Positions 1-64,000 of a stretch of 64,000 nt of DNA are shown one piece after another. Position numbers and translations under genes: made by a program. The stretch comes from Macrostomum lignano. Taxonomy: Eukaryota. How positions within the stretch are numbered: the first letter of the stretch is position 1; the number at the start of each line of letters is the position of its first letter. The notes under the pieces are model-generated. The model ran no database searches. It saw only the letters and a program-made list of their open reading frames with translations, and had not been told where the DNA came from. The stretch is from assembly GCA_002269645.1 (NCBI GenBank), contig NIVC01003945.1, positions 1-64,000 on the forward strand, read 5' to 3'.

Positions 1-311
1 ATTGCTAAAGCAATGAAAGAAATATACGAATTTTCATTAGTTTTGTTTGCACTTGGTAGAAAAATTCCACCCACAGAAGATTTAATGTAATCAATTTTTT
101 CGAAAAAAAACTAACTTTTAGATATTCGAAACACAGAGAACTAATACGAGTAGCATACGATAATTCCACACCCTAATTTTTTCATGTAAAATGAATGGGT
201 TGTTTACCGGCACTCTTATCGTACACATGTGCAAATTCACGAGCAATATATTTTTAAAAGCAAATTTAACCTCCACCAAAACACGAATTCCATCACCACC
301 ATGAGCCAGCA

Positions 312-770
312 TCAGACGTTGGTGCTGCCCATACTACCAACTCCCGAACAGCCAGCGGTTCCGGCTGCCGGTGCCACACTGCGCGGGCAGTTGGCCCTCC
401 CTAGCCCAACCACCTCCACGTGGGGGGGGGGGCGTGTATAACGCTCCAGAACCAGCTGGGCCACATGTGTCGCGCACGGCAGACGGATCTTCTCATCCGG
501 CGTGTTGTACAGGATCACGTGGAGCTCCCCGTATAGTCCGGGTCCACCACACCACCCTGCACAGTCAGGCCCCGATTGGCCCAACTTGAGCAGCTCGCGA
601 TCCATAGGTGCCTGGCGGCAGGATAACGCAAAGGCCTGTGCGTATATGATGGCAGTATCACAGCCCTCCACGGTCCAATTTTCACTGGTAGCCAAATCGT
701 ACGTCACTGATCCTGCCCCGTGAGCCGCCGCGGCATCGCAGCGCGCATGATCCACTAGCACGATGCTCAA
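312..770 (-). pseudogene. dut: dUTPase pseudogene (Polinton-associated)
   Basis: ORF frame has YDL near the N-terminus, GELHVILYN, VAQLVLER and a C-terminal GSMGST. Other minus frames give ILPPGTYG and IASCSSWANRGLTVQGGVVDPDYTG (motifs 2 and 3), so the gene is frameshifted. Confidence 0.85.
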
Positions 771-999
771 CGGGACTGTCGATCAGGCTCTGGGTGTAGT
801 ACTCATCGCGGCTGAGGGTTCATAGTTCATTGGATTCTTATCATCTTCTAAAATGACTCTACTACTACCCTCATAATCCTCGCCCCAACAAAAAAGCTAA
901 GCCTAGTACTAACCCCCAGTATCATCCTAGAAAACAAAAAATACATCGAGAAAGATATATTGCGAGCAAAAACATAAACAGACAAACAATAGAGAACAA

Positions 1000-3500
1000 T
1001 TGAAGTCAACCGCCAATGACCAAATAAGAGATATGAGTAGGGATCAACCCAGGCTTGCTTCGTGTCGAAAAAGCTAAGCGCTTGCTTGAGCTGCTCAAAA
1101 AGATCTTCTGTCGCCGCGAGGTAATCGTCCGCATCGTTACTGCATGCTCCAACACTCGATCCTTCCACACATTCAAAATACGTTGCGCTTCATACCTCTA
1201 ACAATCGACTTCGACACGCCCATGCACCGCAAATCTGACAGAGGGTTTTCCTTTGCATACATGTACACCATTGAATAGTTTTTCGGCCTTAGAAATGCAA
1301 ACTCCAACGGTGTACAACATGAAACTTCATCTTTTTAAACCATTAACTTCCCTTTCTACTTTTTTGTATAAACCGGATGAGAAGGTGGATAAATACTAAT
1401 GTCTAATACACCGCACTCCACCAAATCTTTACAAATCTTTACAAACAACTTATCCCGGGGACTCGTCTCCGGGTAGGCTATAATCAATGCCAAGATAAAA
1501 AAATCCGTATATCTATCAAGCACGCGGGCAGAAGCAAGTGACTGATGACATTGAATCCTTGAATAGAAAAACTCGTAGACAAATGTCTTCGCAAGGTCCA
1601 GAATAGCGCTACTAATCAGAATTGGCTTGTTTAGCAATACTCAACGAGGAGTCCAACTCACGCCCACCAGACGGTTTGTGTACAAAATCACGTCCATAAA
1701 TTCCTCTTTAGCGACGTACGTTTCTAACTTTTCGGCACTAGTACACATGCAATAGCTCAGCCTGTCTCGAACCCGCTGCAGAAACTTGCCGTGCACCGCA
1801 TTGTTTAATATTTAAAAAAATCTAGATCGAAATCGCTGGTCGCCTCAGACCGCCGACGAATATTATGTTCAATGTATTCCTGTAAAATAGGACCTTCTAC
1901 AAATTCGAGAACACGATTTACACGCGTCACACGCATGCCTAACTCGAGGTAAATACGCAATGCTCAATTATGTACAATGTACCCCTCTTTGTGTGTCACA
2001 GAGCCGATTAGCTTCCCTGTCGGAGAAGCTAATCGTTTTACGTCCTTGTATACCTCCGCATTCCTCCTTCTTGGATTAAGCTGACATTGTAGACAAACCC
2101 AATCCTGCTTCATATGCTTAGTTAGGTAAGCACTATCAGTTCTCTCATGGCCAATAGCCAGAGGTAGATCGGCAGCAGAGTCGTGCAAAAACTTCGGGTA
2201 GTACATATCGACATTCAGTAACGACCCTCGTCCATTCGCGCAATAGCTAGACAGCCAGTTCAAAAACTGACTCGACTTACTCGGATTTTCCAACTCCGCA
2301 ACATCATCAACTGGTAGATTTTCATGCACTCTACGAGGCAACCAACGATAGGCTTTATACGGCAGGGCCTGCACCATAAAACTGGAGTAAAAAGAATTAG
2401 CATTAAGGTAGGCCAAGTGAGTGCCATACGGTGCATTCTGTCACAGTCCTCTTAAATCCAGATCGTCGTCAAGGTCCAGCTGACGACGACATTCTTCTAC
2501 CATAGGATTGTTTGCCATAGTAAGATGTCGAGTGCCGAAACGAAACCCGCCTCGAATCGAAGCTTCAACCTCGGAGTACATACGAGCGTCTGAAAACAAC
2601 TCTATCGGCTCCTTCACCTTCAATAGACACGCAGCTAGACTATACATTGGCGATCCAAGAAAATGGCACACATCCAGACCGTATTCTCGTATTGCAGTCC
2701 GACGAAAACTCTCAAATGAATTGCATAGCAGTAGTGAATCCAACAGTAAATACGCGGTCACATAGCCACGCAAATTCTCACAATCAAACTCTTGCCAACT
2801 CTGCTAAGCGCGGGTGTAGTACATCTCAGAACACTCTTGCCGGGTCATTGAATCGTAAAACAAATCTCGCGGTGGCAGTTCAGTTACACTGTCCAACTTC
2901 TCATCAGAGTCCAAGTAACATTACGGAAACACTCCGTTGGAGTTTAGGAGTTTAGGAATGGAAGTTTAGGAATGGAAGGCTTGTAGTTTAGGAATGGAAC
3001 GGATCGGCCAGATCGTCCAGAGTGGATTCTGTTGGACCGGACTGCGCGCCCGCCGCCACGCCCGCCGCCGCCGCCGCCATCGCCCCGCCGCCCGCCCCCA
3101 CACGTCGTCTGTGCGTCTCTGGCGGCGACGACTGCTCGACTGTAGGTATTTTCGACGGAATATGGACAGCATGACGTCGACCTTGACAACGGTGAGGAAC
3201 TTCCAGTTACTACCGCGGGACTGGAAATTAGATAGTCCAGGGAGATGGCCTCCTCACCTGTACCTCGTACGTCTGCGTTGAGTGATGCGCTGGCCAGCTC
3301 GGGGTCGATGCGCAGGTATTTGAGGGTTGTGCATGTTCACGCTGGTGAAGGGCACCCCAGTCGCTTCGAGGACAAGTAGTTGACGCTGAGAGATCGCCGA
3401 TTCAGCATCAGAGAGTGAGCCTTGATGGTGTAGAACCTCTTGAAATGCTCGGGCAGAAACATAATATTCTCGTGGTGGTGCAATTTTTCGGTTGGGAATG
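1000..3500 (-). pseudogene. polB: Protein-primed family B DNA polymerase (Polinton/Maverick pPolB), multiply disrupted
   Basis: Ordered minus-strand motifs: NFQSRGSNW (~3200), NGVFP*CYLDS...LPPRDLFY (~2940-2850), YLLLDSLLLCNSFESFR..YGLD, EASIRGG, ANNPM, YLNANSFY..M.QALP, FFK[frameshift]NNAVHGK, LNKPI...ILDLAK, YTDFFI (degenerate YxDTDS), KDE..EF..LRPKNYS, KQALSFFDTK..FGHW. In-frame stops and frameshifts are present. Confidence 0.92.
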
Positions 3501-4149
3501 CAGTTAACCAACAACAAAAGCACAGAATATTCTGAGAGCTAGTAGTCTTTGCAGCTATTAAAACAATATTAAGGGAATCAAAAATATTGCACACAGTTCC
3601 ATTGATTGAGTCAGTACTAAGGACCGTGGTAGCTTGTGGGAATTTTTTCGCGTCGTAATAGATCCGACGATCGTTTGAGCGTTATAATACTGCATGAGGG
3701 TGGGAGAATTAGTTACACGCATTTTATGAAACCGAATTGCGTGCTCGTTGCTAGATTGAAAAAAACAGGGAGGGTTTGCACCCTAGATTGGAACACGGGT
3801 GGTGTTTTCCCATGGAGGTCCGTTTGTAGAAAAATATCGGGGAGGGACGTTTTATTAGTGTTCGGCGTGGAGTGGTTGGTTCACAGCGTGGCGTTATCCA
3901 AATATACTAAATCCATATGCTATGTGCCGATAACAGAAATGTTGCAACCACCCCACATATTTTGAATTTCGTATCAAGGGGAGAGGCCATTGAGTTCGAG
4001 GGGAAAACTTGTGCTTCTCGCTTGCTCGATAGCTTATGCATGACATTGGCCCATGCCCAGGACAGTGCGTGACTGGAGCATTGGAAATTGCAGCCGGACT
4101 ATTTTGAGGAGCTTTCACGCAGTTTTGCCTTTATTGAATACGGGAGCGA

Positions 4150-4990
4150 ACGGCTGCGGCGAGTGGCGCGCCATATGTTGCCTGGTAAGTAGTTTTTTAC
4201 CTACTCTATCTCTGTATTGTACCATATTTTAGCAATAGAGTACTAGAGCATCATATGGCAACTTCAGTAAACAATAGACGAGACGTCCGTCCGGTCGGAG
4301 CGATTCCGTCGACTATGCAGGGGCGATACGATCCTAACTATGGTAACAATGGGCGCGAATGTTAGTGCTCCTACGACATTGGTATGTAAAAGACATTCTC
4401 CTACGACATTGGTATGCAAAAGACATTCTCCTACGACATTGGTATGTAAAATACATTCAGCGTTATAGTACGAGTACTTAGTGGTATTTTAACTTAATAT
4501 ACTACTTATCTAATGGTAGGATTACATCAGCGCAAGGATGGCCTTGGACGAGTTAAGAGGGAAGCGGCCCGAGATTCGGAATCGTGAAGCGGGTTATGAG
4601 ATAAGATACTTTTTAGTTAGTAGTCACTAATCTATTATTTAACGGGTGTATTGTGCCTTTTAGCAACTGTCCATGGATGACAGGCTATGGTGCTACAAAA
4701 TGAATGGGCCTCCAAAGTTGTCGCACGAACGCATGACTCGCTGCCGGAAGTAGAGGCCCGTCGAAGGGAGGTAAGACAAAATATTCATGCTTTTCTTGTC
4801 GCAGAATGCACTAATTAATCATGGAAGCCCGATTCTCCTTTTAGGCCCAGGCTGCATGGGTGAGTGAGGAGGTACTTTTTTGTGAGGGTAAAATTTATGC
4901 TGTCTGTATGAAAATTAAATTATTTGTCTGATCTTTCTTGAAATCTTAGGAGCGCGAGAGGCTGTTGTTCGCGGGATTTGTAACGAGGTG
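4150..4990 (+). pseudogene. Degenerate multi-exon gene with short AT-rich introns, product unknown
   Basis: Candidate GT..AG introns at 4185-4232, 4593-4663, 4771-4844 and 4872-4949 separate GC-richer blocks (DYISARMALDELRGKRPEIRNREA; EWASKVVARTHDSLPEVEARRRE; ERERLLFAGFVTR). The frame is not continuous. Confidence 0.35.
4369..4458 (+). repeat. 30-bp tandem repeat x3
   Basis: ctcctacgacattggtatgtaaaagacatt repeated three times. Confidence 0.9.
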
Positions 4991-5940
4991 CTGATACAGC
5001 GTTAATATATTTAGTGTGAAACAAGTCTATTAATGTAGACCAGCTTTACTATATGCTGCCACACATTCCAGGCTGCGGGTGTTCCGTCCGGCGATCGGAA
5101 TCCGGTACAGCCTATGACGGTCAGTGATACTTGCAAAATTAAGAAAATAAAGGCTAAAATCTTATTTGAAATTCGTGTTACAACAAAAGTTATTAATGCA
5201 ACCAATTTCAAATTCCGTGTCCGCCATTCGGTCGCGGAAATCCTCGCGGATAGTGATAGATACATTTCATAATCCTTGGTTTCAGGATGCGGGCCTGTCC
5301 AAGCCATTCCGCTCGAGGGGTTGAGTAGTCTTGAGCATACCTTTTGTTGGTACATTGCGGGCAAAGTTAGAGGAGGCTACTACTTTGGGGCAGGTTCGTT
5401 ACAGACTGAGGTCTATCTATATACTTGTAAATACATGATTGTGTGTAACTTTGGTTTAGTGCAGGGTTGTTCGTATGTGCTTGTTTATTCTTTTAGTTTT
5501 GTGTGCAGTATAATCCTTAATCCGTTAGTTCCGAGTCGTTTGTTCATTGCAATGGTTTGCTAGCGGGGGACTGTGTCTCATTATCGGAAAATGACTCGTT
5601 TGTTAAGGAATGGAGAGGAGACGGTGATACATTCGGGATTTGAGTTTGCGGTGGTGTGGTTTTTTCTGCGGTATGTTTGACAGCTTAATTGTATGGGTAT
5701 ACGTGTAACTATGCTATAAATTCCCTCTCATATCGACTTTCCAAGGATCGAAATGCAAGTAACTTGCTTAGGGACTACGATGCCAGCTGGCCGGGAGGGA
5801 GGGGGAGGGCGGCAGACCGCAGGCGGAACCGCGGTGACTACGTTCGCTGTGCCAACTCCTGTCGGCCCACGGGGGGCGCTCAGGGGTATTTCTAGTATGA
5901 CTTAATCAAGTGTTTAGCTTTTATTTTTACTTATTGTATT

Positions 5941-6135
5941 ACGGTAAATTTTATTAGTGAATTCTATTTGTGTTTGCTCACTCGTTGTTGTTGTGACTTT
6001 TTTCGCCGTCTACTTTTCTACATGTTAACATAGTACGGTAAATTTATTAATGAATGCTTTTTATATAATGAATTTGGTTACTTCGTTGTTTTGTCTTCTT
6101 TCGCCGTCTACTTTTTGCATGTTACCATCTACTGT
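5941..6135 (+). repeat. ~94-bp diverged tandem duplication
   Basis: acggtaaattt at 5941 and 6035; tttcgccgtctactttt..catgtta occurs twice. Confidence 0.75.
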
Positions 6136-6741
6136 AAACTTGCTTGCGCGCTATTATTTCTACGTGTAAAAATACATGTACAGTACATTGGCCTAGCCGT
6201 ATTCGTTATTAAAATGTGCGGAGCTATGAGTTATGCCTCAATTATTCTACATGTACTGGGGGGGGGGTAAATGGCGCGATAACGGAGAATTGAGCTTTAA
6301 GTTAAATATTAATTTACTGGAAGTGGCATAAGCTGCATACGGCATACGCACCTCCTGCCACCCGACCTGACGAGGCTCAAGAATTATTTGAGCAGCTCTC
6401 GGTACAGGTGAAGGTAACGGCGCAGCGCGACACAGCGATAATCCTCGTAGACCCGAATGCGGTTTTGCATAGGTCCGAGCGGTCGCAAAGTGCAGGCTCG
6501 CAACTTTTTTGGGTTGCAAGCGCAGGCGGCGGAACGCGCGTGGCCGGAACGCAACACGGAGGCAGGCACTTTTTTTATTAGAGGCAGGGGGTTGTGTGCA
6601 CCCTGGCGCACTTTAAGCGACATGGGCGCACAATCGGCGAGAGGCATTGCTGCCCATTCCGCCGACTCCCCTGAGCAGGCACACAAGCGCGCGGATACGT
6701 ACGCAGGCACACACACACAGGAGTGTACAGCGGCCCTAACT

Positions 6742-6926
6742 TTATATTATCGTTAGGCATGTACACTTCACTGCGCCTTGGGGGGTTGACTCTCAAGGCC
6801 GTTAATTGCACGAGCAGAGCCAAGCCGAGATTCCAATTCAGCCCCAAATTGATGTGACTGCACTTGGAATCGAGCCTGGGTCGCTGGCACACCAGAGCCT
6901 GCGCTAGACCGCTGGGCTACGGCCCC
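6742..6926 (-). mobile_element. tRNA-derived SINE, copy 1
   Basis: Minus strand starts GGGGCCGTAGCCCAGCGGTCTAGCGC (A-box like) and has GGCTCGATTCC (B-box like). The body aligns by eye to 56168-56350. Confidence 0.8.
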
Positions 6927-7000
6927 CTTAGGGGGCAGGCACAGCTCGATCATGTGCTGGTGCGCTTCTGCGAGCGCCGCCACGTCGTCAATTGCCGCGC

Positions 7001-7363
7001 CCTATGGATTGCTAGTCTAGCGTATGGATTGCTAGTCTAGCCTATGGATTGCTAGTCTAGCCTATGGATTGCTAGTCTAGCCTATTGGATTGCTAGTCTA
7101 GCCTATGGATTGCTAGTCTAGCCTATGGATTGCTAGTCTAGCCTATGGATTGCTAGTCTAGCCTATGGATTGCTAGTCTGGTGGACACCAGTAATGGAAC
7201 GGAATGGATCGCTAATCGAGTCACTAGAAGTGATCAAACGAAGCCATGTGCCAGTGGCTCACCGTGGCGCAACTTGAAGAGCATCAAGAGAAACAGGCCG
7301 CAGCAGACAACTCGCCACTCGTGACTCCCTCTGCAAGCCATGCTGTGAGTTCGAACAAGAAAG
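7001..7363 (-). repeat. Inverted duplicate of cadherin exon 1 plus the start of intron 1 (includes ~9 units of the 20-bp satellite)
   Basis: 7180-7363 is the reverse complement of 9797-9980 with few substitutions. 7001-7180 is the 20-bp satellite in opposite orientation. ATG at 7341 and donor GT at 7262-7261 are retained. Confidence 0.93.
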
Positions 7364-7635
7364 TGCCGCGCTCTTCGGTCCCATCATCGACTCCTCGTCT
7401 GCGACCTTCGTCTTCGCGATCCGCTCTACCGTCCGCGGAAGCAGCCACCGCGGCGCTACTGCCGCGCGCTCAGGGACGCTAACGCGCACAGCCGCTTTGC
7501 TAGCGCTTTCAGCACTGCGCCCGGCGGCAAGCGTGGAGGTGTTGCATAATATTGATCAGTGTGATGCGACAAGTAACAAGCTGAATAGTGACAAGCTGCA
7601 AGTGTATGTGATTTTCGTTGCACACACGCACTTAC

Positions 7636-7943
7636 AGTTCACTGTGGATTTTTGAACTCCATGCGAATCACCAATAGCCGAAAAAGTTGCTCCAGTAGCA
7701 AGATAGCGTAGAGCGACACTAATCTGCTGCTATGGACTCAGAGCAAAATTGCACCCAGTCGGGTGCTGCAGACGCTTGCCAATCAGATGACACAGTTCGT
7801 CGACATGTTCCTCTCGCAACCGAAACCTCGATTGATGATCATTGTAGTCAATATCAAATTCGAAATCTATACTTTCGTTGAATGTTCGGGGACGCTTAAT
7901 TGGCTCCTCCGACGGAATCTTCGGAATCTGACTCGTAGAACAT
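7636..7943 (-). mobile_element. PIF/Harbinger (HARBI1-like) transposase N-terminal relic
   Basis: Minus translation RFRLREEHVDELCHLIGKRLQHPTGCNFALSP*QQISVALRYLATGATFSAIGDSHGVQKSTV matches the Harbinger ALRxLATG helix-turn-helix region. One stop and a probable frameshift lie near the start. Confidence 0.8.
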
Positions 7944-8091
7944 TTTCGCTCAATGGATGTGATATGCTTTTCAACCGATTACAGGCTTGAATAGCTCGTG
8001 GTTCACTACTCAAATTGTCACTCTCGAATTTACTATGACACTAGTCAACATTAGATTCTATGCAACAAACCGCTTGTAGCGCGACTAGTCA

Positions 8092-8385
8092 CTATTCACT
8101 TGTAGCTTGTCGCCTACTTGTAACTAGTCAAGTCTCTATGCAACACAAGTCACCATTCACTATTCACTTGTAGCTTGTCGCCTACTTGTAACTAGTCAAG
8201 TCTCTATGCAACACAAGTCACCATTCACTATTCACTTGTAGCTTGTCGCCTACTTGTAACTAGTCAAGTCTCTATGCAACACAAGTCACCATTCACTATT
8301 CACTTGTAGCTTGTCGCCTACTTGTAACTAGTCAAGTCTCTATGCAACACAAGTCACAAGTCACTATTCACTTGTAACTTGTAAA
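8092..8385 (+). repeat. 68-bp tandem repeat x~4.3
   Basis: tgtagcttgtcgcc at 8101, 8169, 8237 and 8305. Confidence 0.95.
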
Positions 8386-9818
8386 ATACCATTTATCTTA
8401 AGTTATGTGTTATACGCATTATACGTTATGGAAGACTTCAGCCGTCATGAATTCTCTGGAAAATTGAAGCCCAGCTATATTGCAAATATATACATGTACG
8501 CTCGTAAATCAAAACTTTAAATACACACCTATAAATATTTCTAAACAAAAAGGACTTTTGAAATTTGCTAAGCAACTGTGACCAGCTCTTTAGTTCATCG
8601 GTTTCCAAACTTGAAACTTTCGGCCAGCTGAAAATTCCAGTTAAGTTTGCTGTAGGCATTCGCCGAATATGGCAATTTATGACGCATCACCGTCTTCAGT
8701 TCTTTTCTTCGCAGATCAGCAGTTTTACGCCCGTAACATCATTACAAGTAAATTTTTGAAAATTCAGCACAAAGCATTCTCTGCCTTTCTCTCGCACTAG
8801 CTGGGAGCTTCGTCACTTTCCACTGCGTACGAGTTGTGCAGGGATGCGGTCTTGAAAAGTACATTGGGAAAATACACCAGAATTGGAGAAATTCTAGCCA
8901 TGCAGGGAATTGGGAGAACAGATCCTACTGGGACTCCATCAGTGGGGTGCGCAGCCCGAAAGCCAGTCGCAATTTTTGTTGCCAGGGGCGCGGATGCGAC
9001 CCGTGCGCAGACGGCGCCAACGGGGGCCGTTTTTTTTGCATTGGAAAATGCAGCTCCAAGTCAACTATAAAGGGATTTTTGCAATGGGAGAATGGGAAGA
9101 GGAAAAAATTAGCAACTCCCACTCAAAGCCCCGCAAAGGCGGGGAGGAGGCTCCTGGCGGTCCCCAGGGCACTCATATTTCTTCTGCATTTCCTGCGCCG
9201 CCCGCCGCCACAAAGTCCTCCATCGGAGGCCGGGCCCGCCCATGCAGTGTGCCAGGGGCTGGCACTGAATCTCAGCCAATCGTTGGCTCACCTGGTTGCT
9301 CATAAACCCCCCCCCCCGGCTTTATTGGCAGATTTTCTCTGTTTCTACATGAATGATTTGCATTTGCTGACGCATCCTCTGGGCCAGTTTAGAGTGAAGA
9401 AACGAGTGCAGCAATTCTCTCCCCCCTCTATCTGGTTTCTCTTCTTCTTCAGCCATAAGTTTTCCCGTTTTTCCTGTTAAGCGGCTCTCACACCTCCACC
9501 AATAGCGCCAGCATTTCCCCAACTGCCCATGCCTACTCATAACGGGATCGTAGTGAGTGTGTCTGTGCGCTGAGCAGGGAGCCCTGAGTTGCCCCCAGCA
9601 ACCGCTTTGATGATGGCAGACCGGTAGGGGGGGGGCGAATCCGGTGCTGCGCGCGCTGCGGGAACAAAATGCATGCTAAAATTGACCGGCAACATGACTT
9701 TCGACAACAATAGGAGGGAGAGCTTGGGCAAAGCTGATCCGCTACGGTTCCGTGAGAGTCAGGTGCTCAGGCTTCACCTTCACCTTCTGGCCAGCTCTTT
9801 CTTGTTCGAACTCACAGC

Positions 9819-26250
<16,432 letters not shown>

Positions 26251-26854
26251 ATCTCCAACCGAAAAGGATGTCTGCGCATTGCTGATTTAATCAAGGATGG
26301 GGCGCGGCTGCGACTGCTTTTTTCCTTCCTGCTTTTGGATCTTCCTAAATAAGACATTATATTGTAGAAAACACTTGTCAGAGTTTAATAATATTTTTTC
26401 AGTCATTTACTTTGGATTGATGAAAGTCTTATTAGATTACAAGGATAGACAACAGATGAGTTCAAGCTCTTTCTTCTCCTCCCTGTTTTTAAGGTGTCAT
26501 ATTGCTGCGCTGTTCTGATTCCCATATCTGCTGGCGGGACAAAATTCCCATCTCGCTGCGCTCCCAGCATTCAAAAGCATGGCGCTCGAGCTGTCTCCCA
26601 AATACCGTGTGTATTTTTTCAATCTGAGGAAATTAAATAGCTTAATCCGCTTTTCCTGTTTGAAGTGCCTGAAAGAATCCCGCTGTCCCTATAATATAGG
26701 GCACCGCACATGTATTGTAAAATACATGTATATACGGACAGAATCTTCGTACAGCGCTTCTCTGTGGTAGACTAATGTTTCTGTTCGAAAAAAAGTGTGA
26801 ATTTGACAGTACATTGACAACGGATAGGACAAGAAAAGGCCAGGGGATAAGACA

Positions 26855-27712
26855 AGATGGACAGTGGACAGAAAAATGCACAGACAGTGTACAGGACAGT
26901 GGACAGGACAGGATACAGTGGACAGGACATGATACAGTGGACAGGACAAGATACAGTGGACAGGACAAGATACAGTGGACAGGACAAGACACAGTGGACA
27001 GGACAAGACACAATGGACAGGACAAGACACAGTGGACAGGACAAGACACAGTGGACAGGACAAGACACAGTGGACAGGACAAGACACAGTGGACAGGACA
27101 AGACACAGTGGACAGGACAAGACACAGTGGACAGGACAAGACACAGTGGACAGGACAAGACACAGTGGACAGGACAAGACACAGTGGACAGGACAAGACA
27201 CAGTGGACAGGACAAGACACAGTGGACAGGACAAGACACAGACAGGAAACAGGATAAGACACAGTGGACAGGACAAGACACAGTGGACAGGACAAGACAC
27301 AGACAGGAAACAGGACAAGACACAGTGGGCAGGACAAGACACAGTGGACAGGACAAGACACAGTGGACAGGACAAGACACAGTGGACAGGACAAGACACA
27401 GACAGGAAACAGGAAAAGACACAGACAGGAAAAAGGACAAGACACAGTGGACAGGACAAGACACAGACAGGAAACAGGACAAGACACAGTGGACAGGACA
27501 AGACACAGTGGACAGGACAAGACACAGACAGGAAACAGGACAAGACACAGTGGACAGGACAAGACACAGACAGGAAACGGGACAAGACACAGTGGACAGG
27601 ACAAGACACAGACAGGAAACAGGACAAGACACAGACAGGAAACAGGACAAGACACAGTGGACAGGACAAGACACAGTGGACAGGACAAGACACAGACAGG
27701 AAACAGGACAAG
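26855..27712 (+). repeat. 19-bp minisatellite with gacaggaaac variants
   Basis: Unit gacaggacaagacacagtg. Confidence 0.97.
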
Positions 27713-30287
27713 AGGGAGATATACCCGAGCAGCACAAGAATATCAAGGACAGGCAATGAGATAAAACGGAATCGATATCAGAGCAGTCCCCAAGAGACTG
27801 ATCAATTGGCTAAGAGAGACAAAGTCCACGCCAATCTGAAGTCCGAATCTCCTACGGCCTCTTAGACAGACGGGCCTCTGAAACTCGAATAGTCGAGTTG
27901 AACACGGGAGCAAAAGCCAATGTCAGACAATCGCTTCAGTGTCTCGTCAAACGATTGCCTCAATCAATGGGATTCTGTGCCTAACAGCCCTCTCGTTTCC
28001 AGCAGCTCTCCTTTGGCCAGGCCGCATGCCAGAAGAGATTTTCTGCACGCCTCTCCTATGCCTGAAAATCGATGTTTCCGTAAAAGCTCAAAATGGCTCA
28101 GTCTCCGTGTCTTGTCTCGCTTGTATGCTTGTTTTGCCCAAATATGAGACGATGTCTCAGCAAATTCCATCTGTGCTGCATCCCGCTACCCATCTCCTGT
28201 CTATCAGCAGTCGCAGCCACCGATTCTTGCAGAAGCTTCCCAGCCTCAGAGCTCTTATTGCTGATGGAGCTGCAACATGACCAATTTAAACACCTGCAGG
28301 TTCCGCTGCAGAACTGCCCGATCCGTGGTATACGGAAATGCGCAAAATGTGGCCCCAAACAGAGTACTTCTCGCAGCAGAGTTCTATTTTAGGATTTTGC
28401 CTGAGGCTACTTTACGGCTGAAATTTTATAGACTCCAATATTTTGCTCAATGGGTGCGCTGGCGTCCCCTGCGGATGCGATAAAAATCTGTCTGGGATCT
28501 CAAATGCAGCACAAAGGAAAAGTCAAAACAGCTCAGGGGGCACGGAAGCTCGCAGCATCTCAATTTGATAGCGCTGAGCACTCTGAGGCTGCGGACTAAT
28601 CTTCTGCCTGAGACTTGAGCATAGGCTGATCAGGGTTCTGCAGCAGTCATCTGGCCCGTGCGCTCTTTATTTATCATCCAGACGTTCAATTTCTAAATTA
28701 AATACTTCGTTTTAATGTTTTTAGACCTAAAATTGCACTTAACGAACTTGAAAATTGACTGACACTCGGAATGCAATTATGAGAAATGATTTGGAAAGAC
28801 TGCCGAACAACTGAAGAAAGGTGAGCAGGAAAAACAAGGCATTGAAAAACAGCTATTAAGTAGGCGGATAATTTATAATCATAAAAGGAGATGCGATGAC
28901 AGATTGACCGCATGAATGAAATCTGAACGAACTTAATAATTAGGCAGCAGAACAGGCACCCTGTAATCTCATCAGCCAGAACAATGGCGGTAATGAGAAA
29001 AGATTGTTCATCATTAGCTTGGCTAATTGCAATGAGTGGTTGACAGCCCTCGCTTTTTGTTGAAAGTCAAAAGATCAAAGAGAGCACCGTAGCTGGAGTA
29101 CAAATAAATCAACTGGATAAAACTTACCCCCAGTGCTGACTGATTGCTGTTGCTCTCCTTGGCCAAGAGGGTCACTAAGCCCTAGGACGATGCAACATTC
29201 ACTACTCTCACTACTCACTACTCAATTATTTGGGATGATTTCAAGGTGACAGGAACAAACGCTTGGCTGAACCGAAGGTCCCCGCGTGCGGTGGGAGATA
29301 ATTGGAGCTTTACTGAGCATACTGACCCGTGTTGGTGCGCAAGTCTTCGGTAGACAAGCAGTCATTGCGGGCCCGAACCTCCTGAGGCCTCAGCAGCCTG
29401 TTCTCTATTAGAGAAACATGTGCACAAACCCCAAAATGACACCGCTAGGAATTTGAGGCGGTAACCAGGGACTAATTCGAACCAGGACTGGCGACTTTTT
29501 CAAGCCAAGAAAAGTTATTCGGGTCAGGTGGAGCAGCCGCAGGAAAGTACTTATATTAGCTGAATCGAAATCAATTTTAGCTATTTTATTACTCACATGC
29601 TGCAGGCCAGACTGCTTCCCAAGCTGTGAGATTCTTTTATCCCTTTGTCTAACTCCGCTAACTTTATTACAGTGAACTCTCTTAGCACTATTCAGCGAGT
29701 CTAGGATAGGTTTCTGAGATCCCTACCAGCTGCTGCACAGACTCGTAATTAGGCCTTTGTAGTGCCGCCCGGGACCAGGATTCCACTGCTCCTGTCTGTT
29801 TATCCAGCAGACTCCGCTGTGATACCTCTATAGCGTACTAATTGAATGCATTAGGAGCCAACGCCAGTTTCCTACGGAGAGATCCTTATTACCAAGCCAT
29901 GCCCTGCTCAGCTCAGACACGCGGCACACAAATGAGCAGAAATGAAAGAGAATAAGAACCGGGAAGCAAATATGAAGTAAAGCAATTTTCTGCGTCGCCG
30001 TAGGGCAAGTGCTGATAAGTTATATTTCCGAGTATATACTGCATCTGTTGGTCCGCAGACTGTGCAGTAGAATGAGATTGTGCGCAAAGTATATTTGCAG
30101 TCTGCGCAAAACAAATAGTTCCACCAGCCTACTTGCATTATATAGCAAATTCTACACAACATTGGTTACCATGCATATCAGACAGAAGACACCGAGCTCG
30201 CATGACTATATTTTGCAAAGGATAGCTACAACAGCGACACTTCAGTTTGCACTGATCATCAGTTCAGTGTCGGCAGGATCCAAACGG

Positions 30288-31475
30288 TCACTGCTCCAAG
30301 ACTTCAACAATTGCAGCTTTAAAATCTGACTGCAGCGAAGGGGGCAGCGGCTTCGTCTGAGCCGGCTGCAGAGGCGGCCGTTGCTGCAGCGGGGCGCTGG
30401 GCCGATGCAGTGTCCGTCCGGTGGATCGGCAGAAGGCGGCCCCGCCGCTGCCGCCCGAGTCCACGCCGCGCTGAAAGATCTGGCAGAAATTCTTGCGAAA
30501 ATTCTCCGAGCTGAAAAAGTACACGAACCCGTTGATGCCGTTGTTTAGCGAGGCGAGCATTACGAACAGCAGGCCGGCTGTGTAGGCCTGTTCGCGCATG
30601 TTGGATTTCCAACTGTACGTTGCCTCAAGAATCTCAAAGACGCACTGCGGCATGGTGAGCAGGATGTGTATGATGCACACGGGCACCAGGAGGCGATTCA
30701 CGTGCGTGCCCGTGGTGGTCGCGGCTGAAGGTCGCGTTGAAGCGCTGCTGCTTTTGTGGCAGAGCGACCTGCGCTGCTGCAGGTTCTGAGCTTGATGGTG
30801 GCATCCGCTGGATATCGACATCTGCTGCCGGCGCCGGTTGGCTCTGGCGATGATGCGGATGAGTGTCACGTTGAAGACGGTCAGCAGCAGGAAGGGCAGC
30901 AGGCTGTACAAGCTCAGCGTCGTGATGAAGAACGCGAGGCGGAATTTCTTATCGTTGCTGTCGCACCTGTCCACTCTGATACCGTCGTTGTAGCGAATAA
31001 CGCTCAGCTTGAATATGATGACCACGTTCTTGGCGAGCAGGATCAGCATTGAGCAGGACCACACCGCCAGCTTGAGTCTTCGGCGGTAGTACAGACTGGA
31101 CTTGTGCGGCCATTTGGCGAACAAGAACCGTTCAAGAGTCATCAGCACGAGTATCCAAGTAGCCGCCTCCTTGAGGAAGTAGGTGAGGAAGGTGTGCACA
31201 ACGCAGAGAAAATCGCTCTCAAGCCTGATGTCCCGCTTCGACTGGGTGGCCAGCATGATGAAGTAGCGGATGGGGTTCACCAGCAGCACGCAGGTGTCGG
31301 CCACCGCCAGCAGGGTGAAGACATCGCGGGACTTGGACATGCTTCGAGTTCGCCGCATCACAACAATGACCATTATGTTGGACAGGCAGCCTATCAGCAT
31401 CAGAGTGGGATAGTAGGCCATGCCGAACACTCGAATTTGCCACGGCAGGCTCCCATTCGCGCTCGAATTGCTCAT
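30288..31475 (-). CDS. Class A (rhodopsin-like) GPCR, probable peptide-receptor type, intronless CDS, 395 aa
   Basis: Seven hydrophobic segments, N-glycosylation sites at the N-terminus, GCLSN (TM1), LAVADT (TM2), LERF (DRY equivalent), LLTMP (TM6), LNNGINGFVY (NPxxY variant), helix 8 SENFRK. Confidence 0.95.
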   Translation of the reverse strand: MSNSSANGSLPWQIRVFGMAYYPTLMLIGCLSNIMVIVVMRRTRSMSKSRDVFTLLAVADTCVLLVNPIRYFIMLATQSKRDIRLESDFLCVVHTFLTYFLKEAATWILVLMTLERFLFAKWPHKSSLYYRRRLKLAVWSCSMLILLAKNVVIIFKLSVIRYNDGIRVDRCDSNDKKFRLAFFITTLSLYSLLPFLLLTVFNVTLIRIIARANRRRQQMSISSGCHHQAQNLQQRRSLCHKSSSASTRPSAATTTGTHVNRLLVPVCIIHILLTMPQCVFEILEATYSWKSNMREQAYTAGLLFVMLASLNNGINGFVYFFSSENFRKNFCQIFQRGVDSGGSGGAAFCRSTGRTLHRPSAPLQQRPPLQPAQTKPLPPSLQSDFKAAIVEVLEQ

Positions 31476-34334
31476 GCGAAGCTTTTTTTGCCTTAGTTAC
31501 CTGCAGTGAGAGCAATAAGGGACTATTATATCTGTCGCTGTCTCTCTCGAAAAGCGTTTGCCGAGAGGGTTTGTCTGAATTTTTGAACGAAAAAAGCGCG
31601 TTTTAAACAGTTTGGCCTCCCCCCCCGCCGGAACTCAACTGTAATCGCTCACCTCTCCGTCCCTGCAGCAGCTTCGCCAACCCCAAGCCCGGGCCAGCTC
31701 GATTGCCACTGGCTCTCCTCAGGCAAAGGAGGGACGGCGTCTAAACCATCCAGCGAATGGACGCCGTTCTCGGCGGTTAGCAGGGGCGAAAGGAAAATTG
31801 TCAGTTGCGAGGGCGTCTGCAGGGAACGGATTAGATGAGGGGCTTTGACGTTCTGCGGGGGCGGAGAGGTGGCTGCTGCGTAGGAGGAGAGCAGGGATAG
31901 AGGGAGGCAGCGGCAGGCACCTCGTGACTGTCAGCTCGAGTTGAAGCAGCAGCCGATGCTCCGCCCCTAATAATGTCAAGTCCCTCTGCCTATCCGTTTC
32001 TGCAATTTGCATATTCACCTTTCCTACAGGCGTCCCCTAGTAACGCTTTGAACTCATTCATAGTTGTGCGCGGCAAATTTCCCATAGGCTGTCAATAAAA
32101 GAAAAAAATCTTCTTAGAGCTATTGCTCCTTTGTTTTGTCACCCGAGCGGAGAAAAATAACAATTTAGGCCGGCTAAATCATGCCGCAATGATGAATGGA
32201 CCGCGCATTTTTTGTTATTCGAATGCACTGGCAAAATTTGGTCAGCTCAACTGAAAACCTAGTAATTTATGACTAGGTTAGGTCCACGGCAAGAGCACTA
32301 GCATCAATGTGAATTCAAAAAACCTTTTCCGACCTGCCCGGAGATATGCATGTCGGTTAACAGCATAACAGTTAAGGAAATGCTTCTCCGGTCAACCGCT
32401 GGCTTCTGTACCGAAGGTTGGACCTCCAATTGGGGGTTTTTGCACGCATATTTTTTCTGCTGATTACCTTGTGTCTTACTGTAGTGTCAGCTTGCGTGTC
32501 GCTGTAGCAATTTTTCCACTCGAGCGGTCTGTTTGTAAACTTTCCTCCGATGAACTTGAGGAACTTTATCTTCCCGTCTTGTTTTTGCCTGACAGCCAGA
32601 GCCTGAAATTAATGATCGTGCAGCTGAGAGGCGGGCTGGGACTCTCCGAAGCACGTAATCCGTGACTTCTGGAGCAGTTTTATTGTAACGACATTTTTGG
32701 ATATTTTGTCCGCAGTAAATCACAAGTCCACAAATCAAGAATCTTGAATGTTGAAAACACAGAAAAATATGCAATATTTTAAAGCTATTGAGACCGTGCC
32801 TCTGTAGATACAAATTTGACTCCAACGAGTATTAGACAGCTCAATGCCCAGACCACGAGGCCAACACAAGGGCGCACCTATCACTGCGCCTGCACCTGCT
32901 GCAGCAGAACGTGCTTCTTTTGACGCTACAGGGGCAGCGCTATGATCTACCTGGCAAACTGCAGTCGCAGGAGGGCTTTGAAATAAGACAAAAGTCAGCC
33001 AGCAGCCAGCAAGGAGGCAGAGACATGCCCATTTTTAACCCTCGGCACGCAAAGTCATATGGATGCGTACACAGGTACTCTTTCATACAGAAGGGACGCA
33101 TGCGCACTGTGAGCTTTGGGGGCTGGCACTATTGGCGTCAATCGCTCGGGAAGCCTTAGGCAAGGAATCGAACCCAAGGTCTGTATAAGTACAATTGCCG
33201 GGCACGCTTTCACTCTACTTCTCTGCCCCCGCGTCATCTGGCTGATGACTCACGAGGTGATCCCGAATGAATTTTCGGCAGGAGCAGGTCCGATCCTTCT
33301 ACGTCTTTGCGTGGGAATCGGAACTGGTTTTTTGGCCGGTCACGTGATTTTGCTTCGCTTTTAGCGAGCCAGCTGGAGCAAATATAGCTGCTTTGCCTTT
33401 TCTAAAGGGCTTCTCAAATTATTCAAGAAGCCGCAATAACAAAAATGCAGCCCTGTTTCATCCGATAGACTGCTACTACAAGCTTTCACTCAAATTAGGT
33501 TACTTTCTCTGAATATATTAAAAATAGCTAACTCTGCGCTGAAATCCTAAATTTCCTCCGTTGAAAGTGTAAGACGTCTTCTCCGCTCGCTGTATTCATT
33601 AGTCTATGGTCCGAGTTACATTTGAAGTTGATTCGCCGAGAATTTCTCGTTTCTGAAAAACTCGGAATTTGCCTTAACTTGCATTGATGCTGCTATGCAT
33701 ATGCAAATGCTATGCAGCTATCGAAAGCGTTGTCAAAAATCTGTTCTCAACTGTGCCAACTGCCGACACGACACACAACACGACAGTCTTCGGCGAACAT
33801 GCGACTAAGGCTGGTGGAAGGAGGCGTAAGCAAAGCGATAGCCGCTCAAACGATAGAACGAATTAGCAAAAAGGCGGCAGAACACACATTTACGTACATG
33901 TAATTCGGAAAATAATACATGTATGTCAGCTGTACTCTAGTCCGAGCGTGCCATAGACGGCTGGCAGAGCGCCTCGGCTACATGGCGCGCGCGCGCCAAT
34001 GCATGATTAAATTGAGTGCTCGCAGGATCAACTAGGCTGCAAAATTCTATAATGAGAATGGAGTGCCAAGGTAGTGTGGCTCTGAATGCTTTTAGTTGAA
34101 TTTTCAATCTCTACTAAAGAGGGACTCTGATAAAGAGTGCAGTAAATGCGTATTCAATAATTCAGTCCAGAATTGGCAAGTGAAGCGAATTGACTGCGCG
34201 CTTTGATGGATGGAAAATCACAAGATATTTTTCCATTTTACCAATTAACAAGGATGAATACGGAATTAAGTGCATTAGAGGACATGCAGGGTTCAATGCT
34301 GAGGTCATAGAGGTAACGAGGAAGCAATCTGGCG

Positions 34335-34800
34335 TTGTACTGCGACACAAAAGCTGTAAAAGAGGTACCGCGGCCTGTCAAACTTCTTCGAGATATTCTC
34401 TGGGTGCTCCAAGGAGATACGTTAGCGCCGTTTCTGTTCCTTCTGGTGTTTGACTGGGCGTTGCGAACTGCTCTGCCTTGCAACACGGACGGCTTTCTTC
34501 TGCGGCGACGCCGAAACTTTGAGGCTGACGGATTCGCTCGAACAGCAAGTTGACGCCTTCTGCCCGCCACCTTCAAGATTGCTAACGAGTGAACCAATAC
34601 GGCGTTCTATCGCTGCGACGCCCTGGCCAATTCAAGCGACTCTAGCTGGCAGGCCACATCATCCGTAACCGAGTCTTGTTGCCCACAACCGGTGCAGGAG
34701 GTGCGGCTGCTGACGCTGCTGGCACCCTACCGGCGAGGACAGGCGCGTGCTCTTTGCGTTTCAGATGCTGCATTCTGGCTGACGTCGGAGCGGCCTATAT
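34335..34800 (+). mobile_element. Degenerate RTE-type LINE reverse-transcriptase fragment
   Basis: VLQGDTLAPFLFLLVFDWALR (RT domain motif) and a downstream frameshifted LAGHIIR..CPQPVQEV. Confidence 0.8.
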
Positions 34801-37800
34801 TCGTGCACAAACCCTAAGGCGGGTATTGTGACGCTGCTATGACTGTCTACATGTACGAGCGTTTTGAATGTACGAGCGTTTTGAATTTTTTATACTTGCG
34901 TTGCCAGTGTAAAATGCAAACCTATTGAGATGGCAAGTAGAGATTTATTGCCGCTGTCGCGGCCTTGGCAGCACCCTGCCTTAATAAGGCACTCATGCGA
35001 TGCAGACTACAATAAAACGATGCTCCGTTGAGCTTATCAGCTTATATTGTGGCAGAGTCGTATAATTTTCATGATTCATTTGCGTGATAAATTTTCCGAA
35101 TAAAATTGGACGCCATTTCGAAAGCCGGAGCGACCGCAGCCCAGCAGCTCGGGGACCATCTTTTGAGTCCGCAATCGAAAACACGATATTTCCATCTTGC
35201 GCAGGCCGGGGGGCGAGCCGGATTTCAAGTTGAAATAAATTATGCAATTAGGCCCACCAGAAATTGGCACTTAAATTCGGAGAGCGGCGGTCTCTGCTAT
35301 CCGTGTCAGCTGATTCAGCCGGGTTTTAGTGTTAATCTCGATTTGTCACTTTTCGACGGTCGAATGTTGATGCTCTGCTGCTTCCTGCGGTGCCGTTGGT
35401 TCAGCATCAAATCGCGTAGCCACTGAATAGTCTAGCACCATTTATACTGACTCATTATTATAATATTATTCTATTGTTGAGTTAATGTGATTCTGTAGTC
35501 TGAATTCATGAACTGGGAATCACTGTGAGCTGCCCAGACACTTGGTCAGGGAGGCTGGGCATTATGGATATCCTCTGCCTTCTCCAGTAGGGAAACATTC
35601 TTCCAGTTCATGATTAGCATTATGACGCAGATTTCGATCTTGACGGGCGAGGCTTTATCTCGCATGCAATTGAGTCTGCGGAGCAATGACGATGAGGATT
35701 TAGGAAGCCAATGAGAAGCTGGGGGAATGGTCATGATGCCGCAATCAGCGCGGGCATAATTGCTTGACTTGGCGCAAATGAGAAACCGCCCGGGGGCAGT
35801 CCATTTATCTTTCTTAACAAATTGCTTTCTGATCTGCCTTATTCTGGGTATTTGGTTCATTTTGGCTTGTCAGAAATATGTCTGTCTGGCTACATCTGTC
35901 CTTAGCATGCCACTTCCTGCTATGACACAATATGCATAGCATGTTATTGGCAGATGAGATTCCACGTCTATAAACACAGCTCCAAGGAGGAGTGGGGTCC
36001 GAACACAGTCTACTAATTGACAGCAGGGAAGTCCGCTTGCACTGCCCCTGCTGCTGCACTTTCTGTTGTTTGCGCAGTCTTGCTGAGCATTAGCAAGGCC
36101 TTAAAAGCGCGATTCAATCGTTAAAATAAACCGCGGAAAGTGAATTTGACTTGTAAAATGCAATATAAAGCAGCAGGGGAGGACGCACTGATCCACGAAG
36201 GGACACTGCCTAAAAAGCGGCAGTTCCTATATGGAAGCCATTTTCAAGTCACCCGTAAAACGCCATGTTTTTTCTTGAAACAGCAGGATTACTCCAGACA
36301 TTGGCAGCAAATGATTAGCGAACACCGCTTGCACACGGGAGATCAGAGTGAGGCTGCACTGTTTGGTCTTATAAAACTTAATCTTGAGACAAGCAGAGCA
36401 GCTAGGCTAGCTAGGCAACATATTCGTACAAGTAAAAACATACTCTGATATTTTAAAAATTCAATAGAGTCTTCACCATCTGGTTGAAACGATCAGTATT
36501 GTGAGGAGAAAATTTTCACTAACACCCGGGCATTGCAGGTTGTTCTCTGTTTGCTGACTCTGTTTCCTCGCATCCTGGGATTTGACCATTCCGGAGCAAA
36601 CTGGACAAATTTTTAGCTGCTTTTGGTATTCATTGGGCTGGGGTTGGGCTGACAGGAAGTGGCTGTAGACTCGCTTAGCCCGGGTGCTGCAGTTTCCCAT
36701 GCAACCCATGAGGAAGTGGGAGAATTCATTCCTTGTGGCTCCATGCTTGGTAACTGCCGTCCCTGGCAGATCACACTGCATCTGCGGTCTGCTCGCCGCC
36801 TAGCTACTCACAGACTGCTTTTCCATTAGTGCCGCACACGGCTCAGCCTTGGGCTCAGCAGCTGGCAATGGCATATGACCATTAGCCAGATGTTTGAAGT
36901 GTCAATCAATGCGGTGTGTTAGACTAAGGTCCAGGGCCGCGTTAGCATCCCCATTTTGATGTCGTCTCTCTTCTCTCTGCACTATAATAGATCAGCGAAA
37001 TTTGACCTGTTCCAATCTTCAAGTCCGGGCAAGCACCACAGCTCCAGAGCCGAGCTCCAGAGCCTAATGGCGCCAATCTGTGCAAAGTAATTCATGGAAT
37101 GGGAAGTATACTTTATGCCTTAGATAATGCTAAGCCCCCAGCTACTGCTGTTTATGGTTTTCTAGATTAAATTTTATGAGCCAAGCTATCTCTGCGAATG
37201 CTAGCTCGTAAAGAGTGTTCACCCTGGATCCTGTAGAATAGGATTCAGAGACTCGCGGAATGGGAAAAATACTGATAGAAGTTGGCGCCGCAACCGGCCC
37301 CTGGTCATAGATCTGCATCCACCCAAACTGAATGAATTTCAAGGTAGCGTTCGATCCTGGGGAAAAGGCTCTCTACGGACCCCAGGGCTGCTGAGGTGCC
37401 TGTACTGGTCTCCGGACCGCTGAAGGGGACCATGGAAGCTGCCACCACCTGTCATGAGCAGGCGCACCGCCATTCCCACTCTAACGAGGCAGGGGCCTCC
37501 CCCAATGACCGGAGCATTTGATCGAGCTAGTCAGGGAGCTGGCCATAGCCGAAGATGGGACTCTGCTTGGGTGTTTATCGAGAGTCTGCTACACTCATCA
37601 GAGCACTTCTCACCATGGGATCCTTGTGACTGGGACAGACAAAAATACCAGCGTGTCAGACTACTAAAAGTGGTATGAGAGAATATGAACCCTATAGTTT
37701 CCAGATGATCAGTGCGAGAATGGCCCTATGTCCAGGGATTGTGATACTTCCGGCCCTTCCAATGCTAACAAATCTCTGCTACTCACGCTCACACTCGCGG

Positions 37801-39669
37801 ACTGCTAGTGGACTGCTAGTGGTCCTTGCGAGCAGCTTAATAATAGTAGTAAATTCTGCGGTTAACAGGGCACAGGCCTGAGTGCGACCGAAGATGCTCG
37901 ACCTTGCTGATGCTGGCTGCTGATGCCGCAGGCAGGCTGTTGCTGCTGCTGTGTGTGTGTGTGTCGCCGGAACGAGTCCCCGATCAGAGCCACTCCGGGT
38001 GGGCTGACGAAGGGCTTCGTGTTCCGAATCAACCGAGTGTTCGTTTGTCTGGGAGAGGTTCCCTGGCTCCCATCCGCCGCTTAAAGGCCCTCGGGAAATA
38101 GGATAGGTGCAAGGACCACTGAAGTCACTTCGTAGTCCTTGGATAGGTGTTGCTGCTGTTGCTGCCGGAACTAATATATCGTCACCAGTCAGGACAGAGA
38201 GTCACCGGTATAGTCCCCGGGAACGGACAGGAGTCAGTTTGGAGTCAGGAGGGATACGTCTTACGCTCTAATTAGGCATGCTGACACCAGAAAAAGCTTT
38301 GTGTCTTCCAAATCCCAGTGTTCCGCGATGAATCAAAAAGTCCTACAACCTAGGCCAACCTCTGCGTTTTTATCGGAATCGTTGAATAGTGCAACAACTT
38401 TATATAAACCCCAATCACTGGCTCAAAAACAAAAATCATGAAATGTAAATCACAACAGTTGCAAAAGCGCCGTACATCAAAGTGGCGTTTTTAGCGATCT
38501 CTAACGTTTTTTGGTTTACTATCGCTCATGTTTAGTTTAGAAACTGAAAAGCCCTAGTGTGATATATATACAGGTCTATAATGAGTACGGGTCTTCCATT
38601 ACGATTCAAAATGTTAAAAAATCACATTTAATGACGAAGGCCAATAACTGAGTTGAAATTGAACACAAATCAGTTATAGGTTTACGCTTTAACGATTTTA
38701 ACAACGAAAGGCATAAAATTGCTACTTTTGTGTGTTAAAATTAAACTTATTTTGCATTTAAGTATTTTTAACATTTTATTAATTTCAGAATTTCGTTTAG
38801 AAAAAGAAATTTGCTGCAAATTCTCTTTTTGAATTTTTCGTGGGAACCTGTACCACGTGTGTAGTTTCTTGGAGTTTTTTGTTCGTATGCGTATAGGCCT
38901 TTAGTGTATGAATATTTCAGAAAAAAACTTGCTCTTAATTCTGCCATTGAAATGTACGAATTTACTGTTCGTGCCTCACGCTTTGCCTATAAATTGTGCA
39001 CAAATAAATATTTACATATTTGCATAATACTAATAGCTAAATGCAAATAGAAATAGGCTTAAACATTGTACTTGTGAGAATATTCGTCAGACATTTTCAG
39101 ACCATGCATTTTGACTTTAATGATTTTTATGCATTAATAAATACTAGCCTAATATTTTAGTATATTAAAAACATATACTTCTATGGTCTATCCATTTGGC
39201 ATTTGGTCTGTCCTTTGCGGTCCTTAAAAGTAAATTAGGAAGTTTAGTCTATTAATAAAGAATTATTATTATTATTATTAATAAAGAACTTTCAAAATGT
39301 GTTGATTTCTAATTATTTTTGAATATGAAATTGTTATAACCAAAGAAATTTTAACCAATGAAGACTATAATGTGATATATAATGCTGTTTAGCTCCATTT
39401 TTTGTGCATCAAATAATTTACATTTAAATTTAGTTTAAAATTGACTGTTGCATTCTTGATTGATTTTTCTAGATTTATGATGAATATTTTCCTAACTATT
39501 CTCTCTCAAAGTGGGTTGAATGCTCTATAGGTATGCATAGTTGATGGGTATTTGCTAACTAGTTTATTAAACATTGCTATATTCCTATATTCTCTAAATA
39601 CATGCTGCTACAATTAAGTTTCAGCAATTTTTCAAAGACTAGCAAATCAAAGGAATATACACTGCCTAC

Positions 39670-41526
39670 ATGTGGATTCAGTATTTTGTCTGCCAGATCT
39701 CTCTAACAGTTACTTGGCTGCCAATAAATCTTGCAACATTTATTGATAACCAGGCTCTATATAGTCTGAACTGGCAAGAGTTCAATCATGTAAGTTGAGA
39801 TTCACGTCCAAATCCATTTGTTTTTTTTATGCAGCATCCAACAGTTGAACATTCCAGGACCCATCGCCGGCTGAATATGAGATTGCGACAATGCGAACTA
39901 ACCAAAACGAACTTTACAACTGCCATGTGCCAACGAAAGTAATCGAGAAATTCAATGTAAGCATTCGGTTTCTTTGTCTACTTTGCTTCTTAGTCAGGGT
40001 TGCCTGCTTGTAGAAAGGGGCCTGACTGCTTGCCTCCTTGCTCTCTGCCGGTCGACTAACTGCTTGTTTTGCGGCAGTTCCCACAGCCCCGGCAACTACT
40101 TGTAGCTAATAACGAGTCGCCGTTCCTGCTTTTTGTGTGACCGCCTGGCCCCTCCTTGGCATTTCAACTCAAAGGCCTCCGACACCTTCGTTGTGAACGA
40201 AGCCGCATTAGAAGCCGCTCGCTGGCTGCTGCTGCCGCTGCTGAGCACCGAGTCTCCCGAATCTCCGATTGAAGAGCCCGATGAAGACACCTGCTGGCAG
40301 CTGCTGACCACGGCCAGCGTGCCCGGCGAGTTTTGGCAGCGCAGCCGAGACGTTGTCTACAAATTGTGTAGCATCGCGCACGGCGGCCAGGTGCAACTGC
40401 TTAGCCAAGACGGCAGCAGCGGCGTCTGGAACATCGGTGGCTTCCCAGACGGCGGCGACGTGGCGGACGAAATCGCCGCCGCTCTGCGCCCGGGACCGCC
40501 GGGCAGCTTCGTTGAAGTTGACAGCAGGCACCGGCTGGCGTTCGTCGAGCTGACTTTAGACTCCGGCGGCGATGCCTGCCCTGATGACCCCGGAGTCAAT
40601 TTGTCAACGATTCTGCGATTTGCTTGCGGCACCAAGCCCGGCCTGGTGTCGGCTGTTCAGCCCGGACCGTGTCGGCACCGACTGCTGCTGCTGACGCCGC
40701 TGCTGTGCGGTCAGCCTGCGTTTCGGCCGAGGCCGGCCCGGTTGAACCGCATCGCGTGTCGACGAGTTTCTCCTAAAAGCGGGTACGTCAAAGTTCTGGG
40801 TTTTTTACACTGCGTGTTTCTAAGATGCAGATACTTCAGCTTAACATTCTCAGGTGACCAATATGGATGCGCAGATGCTGGATTGCCCAGTAAAATAAAA
40901 CTTTTACAGCAAAACTCCAGCTTGAACTGCCTCTATCCCACACATTCTTAGCCTTCTTGTAGATCTTCCTGCATGGATAGGTTGGCCACCATTCTAAATA
41001 TTCAGGCTGGGCCACCGCCATCCTCCCATTTCCTTCCAAATTCTTAGGCTGGGTTACCACCTTCAAGATACTCAGTCTGGGTTACCACCTTCGAGATCAT
41101 CCGGCTGGGCCGCACCCTCCCAAAGTCAGAAGATTTCATCCTTTTATAAGTGTTAAAATCAGGATTACAGGACCCCTTCCTCAGGAGGGAATCCAACATT
41201 CACTTGAATTTTCCCAATGCAATCAGCAGCGCCAAGTCGGGGCCGCCCAGATCTCTGGCCGAGCTGGAGGCCAGCCGGGATCACGTACGGCTGTCCAGCC
41301 TGTTGCTGGGTTCCAGGGGCTCGTCAGGCGGCACCAGTAAGCTGCGGCTTGGCGTTGGAGACGCGTCGTCTGAGGTGAGCTCGTGTTGGCTCCGGGGAAT
41401 GCAGCGGTTGCGGCTCTCAGCTCACAGCTCACGGATGCTCTTCTTCCTCCTCAATTGCAGACTGTGATCTTCTGGTCCAGCAACGTACCCTGGCTATTGG
41501 ACGACGAAGAGACAGATGATAACTGA
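39670..41526 (+). CDS. OS-9/ERLEC1-like secreted/ER protein with a single MRH domain (about 340 aa, 5 exons)
   Basis: Phase-consistent exons 39670-39789 (signal peptide then LYSLNW), 39858-39938 (MRTNQNELYNCHVP), 40175-40782 (LLLPLL..C..FWQ..YKLC..GVW..GGDAC..STILRFACG..VQPGPCRH..TPLLC..NRIAC), 41227-41374 and 41461-41526. Confidence 0.82.
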
Positions 41527-41849
41527 TTTTGAACCTTTCAGTCCAATAGTTGCTACTTGTCAGTAGCGTGCTTCGGATCATTGCTACAGTTTCTTTCCAA
41601 TTCAATGTCGCATTTGTTTTCATGTTTAATATGAATTCTGTCTGTTCAAGCAAATTTGGAGCTTTCTTAGAAATTTGTTAGAAATTTGCGGCGTTTTTCT
41701 TTTCGGCTATATTGGATAAAATAATGAAGTAAATGTAAGAATGCAACATTGCAGGCATCGGTTTTGCTAAGATTCAGATTCTAAAAATGACTTTCATAAT
41801 CAAGCGAATGACAGCTTCTATTTTCGGTCTTCATTTATTTCTGCTAATA

Positions 41850-42093
<244 letters not shown>

Positions 42094-42399
42094 GTAGTAT
42101 TACATGGGATAGAAAGCTTACTATGTATCCAAGATCGCTGGATGAGTGTCAAGGACAATCTCCAGCCAATCCAAGGCACCGACCAATGTTTGCCGTTGGT
42201 TTCGGATGTTCAACTGCTGAAATTTTGAATTAAAACCCACGCACTCCTCTTAGCGATATCCTGCGAAATCTGACAAAGAAGGCAGCTAACTTCAGCTCAA
42301 AACTGCGTGTTTAATATATTTTGAAGGTAAGAAGTTTTTCGGCGTATTTCCGTAATGAGTGAGCTTCTCGGTATCCATAGGCCAAGTCTGTTCAGGCCA

Positions 42400-42570
42400 T
42401 TTGGAGTTCCTGCATGCAAATGTGAAGTTTCATTTGGAGTTCCTGTATGCAAATTGTGGAGTTTCATTTGGAGTTCCTGTATGCAAATTGAGGAGTTTCA
42501 TTTGGAGTTCCTGTATGCAAATTGAGGAGTTTCATTTGGAGTTCCTGTATGCAAATTGTGGAGTTTCATA
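42400..42570 (+). repeat. 33-bp tandem repeat x~5
   Basis: tttcatttggagttcctgtatgcaaattg(t/a)ggag. Confidence 0.95.
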
Positions 42571-42573
42571 AAC

Positions 42574-42650
42574 AAGAATCGCCTGATACGAAGAGATGAG
42601 CCATAGACAGAGGCTGTGTATGGCTCATCTCCTCGTATCAGGCGATTCTT
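42574..42650. other. Near-perfect 37-bp-arm hairpin
   Basis: aagaatcgcctgatacgaagagatgagccatagacag-agg-ctgtgtatggctcatctcctcgtatcaggcgattctt, 2 mismatches. Confidence 0.95.
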
Positions 42651-43614
42651 TGTATGTAATCCACGGCATGTGCGACCTGAATATAACGCCTTATCTCCGC
42701 CGGAGATAATGAGTTATCTCCGCTATCCATGTCTATCCATCTCGTTGGTTTTTCTATGGTAGCAGAGTTACGCTACTGATTATCACCGCTCATTTAACAC
42801 TGGGGGAATAGACGAGGCGCACGTCTATAGACTTCGTAGATAGACGAATTTTGACGGAATTTTGTTTGCCCTCTTTACCAAGAACTATTGCCTCACCTTC
42901 CCACACAGGGGGTAACAAACGATCAAATCCTGGCCAAAAGCAAGTGGTTCGCTGAAGAGCTGACCTTTTTTAAGCCGCCGTTGTGTTTACCTTATCGACG
43001 GTCCTGGCTGAGATTTAGTTAGCAAGGATCGTCGCCAGTCGCCGGTAGTACGATAGTACATAAGCAGCCAAAGATTGGTGAAAATACGATTAGTCATCTA
43101 GACCAAAGGTGGTCTAAGTTCGCAAAAAAATTGCAAAAATCTGCAATGACCGATTGGCTTCTTTTAAAGATTTTCGCACCTGAAACTCCGGCGCTGCTGT
43201 GTCCGTAGTACGAAAGTCCGGGCTCTTGCACATGTTCCAGGTAACAGTGGCAACAGCCTACCATTCTTTTAGAGGTCTCGAGCGACGTTTCGCTATGTAG
43301 TGTTTCTGGACTTGACTGACGCTAACTTGCAACAAAGTGAGTCATCGTATGGAAGTCTTTTATTTTTATGTAAAACACTTGAAAACATTAAAACAGCATA
43401 ATACGCTTGCACAATTTCAAAGGCTAATTTGATTAAACTTCTGCATCCGCCTTATACTCGAGCGCATATTGTATTTGTTACCATTTTAAAAGTTCATGAC
43501 CCGAGTGAATGGTCGATTACATGCTAAATTTTACCGAACAAAGAAAGTAATGATAAAAACTAGGGAATAATAAGGTTATCTTTGTCTCAACCTAACATAT
43601 AACCCACAGTAGCC

Positions 43615-44102
43615 ATGAAGATCACTCTACTGCAAGCTGGTCGCACTGTACAGGAGGAGATCGTGTACTGCGTGCCTGACCAGTCGCAGCAGCAGCAGCA
43701 GCAGCAGCAGCAGCCAGCTCAGCAGCAGTCACTGCAAACCCAGCAGCAGCATCACGGAACTATTTCCAGGTCGATGCGCAACGCTTTCATCACTATCTCG
43801 TATGGGACAAGCGGCGGCAGCGGCGGCGGGTCGGGCCGACCTTCGAGCGCCGCTTCTCAACCGTCTAACGGTGGCAGCGACTTGCAGCCGCAGGACTGGC
43901 GGCGGGGCAGTCAGGAGAGTCTGCAGTGGCGACAGCCGATCGCCGCGATTCTAACCGGATCAGTCAGCGACGACTCTTCGGGCCGTCAGCCAATCGGATC
44001 GGAGTCAACAGATGACTCATCACCTGGTCAAGTGATGTTCCGCTCGATGCAAGCCGAACCGCCCGATCTGCTGCCGAGTGAGGCCGGCCAGTTCAGCCTC
44101 AT

Positions 44103-44144
<42 letters not shown>

Positions 44145-47100
44145 CGTAAGCGGTTAATCCTAAAGCTGCTGGATAAGATATGATGCCTAGATTAGTATAT
44201 GGTGCCTAGATCAGTGCAGATATGGTGCCTGGATTAGTACAGATATGGTGCCTAGATCAGTGCAGATATGGTACCTGGATCAGTACAGATATGCTGCCTG
44301 GATCAATACAGATATGGTGCCTAGATCAGTGCAGATATGGTACCTGGATCAGTATAGATATGGTACCTGGATCAGTATAGATATGGTACCTGGATCAGTA
44401 TAGATATGGTACCTGAATCAGTATAGATATGGTACCTGGATCAGTATAGATATGGTACCTGGATCAGTATAGATATAGTACCTGGATCAGTACAGGTATG
44501 GTCAGACATTAATTGAACGCGAGGTTTTCCCCTAGAAAATACGAGCCCCAAAGCAAATTGGTCAGCAACGGTTGAGGTTCTGGAAGGTCCACCCACAGTT
44601 TCCAATCCTCCCGCCGTCAGCGGAGCTGTTCAAGCTTTTCTTGAAAAAAGCAACACAACGAACAGCAGTTGAAAGATCAGTTTGGACTAACGATTCGTCC
44701 CATTCGCCGATACAAAGTGCAGATTTCCAAATGCTTCATCATCACTCAGCATCAGCGAGATCCTCGCAGCAGACCCCACCCCCCACTCTCTTGTCGGCTG
44801 CAAGTCTGCAACTGGAAGAATGGAGCGAACTGGGAAAAGTGATGGCTAGCAAACCCTCCCTGCCTCCCCTGTCTCTCCCCAGAATGAATGGGAGAAAAGA
44901 GATACCAGAGAGGCTATCTTTGCTTAGCTGCAGTTTCCTGCGACGAATTCCAGCCTGCTGCCCCATGCTTTCGACGCATTTGTGAAAACATTTGACAGCA
45001 GCAACCGATACATTTTAGTAGACGTTTCTATAGGGAAATCGGTTCTGCTCAGGATGACCGCTATGCAGATGAGGATACAACCAGTATCATCATTGATTCT
45101 ATTGCACTCTGCCCGCACCGTTGCACAGTTTTGTAGTTACATTCGCTTAGCCAACCTCAGGTACCGCATTACCTCCTGGATATCCGCATAAGTCTGCAAA
45201 TTAAGGAAAATTTTTAACACCTCTGTTGCGTATTCGATCTGCTGACAATATAGTCTATAATTCTAAGCTTACTCATTTAGTCTGTTTCTTAGGGACTCAA
45301 TACGACTGTACCCTTTCTTTTGTGTTAAAAATCGATAACCTACAGAAAGTGCATTTCTCGACTCCTTCCCAGTCTCATCCTTTTTTCGAGGAACAACAAC
45401 TTCTATGGTAATTTGCTGTTGTAGCAGGACTGAGAACCATCTCTCAGTCCCCACGAGGCCGGAGAAATAGTTCTCCGTCCTGCTACAGTTGTATTAAACA
45501 AACGCAAACTAACAAAACTAACAACAACACGAAGTTCAACATAGTAAGGAATACTCGTAGAAGCGTCTTGTAAGCACTCACTCAAAAAAGGATTGCAACA
45601 GGGTTGGTGCTACCATTGATGTTATACTTTTCTTACTCGTATAAAAGAATGCAAGCGCACAACAAGCCGCTGCGGCCAAAAAAAAACATTTTAATCCCAA
45701 TCGGCCGGGTTCTTCGTCTTCATGTTCTGCTTCTACAAACGTAACACCCTGGGTAAGCAAGAAGTGGTATACTCCAATGACGCTGCTGGGTTTCGGACTC
45801 AGAATTGTCTCTTAAGTACGCTCGTACTATAAGAGAATGCAGTTCTACTTGTTGGCTTCAAGCAAGCGGAGACAATCCAAGGCTGTACTTTTGGCAACGT
45901 GCGTAGACGCAGCCTTTGATCTGATTGAGGAGCTTTCAAAGCCCTGAGACGGCTCCAAAGATGAGGTGACTTACGAGAAGGATATTGGAACCGCACTGAT
46001 TGCGCACTTCAAGAACTCAGTTGTCTTATAAAGTTCCTGACAAAGGGCCCGAACTTTGCGCCTGTCTGTAAGCTTGACCAAGAAAACTTCCCCTCCAATG
46101 CACTCTAGTCCCTAGCTATGTGGGCAACAGGAAATTACAAACACACGAATACGCGATCACACTATTTTGTCTGTTGAATGCAAAGCCGAGTAAGAAGAAT
46201 CGAAGCCATCTGTAGAAGAAGGCGCGATCTGCCATTGCCTGAGCGAGGCTTGTTGCAGGAGCAGGCGGCGTTCGTACAATCTGGGAATAAATCGAAAAAT
46301 GTGGCTAACGTTGGATTTTCTAAGCAAAACAGCTTTTTTGTCCCCAGCCGCCTGCACTTTGCCTGTACCAGTCGGGCGCCGCCATCATTATTTTCCTGGC
46401 TGTCGCCCGCCATTTTCCGTGTCCATTCTGATTGCATGCGGCTTCGGGCGCCGTGGCCCCCGCGCGCAGTTCCCATGGTCTGGGGGGAAGCGGCGGAAAA
46501 GGTCACGCAGTCTGCGCTCGCCGGAGGGGAATTCACGACTGCATCGCAGCAGAGGGGGCGGGACGAGTCTCCATCGGACACAGGCGTCACAGGCCTGTAG
46601 TGAAATTAATTATGTACTGCAGTTCTTGAATCCAGGAAAAAACGAAAAAAAACAAAACAAAAAAGCCTGCTTCATCCCAAGCCCCAGATTCGTTAAATTC
46701 AAAGGAGGAGTTTCAGATTCGAATAAATTTCAGATTAAGCTTGGGAAGACATTTTTTATTACTTTTACCGCAAAGCTTGAAACGAAAAATAACTTAAAGG
46801 CCCAGGCATCAAATTTACCAGAAAATGTGTATTGTCATGGAATTACTTGACAATTTAGCACTATTATAACTTTAATAACATCATAGAAAGTTACAGAAAG
46901 TGGTAGGAAATGAATCTCGCGAGTAAATTTGTGTGTGGAACGTTCCAGAATCCAGACCAAAGACTAGTTAGACCTTGAGCTATGCTAGGGGACAGATGCA
47001 GGTTTTACACCAACTCTCATGCCCCGATCGCACAGTCCACAGCTGGCGCTGTTCACTCTAACAGCATCGTGGTCCGGCCGACTCCTTGTCGACCGGCCGC

Positions 47101-49524
47101 CTCCACGTCGGAGCTGGCCGCGCCGACCGCCGTCACCAGCGCTCGCCGGCATTCAACAGCATCGGCTGCCTCAGTTGTGGGCAGAGCCGCACCGAATGGC
47201 CATGCGGTCGTTGCCTGCGGCAGCGACAGCGGCCTGAGCCAGGAGGAGCCGTCAGCGGTCTGCGGCTACTCGAGCGACTGCTGCTGCGCCACGTCGTCCT
47301 TTCCCAGCGGCGCCGGCGTCATCAAGGGAGGAGAGAAATTCGTTCAGCTGCGCCAGCTGCGTGAGAGAGAATCCGAACTGGCGATGCTCAGGCGCACCAT
47401 GGAGCAGAATGAGGCCGCCCTGATGCGCGTGTTTGAGGAGAGGCGAACGGAGCTGGAGAATCGGGTGAGTTACTGAGTGAATGAGTTACTGAATGAATGA
47501 GTTACTAAATGAATGAGTTACTGAATGAATGAGTTACTGAATGAATGAGTTACTGAATGAATGAGTTACTGAATGAATGAGTTACTGAATGAATGAGTTA
47601 CTGAATGAATGAGTTACTGAGTGAATGAGTTACTGAGTGAATGAGTTACTGAATGAATGAGTTACTGAGTGAATGAGTTACTGAGTGAATGAGTTACTGA
47701 GTGAATGAGTTACTGAGTGAATGAGTTACTGAATGAATGAGTTACTGAGTTACTGAGTGGATGAGTGAATGAGTTACTGAGTGGATGAGTTACTGAGTGG
47801 ATGAGTTACTGAGTGAATGAGTTACTGAGTTACTGACTGGATGAGTGAATGAGTTACTGAATGAATGAGTTACTGAGTGAATGAGTTACTGAGTGAATGA
47901 GTTACTGAGTTACTGAGTGGATGAGTGAATGAGTTACTGAGTGAATGAGTTACTGAGTTACTGAGTGGATGAGTGAATGAGTTACTGAGTGGATGAATTA
48001 CTGAGTGGTTGAGTTCTTAAGTGGAGATGAATTTGAGTTAACGCGATGCTTAGTGTACGAGTTGCATAGTCGGTGAGTTACTGAGAAGACTCTAGTATTT
48101 TCTGAGTAGTTTCCAAGATTTCTAGTGACAGGAAGCAAAAGTGCTTCGGTTGACCAAAGCTTTTTACACAAATGGCATTCAGAAGTGTGCAACTGCGTTG
48201 GGCCACTTCTGGACAATTCGTACGAATTTATTGCTTATCAACCTGGGGGGGGGCAATAAACTGTTTATACTTCGAAGAGCTCTCTGGAGGATTTGCCTGA
48301 CGAGATAACGCCACGCGGCGCCAACTCTCTTTCGGCACCAAGTCGCCTGTCAAAGCTGCCTCTGCGTAAATATCTGGGCGCCAGAATGCCTGTAGCTTCG
48401 TGGAGAGTGCAAACTTGAATGCAAACTTTGTCACTGAGGTTTCTACAAGAAGCACGGGGGTCGACAGAACTGCTATTGGAATCAAATTTGGCGTCAAATC
48501 GATGTTGCTATAATAATGCCGATTCCTGTCTGTGGGGAAACCCAGATTGTGGCACAGAGTGTGCACATGCCTGGCGATGAGATCCGCATGCCTTCTGTCT
48601 GGCAGCGGGCCAACTGCCTCTCTGATTTGTCTAGTAACCCGTCGTTTTTCTTCTCTACGAGATTCTGCGGCAGAATTCTCTCCCGAACCCTCTAAAATCT
48701 CGCCGCCCAGCTCCGCGCCGAGCTGTCGCTGAACTCGCGCCTCGCTCCGGGACTGTCGCAGGCCAACCGGCGCGTCCGCCAGTGCGAGCAGGTCATCGCT
48801 GACCTGCGCCTACAGGCGCAGCTGCAGTCTGGCGAGCTGCGGGCCGGACGCAGCCGAAACCGCCGGCTGGAGGCGGAGCTGGCGGCCCAGACGGAGCGGG
48901 CGAGCGGCCTGGAGGCGGCTCTGGCAGCGTCCAACGAGTCGCTGGAGGCCGCCACGCGGGAGGTGCATCGACTTCGCCAGCAGCTGCCCACGGCTCCGGC
49001 GGCTGAGCGAGCCTGCCAGACCGAGGATTCCGCCAGTGTCGAGTCGACGACTGCGGCGACAGCGGCTGCTGAGGCGGAGGTGGAAGCGGCGCAGTCGAAA
49101 CTTGAAGAAACTCGGAAACTTTTGCTGCTTGCGGAAGAGCGAAGCAGAGAGCAGGTGAGACTAGCGATAGAATGGTGATGGGGAGACAGGGAGAAATAGG
49201 GGAAGCTGGAGGGGGATGGAGAAGAGAGGGATGTTCTTCTGAAGGTTCGTTAAAGCAAGCCGAGGTGTCTGACGAGCTGTTTTTCCACAGCACAGCAATT
49301 GTCATCGCAAGAAACTCCCGCGAAAAACCGCTCCACAGGAAGCCAGCTTCCAGATGGAAAGATCCCAGTGGCTCGAGGAGAAATCCAAGGTGATCGGCTA
49401 CCAGCGACAGCTTCAGGCAAACCAGAAACAACTTGTTGCAACTTGCCGACACCTGGAAGGCGAGGTGGCTCGCCTCACCGAGCTGCTGGAGTCGGGAATG
49501 AGTCCGCAGCTGCAAGGGAAGTAG
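43615..49524 (+). CDS. LZTS/Fez1-family coiled-coil protein (spliced)
   Basis: Gln-rich first exon 43615-44145; exon ~47036-47464 (VVRPTPCRP; RERESELAMLRRTMEQNE); 48711-49154 coiled coil; 49339-49524 with FQMERSQWLEEKSKVIGYQRQLQ (Fez1 signature). The 5' exons are less certain. Confidence 0.82.
44185..44500 (+). repeat. 23-bp minisatellite
   Basis: gatcagtatagatatggtacctg. Confidence 0.95.
45960..46110 (+). mobile_element. Possible Penelope-like element N-terminal relic
   Basis: WNRTDCALQELSCLIKFLTKGPNFAP resembles the LxKGxNFAP motif upstream of Penelope RT. Confidence 0.35.
47465..48005 (+). repeat. 16-bp minisatellite starting at the splice donor
   Basis: gtgagttactga(g/a)tgaat units; the first unit contains the donor at 47465. 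Confidence 0.96.
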
Positions 49525-49624
49525 CCGCTGGGACGGGATGACATTCAAGCTGAACTTTGCGTTTGAATTTGTGCCAGTTGATGTTGCAGCAGATGATTTA
49601 TCAGTGCACCGCCAGCTGAGGGCT

Positions 49625-51250
49625 GAGGAGGGGCAGGTGTCCACCAACTGTGACTGAGGAGGAGGGGCAGGTGTCCACCAACTGTGACTGAGGAGGAGGG
49701 GCAGGTGTCCACCAACTGTGACTGAGAAGGAGGGGCAGGTGTCCACCAACTGAGGACTAAGGAGGAGGAGGGCAGGTGTCCACCAACTGAGGACTAAGGA
49801 GGAGGGGCAGGTGTCCACCAGCTGTGACTGAGGAGGAGGGGCAGGTGTCCACCAACTGTGACTGAGGAGGAGGGGCAGGTGTCCACCAACTGAGGACTAA
49901 GGAGGAGGAGGGCAGGTGTCCACCAACTGAGGACTAAGGAGGAGGAGGGCAGGTGTCCACCAACTGAGGACTAAGGAGGAGGAGGGCAGGTGTCCACCAA
50001 CTGAGGGCTAAGGAGGAGGGGCAGGTGTCCACCAGCTGTGACTGAGGAGGAGGGGCAGGTGTCCACCAACTGAGGACTAAGGAGGAGGGGCAGGTGTCCA
50101 CCAACTGAGGACTAAGGAGGAGGGGCAGGTGTCCACCAACTGAGGACTAAGGAGGAGGAGGGCAGGTGTCCACCAACTGAGGACTAAGGAGGAGGGGCAG
50201 GTGTCCACCAGCTGTGACTGAGGAGGAGGGGCAGGTGTCCACCAACTGAGGACTAAGGAGGAGGGGCAGGTGTCCACCAACTGAGGACTAAGGAGGAGGA
50301 GGGCAGGTGTCCACCAACTGAGGACTAAGGAGGAGGGGCAGGTGTCCACCAGCTGTGACTGAGGAGGAGGGGCAGGTGTCCACCAACTGAGGACTAAGGA
50401 GGAGGGGCAGGTGTCCACCAACTGAGGACTAAGGAGGAGGAGGGCAGGTGTCCACCAACTGAGGACTAAGGAGGAGGAGGGCAGGTGTCCACCAACTGAG
50501 GACTAAGGAGGAGGAGGGCAGGTGTCCACCAACTGAGGACTAAGGAGGAGGAGGGCAGGTGTCCACCAACTGTGACTGAGGAGGAGGGGCAGGTGTCCAC
50601 CAACTGAGGACTAAGGAGGAGGAGGGCAGGTGTCCACCAACTGAGGACTAAGGAGGAGGAGGGCAGGTGTCCACCAACTGAGGACTAAGGAGGAGGAGGG
50701 CAGGTGTCCACCAACTGAGGACTAAGGAGGAGGGGCAGGTGTCCACCAGCTGTGACTGAGGAGGAGGGGCAGGTGTCCACCAACTGAGGACTAAGGAGGA
50801 GGGGCAGGTGTCCACCAACTGAGGACTAAGGAGGAGGAGGGCAGGTGTCCACCAACTGAGGACTAAGGAGGAGGAGGGCAGGTGTCCACCAGCTGTGACT
50901 GAGGAGGAGGGGCAGGTGTCCACCAACTGAGGACTAAGGAGGAGGGGCAGGTGTCCACCAACTGAGGACTAAGGAGGAGGAGGGCAGGTGTCCACCAACT
51001 GAGGACTAAGGAGGAGGAGGGCAGGTGTCCACCAACTGAGGACTAAGGAGGAGGGGCAGGTGTCCACCAGCTGTGACTGAGGAGGAGGGGCAGGTGTCCA
51101 CCAACTGAGGACTAAGGAGGAGGGGCAGGTGTCCACCAACTGAGGACTAAGGAGGAGGGGCAGGTGTCCACCAACTGAGGACTAAGGAGGAGGGGCAGGT
51201 GTCCACCAGCTGTGACTGAGGAGGAGGGGCAGGTGTCCACCAGCTGAGGA
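49625..51250 (+). repeat. 30-33-bp purine-rich minisatellite (~50 units)
   Basis: gaggaggagggcaggtgtccaccaactgaggactaag and tgtgact variants. Confidence 0.97.
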
Positions 51251-51570
51251 CCGAGGGTGTAGAAGTTCCACAAAGTTTCAAGGTACGATCTTATCAATTG
51301 ATAGTTCATAAACTTTCGACCAGAGCCATACGCGTCAAAACTTTCTAAATGTTGTAATTCAACTTTCGAGCCTCGAGTTGATTCAAAGCAAAACTGGAAG
51401 GCAGGCTGCAGTTGAAAAAAAGCTTTGCTTTTGTATTAATATACATGTTCGTTAATTAACACAGACTTGCTTTCTCGGTTATTTGTTTATTTAAAGTACT
51501 GCTTTAAAATGTGAACTGTTATAATATTCTTTATTATCCCACAACCCACCCTTCAGGTCTGCCCTAGTCT

Positions 51571-51990
51571 CAATACCCATCCCAATACCCATCCCAATAC
51601 CCATCCCAATAACCATCCCAATACCCATCCCAATAACCATCCCAATACCCCTCCCAATACCCATCCCAATACCCATCCCAATACCCATCTCAATACCCAT
51701 CCCAATACCCATCCCAATACCCATCCGAATAACCATCCCAATACCCATCCCAATAACCATCCCAATACCCATCCTAATACCCATCCTAATACCCATCCCA
51801 ATACCCATCCCAATACCCATCCCAATACCCATCCCAATACCCATCCCAATACCCATCCCAATACCCATCCCAATACCCATCCCAATACCCATCCCAATAC
51901 CCATCCCAATACCCATCCCAATACCCATCCCAATACCCATCCCAATACCCATCCCAATACCCATCTCAATACCTATCCCAATACCCATCT
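51571..51990 (+). repeat. 12-bp minisatellite
   Basis: cccaatacccat. Confidence 0.98.
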
Positions 51991-52604
51991 ACATCAATAA
52001 CTTTGGAAGTAATTGTAGTTGTGCAATTTCAAGAAAACCGATAAAGCTTATCGATGGAAGAGCTAATAATCAAGTGTGATATTAAAAGCATTTGCTAAAA
52101 TTAAAAGTTCACGCGGAATCGGAATGTACACGGTACATGCAGCAGTGAATGCGCTGTAAGAGCTAACAGTTAACAGGTGATAAAGCAAACAGTCAGTCGG
52201 CAAGGAAATGCACTGCAACACACAGATACAGCACTTGAAAAGACACGGAATTGTGTAAAAGCATTTACAGAAAATTTCTTCATTCATACAATTATTGTTG
52301 GCAGTTGTGCACAATAAATGAATCGAAAAACTTCTGCACAAAATTGATGGATTAAAAATCGGTGCCAAAAGTATCAAATAAACTTTTGAAAACAAAATTC
52401 AAATATATTACACGGGAGAGGCACCTCAGCACGCGCGCGGGAAGTTTTTGTTCGTTTGTTAAAATGCAGAGAAATTCCGGAAAGTTCCGGTTAAGGCTAA
52501 TATGGGTAGTTCAGGGACTCGCTGGACTGCTGGGAATGCTCATCTCGGCTGCGCATGCTGAGAACCCTCTGCGGCCTGGATATGAGGTTCAGTTTGAGGC
52601 TTAG

Positions 52605-52885
52605 TGGCAGTTCAGGGTAGATTGGTTGGGAGTTCAGGGTAGATTGGTTGGCAGTTCAGGGTAAATAGATTGGCAGTTCAGGGTAAATAGATTGGCAGTT
52701 TAGGGTAGATTGGATCGGAAGTTCAGGTTAAATTGGATTGGCAGTTCAGGGTAGATTGGATTGGCAGTTCAGGGTAGATTGATTGGCAGTTCAGGGTAGA
52801 TTGATTGGCAGTTCAGGGTAGATTGATTGGCAGTTCAGGGTAGATAGATCGGAAGTTCAGGACAGATAGATCGGCAGTTCAGGGT
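52605..52885 (+). repeat. ~21-bp minisatellite just downstream of the KLF stop
   Basis: ggcagttcagggtagattgatt and variants. Confidence 0.93.
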
Positions 52886-52914
52886 AGATTGGCTGGTAGT
52901 TCAGGGCGCTCAAC

Positions 52915-54761
52915 TCACCCCGCATTTCTATGCTTCCGACCGTGCAGTGCCAGGTGGTCGGATCTGGAGAAGCCGCGGCCGCAGATGCCACAGCGGAACG
53001 GCCGCTCGCCAGTGTGGCGCCGCCGGTGCCTCGTCAGCTCGTCGGAGCGGGCGAAGCGCCAGCGGCAGCCGGGCCAGGCGCAGGCGTACGGCTTTTCCCC
53101 GGTGTGGGTCCTCTCGTGCGACCGCAGGTGCGACAGTTTGGCGTAGGCCCGGCCGCAGCCCGGCGCGAAGCAGACGTGCCGAGCTGTCGAACAAGTCGAA
53201 GACGCAGCGGATGCTTCGCCGCTGCTTTTCTCACTGCGCCGACGCCAGCGCTGACGCCCGGGACTGCGCAGATGCGGGGGCGAGGAGACGGGAGAAGTCG
53301 GAGTTGGTAGCAGCGAAGGTGGCGGCAGCGGTGGCGGTGGTGGAGGATGCATTCCAGAGTTGCACGCGGTCGCGGAGTGCTCCAGGATGAAGTCGAGGTC
53401 CAGCAGGGACTCCCAGACCGGCCAGCAGCAGTCGTCGAGGCTGGCGCAGGGCTGCGGCTGCAGTTCCAGCGGCGGTGGCGACGGTAGCGGCGGCAGCGAC
53501 AGTGACGCCTGCGAGCTGGCTGCGACTGTCTGAAGGGCAAAGTGGCATGCAATCGGTGCAGATCCTTGGATGTTCTTACCAGACTGACTCAATGAGAGAA
53601 ATAGACCCAAAGCAGAGCAAACTAGATCAGACAAGACTCATAGTATCAAAACAAACTTGAATGATGAGACCAGACTCAAGATATCTGAAAAGACGCGAAG
53701 GATCAGACCAGACTCAAAGGATCAGACCAGATCAGACCAGACTCAAAGGTTCAGACCAGACCCAAAGGATCAGGCCAGACTCAAAGGTTCAGACCAGACT
53801 CAAAGGATCAGGCCAGACTCAAAGGTTCAGACCAGACTCAAAGGTTCAGACCAGACTCAAAGGATCAGACCAGACTCAAAGGTTCAGACCAGACTCAAAG
53901 GTTCAGACCAGACTCAAAGGATCAGACCAGATCAGACCAGACTCAAAGGATCAGACCAGACTCAAAGGATCAGACCAGACTCAAAGGTTCAGACCAGACT
54001 CAAAGGATCAGACCAGACTCAAAGGATCAGACCAGACTCAAAGGTTCAGACCAGACTCAAAGGATCAGACCAGACTCAAAGGATCAGACCAGACTCAAAG
54101 GTTCAGACCAGACTCAAAGGATCAGACCAGATCAGACCAGACTCAAAGGTTCAGACCAGACTCAAAGGATCAGACCAGACTCAAAGGTTCAGACCAGACT
54201 CAAAGGTTCAGACCAGACTCAAAGGATCAGACCAGACTCAAAGGTTCAGACCAGACTCAAAGGATCAGACCAGACTCAAAGGATCAGACCAGACTCAAAG
54301 GTTCAGACCAGACTCAAAGGATCAGACCAGATCAGACCAGACTCAAAGGTTCAGACCAGACTCAAAGGATCAGACCAGACTCAAAGGTTCAGACCAGACT
54401 CAAAGGTTCAGACCAGACTCAAAGGATCAGACCAGACTCAAAGGTTCAGACCAGACTCAAAGGATCAGACCAGACTCAAAGTATCAGACCAGATCAGACC
54501 AGACTCAAAGGATCAGACCAGACTCAAAGGATCAGACCAGACTCAAAGGTTCAGACCAGACTCAAAGGTTCAGACCAGACTCAAAGGATCAGACCAGACT
54601 CAAAGTATCAGACCAGATCAGACCAGACTCAGGCCGAAAGACAACGCTAATTAATGTTTAACCTCAGATCGCTGAGTTGCATTCCTTCCGGTGTCCACTT
54701 CCGGGAGCTGCAGGGGGCCGTCCGCAAACAGGCTGTCTCTGCAGTAGTCGTGGTAGATCAT
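52915..54761 (-). CDS. Kruppel-like factor (KLF1/2/4-like), 2 exons, about 237 aa
   Basis: Three C2H2 fingers with HTGEKPY and [10 protein letters not shown]; [10 protein letters not shown] activation motif. Predicted exons 54761-54663 ([12 protein letters not shown]..., weak GTTAAA donor) and 53529-52915, phase 0. Confidence 0.93.
53700..54631 (+). repeat. 19-bp minisatellite with periodic 10-bp inserts (KLF intron)
   Basis: tcagaccagactcaaagg(a/t). Confidence 0.97.
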
Positions 54762-55744
54762 TGCTGAGCAGTTGAGAACCTTACTGTAAATTGACTCCGG
54801 TTGCAGTAAAGACCAACCATACGCATTCGGAAGGACAGCTCAGCGTCGGTTTAGTTTTGCGTTATCGCGCGCTCTCGCAGTTACCAAGAATTGTAGCAAA
54901 TTTCTCGCACAGCCTATTATTTATTGCGCTGGGCGTTGCTCGCCGCTCCGACCCTCAGACGTGTAGTGGAATTCCCGCGCAGTGTGCGACCCAGACTGTA
55001 CATTGAGAATAAGTGTACGATGGCGGCGCCTAGCCCCAGCTGTATTGCTGTTGTTACTAAAAATAGTTTTTTGAGACTGGCGTAGCAATAAATGCAAATG
55101 CGTGTGGCGGTCGGCAGCCATAAATGGAACGCTGAGTGTGCCAGTCTAAATTTAGAAACAAACTTTCTATTTAATTTAGGTCGAAAGCGTGCTCAAATAT
55201 TTAATGAGATTAGCTGGATTAATAGCTTCGTCGCTTCGATCCCTTCGTCTCTCGGGATTTAATCACATACCGACCTCAAACCCATAGAATGTCTGATTTA
55301 AACTACTTTAATTTTGCTGGATGTATTCACATAAATCCCGGAGCCATACTTGTATGTCTATGGTTGAAGTTGGGGATGGGGGTGTGGAAGCGAAGCCCCT
55401 GCTGGGGGTGTGGGGGCATTCTTACCATAGACAAAATTTCATTAAGAAATTTCTCGAGTCACGAAGGAAGAGAAGAGAGAAGCTCGCTTATTTAGATACA
55501 TACAATAATCCTTGCAATATGTCCGGGAAAGTGATCGATTGAATCCCGCAAAATAAAATCTATGTCAATAACCTCCCTGAAAGTGAGCTTTAATGTGGTT
55601 TAAAAATAGAGAATTATATTGTAAGATTGTCTAACTTCTAAGTTAACCGCATTAATGGCAGGAGTTCGTATGAGTAGCTCTGATTTAATTAAATGATGTG
55701 TGTACTCCAGATAATACATAATATAATACGTTAGCTGAATCAAC

Positions 55745-55955
55745 TGAAGCATCAAGGCAGGGGGTAGCGGGATCTACTGAAGCATTAGGGCAGGGGGTAG
55801 CGGGATCTAATGAAGCATCAAGGCAGGGGGTAGCGGGATCTAATGAAGCATCAAGGCAGGGAGTAGAGGGTAGCGGGATCTAATGAAGCATCAAGGCAGG
55901 GGTAGCGGGATCTACTGAAGCATCAAGACAGGGAATAGCGGGATCTACTGAAGCA
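55745..55955 (+). repeat. 33-bp tandem repeat x~6
   Basis: tgaagcatcaaggcagggggtagcgggatcta. Confidence 0.93.
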
Positions 55956-56167
55956 ACATTAGGTGTTGCTCGTACTCACTAAACCTCAAAAATTGCTTTG
56001 GTCCACTGCGGTTATAAAATCCAGCTTTCGTTGAATACTACTGAAAGTAGAGAAGCAAGAACACGTCAATGTGTTTAGAAAAATTCCAAAACATTTTTTT
56101 ATGAACGAAAATCAAAACTAATTTGGGTTTTGGTATATTTACAAAAAATCTTTCAGACGTTCTCAAA

Positions 56168-56350
56168 TGCGCAGCTCACTGGTCTACAGTGACGCTCTGG
56201 TGTGTCAGTGGCCCGGGCTCGATTCCAAGTGCAGTCGCATTAATTTGGGGCTAGATTGGAATCCCCAGAGTGGCTCTGCTCGTGCAGTTAACGGCCTTGA
56301 AGGCCAACCTTCCAAGGCGCAGTGAAGTGTACATGCCTAACGATAAATAA
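56168..56350 (+). mobile_element. tRNA-derived SINE, copy 2
   Basis: GGCTCGATTCCAAGTGCAG...AAGGCGCAGTGAAGTGTACATGCCTAACGATAA shared with 6742-6926 in the opposite orientation. Confidence 0.8.
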
Positions 56351-56676
56351 GGTTACCGTAGGGACGCTGTACACTCCTTCGTAAGTCGGTGGAATGGGCG
56401 GAATGGGCAGTAATGCCTCTCGCCGGTTGTTTGACAAGTTGCTTAAAGTGCTCAAGGGTGCACACAGCCCATTTCTCGAACTAAACAGGTGTTCTCAAGT
56501 TATCAATTCTTTCCATGAGTTAATCAAATATCAAAGACGGATTAGTGTTATTAAAACATTATTCGAAACAACAACTCTGTACAGAAAGCGAACTGATTAA
56601 AAGTGGCACAGAAAAATAAAAGCAAAGGTAAGAAATTGCGTTAAATTCTTTAAGCAAGCGGGAGCCCGCACTGAGC

Positions 56677-56912
56677 TCAGGCATCCAGCAGGTTAATAAG
56701 CGGCAGCTTGTTGAAGTCGCATCCGTGATCTCGGCTGTCGTAGAATTTCACCAGCTCGGAGTCGCACTCCGGCTGGGGGTGTCCGGCGTCCAGGACGGCC
56801 AGGCACTCGTAGCTTTGCGGCGCTGCAGTTCGGGGCTGGCCGATGGCTGCGATGGTCTTTTGCACCAACTGGTGCTGGTCGACCTGGCGGGGCGGCGGTC
56901 GGGTTGAATATC
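56677..56912 (-). CDS. Probable terminal exon of an unidentified host gene
   Basis: GC3-rich open frame GYSTRPPPRQVDQHQLVQKTIAAIG...LPLINLLDA*, candidate acceptor ccccaag| at 56913, satellite-filled upstream region like other introns in this window. Confidence 0.5.
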
Positions 56913-56921
56913 CTTGGGGTT

Positions 56922-57495
56922 GCTTTGTTTGGGCATCTATGACTGCTTTGATAGGGTGTCTATGGCTGCTTTGATAGGGTGTCTATGACTGCTTTGATTG
57001 GGTGTCCTTGGCTGCATTGATTGGGTGTCTATGGCTGCTTTGATTGGGTGTCCTTGGCTGCTTTGATTGGGTGTCCTTGGCTGCATTGATTGGGTGTCTA
57101 TGGCTGCTTTGATTGGGTGTCCTTGGCTGCTTTGATTGGGTGTCTATGGCTGCTTTGATTGGGTGTTTTGACTGCTTTTTTTAAATGTCCCTGGCTGCTT
57201 TGATTGGGTGTCCTTAGCTGCTTTGTTTGGGTGTCTATGGCTGCTTTGATTGGGCGTCTATGGCTGCTTTGATTGGGTGTCCTTGGCTGCTTTGATTGGG
57301 TGTCCTTGGCTGCTTTGATTTGATTGGGTGTCCTTGGCTGCTTTGATTGGGTGTCCTTAGCTGCTTTGATTGGGTGTCCTTGGCTGCTTTGATAAGGTGT
57401 CCTTGGCTGCTTTGATAAGGTGTCCTTGGCTGCTTTGATTGGGTGTCTATGGCTGTTTTGTTTGGGTGTCCTTAGCTGCTTTGTTTGGGCATCTA
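56922..57495 (+). repeat. 23-bp minisatellite
   Basis: ggctgctttgattgggtgtcctt. Confidence 0.96.
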
Positions 57496-57534
57496 AGTAG
57501 AAGGCATGAGGGGGCTTTTGGGACAAAATTTTTC

Positions 57535-57835
57535 ACATCCTCCATAATCCCATTAAATCCATCCATATTATCCCTGACAGAATCAGAAAAAAAGGGGGGT
57601 CGCACTCGCTCACAAAACATCCTCCATAATCCACCTAAATCCATCCATATTATCCCTGACAGAATCAGAAAAAAGGGGGGTCGCACTCGCTCACAAAACG
57701 TCCTCCATAATCCACCTAAATCCATCCATATTATCCCTGACAGAATCATGAAAAAGGGGAGGGGCCGCACTTGCTCCGAAAACTTCGAACATAATCCTAT
57801 TAAATCCATCCATATTATCCCTGACAGAATCAGAG
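57535..57835 (+). repeat. ~82-bp tandem repeat x4 near the left end of the viral element
   Basis: atccatattatccctgacagaatc at 57561, 57643, 57724 and 57808. Confidence 0.92.
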
Positions 57836-58039
57836 CAGGTGTCCACTGATACCCGTTATGCTCACTGACACAGACATCATCCACTGACATCCACCCATAG
57901 CATCTTCGAAACAATCAGAAAATAATCTGCATTCTTATCCCCACATTCAATTCGCAACATGAAACCAGATCCCTAAAACTTTAAATCATCAGCGCAGGGT
58001 CCTTACCCTTTGAAAAAAAGTAATAAATTCTCAATAAAA

Positions 58040-58279
58040 ATGTTTCCAGTTGTCTCTCCAGGTTCTTATTACAAAGCGCACGAGCCTAATTACAAGAGTA
58101 AGTACCGATGCAAACTTGAATGCAGCGAATACATGAGAAAATATTGGCCCGACGTTCAAATCAATGTCCCTAATATTAATCTAGCTCTCCAAAGACATTG
58201 GTTTCATAAGTATGGAGTAACCTATGTAAAAGATTATGACAGCTACTATAACTTTGCAGAAATCATTAGGCAATTGTGA
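58040..58279 (+). CDS. Viral hypothetical protein, 79 aa, Tyr/Trp-rich
   Basis: ATG at 58040 in TAAAAATG context; tail-to-tail with the minor capsid gene (4-bp gap). Confidence 0.6.
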   Translation: MFPVVSPGSYYKAHEPNYKSKYRCKLECSEYMRKYWPDVQINVPNINLALQRHWFHKYGVTYVKDYDSYYNFAEIIRQL

Positions 58280-58283
58280 TTTC

Positions 58284-59147
58284 TCACATTCTCTCAATGA
58301 TTAACGTCAATACAAACTCTTCCCCATTAAAATCAACGCCCATCCCATCTTCAGTCTCAAACTGTAGCACAATCTCGTGAATCTCCTTATTACTCAATAC
58401 AACTCTTTTCACTGGATTTGGTTTCTCTACCACCATCTGTCCTCCAGCTACAGAGTTGGAGATGTTGTACAAAATATTCGTTCGCTTTCCCTTAAATACC
58501 CAATCAAGACTGAGATTAGTTCTGATTAGAATATTCAAACCCTTTACAATGTCTGCTATATTGGGTGCTAAGAACAAACCGCGTACACTTTCCCGGGCCA
58601 TGATAACAGCCCCCGTCGCTTGAGTGACAGTCCGCGCTGTGGATTCTGCCTTATAAACTTTCTTCACGAATCCCAATTCCCTATACCAAGTGTCATCTTT
58701 AAACTCAACCTCCGCATCTTTGTGAACTTGCATGACCACTCTCATTACAGTGAGATCATAGGTTAGTTTAACAGGGAACAGTTTCTTCTCTGGCTTACTC
58801 ATATCAGGTGTCTCAAAATGGCCTCTTTTAGTAAAGACGTTTTCTAGAAAGTAATTGTAGGTATCCACACTTTGCGTGCTCACAGGGAATACCACAGGTT
58901 CTGCTGCTGCACCTTTCCATTTGTAATAAAACTTATTATTTGCTGCCGTCACATTGGGAACGTTTGACCAACCAGTGAAGTCGTTAAGATAGACATGGTA
59001 ATTAGCACCTGGATCCAGGCGAATCGCCTGCTCTAATTTTTGAATAAATATCCCGTTTGAGTCATTAATTCGCCCAGTTATTGTAATAGGAATGCTCTCC
59101 TTGGAGTGCGAAATAATATTATTTAGTCTTTCAGCAATCGCTTCCAT
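58284..59147 (-). CDS. Minor capsid protein (penton, single jelly roll), 287 aa
   Basis: C-terminal IHEIVLQFETEDGMGVDFNGEEFVLTLII typical of Polinton/PLV pentons; directly downstream of the MCP gene; ATG at 59147 (the track starts at GTG 59156). Confidence 0.8.
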   Translation of the reverse strand: MEAIAERLNNIISHSKESIPITITGRINDSNGIFIQKLEQAIRLDPGANYHVYLNDFTGWSNVPNVTAANNKFYYKWKGAAAEPVVFPVSTQSVDTYNYFLENVFTKRGHFETPDMSKPEKKLFPVKLTYDLTVMRVVMQVHKDAEVEFKDDTWYRELGFVKKVYKAESTARTVTQATGAVIMARESVRGLFLAPNIADIVKGLNILIRTNLSLDWVFKGKRTNILYNISNSVAGGQMVVEKPNPVKRVVLSNKEIHEIVLQFETEDGMGVDFNGEEFVLTLIIERM

Positions 59148-59168
59148 TTTTTTCACATAAAAAAATAT

Positions 59169-60455
59169 TTAAACTTTACTGGATGAATTGTTGATCATGT
59201 TAAGCTTCACCTTCCTCTCAAATGCATAGATAATGTACAAGTCCACAGGTGTTGCGACAGTCCTCTCAATGTTAGTCACGATATTCACAGGGCTGTTATC
59301 AGTAGGCATTTGTCTGGCAGACACATCAGCGCCAAACATTGGATATAGAGTTCCATATTGAAGAGCAGTGATAGCAATTCCATTGTTCTCTTTCACAGCC
59401 AAGTCGACCAACTCGCTATAAAATTTGCTAATCTTGTTCTGACTGAAATCTCCATTTTGTGGCAGTGCAGGGTAAAGATTATCACTGATTTCATGCTGAA
59501 TGGACCGCACGTCACCATGCATGTAGCGTATAATGCTATTTGGGTTTCTCATATTAATAATGATATACCTTGGATTGCTGCATGATCCCTCTTTAATGCA
59601 GATGTTTGTTCTAGTTTCGTTTCGCTCATCTAGACACATGTAGGCTGTGTATGCAACATCAATGTCCTTCTCTATTGCCTTAAGATAGTCTGCTTTTAGT
59701 GCAGTCTTTGGCTCAATGACTTCCAAATACAGCTCGATTCCGGTTAGCTTCACCTCCATCCTTGTGTGGTCCGCCCCAGTCCACAACACTCTACTGCGAT
59801 CATCTCTAGTCATCTTAAAAGTGTAGCTAAAGTTACTAGTCAGTCGATTAAATGTACTACAAAATCCACTCATGAATCTCAGTGGTACAAATACATCAAC
59901 AGACCGATACAGCGGGTTTTTAGCAGCATCATCAGCACCTTGCAATGCATAGTTGTATCTCTTCTTCCTCTTTTTATAGCCACTGTCATTGGTGTCTCCT
60001 TCTTTTTCATCTGCGATAAAACCCGCACCACTTCCCAACTGAATAAAATCAGGATTCTCGATCAAACAATGAGCGTCATAGACAATTCCAAAGTTGGCGA
60101 TTCGCTCCAACTCAGTGCTCCCATTCGATACACTAAACTCCTTGAACATGTACGCCCAAAAGTTACTGATCAGAGCCACATCCGCATCATGCTTGTCAAC
60201 GTTAGCACGAGCCGCATCCGCACCACCCTTTGTCTTGAATTGAAATGTCATATGGAAGCCGCTCTTAAGACTGTGCACACTAACCAAAGACGAACATCCA
60301 TTGTATGTAAATGTCAGTGTTTGGCCAGGACCAAGATTAGTTTCATTCTGATTTTCCTGACTGGGAACTCTTACCTGAGTCACTTTGATTGTGCTATCAT
60401 CACTCAAAATAGGCTTGTTAATTTTGTAGAAAACTGGTGTCAGTGGGTCGTTCAT
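59169..60455 (-). CDS. Major capsid protein (double jelly roll, Polinton PY/hexon-like), 428 aa
   Basis: DDSTI, N.WAYMF, VPLRFMSGFCSTF, PRYIII, YP...NGDFSQNK.SKFY, YGTLYPMFGADVS match Polinton/adintovirus MCP conserved blocks; uninterrupted ORF. Confidence 0.9.
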   Translation of the reverse strand: MNDPLTPVFYKINKPILSDDSTIKVTQVRVPSQENQNETNLGPGQTLTFTYNGCSSLVSVHSLKSGFHMTFQFKTKGGADAARANVDKHDADVALISNFWAYMFKEFSVSNGSTELERIANFGIVYDAHCLIENPDFIQLGSGAGFIADEKEGDTNDSGYKKRKKRYNYALQGADDAAKNPLYRSVDVFVPLRFMSGFCSTFNRLTSNFSYTFKMTRDDRSRVLWTGADHTRMEVKLTGIELYLEVIEPKTALKADYLKAIEKDIDVAYTAYMCLDERNETRTNICIKEGSCSNPRYIIINMRNPNSIIRYMHGDVRSIQHEISDNLYPALPQNGDFSQNKISKFYSELVDLAVKENNGIAITALQYGTLYPMFGADVSARQMPTDNSPVNIVTNIERTVATPVDLYIIYAFERKVKLNMINNSSSKV

Positions 60456-60485
60456 TTTTTAACTAAAAATAAAATAAAATAAGAA

Positions 60486-61130
60486 ATGAAGCGAAAAAGT
60501 ACACAGCAGATATCTGAATTGGAGAAGCTAGCACAAGCAGAGAAACGAGTTACCGGGCTAATAAATAAGGAGCAACAATCCTACAATGAGTTTGTCCAAG
60601 CAGCCACCGAATTTCACAAACCCGGATACACAGAAGCGAAGAAAAACCTCGACACTGTGAAGGAAGCAGTTGATGATATTCAAGAGAGCCACTTGCAAAA
60701 CACATTGGGTAAAATCCCATCTTCACCAGGACAACCACAGGCTCAGGAACCAGGACAACCGGTGCAGATGAAAGTGACGGATAACTTTTTTGGCCCCGTA
60801 GTGGATGATGGAAAATATATTTTTGGAATTAGCGCCTGGCGAAAAAATATTACCGGGGAACCGGCGGATTACAACATTGAAGTGACAAAGGAAAACATTT
60901 CAATCAATAAAGGCGCAAAAACTAAAAGAATCCAGTTCACTCAAACTTTACTTGATTACATGACTAAAAATCTAGAGAATACGTCTAAAAAGCAGCTCAA
61001 AAATTACAAAGATCTTGTTACCTTTGCTCTCGATAGGGATATAGATATGCTCAAGAACAACGGTGTTTTGAAAATTTTACATGAAAACGGGATTGTCTTG
61101 AACAGATTTAAAAAAATACAAATACTTTAA
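60486..61130 (+). CDS. Conserved Polinton protein (PZ-like), N-terminal part
   Basis: FTQTLLDYMTKNLE...QLKNYKDLV resembles the GTxGLWELL..K.P...DL..YK.IL block; probably continuous with 61144-61671 via a +1 shift. Confidence 0.6.
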   Translation: MKRKSTQQISELEKLAQAEKRVTGLINKEQQSYNEFVQAATEFHKPGYTEAKKNLDTVKEAVDDIQESHLQNTLGKIPSSPGQPQAQEPGQPVQMKVTDNFFGPVVDDGKYIFGISAWRKNITGEPADYNIEVTKENISINKGAKTKRIQFTQTLLDYMTKNLENTSKKQLKNYKDLVTFALDRDIDMLKNNGVLKILHENGIVLNRFKKIQIL

Positions 61131-61143
61131 ACAATGGTTTGGT

Positions 61144-61671
61144 TTGCCGGATCAGGAAGAGGTCATAAGACAACAACCACAACAACAACAGCAACAACAG
61201 CAACCGCCACAACAGCAGCAACATTTCACAGAAGAACAAGTACTCAGGCAACTGGAAAATGCAGATCCGACTCAAGTAGCTAAATATAATAATGATCACC
61301 CAACAGACTGGCAACACTTAGAACAACACTCTCCAGATCGAATGAACAGAATCAAGCAAAGAGTTTTCACACCTCAACAAAGACAGGCGCCACATGACAG
61401 TTCCATCTCTGAAAGTGAGCAGTCTTTTGGATCACCTCCCCAGCAGCCACAAGCCCAACCAACTCCACAACCCCAAGACCAACCACCCAAATCTGGAAAA
61501 GGAATAGCTGAAATCTACAAGCGAGTAGCGGTTCTTCTAGGAGCGGCAAAGACCGGAATGAAAGACGAGAATAGAAAAGAATTTGTCAACATCCTGGACA
61601 AAATGCTTGAGAGAAAATACATCGATAAGAGGGCGAGAGAGCTTCTGCTTTCGCGGTTCAACAAAAAATAA
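61144..61671 (+). CDS. Conserved Polinton protein (PZ-like), C-terminal part with Gln-rich linker
   Basis: GKGIAEIYKRVAVLLGAAKTGMKDENRKEFVNILDKMLE resembles the RL.LL.AS..AGN...NEI..IL..L motif; no ATG of its own (TTG start). Confidence 0.65.
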   Translation: MPDQEEVIRQQPQQQQQQQQPPQQQQHFTEEQVLRQLENADPTQVAKYNNDHPTDWQHLEQHSPDRMNRIKQRVFTPQQRQAPHDSSISESEQSFGSPPQQPQAQPTPQPQDQPPKSGKGIAEIYKRVAVLLGAAKTGMKDENRKEFVNILDKMLERKYIDKRARELLLSRFNKK

Positions 61672-61687
61672 CTTATTTCAAGTAAAA

Positions 61688-62077
61688 ATGCCACTTATTT
61701 TCGAAAAAGACATTGACAAATACTATGACAAAGAGGAACTTAATCTTATTAAACGCGGATCTGGACTTTTCCCTGCAGGCCACTATCCAAGAAAAGAGCG
61801 CTCCGGGAATGGCCTTGCCGATTTGATCGCTCAGGGGGCTAAGATTTTTAAGGTCATTGGAGAGAACAAAGAGAACATCAAGAACGTTGCCGAAGCGGCT
61901 GGCAGTGTAGCCACAGCAGCCAAAAAGATAAAGGATACTGTAACACCTAAACAAGAGATTCAACCTCCACTGGCCCCGCTGGCTCCGCTGGCCCCAAATC
62001 CAGACATTGTGGACCCTGCAGTCTATGAGAAGATGAGAGCTAGCATTAAAAAAGGAAGTGGTTTCAAATTTGACTAA
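61688..62077 (+). CDS. Probable virion core/membrane-active protein, 129 aa
   Basis: KRGSGLF, RSGNGLADLIAQGAKIFK (amphipathic), PPLAPLAPLAP, KKGSGFKFD; ATG at 61688 in AAAAATG context. Confidence 0.6.
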   Translation: MPLIFEKDIDKYYDKEELNLIKRGSGLFPAGHYPRKERSGNGLADLIAQGAKIFKVIGENKENIKNVAEAAGSVATAAKKIKDTVTPKQEIQPPLAPLAPLAPNPDIVDPAVYEKMRASIKKGSGFKFD

Positions 62078-62117
62078 AGGGTACTTTCCGAGGGTACAAG
62101 AAATGTAAAGGTACAAG

Positions 62118-62238
62118 ACTAGTCCCAAAATGACATACCTAAGTCCCAAAATGACACATCTAAGTCCCAAAATAACACATCTAAGTCCCAAAATGACACA
62201 TCTAAGTCCCAAAATGACACATCTAAGTCCCAAAATTG
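62118..62238 (+). repeat. 21-bp tandem repeat x~5.5 between convergent viral genes
   Basis: agtcccaaaatgacacatcta at a 21-bp period. Confidence 0.95.
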
Positions 62239-62325
62239 ACAACTCTTTGGTGGTGGTTAGATTTGTTTTACGTTTGATTGTTTCGTCTGCAGTTGGCGCC
62301 AGCAGGTCTCTTCGAATCTACCTAT

Positions 62326-63132
62326 TTATTTGTCTATGCGCTCCATTCTACACTTGATCTCAAACAAACCGGTTGGCTCACGAAATTTTGGGTTAGTGGT
62401 CAAACTGGTTGGCTCACGAAATTCGTGGTCAGTGGTCAAGTCGGTTGGATCACTTATTTCCCTTGTGGTCTGTGGTGCCTCTTCAACAGTATCAATATCA
62501 GGAAGATTGTGTACTCCCTCAAGACGACTGATTCTTCTCAACGATTTCTGCCATTCGGTAAAAATTAAATCTAAATAGACTTTAATTGCATCAAGTCTTT
62601 CTTTAATTCTATCATGCAACGATGTTGACTGAGTCATGAACTCTTCTAAATTCCTCACTTTACCTGTGTTGGTTGCGACGTTTTCTTTAATTCTATCATG
62701 CAACACTGTTGACTGGTTCATGAACTCTTCTAAATTATTTACTTTAGCTGTGTTTGTGAAAACTCCTCCTTCAAGAATACGCATCCGTCTATCAGTGGAA
62801 TTTCCCAGAAGATTAACTGATGATCTCAAGCCGTTGATTAGCGAGACTATCGAAGTTATTTCTGACCTTAGTTCATTAGTTGCGTTTGACAACGGCACAA
62901 AAAGCTCATCACTTTCAAACTTCTGCCTAGCTACTTTAAGCCTGAGATCTTCCATGTTTATCTGTAGCTGGTGCATGGAGCGCTCTAGTAGGGCTTTCAG
63001 TCTGTTTTTATTCAGTTTGATCTCTGGGATCTCTTCGTCGCTGTTGATATATCGCCTGTCAAGGATGGATATTTGAGCTGATGTAAGAGCGCTGTTGCCA
63101 GAAATGGATTCACCTGCAAAATTAATAGACAT
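62326..63132 (-). CDS. Viral coiled-coil protein (possible fibre/stalk), 268 aa
   Basis: Heptad-rich; internal ~28-aa duplication (TNTAKVNNLEEFMNQSTVLHDRIKE / TNTGKVRNLEEFMTQSTSLHDRIKE); C-terminal 12-aa repeats. Confidence 0.7.
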   Translation of the reverse strand: MSINFAGESISGNSALTSAQISILDRRYINSDEEIPEIKLNKNRLKALLERSMHQLQINMEDLRLKVARQKFESDELFVPLSNATNELRSEITSIVSLINGLRSSVNLLGNSTDRRMRILEGGVFTNTAKVNNLEEFMNQSTVLHDRIKENVATNTGKVRNLEEFMTQSTSLHDRIKERLDAIKVYLDLIFTEWQKSLRRISRLEGVHNLPDIDTVEEAPQTTREISDPTDLTTDHEFREPTSLTTNPKFREPTGLFEIKCRMERIDK

Positions 63133-63148
63133 CTTTTAATAGCAAATT

Positions 63149-63949
63149 TTAAATTACAGTTCTTTTTTCTTTGCTGATAATCTCAAACTGGTAAGGCTGA
63201 TTCCACTTGTCATAGCAAAGATTAACGAATTCCTCCTGTGAAATCTTTCTGTTTGAGTTTTTTGTTGGATTTATGAAATAGGCAGGCGCAATGAACTCAT
63301 TGTAAAATCTTTTTAACCTGTCCTGTGGAATGGTTGGAAACAGGAGAATCAGATTGCAGTTCCCGCAAATTGTTTTGTTCGGGAGCTCGAACCAGTTCTG
63401 TGCAATGTAAATTACATTACAATTGTTATGTCGCCCTCTTGTAAAATAGTTTTCTATCTGCTTCTGTGGGCCTGTCATACAATCATCAAAGACGATCAAA
63501 TGCTTTCTCCCTTTTTCTAGCTCATCTGGATGGGGTAGAAGTTTGGTCTTTGGATCCACCTGCGGATCTCCATAGGAGAACACTTTAATGTTCTGCCATT
63601 TTTCATTGTCTTTGAGGTGCTTTGCATATTCGGCAGCTACAATTTCTGGGTTACTGGGAAGGCTCATTTGGTTATTAAAACATTGAATAATGTCCTCTTT
63701 GTTCAGTTTGTTTTGCAATCCAGAAATCAGCATTCTATACTCATCTTGATACAGTGTGGGAGAGTAGATGTGCAGAGTGTCATAGTCGATGAAGCCAGGT
63801 CTAAGAAGCATGTTAAAGACTCTGAATGTTTTACCTGAACCTGATGAACCAACAACAATGCATCTGAAGTGACTCGGGATTGACTCATGATGAGAAAACT
63901 TAATCTGATTACGCGTCCAGTGAGGATTGAAGTCCTTTGAAAAGTCCAT
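63149..63949 (-). CDS. A32/FtsK-like DNA-packaging ATPase, 266 aa
   Basis: Walker A GSSGSGKT, Walker B LIVFDD, TRGRHNNCNVIYIAQNWFELP signature of Polinton/NCLDV packaging ATPases. Confidence 0.95.
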   Translation of the reverse strand: MDFSKDFNPHWTRNQIKFSHHESIPSHFRCIVVGSSGSGKTFRVFNMLLRPGFIDYDTLHIYSPTLYQDEYRMLISGLQNKLNKEDIIQCFNNQMSLPSNPEIVAAEYAKHLKDNEKWQNIKVFSYGDPQVDPKTKLLPHPDELEKGRKHLIVFDDCMTGPQKQIENYFTRGRHNNCNVIYIAQNWFELPNKTICGNCNLILLFPTIPQDRLKRFYNEFIAPAYFINPTKNSNRKISQEEFVNLCYDKWNQPYQFEIISKEKRTVI

Positions 63950-64000
63950 TTTTTCTATGATGAAAAAAAATTTTTTTTTAATAATAAAACATTTAGAAGA

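Follow-up and report, generated by a model that had tools for sequence, protein, structure and literature searches.

The last 6.5 kb of the window (the whole stretch of 64,000 nucleotides analyzed here) carry capsid and packaging genes, which raises the question of what kind of element lies there and how it took its present form. The first-pass annotation took this block, within an animal genome, for the nearly intact capsid and packaging genes of a Polinton-like (adintovirus-type) virus, and the class assignment (Polinton/Maverick) holds. All seven of its open frames (428, 287, 266, 268, 214, 109, and 129 aa) are real, and the block is AT-rich as described, with 40.4% GC compared with 47.8% in the rest of the window. 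Its first base, 57496, is a genuine element terminus bordered by a 6-bp target-site duplication; the left copy lies at 57490..57495 (+), and the identical hexamer is found at both element ends in contigs C276 and C1652. The second terminal inverted repeat (TIR) that was sought beyond the window is there as well, since C276 and C1652 have a full terminus at the far end. Past the right edge, where PolB, protease, and integrase genes were expected, the left arm recurs in inverted orientation instead.

The element starting at 57496 is an 11.2-kb palindrome in which two inverted arms of about 4.75 kb flank a 1.76-kb centre. The left arm (57496..62236) opens with the family terminus, followed by 81-85-bp subterminal repeats. 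The inverted right arm begins at 63997..64000, and continues to 68440, where the window's contig (C3945) ends; C276 and C1652 contain it in full. The arms are 99.6-99.9% identical. Each arm holds a TIR and the penton, MCP, PZ-like, and core-like genes, and the centre holds the packaging ATPase and a coiled-coil gene. A tblastn search for pPolB, integrase, and protease gave no match in the element copies of the three contigs, and PLA2X is also absent. Therefore, the palindromic copy cannot replicate itself, integrate itself, or mature virions, and it is defective and non-autonomous. Between its TIRs an autonomous Maverick encodes pPolB, integrase, and protease, and all its core frames are uninterrupted; neither is true of this copy. 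The description as nearly intact has to be dropped, as the PZ-like gene is split, the ATPase has a substitution, and the copy is a palindrome. Alone it is not a virus, and at most it could be a source of MCP and penton.

The 428-aa product (59169..60455, -) is, on its predicted fold, a double jelly-roll major capsid protein. The structure model has a pLDDT of 90.2 and a pTM of 0.89, and Foldseek matched it to Sputnik, a virophage (E 5.5e-21), and to the PBCV-1 capsid (E 1.7e-18), as the first-pass annotation had anticipated. MELD virus and Adintovirus models were within the top 8 matches in BFVD. The match to PF21738 of Pfam was below the cut-off, and a sequence search against the PDB gave no match. 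The adjoining 287-aa frame (58284..59147, -) is likely the minor capsid protein, or penton, judging from its position beside the MCP and a weak lead in Atlas (feature score 0.98 to viral clusters). Its single-sequence fold model has a pLDDT of 34.9, and profile searches of PDB and Pfam with a 14-sequence alignment found no relevant match.

In the unique centre, the 266-aa frame (63149..63949, -) passes the Pox_A32 (PF04665) cut-off with 26.7 bits against 22.8 and is an A32/FtsK-like ATPase, in agreement with its earlier labeling as a packaging ATPase. The palindromic copy has a non-conservative substitution at an ATPase position where 47 of the 50 frameshift-free family copies agree. The coiled-coil frame next to it (268 aa, 62326..63132, -) differs in length from copy to copy. 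The PZ-like gene (60486..61671, +), tentatively so labeled from a motif, consists in the left arm of a 214-aa piece (60486-61130) and a 109-aa piece (61342-61671). It is in two pieces in all six arm copies (132-227 aa); elsewhere in the family, 56 of 95 sampled starts open a single frame of at least 380 aa. No informative match to this protein came from Pfam or Atlas. The basic 129-aa frame (61688..62077, +) likely encodes a core precursor, a function presumed from its three GxG motifs, and Pfam and Atlas gave the label no support. A 79-aa frame adjoining the TIR (58040..58279, +) is also present in a full-length copy and has no Pfam match.

The functions that the palindrome lacks are present in its family. 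We found 346 exact termini genome-wide, and the family comprises about 170 or more young sibling copies. All 98 MCP matches scored are 97-100% identical and 95 have no internal stop, in keeping with a young family. Full-length siblings, 15-16.5 kb in size, encode pPolB, rve integrase, adenain, and PLA2X; in the copy C142, PF03175, PF00665, and PF00770 are above cut-off and PLA2X matches PF08398 (E 6e-14). The first-pass annotation had named a lack of further Polinton genes downstream as evidence against its reading; that lack is real for the palindromic copy and does not extend to the family. One pPolB piece has a weak PF03175 match (E 1e-6) and an endonuclease VII-like insert, and no OTU domain was matched in the pPolB pieces scanned. 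pPolB is mostly interrupted: of the 24 paired copies with its motifs, 23 have no pPolB frame as long as 900 aa. Single-base indels of the assembly (2-11 between near-identical arms) raise the frameshift counts, as do, for the right-half genes, indels in the reference copy itself. A perfect 6-bp target duplication flanks 20 of 28 paired loci, and three more have one mismatch. The inverted ends have a median length of 456 nt (0-1214, n=27), compared with 4.75 kb in the palindromic copy, and TIR pairs of other copies are often unlike (85-100% over 240 nt). The pN/pS values were 0.09 for MCP, 0.16 for penton, 0.11 for core-like, and 0.14 for PLA2X in 27 regions picked by terminus (an earlier set, picked by MCP score, was biased). 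At the level of codons, these values indicate purifying selection on the capsid and entry genes of the family.

The palindromic copy lies inside a host gene, within an intron that is conserved. The last coding exon of this small gene, of an unnamed family, lies at 56677..56883 (-), and the element is in the intron upstream of it. The exon has an AG acceptor, and its 68 codons are in frame with two exons past the far end of the element. Paralogs of 38-50% identity have both exons in order with unchanged splice positions. The intron part at 56884..57495 (-), mostly a 23-bp satellite, was the insertion target. In the empty allele (G000:C280) the intron is uninterrupted and 930 nt long, compared with about 12.2 kb in occupied alleles, and no large loss of host DNA was seen between the two. 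A suspected likeness of the host gene to Gadd45/L7Ae proteins was unsupported by searches, in which eS12 matched at an E of about 0.3 only.

The left arm ends in a 21-bp minisatellite (62121..62236), and at 62232..62236 this is joined, through 5 nt of microhomology, to an A-tract behind the coiled-coil gene. A 20-mer spanning the junction occurs at three places genome-wide, every one of them this locus. An MCP 17-mer has 64 exact matches, and these form close inverted pairs in C3945, C276, and C1652 alone. These two results rule out a mobilised mini-family of palindromes. Over 3.9 kb there are 0-5 substitutions between the arms, against at least 50 to the closest other copy among 39 long matches, so both were made from one template.

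The current model of Maverick replication, protein-primed strand displacement on free linear DNA, has been deduced from gene content. Our preferred explanation, to which we give a probability of about 0.5, is one fold-back template switch in the element's own protein-primed replication, followed by insertion through the integrase of a sibling. Synthesis begun at the capsid end would halt about 6.5 kb in. The stalled strand would re-anneal through 5 nt to the minisatellite of the opposite-sense strand and be copied back to the end. The product would be linear, with the same origin at each end, and full-length siblings could copy and insert it in trans. After integration, the copy would decay in place, as in the split PZ-like gene and the ATPase substitution, with no amplification. 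The shortness of the junction homology, just 5 nt, and the full terminus at both ends within one shared 6-bp duplication support this origin, as does a family that integrates in the Maverick manner and carries pPolB, rve, adenain, and PLA2X. Also in its favor are the common template of the two arms, the likeness of the two ends over their first 240 nt, the absence of a large host-DNA loss relative to the empty allele, and the palindromic DNAs of phi29 described below. The palindrome was found at one of 28 paired loci and in none of 60 MCP-anchored stretches; therefore no free or amplified form was seen, a point against the fold-back origin.

The same duplication would also outlast a rearrangement in place, which counts against the fold-back origin as well. 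A full-length copy could have inserted first, and host replication or repair could then have switched template twice, the second time by way of the homologous TIRs, and put the left arm, inverted, in place of the copy's right 9.6 kb. Such a route would likewise create a microhomology junction and arms nearly identical to each other while leaving the duplication intact, it agrees with a single locus, and the right end in C1652 does have one additional 81-bp unit. However, it requires two switches, and the sole other allele seen is the empty one. The first 240 nt of the two ends are 100% alike in C276 and 99.2% in C1652, and apart from unit count and single-base indels there are no letters specific to the right end, although TIR pairs of other copies often differ. 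We consider this route unlikely.

The minisatellite is also a place where other insertions have landed. C1098 has two nested insertions inside it, 4-5 nt from the junction spot, in the order of a left arm and then a reversed element; the closeness of the two spots speaks against a fold-back origin. In another alternative, a sibling may have landed in reverse orientation inside a resident copy's minisatellite; TIR-TIR recombination and a microhomology deletion would then have taken out the remainder, and arm-to-arm conversion would have made the arms alike. Some private letters are common to both arms of one contig and absent in another, which hints at conversion, but polishing may explain the pattern. 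Three or four steps would be needed, unrelated copies are 98.5% alike at best, and such nesting was seen at just one sampled locus. This reading is doubtful.

If the palindrome were an artefact, formed from a high-copy repeat in library preparation or assembly, this would explain why C3945 and C276 terminate at or close to the element, and why flank divergence (1.4-3.5%) exceeds arm divergence (0.1%). The orientation and alleles of the centre also vary among contigs: in C1652 it is flipped and has 14 substitutions relative to C3945 and C276, when the arms of the same contigs differ by 4-9. The fold-back model does not account for this flipped centre. No bridging of the junction was found among the 32 read-contig pieces listed of about 7,300, which fits an artefact and weighs against the fold-back origin. 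However, the junction is common to three contigs, and C276 and C1652 span both ends with correct, differing host flanks and the target duplication. A join of 5 nt is not a jump between repeats, and reads folded back at an adapter would show mirrored flanks and no 1.76-kb spacer. We regard an artefact as very improbable. A contaminant is also unlikely, as the copies lie at many chromosomal sites with target duplications and contigs from four runs of four studies have matches in 29-30 of 30 bins; one of the runs (X1) may stem from the sample used for the assembly.

Protein-primed replication of phi29 reportedly gave palindromic by-products in a paper of 1997. According to PMC2175359, phi29 replication is able to give palindromic DNAs. 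As here, such by-products have one genome end duplicated in inverted form, with two identical origins. The phi29 case concerns phage DNA, whereas the present molecule sits in an animal chromosome, and the role of the element's polymerase is inferred. If the fold-back explanation holds, the integrated molecule is a genomic footprint of protein-primed replication, because two identical origins and a clean duplication are the by-product that the model predicts.

By the gene and end features described in PMC4028283 and PMC8097293, the copy resembles Polintons/Mavericks in its double jelly-roll MCP, neighboring penton candidate, packaging ATPase, TIRs, and 6-bp duplication. It differs from them in lacking pPolB, integrase, and protease and in its 4.75-kb inverted ends. 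The family as a whole has several defining Polinton/Maverick features (double jelly-roll MCP, A32/FtsK-like ATPase, pPolB with rve and adenain, TIRs with 6-bp duplications). Its terminus begins AGTAGA, which is neither of the two vertebrate Maverick end motifs in the excerpt of PMC8097293. The hexon-like MCP, adenain, FtsK-like ATPase, integrase, and PLA2X of the family are shared with adintoviruses as excerpted from Starrett et al. (PMC8502044). As to Alpha or Beta class, PLA2X is a trait of the Alpha module, but pPolB has the weak PF03175 match and the endonuclease VII-like insert, with no OTU in the scanned pieces. The capsid module as such is ordinary.

The palindromic copy in its intron resembles Mu killer and the composite-insertion silencers of Ac in maize, which are partial inverted duplications with two copies of one terminus. 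In the excerpts of PMC3440606 and bioRxiv 2020.01.07.897926, they also lack most of the autonomous element and lie inside the transcript of a flanking gene. Those are plant cut-and-paste transposons with siRNA and silencing shown, whereas this is an endogenous dsDNA virus of an animal. The structural hallmark of Mu killer, one element end inversely duplicated inside a host transcription unit, is present here. By analogy, the locus might be a "Maverick killer", an intron-captured, defective copy-back genome of an endogenous dsDNA virus. Its 4.75-kb hairpin, made by host read-through, would be a source of small RNAs that target capsid genes and termini in the sibling proviruses, of which there are about 170 or more. 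We hold this role to be quite improbable. A possible cleavage signal, AATAAA, lies near 62330. Since occupied and empty alleles both exist, the locus offers an observational test of how an animal might silence proviruses of this DNA family. The family has more than 170 young copies, its capsid and entry genes are under purifying selection, and it is a good place to seek Maverick particles.

The element that starts at position 57496 and runs past the right edge of the window belongs to a young Maverick (Polinton) family, from which it derives as a defective palindrome. The first-pass annotation had read it as a nearly intact capsid and packaging module and expected PolB, protease and integrase beyond the right edge; instead, the contig continues there with the left part repeated in inverted orientation. 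The locus is complete in two further contigs, C276 (11,248 bp) and C1652 (11,329 bp), in each of which copies of one hexamer flank the two ends, and contig C280 carries the empty allele of the insertion site. A 4.75-kb arm (terminus, penton, MCP, PZ-like, core-like and minisatellite) is followed by a 1.76-kb unique centre with the coiled-coil and ATPase genes, and then by the inverted arm. Relative to a full-length copy, the palindrome comprises the left 6.3-6.5 kb plus the left 4.7 kb reversed, and tblastn found no pPolB, integrase, protease or PLA2X within it.

The capsid module itself was called correctly: all seven ORFs are present at the annotated coordinates, and the block is AT-rich (GC 40.4% vs 47.8% in the remainder of the window). 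The "PZ-like" and "core-like" names are presumptive, having come from motifs, and database searches gave no support for either label. The model of the 428-aa MCP (59169-60455, minus strand), folded with a 53-sequence alignment (pLDDT 90.2, pTM 0.89), matches solved viral major capsid proteins, the best being those of Sputnik, PBCV-1, mavirus and an iridovirus (E 5.5e-21 to 3.7e-18); in a viral structure library, the top hits are models of virophage, MELD virus and adintovirus proteins. By sequence, its nearest matches are unnamed proteins from contigs (identity 69-77% and 43-44%), and identity drops to about 31% or less among full-length relatives, close fragments aside. The 266-aa ATPase (63149-63949, minus strand) passes the Pox_A32 cut-off. 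The 287-aa protein (58284-59147, minus strand) is likely the penton because of its position, as pentons adjoin the MCP or stand one gene away (PMC4028283). Judged from its frames, the palindromic copy is decaying: each of the six arms has a split PZ-like gene, penton and MCP frames are interrupted in four and one of them, respectively (assembly indels may account for some of these), and its only ATPase is substituted at a site common to 47 of 50 frameshift-free copies. C1652 differs again in the same codon.

For the parent family, an MCP search of the genome gave 661 candidates; all 98 scored were 97-100% identical, and 95 had no internal stop. The 22-nt terminus occurs exactly 346 times, indicating about 170 or more elements, haplotype copies included. 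Host genes have about three contig copies each genome-wide, so copy counts take in haplotypes or extra chromosome sets. We examined 28 loci with paired termini. Many are 15-16.5 kb long, some shorter ones being deletion forms and some longer ones holding foreign stretches; the 6-bp target duplication is perfect in 20 and has one mismatch in three. In C142, a full-length sibling that also carries frameshifts, there are matches to PF03175 pPolB, rve integrase, adenain and PLA2. The pPolB frames are broken in nearly all paired copies, and single-base assembly indels occur often, also where two arms are nearly identical.

Internally deleted short copies lie at G000:C544:473028-476600, G000:C33:768924-777592, G000:C744:17689-30155 and G000:C105:570682-574517 (G000 is the assembly); the C544 copy keeps only penton and MCP between its TIRs, with a perfect 6-bp duplication. 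TIR limits are fluid: the C716 TIR reaches about 1.2 kb, the left end in C1824 carries a reversed right-subterminal piece, and G000:C819:84865-103867 has a penton fragment close to its right end. The region from PZ-like to coiled coil (about 3.6-6.5 kb of the reference) is a mosaic with 76-99% identity among copies, compared with 93-99% for MCP and pPolB, a pattern that suggests recombination between siblings.

In 27 regions picked by terminus, pN/pS was 0.09 for MCP (23 copies; 192 synonymous and 63 non-synonymous variants), 0.16 for penton, 0.07 for ATPase, 0.11 for core-like, 0.14 for PLA2X, 0.13 for integrase, 0.15 for the pPolB C-part and 0.32 for protease. Singleton variants are nearer neutral (0.29 for MCP, 0.82 for penton). 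As these are counts over related copies, they show that selection acted on the family in the past and do not show present-day virions. Fish Mavericks have been discussed along similar lines (PMC8097293).

Over 3.9 kb, 0-5 substitutions separate the two arms, vs 50 for the nearest other sampled copy; therefore, both came from a single template or were homogenised. A strand-displacing polymerase could switch once from its template to the opposite-sense strand, which would generate the palindrome in one step and leave two identical origins, and integration would need a sibling's integrase. We infer these steps with a probability of about one half. For phi29, PMC2175359 describes palindromic DNAs as possible during protein-primed replication. 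Rearrangement in place is a less likely origin of the palindrome. Compared with C3945 (the contig of the window) and C276, C1652 has a flipped centre with 14 differing sites, at several of which the letters are alleles known from other copies; among the locus contigs, divergence is 1.4-3.5% in the left flanks vs 0.1% in the arms. This pattern could come from true isomerisation together with conversion, or else from an assembly that mixes haplotypes. Nested insertion plus deletions, about as likely as rearrangement in place, is favoured by a nested composite at G000:C1098:18129-48742, in which two element termini lie inside the internal 21-bp minisatellite at the same hexamer position. A 9-nt motif of this minisatellite recurs in the subterminal TIR and is possibly an integrase- or origin-binding site. 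At the palindrome's novel junction, the minisatellite joins an A-tract that lies about 90 nt past the coiled-coil gene, with five shared nucleotides. The junction-spanning 20-mer occurs three times in the genome, always at this locus. An artefact is unlikely, although no read contig bridges the junction among the 32 pieces listed of about 7,300. Further fold-backs were absent from the 27 other paired loci and from 60 MCP-anchored stretches.

The palindrome sits in a 23-bp satellite within the final intron of a host gene that has three exons and lies on the minus strand. This intron is 930 nt in the empty allele vs about 12.2 kb in the occupied alleles, and is real, since paralogs of the flanking exons (38-50% identity) keep order and splice positions. 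Database searches put no name to this gene family. The exon 1 5' extension has a stop in the empty allele (G000:C280, about 90920) and is open in both occupied alleles; exon 2 has a 1-nt loss near C1652 40300, which may be an assembly error. A full host pre-mRNA would include the two arms, which could pair to form a 4.75-kb stem. Mu killer shows this arrangement: part of the element is duplicated in inverted orientation, one terminus is present twice, and transcription reads through from a flanking gene (PMC3440606). Silencing of Ac/Ds by Ac composite insertions is described as working likewise (bioRxiv 2020.01.07.897926). A working silencer is nevertheless improbable here; ten AATAAA hexamers precede the second arm on the host-sense strand and speak against it, one of them near 62330 just before the junction.

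Polintons that encode MCP, penton, ATPase and protease are a known class, and so are copies lacking genes (PMC4028283); the adintovirus Alpha and Beta classes and PLA2X follow PMC8502044, and the pPolB classes PMC10748475. The listings of our literature search, which covered few subscription papers, included none on a palindromic Polinton or on Mavericks from the flatworm genus presumed as host. The supplementary data of PMC8502044 and PMC10748475 may include this family.

Elsewhere in the window, 1007-2878 (minus strand) holds the decayed remains of a pPolB from another, older Polinton (27-45% identity in pieces to the family pPolB), adjoined by an ORF (312-782, minus strand) that is dUTPase-like by eye. 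Frames at 30288-31496 (minus strand) and 23580-24979 (plus strand) are, also by eye, GPCR-like and cadherin-like, respectively. A three-finger C2H2 (KLF-like) host gene (52915-53548, minus strand) lies 4 kb from the element, and an otopetrin gene lies past its far end (L012:72-836). A 1-kb insertion at G000:C1652:25424-26408, which C3945 and C280 lack, holds a 242-aa ORF with a weak QRICH1 domain match.
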